A stretch of DNA of 11,287 bases from Candidatus Eiseniibacteriota bacterium (GTDB lineage: Bacteria > Joyebacterota > Joyebacteria > Joyebacterales > Joyebacteraceae), in assembly GCA_043819135.1 (NCBI GenBank), contig JBDRFG010000169.1:1-11287 (forward strand), read 5' to 3'. The notes beneath the pieces were generated by a model. It did not search any database. It saw nothing but the letters and a program-made list of their open reading frames with translations, and was not told the DNA's origin. Shown here piece by piece: positions 1 to 11,287 of the stretch. Every line of letters begins with the position of its first letter. Positions within the stretch are counted from its first letter, which is position 1. Position numbers and translations under genes: made by a program.

Positions 1-43
1 GCATGCTCTCGTCGCTTCGCGCTGTGAGGTCTATCTCTCGCAT
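1..43 (-). CDS. 5' end of an unidentified gene running off the window (MREIDLTARSDESM...)
   Basis: ATG at 43-41 with GGAG at 52-49, about 40 nt after the purD stop; frame open to the window edge. Too short to assign a product. Confidence 0.5.
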   Translation of the reverse strand, partial: MREIDLTARSDESM

Positions 44-84
44 GCCCGCTCCGCGGTTCGGAGTGCGTGTGATGCCTGCGGCGG

Positions 85-1374
85 CTACCGGATCTCGCTG
101 CGCGTCAGCGCCCGATGACCGATGTCCTTCCTGTAGAACGCCCCGGCGAACTTGATGACGCGGACGCCCTCGTATGCTCTGGTCAATGCGGCAGGGAGGT
201 CCTTGTCCAGTCCTGTAACACCGAGGACGCGGCCCCCCGACGTGACGACGTCGCCGTCGGCCACCGCCGTCCCGGCGTGGAAGACGTTGACACCATCGAT
301 CGCGGCGGCGGAAGCGAGGCCGCCGATGACCTTCCCCTTCTCGTAGGAGCCCGGGTAGCCGCCGGACGCCATTACGACGCACGCGGCCGAGGCGCTGCCG
401 CTCCTCATGGACGCGGGGTCCAGTTCGCCTCTCGCCGTCGCCGCCATCACCTCGACGATGTCCGCGTCGAGCAGTGGCAACGTCACCTGCGCCTCGGGGT
501 CCCCGAAGCGGCAGTTGAACTCGATGACCTTCGGCCCGTCGTCGGTGATCATGAGACCGGCGTAGAGCACCCCGCGGTAGACCGTCCCGTCCGCCTCCCG
601 CATCGCGTCAACCGTGGCGTCGATGATGTCGCGCTTGATGGCGCCGAGCATTGCGGGAGTCACGACGGGAGCCGGCGCGTAGGCGCCCATGCCTCCGGTG
701 TTGGGACCCTCATCGCCGTCGAACGCACGCTTGTGGTCCTGCGACGGGACCATAAGAGCGCTCTTCCGCCCGTCGACGAACGCGAGTATCGAGGCCTCCT
801 CGCCCCGCAGGCACTCTTCGACCACGACCCGCTCTCCCGACGAGCCGAATCGGCCGCGCACCAGCATGTCGTCTATGGCGGACTCGGCCTCTCCGGCGCT
901 CTGCGCGATGACGACTCCCTTGCCGGCGGCCAGGCCGTCGGCCTTGATGACGACGGGGTAGCCGAGCTCGTCGGCGCGGGACACCGCCTCTCCCCTGGCC
1001 TGCGCCAGGTAGGCCCGGGCCGTGGGAATACCGCCCTTGAGCATGAGCTCCTTGGCGAACCACTTGCTGCCCTCTATGCGCGCCGCGGACCGCGACGGCC
1101 CGAAGACCGCGAGTCCGGCATCGGTCAGCCGGTCGGCGAGGCCCATCGTCAGCGGGAGTTCCGGCCCTATTACCGTCAGATCGACGTGTTCTTCCACCGC
1201 GAGCCGCAGGAGCCCGTCGATGTCATCGGCCGCGACTGCGACGTTGCGGGCCAGCTCGGCGGTGCCGGCATTCCCGGGCGCCGCCAGTATCTCTCCGGCC
1301 AGCGGGCTCTGCGCGATCTTCCACGCGAGCGCGTGCTCGCGACCACCGCTTCCAATCACGAGGATCTTCATCAT
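85..1374 (-). CDS. purD: Phosphoribosylamine--glycine ligase (GAR synthetase)
   Basis: Family motifs KILVIGSGGREHAL, APGNAG, EGSK, VVIKADGLAAGKGV, QDHKR..DGDEGPNTGGMGAY, EFNCRFGDPE, GGYPGSY, VFHAGT, TSGGRVL, YRKDIG. Start placed at ATG 1374 (GGAG at 1387-1384); 1389 and 1371 are alternatives. Confidence 0.98.
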   Translation of the reverse strand: MMKILVIGSGGREHALAWKIAQSPLAGEILAAPGNAGTAELARNVAVAADDIDGLLRLAVEEHVDLTVIGPELPLTMGLADRLTDAGLAVFGPSRSAARIEGSKWFAKELMLKGGIPTARAYLAQARGEAVSRADELGYPVVIKADGLAAGKGVVIAQSAGEAESAIDDMLVRGRFGSSGERVVVEECLRGEEASILAFVDGRKSALMVPSQDHKRAFDGDEGPNTGGMGAYAPAPVVTPAMLGAIKRDIIDATVDAMREADGTVYRGVLYAGLMITDDGPKVIEFNCRFGDPEAQVTLPLLDADIVEVMAATARGELDPASMRSGSASAACVVMASGGYPGSYEKGKVIGGLASAAAIDGVNVFHAGTAVADGDVVTSGGRVLGVTGLDKDLPAALTRAYEGVRVIKFAGAFYRKDIGHRALTRSEIR

Positions 1375-1395
1375 CCCGGTCGTCTCCATTCAACA

Positions 1396-1466
1396 GGAGG
1401 GCCGCCCCACGGCGGGAGCGGCCCCCTCGAACGCGGGACAGCGCCGCGTCATGCGCGCGCGGCGCT
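1396..1466 (-). terminator. Two consecutive GC-rich hairpins between the Cys-rich gene and purD (possible terminator or mRNA-stabilising stems)
   Basis: agcgccgcg 1440-1448 / cgcggcgct 1458-1466, followed on the minus strand by TGTCCC; second imperfect stem 1396-1428 followed by CTGTTG. No canonical U-tract. Confidence 0.45.
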
Positions 1467-1478
1467 TCGCCTGCTTGT

Positions 1479-2708
1479 CTATCTATAGAGAGCCTTCACC
1501 GACCCCCATGTCCTGTCTTCGACGGGAGTCGTGTACCCGCCGATCGTCACGACGTAGGAACGTCCGCAGTCCACCGGCACCCAGCTCCAGGAGCCGACCC
1601 ACAACCAGTAGGTGCCCGGGTCGAGGGCGTAGGTCTCGCAGGCGACGTCGCACGGTGGACCCGTCAGGCTGTAGAGGAGCGGGTAGTCGAAGCAGTCGTC
1701 CAGTTCCTGGAGTATCAGGAGCTGGTAATCGAAACCCGCCATTATACAGAAGTCGATCTCCCTCGGCTCGTCGAGCACGAGTTCGAACCAGTCCGTGTCC
1801 CTGTAGCACATCCCCGTGTACGGGTAGACACCGGTTTCGCCGCACAAGACGATGTACTCCGCCGGATCAAGGTCGCTGAAGACCGAAGGATACGAGTTGC
1901 ATCCGCCGTTGTAGCCGTCGTAGTACTCGGGACCGCAGGACGGCTCTTCCTCAAGCACCGAACCCATCGGACAGGGCGCGGCGCAGTCCGGCGCGGCGTG
2001 GAATCCGTCGAGCGTCATGATGTACTCGACCCCGCAGGGTATGCCCGAGAACACCGTGGGAACGACGACGAACCAGTAGGTCCCCGGGGAAAGCGTGTGC
2101 TGCATGATTCCTTCCTCACACTCCGGCACCTCAAGCATCTCCAGAATCGTGTAGGCGCCACAGCCGCCCGTGCCGTCGATGAGAAACATTAGCAGAGGGA
2201 ACTCGCCGATGGTCGTCCACGTGATGATCGTCTGCTGAGTTATCTCCATCTCGTACCAGTCGGTGTCCCTGTAGTCGCCTCCACCGTACAGGTAGGTCCC
2301 GCTGGTGGCGCAGACGGAGATCAGACCGTAGGAAGGAAGGAGGGTCTCGAACACGTAGGGGGTCGAGTTACAGCCGCCGTTGTACGAGTCGACGAACTCG
2401 TCCACGCACACGGGCTCGCCCTCGAAGTACGAACACGGCGAGCACTGAAGGTCGCACGCGCGGCCGGAGAACTCGTAGAACGGGTCGCTCTCGTGCCCCG
2501 GGGGAGCCGTCGTGCCAAGGCCGGCCTGCCTGAGTTCGAGCCTGGCGGCCTCGTCGCAGGAGCCCGGGTACTCGTGCCTGGGGAGTGTAACGCGCGCGGT
2601 GGGGTTGGCCGGACCGAGAGGAATGCTGCCTTCCTCTGCCAGCACCGGCTCGACCGCCAACACCGAGATGGCCACAACAAGAACCACGGCAATCACAGCC
2701 CGTCTCAT
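1479..2708 (-). CDS. Secreted Cys-rich protein (409 aa) with two tandem ~150-aa PPC-like domains and a C-terminal WGxxK tail
   Basis: GGAGGAG RBS at 2718-2712; signal peptide MRRAVIAVVLVVAISVLAVEPVLA; duplicated motifs EPxC, YNGGCNS, YRDTDW[YF]E, L[SD]PGTYW; ends TPVEDRTWGSVKALYR. The PPC-like call rests only on the DxDW[YF] and LxPGTY motifs. Confidence 0.85.
   Translation of the reverse strand: MRRAVIAVVLVVAISVLAVEPVLAEEGSIPLGPANPTARVTLPRHEYPGSCDEAARLELRQAGLGTTAPPGHESDPFYEFSGRACDLQCSPCSYFEGEPVCVDEFVDSYNGGCNSTPYVFETLLPSYGLISVCATSGTYLYGGGDYRDTDWYEMEITQQTIITWTTIGEFPLLMFLIDGTGGCGAYTILEMLEVPECEEGIMQHTLSPGTYWFVVVPTVFSGIPCGVEYIMTLDGFHAAPDCAAPCPMGSVLEEEPSCGPEYYDGYNGGCNSYPSVFSDLDPAEYIVLCGETGVYPYTGMCYRDTDWFELVLDEPREIDFCIMAGFDYQLLILQELDDCFDYPLLYSLTGPPCDVACETYALDPGTYWLWVGSWSWVPVDCGRSYVVTIGGYTTPVEDRTWGSVKALYR
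1533..2456 (-). repeat. Intragenic tandem domain duplication (aa ~85-236, nt 2456-2001; aa ~242-392, nt 1985-1533)
   Basis: DSYNGGCNSTPYVF / DGYNGGCNSYPSVF, YRDTDWYE / YRDTDWFE, LSPGTYW / LDPGTYW, CGVEYIMTLDGF / CGRSYVVTIGGY; most cysteines at equivalent positions. Confidence 0.9.
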
Positions 2709-2823
2709 CTGCTCCTCCGTTTCGTCTCAGGCCCGATGGCCGGGCCGGCTGTCCGGACTCCGCTGTTCGTCAGCCAGCCTGGATGCAACCGTTCGTGCGC
2801 ATGCCAGGACGGCCCAATGAGCA

Positions 2824-2852
2824 CAACTATCACAGCAACGGACCACGGGCAA
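2824..2852 (-). promoter_or_regulatory. Weak candidate sigma70 promoter for the 409-aa gene
   Basis: TTGCCC-17 nt-TAGTTG with a TG upstream of the -10; the last T of the -10 is missing. Confidence 0.3.
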
Positions 2853-2895
2853 GCCCAAAATGGGGCCGGCTCACTCACGCGCCCGTACGTGCGGA

Positions 2896-2919
2896 GAGGC
2901 CGCCCGCTCGGGCGGCCTC
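2896..2919. terminator. Perfect 10-bp hairpin, possible end of the sigma/anti-sigma transcript
   Basis: gaggccgccc-gctc-gggcggcctc; no U-tract on either side. Confidence 0.35.
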
Positions 2920-3081
2920 CCATTCCTGCAGCGAGTATCTGCGAAATACGTGTCTGCCAGGCGTCAGCCGCAGCCCGCCGCGGCACGATCCTCAACCGCT
3001 CCAGCCAGATCGGGCTCCGCCCGCCCGCGCGCGTCCACCCACCTCACCTGCCCGCCGGTCCCCGGTCGGTCTCCACACCCG

Positions 3082-3690
3082 CTAGTTCCCAAGGCTCCCA
3101 TCACCCGGACGCCGCTCGACCGCCGGCCATGACTCGTCAGTCGCAAGAATGATCTGCGGCTGCTCGATGGCCGAGTCGAAACTCTCGGGTCTGAGCGTAT
3201 CGGAAGCGTTGGCCGCGTACTGCGCCATCTCGCGCGGGACGCCGCTCTCAACGAGCGACTTACTTCGCGGCGAAACGACGGGCCCTCTGTCATCGATCGG
3301 ACGCTCTGCAAACGTCCCGGGATCTGATACCCCTGCGATGTTGAGGACCGGCTGCAGGCCGACCCCCAGTCCGATACCAAACAGGAGGACCGCGGCAACA
3401 ATGGGGCCGAGTCTGGGGGCGAGATTCTCAAGACGCGGAACGAAGACGAAGCGCCGGCCGCTGTCGCGGAGCTTCGCTCTCAGACCAGCTTCGAAGCGGG
3501 TCCAGTAGAACGGCTCCGGCTCGACATAGCCGTCGTCCTCAAGGAAGGTCATGGTCCGCTCGAACGCGGCGAGTTCCGAGGCGCAGACGTCACAGGTCGC
3601 GAGGTGCTGACGCACCGCTTCCTGCTCGCCCGCCTCGAGTTCTTCTTCCATGAACTCCACGAGTCTCTTCTGTGCCTCGTCGCAACGCAT
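3082..3690 (-). CDS. Zinc-binding anti-sigma factor (zf-HC2/ZAS type) with one TM helix
   Basis: N-terminal MRC...EEEL...HLATCDVC (HxxxCxxC); hydrophobic segment PIVAAVLLFGIGLGVGL; starts 2 nt after the ECF sigma stop. Confidence 0.9.
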   Translation of the reverse strand: MRCDEAQKRLVEFMEEELEAGEQEAVRQHLATCDVCASELAAFERTMTFLEDDGYVEPEPFYWTRFEAGLRAKLRDSGRRFVFVPRLENLAPRLGPIVAAVLLFGIGLGVGLQPVLNIAGVSDPGTFAERPIDDRGPVVSPRSKSLVESGVPREMAQYAANASDTLRPESFDSAIEQPQIILATDESWPAVERRPGDGSLGN

Positions 3691-3692
3691 GT

Positions 3693-4271
3693 CTATCTCA
3701 GATCTCCCAGAAGCTTCCGCAGTTTCCTGATCGCGTGGAAGTAGTTGGCCTTCGACGTTCCCTCGGAACAGCCCACGACTTCCGCGATCTCCTTGTGACT
3801 CAACTCTTCGTAGAACTTCAGGATGAAGACGGCCCGCTGCTTATCCGGGAGCGTCTTCACCGCCTGCCTCACTCTTTCAGCGATCTCCGATCCCATGGCG
3901 GCGCGAGCGGGGTCGGAGCGGGGGTTCCGGTCGGGCCGGATCATGTCCCCCAGCGGAATCATCTGCCTGAACTTGTCCCGCTTGAGCTTGTTGAGCGCAA
4001 TGTTGACCGTGATCCTGTACATCCAGGTGTACAGGCTCGAGCGCCCTTCGAAGCGAGCAATGTGCCGGTGGACTTTGATGAAGGCTTCCTGCGCGGCGTC
4101 CTCAGCGCTCTCATCGTCGCGCAGTATGCGCCAGGCGACCCGATAGAGTCTCTCTCGATAGGTCCCGACGAGCTCTTCGAAGGCCTGTTCATCCCCTGCC
4201 TTCAGACGCTCGAGGAGCTGAACCGTGTCCTCCCGAGTCTGCCCGCTTCTCCCGCTCACTTTGTCTGACAC
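3693..4271 (-). CDS. ECF-family RNA polymerase sigma factor
   Basis: Region 2 GDEQAFEELV..YRERLY..AEDAAQEAFIK..FEGRSSLYTWMYRITVN; region 4 LPDKQRAVFILK..EELSHKEIAEVVGCSEGT. GTG start at 4271 is uncertain. Confidence 0.95.
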   Translation of the reverse strand: MSDKVSGRSGQTREDTVQLLERLKAGDEQAFEELVGTYRERLYRVAWRILRDDESAEDAAQEAFIKVHRHIARFEGRSSLYTWMYRITVNIALNKLKRDKFRQMIPLGDMIRPDRNPRSDPARAAMGSEIAERVRQAVKTLPDKQRAVFILKFYEELSHKEIAEVVGCSEGTSKANYFHAIRKLRKLLGDLR

Positions 4272-4354
4272 GGTCGCCCATCACCTGGTTTAGTCGCGAA
4301 AATCGGCCGTACACGGCGCTTTTCGGGCTCCCGGAGCCCCCTCAGCGCCCGGCC

Positions 4355-4383
4355 AAGCTATGACACAGGCGCCCGGCTGTCAA
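4355..4383 (-). promoter_or_regulatory. Sigma70-type promoter for the ECF sigma/anti-sigma operon
   Basis: TTGACA (4383-4378)-17 nt-TAGCTT (4360-4355), just downstream of the upstream gene's terminator. Confidence 0.65.
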
Positions 4384-4420
4384 TGGTCCACTTCCGTGAC
4401 GGGCGCCCGCTCTCATCGCT

Positions 4421-4467
4421 GGGACAAGAAGAGGCCGGATGGGGTTGCACCCTGTCCGGCCTCTTCT
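4421..4467 (-). terminator. Intrinsic terminator after the 566-aa gene
   Basis: 13-bp inverted repeat agaagaggccgga 4427-4439 / tccggcctcttct 4455-4467; minus-strand tail TTCTTGTCCC. Confidence 0.8.
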
Positions 4468-4522
4468 GCGATCAGGTCCTCGGCCGGCCCGCCATCGATC
4501 CGAGCCGCCTCAGACACCACAG

Positions 4523-6223
4523 CTAGTCTCTTCTGTAGAGGCTCTTGATCTGGCCCCAGCTCATCGGCTCGATGCTGATGCCGGGCACGGTCTCGCACCA
4601 GTTCCACAGATCCTCGAGCACCATAGGACCAGCGCGGAGAGCCATGCATCCGTCGACGTCGTCGAGCGTCAGGTTCCTGTTCGGAAGCACGTCGCACTCG
4701 TAAGTCCCGGTCGTGTCCGAATCGGCGCAGAAATACTTGTACTGGAGGAACTTGTACGTGCCGGTCGGGAACAGGACCTCGGCGCTGTAGATGCCGTCAC
4801 TCGCCGTGACATCACCGCCCGTGCCGTCGTCGAGAAGCTCGACGCCAGTCGACCAGTCGAGCGGAAGCGCGGTGCCGCGAACGAACAGCCCGCTGGCGCA
4901 GGCCGGCGAGTCGTGAACCTGGAACAGCACTCCCACGTCGCACGCGATGTTGTCGACCGGAGCGACGTCATTCCACCAAACGTTGACCACCTGACTGGCG
5001 GCGTTCGGGTCGAGCGTCACGAAGTGACCGAAGTCGAAGTCACCCTCCCAGGTCAAGCAGTCGACCACGTACTTGTACTTGACCTGCGTCGACTCGGCGG
5101 AAGCGCCGCACGTGTAGTGCATGGTGAAGTACTCGGTCACCGCGTAGGTCGAGTCGCCGCCGGCGTCCAGGGTCTCGGCTCCGCCGCAAAGGTCCCACGT
5201 GAGCGGGTACGTGTCGCCCTGGACGTGCAGGCTCGTCGGTACGCCGTTGGCGTCGATGTAGAGACTCATGTTGATCTCGAAGTCGACCCTGTGGAGATAG
5301 AAGCACGCGGTGTTGGCAGTCGGGTCAACCGGGGTCGAGGCGAGGTCGGTGACGCCCGTCACCGTCACGGTGTAATCGTAGCCCTCTGTCAGTGCCGTCG
5401 TCAGATCGAGGTGCACGAGGCTGGCGTTCGACCCGTCGAGAGTGGCAGTCGCGACCGTGTAGGGGCCGCTCGGGCCGCCCGTGATGGCGTAGTTCGCCTC
5501 GGTCTCTGCCGAGACCTGCTCGACGTCCTTCGAGAACCGCACGGACAGAAGACCGGCCGCGGTCCCGTCGTAGTCGATAGGCGCGCTGATCACCGTGGGC
5601 GCGGCGGCCGTGATGATCTCGGTCGTGTTGGTCGCCATGTAGTACTTGAAGGTCACGGGGTTGACGCCGTCCGAACCGAACGGGATATTGGCCGGAGACG
5701 TGTTCTGCTGCCAGTTGTTGTTCAGAACGATCTTGCACTCGTAGCTGCCCGTCGGGATGACGGAGCTGAACTCCCACACGTCATCGAGATCGCCGTCCGA
5801 CATGACGGTCGTGCTCGTGTCGGTCTGGTCCCAGTCGCTGCCGCCGAGGGTGCTCTGCAAGGTACCGCAAACGATGGGCGGGTTCAGGCTGTGGAAGACG
5901 TACTCGTCGCCCTGCTTCGTTCCCGGAACCGCGCCGAGGTTGACGAAGAACGTCACGTTCTCCGGCGTCGCCGGCGTGAACGCCTGATTGGGGTCCGGGG
6001 GGAAGGCCTCACCCCACGCGTCACCGTCGATGGCCTTGTACTCGTGCAGAGAATCGCCGGCCGCGATGGTCAGCACGTAGACGCCGTTGCCGTTCAGTGT
6101 GAGCTCGGACGCGGGGTCCGCGGGATCCCATCCCTGGAAGTTCCCCGCGATACTCGGCAGTGCCAGAGCAGCACCGGGAACGAGCAGCATGGCCAGAGCC
6201 ATTGTCGCTGCAAAGAGCTTCAT
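4523..6223 (-). CDS. Secreted multimodular putative alpha-glucan-binding protein (566 aa): SP, X25-like x2, Ig-like, CBM20-like x2, WGxxK tail
   Basis: GGAGG RBS 6234-6230; signal peptide to ~A21; X25-like SIAGNFQGWDP..NGVY..EYKA and VCGTLQS..DWD..MSDGDLDDVW..IPTGSYECKIVLNNNW..NI..VTFKY; Ig-like SVRFSKDV..ANYAI..YTVTVTGVTD; CBM20-like LHVQG..PLTW..KYKY..TWE and LFVRG..PLDW..QYKY..YE..NR; ends ISIEPMSWGQIKSLYRRD. No catalytic domain recognised. Confidence 0.85.
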   Translation of the reverse strand: MKLFAATMALAMLLVPGAALALPSIAGNFQGWDPADPASELTLNGNGVYVLTIAAGDSLHEYKAIDGDAWGEAFPPDPNQAFTPATPENVTFFVNLGAVPGTKQGDEYVFHSLNPPIVCGTLQSTLGGSDWDQTDTSTTVMSDGDLDDVWEFSSVIPTGSYECKIVLNNNWQQNTSPANIPFGSDGVNPVTFKYYMATNTTEIITAAAPTVISAPIDYDGTAAGLLSVRFSKDVEQVSAETEANYAITGGPSGPYTVATATLDGSNASLVHLDLTTALTEGYDYTVTVTGVTDLASTPVDPTANTACFYLHRVDFEINMSLYIDANGVPTSLHVQGDTYPLTWDLCGGAETLDAGGDSTYAVTEYFTMHYTCGASAESTQVKYKYVVDCLTWEGDFDFGHFVTLDPNAASQVVNVWWNDVAPVDNIACDVGVLFQVHDSPACASGLFVRGTALPLDWSTGVELLDDGTGGDVTASDGIYSAEVLFPTGTYKFLQYKYFCADSDTTGTYECDVLPNRNLTLDDVDGCMALRAGPMVLEDLWNWCETVPGISIEPMSWGQIKSLYRRD

Positions 6224-6314
6224 GTCTTGCCTCCCTCTCCCCTTCCCGAGGAGTACAACGTCCAGTCACCGGGGGCCGCCAAGGCCCCTTCGTCGCACAT
6301 CCGGAGTCGCGCAC

Positions 6315-6382
6315 CAGGCCCCGACGCCCCTGCGCCGGGGCCTGATGAGTGGCGTGTCATGCTCGATCGGTCAGGCCCCGGC
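6315..6382. repeat. Three-arm inverted repeat between the 335-aa and 566-aa genes
   Basis: gccggggcctga 6334-6345 is the exact reverse complement of tcaggccccggc 6371-6382 and also pairs over 9 bp with caggccccg 6315-6323. Confidence 0.8.
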
Positions 6383-7389
6383 TACCTGTATATCGACTTG
6401 ATGGTGCCCCAGCTCGTGTCCTCGACGGGGCTCGAGCAGTCCGGGCACTCGGTCGCCAGGTACTCCCAGACGTCGGGCGCCAGGATCTGTGTGGGCGCCG
6501 AATCGTCAATGCTGAAGCTGTGGTTCCACGTGCTCTCCCACGTCTGGCAGTCGTCCTTCTTGTACTTGTACTCGACGAACGGGTCGCTGCCAGCCGGGAA
6601 CATCACGTCGACACTCCAGAGCTTCGGCTGAACTAACGGGCAAGGCTGTGCCATCTGGATGCCGAAACCCCAGCTCGTCAGCGACGGGTGACTGCCCGTG
6701 ACGCAGACGTCGAAGAAGCTGTCGATGCTGTCGGGCAGGCACACGGTGAACGTCACCGTGACGTCCTGCTGCGTCACGACCTGCGTCGAGACGGCCGTCT
6801 CGTTGTTGGACATGTCGTAGGAGAAGGTGATGGGGTTAATGCCGTCGGAGGCAAACGAGATGTTGTCCCCCGTGCTCTGGTCCCAGTTGTTGTTCAGGAC
6901 GACCTTGCACTGGTAGTCACCCGCGGGGGCGACGACGCCCGTGAGCTCCCAGATGCCGTCGTTGTCGCCGTCGGACATTACGGTGTTGACAGGGTCACCC
7001 GCGTCCCAGTCGGCGCCGCCGAACTCGCTCTGCATATCGCCGGCCACGATAGGAGGATTCATGCCGTGGAAGACGAACTCGTCGCCTTCTTTGACGCCAA
7101 CGTTGGCGCCGAGGTTGACGAACCACGTCACGTCGTCGTCGACCGCCAGCGTGAAGCTCTGGTCGACGCCGGGGAAGTCAAGACCCCATGCGTCGCCATC
7201 GACTGCCTTATACTCATAGAATCCGGCAAGAAGCGACTTCGTCAGCTCGTAGACACCGTTGCCGTTGACCGTGAGGTCGTAGGCCGGGTCGGCCGGTTCC
7301 CATCCCTGCATGCTGCCCACAATGCTCGGGCCGGCCAGAGCGTACGCCGGTATCACGAGCGCTATCACCACCGCCGCAATGAGTCTCAT
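6382..7389 (-). CDS. Secreted putative alpha-glucan-binding protein (335 aa): SP, X25-like x2, CBM20-like, WGxxK tail
   Basis: Start moved to ATG 7389 (GAGGAG upstream; signal peptide MRLIAAVVIALVIPAYALA). First ~200 aa are paralogous to 4523-6223. CBM20-like DVTVTFTV..VCVTGSHPSLTSW..LWSVDVMFPAG..VEYKY..TWE..NH..DVW; ends SPVEDTSWGTIKSIYR. Confidence 0.88.
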   Translation of the reverse strand: MRLIAAVVIALVIPAYALAGPSIVGSMQGWEPADPAYDLTVNGNGVYELTKSLLAGFYEYKAVDGDAWGLDFPGVDQSFTLAVDDDVTWFVNLGANVGVKEGDEFVFHGMNPPIVAGDMQSEFGGADWDAGDPVNTVMSDGDNDGIWELTGVVAPAGDYQCKVVLNNNWDQSTGDNISFASDGINPITFSYDMSNNETAVSTQVVTQQDVTVTFTVCLPDSIDSFFDVCVTGSHPSLTSWGFGIQMAQPCPLVQPKLWSVDVMFPAGSDPFVEYKYKKDDCQTWESTWNHSFSIDDSAPTQILAPDVWEYLATECPDCSSPVEDTSWGTIKSIYR

Positions 7390-7632
7390 TCTCTTCTCCT
7401 CTCGGGCTCCCGCACTGCCTGAGGCCGCGGGAAACCAGGTTGCGAGACCCTGGCCACTCGGTGTCCGGGTGGCCTCCGTTGCTGTTACACCCAATCATCC
7501 TGCTGCAGCACCGCTCTGTTGCGCGAAGCCGCTGTTTCGCTCGCCCCGCGATCCATACCCGATTGCAAGTCCAGGGCCATCCGAAGCCGCCCTCCCAGCA
7601 GAAGAGCCGACGGGTGCGGTTCGCCAGCAGAC

Positions 7633-7661
7633 ACTATATCACAATTCAGTCCAGATGTCAA
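7633..7661 (-). promoter_or_regulatory. Near-consensus sigma70 promoter with extended -10
   Basis: TTGACA (7661-7656)-17 nt-TATAGT (7638-7633), preceded by TGTGa; AT-rich island in GC-rich DNA. Confidence 0.85.
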
Positions 7662-7794
7662 TGCGGCAGGTGCCCGCCAGCCTGCTGAGCGGTCGTGGAC
7701 CTCCCGCGCGCAACATCACGGCCGCAGGCTCCACCGCACACACTTTTCTGATGTAGGCAGGAGTGGGCGGTCGCGCGTCGGACGCTCAGCGGCA

Positions 7795-7831
7795 GGACAC
7801 AAAGGCGCGGCCCCTGAGTCGAGGCCGCGCC
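7795..7831 (-). terminator. Intrinsic terminator after the 272-aa gene
   Basis: ggcgcggcc 7804-7812 / ggccgcgcc 7823-7831; minus-strand tail TTTGTGTCC. Confidence 0.7.
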
Positions 7832-7882
7832 CTGTTGTGTCGTTCTCTGCGCCGGGAGATCGTGTCTCTCCCGTGGATCGGA

Positions 7883-8701
7883 CTACCTGTACAGCGCCTT
7901 CACCGTGCCCCAGCTGGCGTCCTCGACCGGCGAGCCACACTCGACACAGTCGGCTACGCCCCAGCACCAGGCGTCCTGTGCCAGGGTCTGCGACGCGCCG
8001 GAGTCATCGATCACGAACGCGTGGTTCGGGTCGCAGTCCCAAAGCGAGCAGTCATCCTTCTGGTACTTGTACTGGACGTAGGGATTCGAGCCGGCGTTGA
8101 ACTGAATGGTGACCTCGTAGAGGTTCGGGCTCACGGCGGGACACGGCTGCCCCATGTAGACGCCGGGCTGGCTCCACGCGGTCAGTTCGGCGGCACTACC
8201 CGTCACGCAGACGTCGCCGGCCGAACCTTCCGGAATGCAGAGCTGGAACGTGACCAGAACGTCCTGCGCGGTCACCTCGGTGATCGGCAGTAAGAAGTTC
8301 GGGTCGTTGCCGTTCTGGTCCTGCGGATACAGCGTCTCGTTGTCCTCGGCGTCGACGACCTCGACGTAGAACTCGACCTCGGTGCAGCCGTGCGTGTTCG
8401 GGATCGTCGCGCTGAACTCATCGTTGCCCCCGTTTATGCCGAAGTAGGGCATCGGGAGCGACGTGAATGTGAGGTCGCCGGTGCAGCGGTAGTTCAACGT
8501 CGCCGAGAGGTCCGCGCAGGGACCGGCGGCGCCGGTACATCCGTCCTTCCAGACCTGTACGTACACGGCGATGTTGTCGTTCGACGTGTAGCCCGTGCCG
8601 TTGACTGGCCAGATGTTGCCGGCCCAGCCGATGTTGCCCATCGCCGTCGATGCCAACGCAACGAGGAGCACAGCTGCTACGATGCTCGCAAATCTGTTCA
8701 T
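7883..8701 (-). CDS. Secreted putative alpha-glucan-binding protein (272 aa): SP, amylopullulanase-type accessory domain, CBM20-like, WGxxK tail
   Basis: Start moved to ATG 8701 (AAGGGGAGGG upstream; signal peptide MNRFASIVAAVLLVALASTAMG). IGWAGN..VYVQVWKDG..GGNDEF domain; CBM20-like VTF..VCVTG..LTAW..QYKY..W..NH..DAW; ends SPVEDASWGTVKALYR. Confidence 0.88.
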   Translation of the reverse strand: MNRFASIVAAVLLVALASTAMGNIGWAGNIWPVNGTGYTSNDNIAVYVQVWKDGCTGAAGPCADLSATLNYRCTGDLTFTSLPMPYFGINGGNDEFSATIPNTHGCTEVEFYVEVVDAEDNETLYPQDQNGNDPNFLLPITEVTAQDVLVTFQLCIPEGSAGDVCVTGSAAELTAWSQPGVYMGQPCPAVSPNLYEVTIQFNAGSNPYVQYKYQKDDCSLWDCDPNHAFVIDDSGASQTLAQDAWCWGVADCVECGSPVEDASWGTVKALYR

Positions 8702-8818
8702 CTTACCCTCCCCTTTTCTGGGCGGCCCCGCGGGGCGCCCGCACGAAACCTCGCGGACGAGCGCCGACTGCTGCGAGCCGGTCCGCCGGTCCACGGTGAA
8801 CTGCTTGATTCGTTGAGT

Positions 8819-8847
8819 ATTATAGCACAAGAACCAAAATGTGTCAA
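8819..8847 (-). promoter_or_regulatory. Perfect-consensus sigma70 promoter with extended -10
   Basis: TTGACA (8847-8842)-17 nt-TATAAT (8824-8819), preceded by TGTGc. Confidence 0.92.
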
Positions 8848-8981
8848 TTCGTCGTGACCCTCGCAGGACCCCGCTGCGGCAGGATGGGCGGTTCCCGGAC
8901 GGGGAACCCCCGGGCCCGCGATCGGTCTGAGCGGGACCGCCCCGGCTGCCGGTCGAGACGGTTCGTCACGAGACCGGCGGT

Positions 8982-9026
8982 GGGACACAAGACTGAGCGG
9001 CACCACCCCGCGGGGCAGCGCCGCTC
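8982..9026 (-). terminator. Terminator-like hairpin after the 274-aa gene
   Basis: Minus-strand RNA GAGCGGCGCUGCCC-loop-GGGUGGUGCCGCUC (14 bp including G-U pairs, so strand-specific), then AGTCTTGTGTCCC. Confidence 0.65.
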
Positions 9027-9052
9027 CGAATCACGCCCGGATCCTGCTTCCC

Positions 9053-9078
9053 GGCGAGTCTACCTGGCGAGTCTACCT
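9053..9078. repeat. Perfect 13-bp tandem duplication covering the last codon and stop of the 274-aa gene
   Basis: ggcgagtctacct at 9053-9065 and 9066-9078. Confidence 0.9.
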
Positions 9079-9897
9079 GTAGAGAGCCTTGACCGTCCCC
9101 CACGTCGACTCCTCGACCGGCGTCTCGCAGTCGGGGCAGTCGGCCGTCTGGAACTCCCAGCTGTCGAGCGCCAGGTCCATCGTAGCGCCGGCGTCGTCTA
9201 TGGCGAAGGTGTGGTTGCCAGTGCCTTCCCACGTCGTGCACGCGTCCTTCCGGAACTTGTACTGCACCGAGGGATTGCTGCCGGCCGCGAACAGCACGTC
9301 GACGACGAACATCCTCGGGCTGACGCCCGGGCACTCCTGCTCCATGACTACACCGCTTCCCCAACTGGTCAGCTCGGCGTGGTTCCCCGTCACGCATATC
9401 TCGCCCGAGCTTTCGACGGCGGTGGGGAGACACATGTGGAAGGTCACCGTGACGTCCTGTGCCGTCACCTCGGTGATGGGCAGCAGGAACGGCGGGTCGT
9501 TCGCGTTCTGATCCTGGCCCGAGCAGGTCGTCGTGTCCGAGAGGTCGGTGATGACGCAGTAGAAGTCCACCACCGCGCACCCGTGTCCGGAGGGGATGAT
9601 CCCGGTGTACTCGTCGTTGTTCCCGACGTCCGTGTTGTACGTCATCCCGATGTTCGTGTAGGCCGTGTCGCCCTGGCAGCGGAACATCAGCGCCGCCTCT
9701 ATGCCGACACCCTGTCCGGGCTGGTCCGTCACGCCCGCCTTCCATACCTGGACGTAGACGTCGATGTTGTCAACTGACGTGTAGCTCGCTCCGTTGACGG
9801 GCCAGACGTTCCCGCACCATCCAACGACGGCGCCGGCCGTAGCAGCTGAAGCGACGAGGACCGCTGCGACGATCAACACTGTGGCAATCGCCTTCAT
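9073..9897 (-). CDS. Secreted putative alpha-glucan-binding protein (274 aa), full-length paralog of 7883-8701
   Basis: Start at ATG 9897 (AGGTG upstream; signal peptide MKAIATVLIVAAVLVASAATAGA; 9918 is an alternative). VGWCGN..VYVQVWKAGVT..GQG..YNTDVGNNDEY domain; CBM20-like aa ~147-249; ends TPVEESTWGTVKALYR. Confidence 0.88.
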   Translation of the reverse strand: MKAIATVLIVAAVLVASAATAGAVVGWCGNVWPVNGASYTSVDNIDVYVQVWKAGVTDQPGQGVGIEAALMFRCQGDTAYTNIGMTYNTDVGNNDEYTGIIPSGHGCAVVDFYCVITDLSDTTTCSGQDQNANDPPFLLPITEVTAQDVTVTFHMCLPTAVESSGEICVTGNHAELTSWGSGVVMEQECPGVSPRMFVVDVLFAAGSNPSVQYKFRKDACTTWEGTGNHTFAIDDAGATMDLALDSWEFQTADCPDCETPVEESTWGTVKALYR

Positions 9898-9980
9898 GGG
9901 TCCCACCTGCCTTTCCATCTACCAGGGACGCCCCGCAGTTTGGCCACGCGAGCTCCCGGGGCCGGAGCGCTATCCACTGC

Positions 9981-10009
9981 ATACTACTCCCTCGCGTTCA
10001 ACCCCGCAA
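9981..10009 (-). promoter_or_regulatory. Candidate sigma70 promoter for the 274-aa gene
   Basis: TTGCGG (10009-10004)-17 nt-TAGTAT (9986-9981); same TAGTATGC as the tRNA promoter; lies just past the tRNA terminator. Confidence 0.55.
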
Positions 10010-10054
10010 TGGCCTTGATTCCCGGGGACGGCTACGGCCTGAGGATGCGCTCAG

Positions 10055-10091
10055 AAAAAAGAGGAGGCGCGGCCACCTGAGTGGCCGCGCC
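10055..10091 (-). terminator. Rho-independent terminator of the tRNA pair
   Basis: ggcgcggccac-ctga-gtggccgcgcc (11-bp stem, 10066-10091) followed on the minus strand by TCCTCTTTTTT. Confidence 0.9.
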
Positions 10092-10107
10092 CCCATCGAC
10101 GTCCTTC

Positions 10108-10183
<76 letters not shown>

Positions 10184-10207
10184 TCAGTTCCCGTCGCGTA
10201 TGAACTG

Positions 10208-10283
<76 letters not shown>

Positions 10284-10300
10284 ACATGCTCGGAGTCCGC

Positions 10301-10329
10301 ATACTAACAATGGAGACCCGCGATGTCAA
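10301..10329 (-). promoter_or_regulatory. Sigma70 promoter of the tRNA-Phe/tRNA-Thr pair
   Basis: TTGACA (10329-10324)-17 nt-TAGTAT (10306-10301) with TG extension, 17 nt upstream of tRNA-Phe. Confidence 0.85.
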
Positions 10330-10375
10330 GCCGATAGCGGCGCCCGGCAAGCGCCCGGCGAGGCAGCCCGGGCCG

Positions 10376-11287
10376 TCAATCCGGATACCCGTCAGGGAAT
10401 CGCTGCATCCACTCCCAGGCGGCTCCCACCATGTCCGAGAGGGCCGGGTGCTCGGGCCTCCACCCAAGCTCCGCCTTCGCCAGAGCCGCGCTCGCGACAA
10501 GCCTGGCCGGGTCTCCCTCACGTCTCGGGCCGTACTTCCAGGGAACCGTCCTGCCCGACACGGCCTCCGCCGTCTCGATGACGTCGAGGACGCTGGCGCC
10601 CTCGCCGTTCCCGAGGTTGTAGACGCCGCTCCGCCCCTCGCCCAGTGCTCCGAGGGCCGCGATGTGCGCGTCGGACAGGTCGCGCACGTCTATGTAGTCA
10701 CGGATGCAGGTGCCGTCGGGCGTGTCGTAGTCGTCGCCGAACACGGTCAGTTCCGCTCGTCTGCCCGCGGCCGCCTGGAGCGCGATCGGGATGAGGTGCG
10801 ACTCCGGGCTGTGGTCCTCTCCGCAGTTCTCGGACGCGCCTGCGGCATTGAAGTACCGCAGCGAGATGTACTTCAAACCGGTCGACTGCGACTGCCACTC
10901 CAGCACGCGCTCGAAGACGCGCTTCGTGTTCCCGTAGACGTTGACCGGCTCGGTGGACGCGCTCTCGAGTACCGGCACCGACTCGGGCTCTCCGTAGACG
11001 CCGGCCGACGAAGAGAAGACGATCTTCGACACGCCGGCGGCTGACATGGCCGACAGGAGCCTGCACCCACGGACGACGTTGTTGTCGTAGTAGTCGGCGG
11101 GTTTCTCCATCGACTCCCCGACCAGACTCATGGCCGCGAAGTGAACGACCGAATCGACCTCGTGCTCGCGCAGAAGTCCGGAGACAAGCTCGGCGTCACC
11201 GATGTCGCCGCGCACCAGAGGCACGTCCGCCGGCACTGCCGATCGATGACCCTTGCTGAGGTTGTCGAGAACGACTACGCGGCAGCC
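10376..11287 (-). CDS. galE: UDP-glucose 4-epimerase (5' end outside the window)
   Basis: Frame open to the window edge (GCRVVVLDNLSKGH...); motifs VHFAA, VGES, FSSSA.VYG, YGNTK (YxxxK), LRYFNAAGA, HLIP, DGTCIRDYI, YNLGNG, RREGDP. Confidence 0.96.
   Translation of the reverse strand, partial: GCRVVVLDNLSKGHRSAVPADVPLVRGDIGDAELVSGLLREHEVDSVVHFAAMSLVGESMEKPADYYDNNVVRGCRLLSAMSAAGVSKIVFSSSAGVYGEPESVPVLESASTEPVNVYGNTKRVFERVLEWQSQSTGLKYISLRYFNAAGASENCGEDHSPESHLIPIALQAAAGRRAELTVFGDDYDTPDGTCIRDYIDVRDLSDAHIAALGALGEGRSGVYNLGNGEGASVLDVIETAEAVSGRTVPWKYGPRREGDPARLVASAALAKAELGWRPEHPALSDMVGAAWEWMQRFPDGYPD

Follow-up and report, generated by a model that had tools for sequence, protein, structure and literature searches.

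Type A CTDs (Por_Secre_tail; TIGR04183/PF18962) are seven-stranded β-sandwiches of 70 to 100 residues that SprA-PorV recognizes and PorU cleaves off in the T9SS. A signal peptide combined with a C-terminal tag on diverse cargo is also the pattern of the LPXTG/sortase, PEP-CTERM/exosortase, and GlyGly-CTERM/rhombosortase systems, and in the dockerin-cohesin pairs of cellulosomes (PF00404) a wide range of secreted enzymes and binding proteins without mutual relationship bears a short C-terminal module. For type A CTDs, Lauber et al. (2024; PMC10994853) report that a Lys close to the C terminus is almost invariant, matters for function, and contacts PorV, and that the CTD buries ~1850 square angstroms in a SprA-PorV pocket; type B CTD cargo, according to the same work and to Paillat et al. 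(2025; PMC12618676), stays with PorP/SprF-type carriers. Here, we describe a 17-residue tail of secreted proteins from a Candidatus Eiseniibacteriota bacterium, of which no description was found in the searchable literature, and we infer from its position and context that it may act as a secretion, anchoring, or docking signal.

A shared tail on five secreted proteins

The window, that is, the whole stretch of 11,287 nt that was analyzed, has five tail-bearing genes, all on the minus strand (Table 1), and the motif (P)VE-x-x-[ST]-W-G-x-[IV]-K-x-[LI]-Y-R ends 5/5 of its minus-strand secreted proteins. A previous sequence-only reading had located these tails and assigned signal peptides to the proteins that carry them; ORF translations placed all five where it had claimed, on that strand, and 5/5 N termini are basic and then hydrophobic, as judged with a hydrophobic-window heuristic. 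The most divergent tail is ISIEPMSWGQIKSLYRRD, with IE instead of VE and two residues added after the R. As had also been stated, PurD, GalE, the ECF sigma factor, and the anti-sigma factor have different C termini and lack the tail. The reading frames of the 335-aa and 272-aa genes are open to 7494 and 8830, respectively, with probable starts at MRLIAAV (7389) and MNRFAS.

The 566-, 335-, 272-, and 274-281-aa proteins are X25/CBM20 paralogues, and the choice-of-anchor X domain of the first is an NCBIfam call. The 409-aa protein matched no Pfam or NCBIfam family; its AlphaFold model (pLDDT 87) has two β-sandwich domains that represent an internal duplication, its top Foldseek match is the tandem collagen-binding domains of ColG (5iku; E = 2e-9), and 590 homologues were found. 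In blastp comparisons among the five, it matched the other four only across its final 14 to 54 residues, i.e., at the tail end, in agreement with the earlier claim that it has no domain in common with them. The promoter-like sites in Table 1 derive from a consensus scan only, which gave 5 sites vs 1.2 expected from shuffles.

Table 1. Coordinates of the tail-bearing genes, their tails, and promoter-like sites in the window
Feature	Position	Strand	Basis and details
Secreted 409-aa protein gene	1479..2708	-	ORF; signal peptide, two PPC/collagen-binding-like β-sandwich domains, tail
Tail TPVEDRTWGSVKALYR plus stop codon, 409-aa protein	1479..1529	-	ORF; tail profile, 30.2 bits
Secreted 566-aa protein gene	4523..6223	-	ORF, Pfam/NCBIfam; two X25, Big_5, choice-of-anchor X, weak CBM20, tail
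Tail ISIEPMSWGQIKSLYRRD plus stop codon, 566-aa protein	4523..4579	-	ORF; tail profile, 25.5 bits
Secreted 335-aa protein gene	6382..7389	-	ORF; two X25 plus CBM20, tail
Tail SPVEDTSWGTIKSIYR plus stop codon, 335-aa protein	6382..6432	-	ORF, tail profile; CPDC just before
Secreted 272-aa CBM20 protein gene	7883..8701	-	ORF, Pfam
Tail SPVEDASWGTVKALYR plus stop codon, 272-aa protein	7883..7933	-	ORF, tail profile; CVEC just before
Secreted 274-281-aa CBM20 protein gene	9073..9918	-	ORF; start 9918 or MKAIAT (9897)
Tail TPVEESTWGTVKALYR plus stop codon, 274-281-aa protein	9073..9123	-	ORF, tail profile; CPDC just before
Sigma-70-type promoter-like site	7633..7661	-	11/12 matches; upstream of 335-aa tail gene
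Sigma-70-type promoter-like site	8819..8847	-	12/12 matches plus extended TG; TTGACA, 17-nt spacer, TATAAT; upstream of 272-aa gene
Sigma-70-type promoter-like site	10301..10329	-	10/12 matches; upstream of two tRNA genes, then 274-aa tail gene

Spread of the tail

Genome-wide, the pattern WG.[IVLM]K..[YFW] has 53 matches in six-frame ORFs (minimum length, 40 aa) vs 0 to 1 per residue shuffle (5 shuffles), and 49 of the 53 lie at most 6 residues from the stop, so that a transmembrane helix cannot fit behind them. With a 17-column profile of the tail, 61 ORFs were found that have it within 15 residues of the stop, as against only two internal copies, in this 2.7-Mb Eisenbacteria-like genome. 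A signal-peptide-like N terminus is present in 52/61 according to our simple hydrophobic-window heuristic; the nine misses are three contig-edge fragments, two short ORFs, two proteins with a hydrophobic start lacking Lys/Arg, and two with an unclear start. Pfam matches were obtained for 24 of 50 tailed proteins (26 had none) and fall into ~9 unrelated groups, including β-helix, pectate lyase, LTD, CARDB, GEVED, PD40, DUF7901, and Laminin_G.

Beyond this genome, a strict DNA pattern gave 21 to 81 matches in each of 31/31 genomes of the phylum and 0 with a reversed control pattern, and the neighboring Latescibacterota/Krumholzibacteria phylum also has the tail. Worldwide, 1086 protein-cluster representatives match it (E ≤ 1e-3); in 147 of the 150 best-scoring representatives it ends at most 4 residues from the C terminus, and a stop codon lies 0 to 7 codons past the Tyr in 127/127 DNA matches from other species. 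The W, G, and K are near-invariant and, together with a conserved P-V-E three residues upstream, are kept across phyla. The tails end in K-A-L-Y-[RK], with Lys at -5 in 41/41 and Arg/Lys as the last residue in 38/41, and homologues of the 409-aa protein tolerate extensions of up to ~14 residues past the motif.

The sequence-only reading had proposed that the tail is a module which can be attached to secreted proteins of different kinds, had asked for a profile scan to see whether matches would be C-terminal, signal-peptide bearing, and diverse in domains, and had pointed to similar WGxxK ends in uncultured FCB-related phyla. The 61 ORFs and their domain groups bear out the first two points, and the tail is indeed widespread in those phyla; with unrelated families, 31 phylum genomes, and 1086 cluster representatives, it is neither restricted to one paralogue cluster nor typical of internal positions or of proteins without signal peptides.

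Comparison with described C-terminal signals

As in type A CTDs, the extreme C-terminal position on Sec signal-peptide proteins is found for the tail, which shares with them unrelated passengers, the same genomes, and the same paralogue junction; the conserved Lys shortly before hydrophobic residues and the Arg/Lys at the very end may be a further parallel, in pattern only. Unlike these β-sandwiches, however, it is only 17 residues long and predicted to be flexible, and it occurs N-terminally or in tandem in an NTF2-like family. Since there was no HMM match (TIGR04183, PF18962, or PF13860-like) with Pfam on 55 tailed proteins and NCBIfam on the five window proteins, an overlap with CTDs in 0/55 cases, and a length of ~17 residues, an assignment as a type A CTD was rejected. 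Type B CTDs (TIGR04131/PF13585) differ from the tail in being folded domains in which five motifs are conserved, and as a rule their cognate carrier gene adjoins; no PF13585 match among the 55 tailed proteins, no NCBIfam type B match among the five window proteins, and a barrel gene beside only 2/55 tail genes argue against membership in this class. The proposed likeness to type B CTDs is that the cargo would stay on an outer-membrane carrier that also sets its final place.

Like a dockerin, the tail is short, C-terminal, and attached to a large variety of secreted enzymes and binding proteins, and its binding would likewise be noncovalent. However, it has one-quarter of their length and no calcium-binding D-x-D repeats; no Pfam match to PF00404 on the scanned tail proteins, no D-x-D-x-D motif, and no cohesin-like repeat scaffold were found. 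The sortase, exosortase, and rhombosortase signals, which the tail resembles in its signal peptide, diverse cargo, and choice-of-anchor pattern, consist of a motif, a membrane-spanning helix, and a basic cluster, and the latter two are lacking in the tail (as the earlier reading had stated for the helix); most tailed proteins stop 0 to 2 residues past the Tyr. An outer-membrane β-signal, the terminal aromatic residue (usually Phe) of a barrel, does not fit either, as 38/41 tails have a final Arg/Lys, and in contrast to barrels, tailed cargo has soluble β-sandwich or β-helix folds. No Pfam model covered the tail among 55 tailed proteins and no NCBIfam model among the five window proteins, so that the possibility of an already described family, raised by the sequence-only reading, did not materialize.

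T9SS context

The strongest clue to the function of the tail, which that reading had missed, is its T9SS context. The genome has ~70 to 76 type A CTD genes, with CTDs of the FlgD_ig-like form (PF13860), along with porU, porV, and sprA, and it encodes six PorV/PorQ-family barrels, while type A cargo needs two. None of the 55 tail genes carries a CTD (no overlap with 70 to 75 CTD matches), 23/55 have a CTD-bearing paralogue, and in a paralogue alignment the tail begins exactly at the start of the linker plus CTD. For the 409-aa protein, the best 120 of the 590 homologues include 71 with the tail at the C terminus, and others with a T9SS CTD or dockerin-like repeats there. Tail genes adjoin CTD genes in 14/55 cases vs 2.9 ± 1.7 (maximum, 9) in 1000 label shuffles, ~five times chance; 14 of 15 adjoining pairs are nonhomologous, and two pairs are 25 to 27 bp apart. 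The CTDs here end in [RG]-K-[ML]-V-L-L-[RK], with a final Arg/Lys in 72/75; the likeness to the tail end is one of analogy and not of alignment, the Lys being at -6 in 55/75 CTDs and at -5 in 41/41 tails.

Because it sits where sister proteins carry a T9SS domain, the tail is likely an undescribed surface address or docking label. Our leading reading, a tentative one, is that it serves as a portable 17-residue docking tag for T9SS-linked outer-membrane machinery. A component of this machinery would bind the tail, and a carrier or receptor would do so without cleavage, in analogy to type B CTDs, which stay on PorP/SprF carriers; binding would give export, retention, or both, and small secreted binding proteins and enzymes would thereby reach the surface and remain there. 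PorV-family matches were present in 23/23 tag-bearing panel genomes, in 4/5 further tag-bearing genomes, and in every multitag genome tested, the only tag-bearing genome without a match being a Gemmatimonadota MAG of 6.7 Mb that has just one tag. They were also present in five genomes first scored as tag free, and no tag-free T9SS genome was found in the two phyla sampled, so that the co-occurrence of tag and T9SS has no negative control there. Against such docking, a 17-residue peptide is too small to fill the ~1850-square-angstrom SprA-PorV pocket, and in one complete genome (G031), 0/12 tails lie within 100 kb of 8 PorV-family genes. In genome G032, 2/19 tails are at most 3 kb from such a gene. 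Of the 55 tail genes in the genome of the window, only the two that encode NTF2-like lipoproteins have a PorV/PorQ-family barrel gene as a neighbor, which is PorQ-like.

Search for a reader and the NTF2-like lipoprotein family

Neither neighborhood analysis nor phylogenetic profiling revealed a reader of the tail, which counts against the reading as a T9SS-linked docking tag. No linked sorting-enzyme gene was seen in the neighborhoods, and the co-occurring partner for which the sequence-only reading had suggested profiling did not emerge: three PorV-family paralogues and, from the porU-porV operon, the M6-like pseudo-protease have equally good orthologues in few-tag and many-tag genomes and thus do not track the tag number.

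In a family of NTF2-like lipoproteins, the motif occurs on flexible linkers right after the signal peptide in addition to the C terminus, at interdomain positions, or as a tandem array of four. Such placement, a variation in position that is new here, suggests that the motif acts as a binding peptide, which could show this behavior; the N-terminal and tandem copies misfit an obligately C-terminal translocation signal. It is possible, if rather doubtful, that the tail is a dockerin-like tag that binds noncovalently to a dedicated surface receptor outside the T9SS, with export by another route and the NTF2-like family as a potential receptor or hub; the tail helix would sit in the cone of these proteins, and their extra tails would join hubs. 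The dockerin-like repeats in the same slot of 409-aa protein homologues are in line with this, as are the position-independent, multivalent motifs restricted to this family, its NTF2/SnoaL-like, pocket-forming fold, and its presence in 26/26 tag-bearing genomes tested, often as tandem arrays. In AlphaFold models the tail has a pLDDT of ~78 in this family vs <50 to 61 for the PPC-type protein, a difference that may reflect packing against the NTF2 cone, pLDDT being the only measure of it. The genome also has two PilMNOPQ-type secretin loci, and hence export of tailed cargo by a type II-like route is conceivable. However, a protein that is merely retained could bear the tail upstream of a cleavable CTD, and 0/55 do; the internal copies in the genome are confined to the NTF2-like family or due to chance, bearing many tags is no proof of being the reader, and self-blastp of 400 proteins of at least 500 aa revealed no scaffoldin-like repeat protein.

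We consider it unlikely that Eisenbacteria and allied phyla have a novel peptide-receptor docking system in which the tail, as an uncleaved, position-independent, and multivalent tag, plugs dozens of small secreted proteins into outer-membrane hubs with a link to a motor-less T9SS. NTF2-like lipoproteins or spare PorV-family barrels could be such hubs.

Predicted structure and possible noncarrier roles

In the AlphaFold model of the 409-aa protein, residues 397 to 401 and 404 to 409 have pLDDT values below 50, as would suit a tail that lies outside the preceding fold; the model indicates that the tail is flexible and no part of the cargo fold. The amphipathic helix of the sequence-only reading fared less well: a short helix (residues 401 to 408) is predicted across W-G-S-V-K-A-L-Y at low confidence, but the helical hydrophobic moment of 0.45 equals the strand value and is reached by 28% of shuffles. 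This latter figure also counts against a short interfacial helix that would itself adhere to the outer membrane or to a surface glycan such as LPS without any protein reader, which we regard as improbable. The helix predicted over W-G-x-[IV]-K-A-L-Y, the Trp and Tyr together with Lys and Arg, which suit a membrane interface, the avidity that would rise with tandem copies, and the lack of a reader gene in neighborhoods and profiling would fit such a role; however, the near-invariant residues and the conserved P-V-E point to a specific protein site, and ten residues are very short for stable membrane binding.

A periplasmic role, either as a peptidoglycan tether via the invariant Lys or as a tag that a periplasmic protease or chaperone would recognize, is less probable still. 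The nearly constant C-terminal position and the tail end with its invariant Lys and Y-[RK], which we take to resemble the C terminus of Lpp, speak for it. Against it, the cargo is of typically extracellular kinds (starch-binding CBM20/X25, pectate-lyase-like β-helices, and collagen-binding-like PPC domains), T9SS CTDs or dockerins replace the tail in homologues, the final residue is Lys in just 4/41 tails, and extensions past the motif are tolerated.

Implications

About 1 gene in 40 is tagged in these uncultured soil and sediment bacteria, and many of the tagged proteins are carbohydrate binding or polysaccharide degrading. Were the tail the partner of hubs in a docking system of this kind, there would be a third T9SS address class and, on the surface of Gram-negative bacteria, a cellulosome-like assembly. 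If the tail is an address label, it would provide a 17-residue handle for protein display, and T9SS-type envelopes would use a signal far shorter than an 80-residue domain or possess a separate docking layer; the surface proteome of whole phyla would be defined, and the prediction of their secretomes would improve.

A common tail on five secreted proteins

The genome that carries the window comprises 2.69 Mb in 174 contigs. All nine genes of the window lie on the minus strand; they are purD, a gene for a 409-aa protein, the zf-HC2 anti-sigma and ECF sigma factor genes, four genes named by product length (566, 335, 272, and 274 aa), and galE. The sequence-only reading had proposed that five of the products are secreted proteins with a common C-terminal tail, and all five tails, 17-residue motifs, were recovered (see the table). 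PurD, GalE, and the two regulators were said to lack it, and these four housekeeping or regulatory genes indeed end otherwise. X25 and CBM20 starch-binding modules were recognized by Pfam in four of the five tail proteins, and a choice-of-anchor X domain was recognized by NCBIfam in the 566-aa protein. The 409-aa protein has no Pfam family and, as had been suggested, is related to the other four by its tail only, with blastp matches confined to the last 14 to 54 residues.

Location of features in the window (contig JBDRFG010000169.1) and in the genomes compared
Feature	Location	Strand	Remark
Tail of 409-aa protein	1479-1529	-	TPVEDRTWGSVKALYR
409-aa gene	1479-2708	-	Internal duplication
zf-HC2 anti-sigma gene	3082-3690	-	
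ECF sigma factor gene	3693-4271	-	2-bp gap to anti-sigma gene
Tail of 566-aa protein	4523-4579	-	ISIEPMSWGQIKSLYRRD
Tail of 335-aa protein	6382-6432	-	SPVEDTSWGTIKSIYR
Sigma-70-type promoter-like site	7633-7661	-	11/12 matches + TG; upstream of a tail gene (consensus scan)
Tail of 272-aa protein	7883-7933	-	SPVEDASWGTVKALYR
Sigma-70-type promoter-like site	8819-8847	-	12/12 matches + TG; upstream of a tail gene (consensus scan)
Tail of 274-aa protein	9073-9123	-	TPVEESTWGTVKALYR
Terminator-like hairpin, strong	10063-10094		After tRNA pair
tRNA-Thr(CGT)	10108-10183	-	Between 274-aa tail gene and galE
tRNA-Phe(GAA)	10208-10283	-	Between 274-aa tail gene and galE
Sigma-70-type promoter-like site	10301-10329	-	10/12 matches + TG; upstream of tRNA pair preceding 274-aa gene
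PorV-family tandem duplicate	This genome, C23:28531-29595		Rejected as reader
PorV-family barrel	This genome, C23:29606-30577		Rejected as reader
Outer-membrane barrel module	This genome, C23:28531-35833		
PorQ-like barrel	This genome, C101:12373-13284		Rejected as reader
NTF2-like lipoproteins	This genome, C101:13991-15855 and C33:31795-33235		Four members
Two-domain NTF2-like lipoprotein	This genome, C101:13991-15184		
C25 peptidase	This genome, C42:3487-9288		1272 aa
Secretin loci	This genome, C31:1-7401 and C74:38971-45753		
Outer-membrane barrel module (locus L229)	G032, C1:2418500-2429000		
PorQ-like barrel + second M6-like protein	G069, C5:85456-89466		Example
PorQ-like barrel + second M6-like protein	G031, C1:741889-745934		Example

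The sigma and anti-sigma genes lie amid the five tail genes, and the pair may regulate them. Set against this regulation are the sigma-70-like promoter sites credited to three of the five tail genes. Near-consensus sites of this type numbered 5 in the window versus 1.2 expected, and sigma-54 promoters showed no excess there (10 matches versus 9 expected).

An AlphaFold2 model of the 409-aa protein, built with 40 homologues, has two confident β-sandwich domains (mean pLDDT of 87) and a fold like that of the ColG tandem collagen-binding (PPC-type) domains (5iku; E of 2e-9). In the tail, pLDDT is below 50 at residues 397 to 401 and 404 to 409, with a short helix across W-G-S-V-K-A-L-Y. Low confidence beside well-modeled domains places the tail outside the cargo fold and bears out the claim that it is separate from the preceding domain. 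An amphipathic-helix reading of the tail is plausible, not established; the hydrophobic moment of its core (0.45) is equal as helix and as strand and is reached by 28% of shuffles. Direct binding of the tag to the membrane or to LPS is, in our estimation, improbable.

Each half of the duplicated 409-aa protein consists of a Cys-rich C-x-x-C...EGEP.C...NGGCNS stretch followed by a PPC-like β-sandwich. In homologues, this domain stands before tails, type IX secretion system (T9SS) C-terminal domains (CTDs), or Planctomycetota-type dockerin repeats: 71 of the best 120 homologues are tail-ended, and the others end in a T9SS CTD, dockerin-like D-x-D repeats, or other modules.

Cargo and distribution of the tail

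The pattern WG.[IVLM]K..[YFW] matched 53 times in six-frame open reading frames (ORFs) of ≥40 aa from the genome, compared with 0 to 1 in each of five residue shuffles, and 49 of the 53 matches lay ≤6 residues from the stop. A 17-column profile derived from these matches identified 61 genome ORFs with a C-terminal tail, i.e., one ≤15 residues from the stop, and 2 internal copies; the tail is not confined to the paralogue cluster of the window. The column consensus is [GTA]-[ST]-P-V-E-x-x-[ST]-W-G-x-I-K-A-[LM]-Y-[RK]. A Cys occurs 6 to 14 residues upstream of the tail Trp in 37/61 ORFs and a CxxC in 12/61. On the plus strand of contig C109, a 64-aa ORF contains, besides a signal peptide and the tail, little but some 25 residues that include three Cys.

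By a hydrophobic-window heuristic, a signal peptide was called in 52 of the 61 ORFs, the other nine being contig-edge fragments, short ORFs, or matters of start-codon choice. That the tag serves in the periplasm appears highly improbable to us. Among 50 tail proteins surveyed with Pfam, 14 were β-helix/NosD/PMP-repeat proteins, pectate lyase and LTD accounted for two each, and CARDB, GEVED, PD40, DUF7901, Laminin_G_3, and DUF4440 (a weak match) occurred once each; 26 had no Pfam family.

Beyond this genome, a DNA-level scan of species-representative genomes for P-V-E-x-x-[ST]-W-G-x-I-K-x-x-Y, with the stop codon left unspecified, gave at least 127 matches. In all 127 matches listed, a stop followed 0 to 7 codons past the tail Tyr, and in 104 of these it came after a single residue. 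The 80 records listed were all metagenome-assembled genomes (MAGs), labeled Candidatus Eisenbacteria/Eiseniibacteriota, Latescibacterota, Krumholzibacteriia, Effluviviaceae, one Gemmatimonadota, or plain "bacterium". Within the genome's own phylum, a strict pattern was present in 31/31 genomes (21 to 81 matches each; none for a reversed control pattern). The neighboring phylum, to which the Latescibacterota and Krumholzibacteria MAGs belong, was sampled with 121 genomes, and 116 of these had at least one strict match (range, 0 to 76). The profile matched 1,086 of 1.84 billion cluster representatives at an E value of ≤1e-3, and in 147 of the best 150 of these the motif lay ≤4 residues from the C terminus. 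Homologues that carried a source name were assigned to Candidatus Eisenbacteria and called either "hypothetical protein" or "PorV/PorQ family protein". The tail is thus widespread at C termini across this phylum and its neighbor, as had been anticipated.

The five genomes of the neighboring phylum with no strict match were considered as tag-free controls and rejected, as the profile gave 9 to 52 matches in each. All 20 matches retrieved from them proved to be genuine variants of the C-terminal tail (such as ...SWGSIKALY-stop, SWSEVKALYR-stop, and DWGQVKSLYR-stop), and these genomes are T9SS rich (53 to 150 CTD matches and 6 to 10 PorV-family matches). They are therefore not negatives, and phylogenetic profiling is powerless in the neighboring phylum.

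Relation of the tail to the T9SS C-terminal domain

The genome has 70 (TIGR04183) to 75 (FlgD_ig) CTD matches, and its T9SS genes include sprA, six PorV/PorQ-family barrel genes, and a porU-porV operon, downstream of which lies an M6-like pseudo-protease gene. No gene combined tail and CTD (0/55 tail genes and 0/76 CTD genes), and the median protein size was 283 aa for tail proteins versus 780 aa for CTD proteins. A CTD-bearing paralogue (1e-5) was found for 23 of the 55 tail proteins; in the β-helix family, a shared domain end, ...SPCLP..NPWGE.IGA.G.GC, is followed by either the tail or a linker and CTD. A tail gene directly adjoined a CTD gene in 14/55 cases, compared with 2.9 ± 1.7 (maximum, 9) when the tail label was shuffled 1,000 times among non-CTD genes. 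Of the adjacent pairs, 14/15 are nonhomologous, and two have gaps of just 25 to 27 bp. Since CTD genes also cluster among themselves (17/76), this linkage may partly reflect general secretome islands. The tag, then, excludes and replaces the T9SS domain, and the genes that encode it are clustered with those for T9SS cargo.

CTDs in this genome end in [RG]-K-[ML]-V-L-L-[RK], and tails end in K-A-L-Y-[RK]. According to Lauber et al. (2024; PMC10994853), type A CTDs have a Lys close to the C terminus that is near-invariant, matters for function, and touches PorV. PorV-family genes were present in every multi-tag genome tested, and the sole genome lacking them had one tag. The idea that a larger share of small CTD proteins makes up for the scarcity of tags in low-tag genomes was unsupported by frame counts; as counted from listings, CTD-bearing open frames of <450 aa made up ~16% in this genome versus ~11% in low-tag genomes.

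A lipoprotein family with multiple tail copies

The three non-C-terminal profile matches, together with several that have at least two copies, belong mostly to one lipoprotein family; of the exceptions, one is a read-through that joins two ORFs and the other a frameshift-like extension. AlphaFold predicts an NTF2/SnoaL-like fold (domain pLDDT of >85), and Foldseek matched it to cystatin-like, ketosteroid-isomerase-like, and CaMKII-association-domain structures. The motif directly follows the signal peptide and recurs at the C terminus in P0241, P0272, and P0299; it stands behind each of two tandem domains in P0337 and in one protein of this genome, and P0259 has four tandem C-terminal copies. 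Linkers that join the copies are always Gly/Ser/Pro rich, and tail pLDDT is ~78, above that of the PPC-type 409-aa protein. Two of the four members in this genome adjoin a PorQ-like barrel gene, and the tail is degenerate in two (...TWGVLRGDYRG and ...VSFSELKSLFQ). The family occurred in 26/26 tag-bearing genomes tested, frequently in tandem arrays, with canonical, degenerate, or absent tails. The tag can thus be multivalent, and its occurrence at either end and in tandem suggests that it behaves like a binding peptide, unlike a signal threaded from the C terminus. A docking system independent of the T9SS, with these lipoproteins as a possible hub, is a rather doubtful alternative.

Search for a protein that binds the tail

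Phylogenetic profiling, which had been proposed as a way to find a co-occurring binding protein, or reader, yielded no candidate that tracks tag number. Four candidates were profiled: the M6-like pseudo-protease beside porV and, from the PorV family, the PorQ-like barrel, one barrel on contig C23, and the tandem duplicate of the latter, whose own orthologue occurs only in this genome's phylum. Two further PorV-family barrels (C23:3409-4917 and C106:115791-116807) and the C42 C25 peptidase were left out. For the four profiled, orthologues in low-tag genomes scored equally or better. A reader was likewise not found by neighborhood survey, in which the recurrent families among 186 noncargo neighbors of tail genes were only ABC transporters, TPR/kinase proteins, and GTPases, or by scaffold search, in which self-blastp of 400 proteins of ≥500 aa revealed no internal scaffoldin-type repeats. 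In G031, a complete genome, no tail had a PorV-family gene nearby, and in genome G032, 2 of 19 tails lay ≤3 kb from one. One of these two is at locus L229, where a tailed LTD protein directly precedes a module that combines a CarboxypepD_reg-type barrel with a PorV-like barrel and a lipoprotein.

Several other loci were noted. In a module that recurs at L229 and on contig C23, a large outer-membrane barrel of CarboxypepD_reg/Plug type has one or two PorV-family barrels behind it. In 15/21 panel genomes of the neighboring phylum, the PorQ-like barrel orthologue lies 2 to 3 kb from a second M6-like protein (~1,100 to 1,200 aa), which looks like a second PorQ/PorZ-type pair. The C25 peptidase, encoded two genes away from a contig-end fragment of a tail gene, has a propeptide and its own FlgD_ig-type CTD, with weak PorU and PorU2 matches. 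Two separate loci encode PilC, pilins, PilM-N-O-P, and a secretin, so that a type II-like export route for tail cargo is possible.

Discussion

The tag is portable, flexible, and nearly always C-terminal. Our tentative reading of these analyses is that a carrier or receptor in T9SS-linked outer-membrane machinery would hold it without cleavage, in the way that type B domains remain on their carriers (PMC12618676 and PMC10994853), and that such binding could lead to export, surface retention, or both.

Literature searches with tail motif strings, and for Eisenbacteria together with type IX secretion, retrieved no paper, and when T9SS was combined with these phylum names, the matches listed did not mention the system. 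As family names, PorU2 and PorV2 were not among the matches listed, those in T9SS papers being "PorV" or "PorU" with a reference number. No existing family model covers the tail: no Pfam model lay on it in the tail proteins scanned, and no NCBIfam model did so in the five window proteins.

In summary, here we add the gene linkage statistics for tail and CTD, the parallel between their ends, the multicopy NTF2-like lipoprotein family, and the caution that strict sequence patterns overlook variant tails. The tag belongs with the C-terminal sorting or docking tags that occupy the choice-of-anchor slot.
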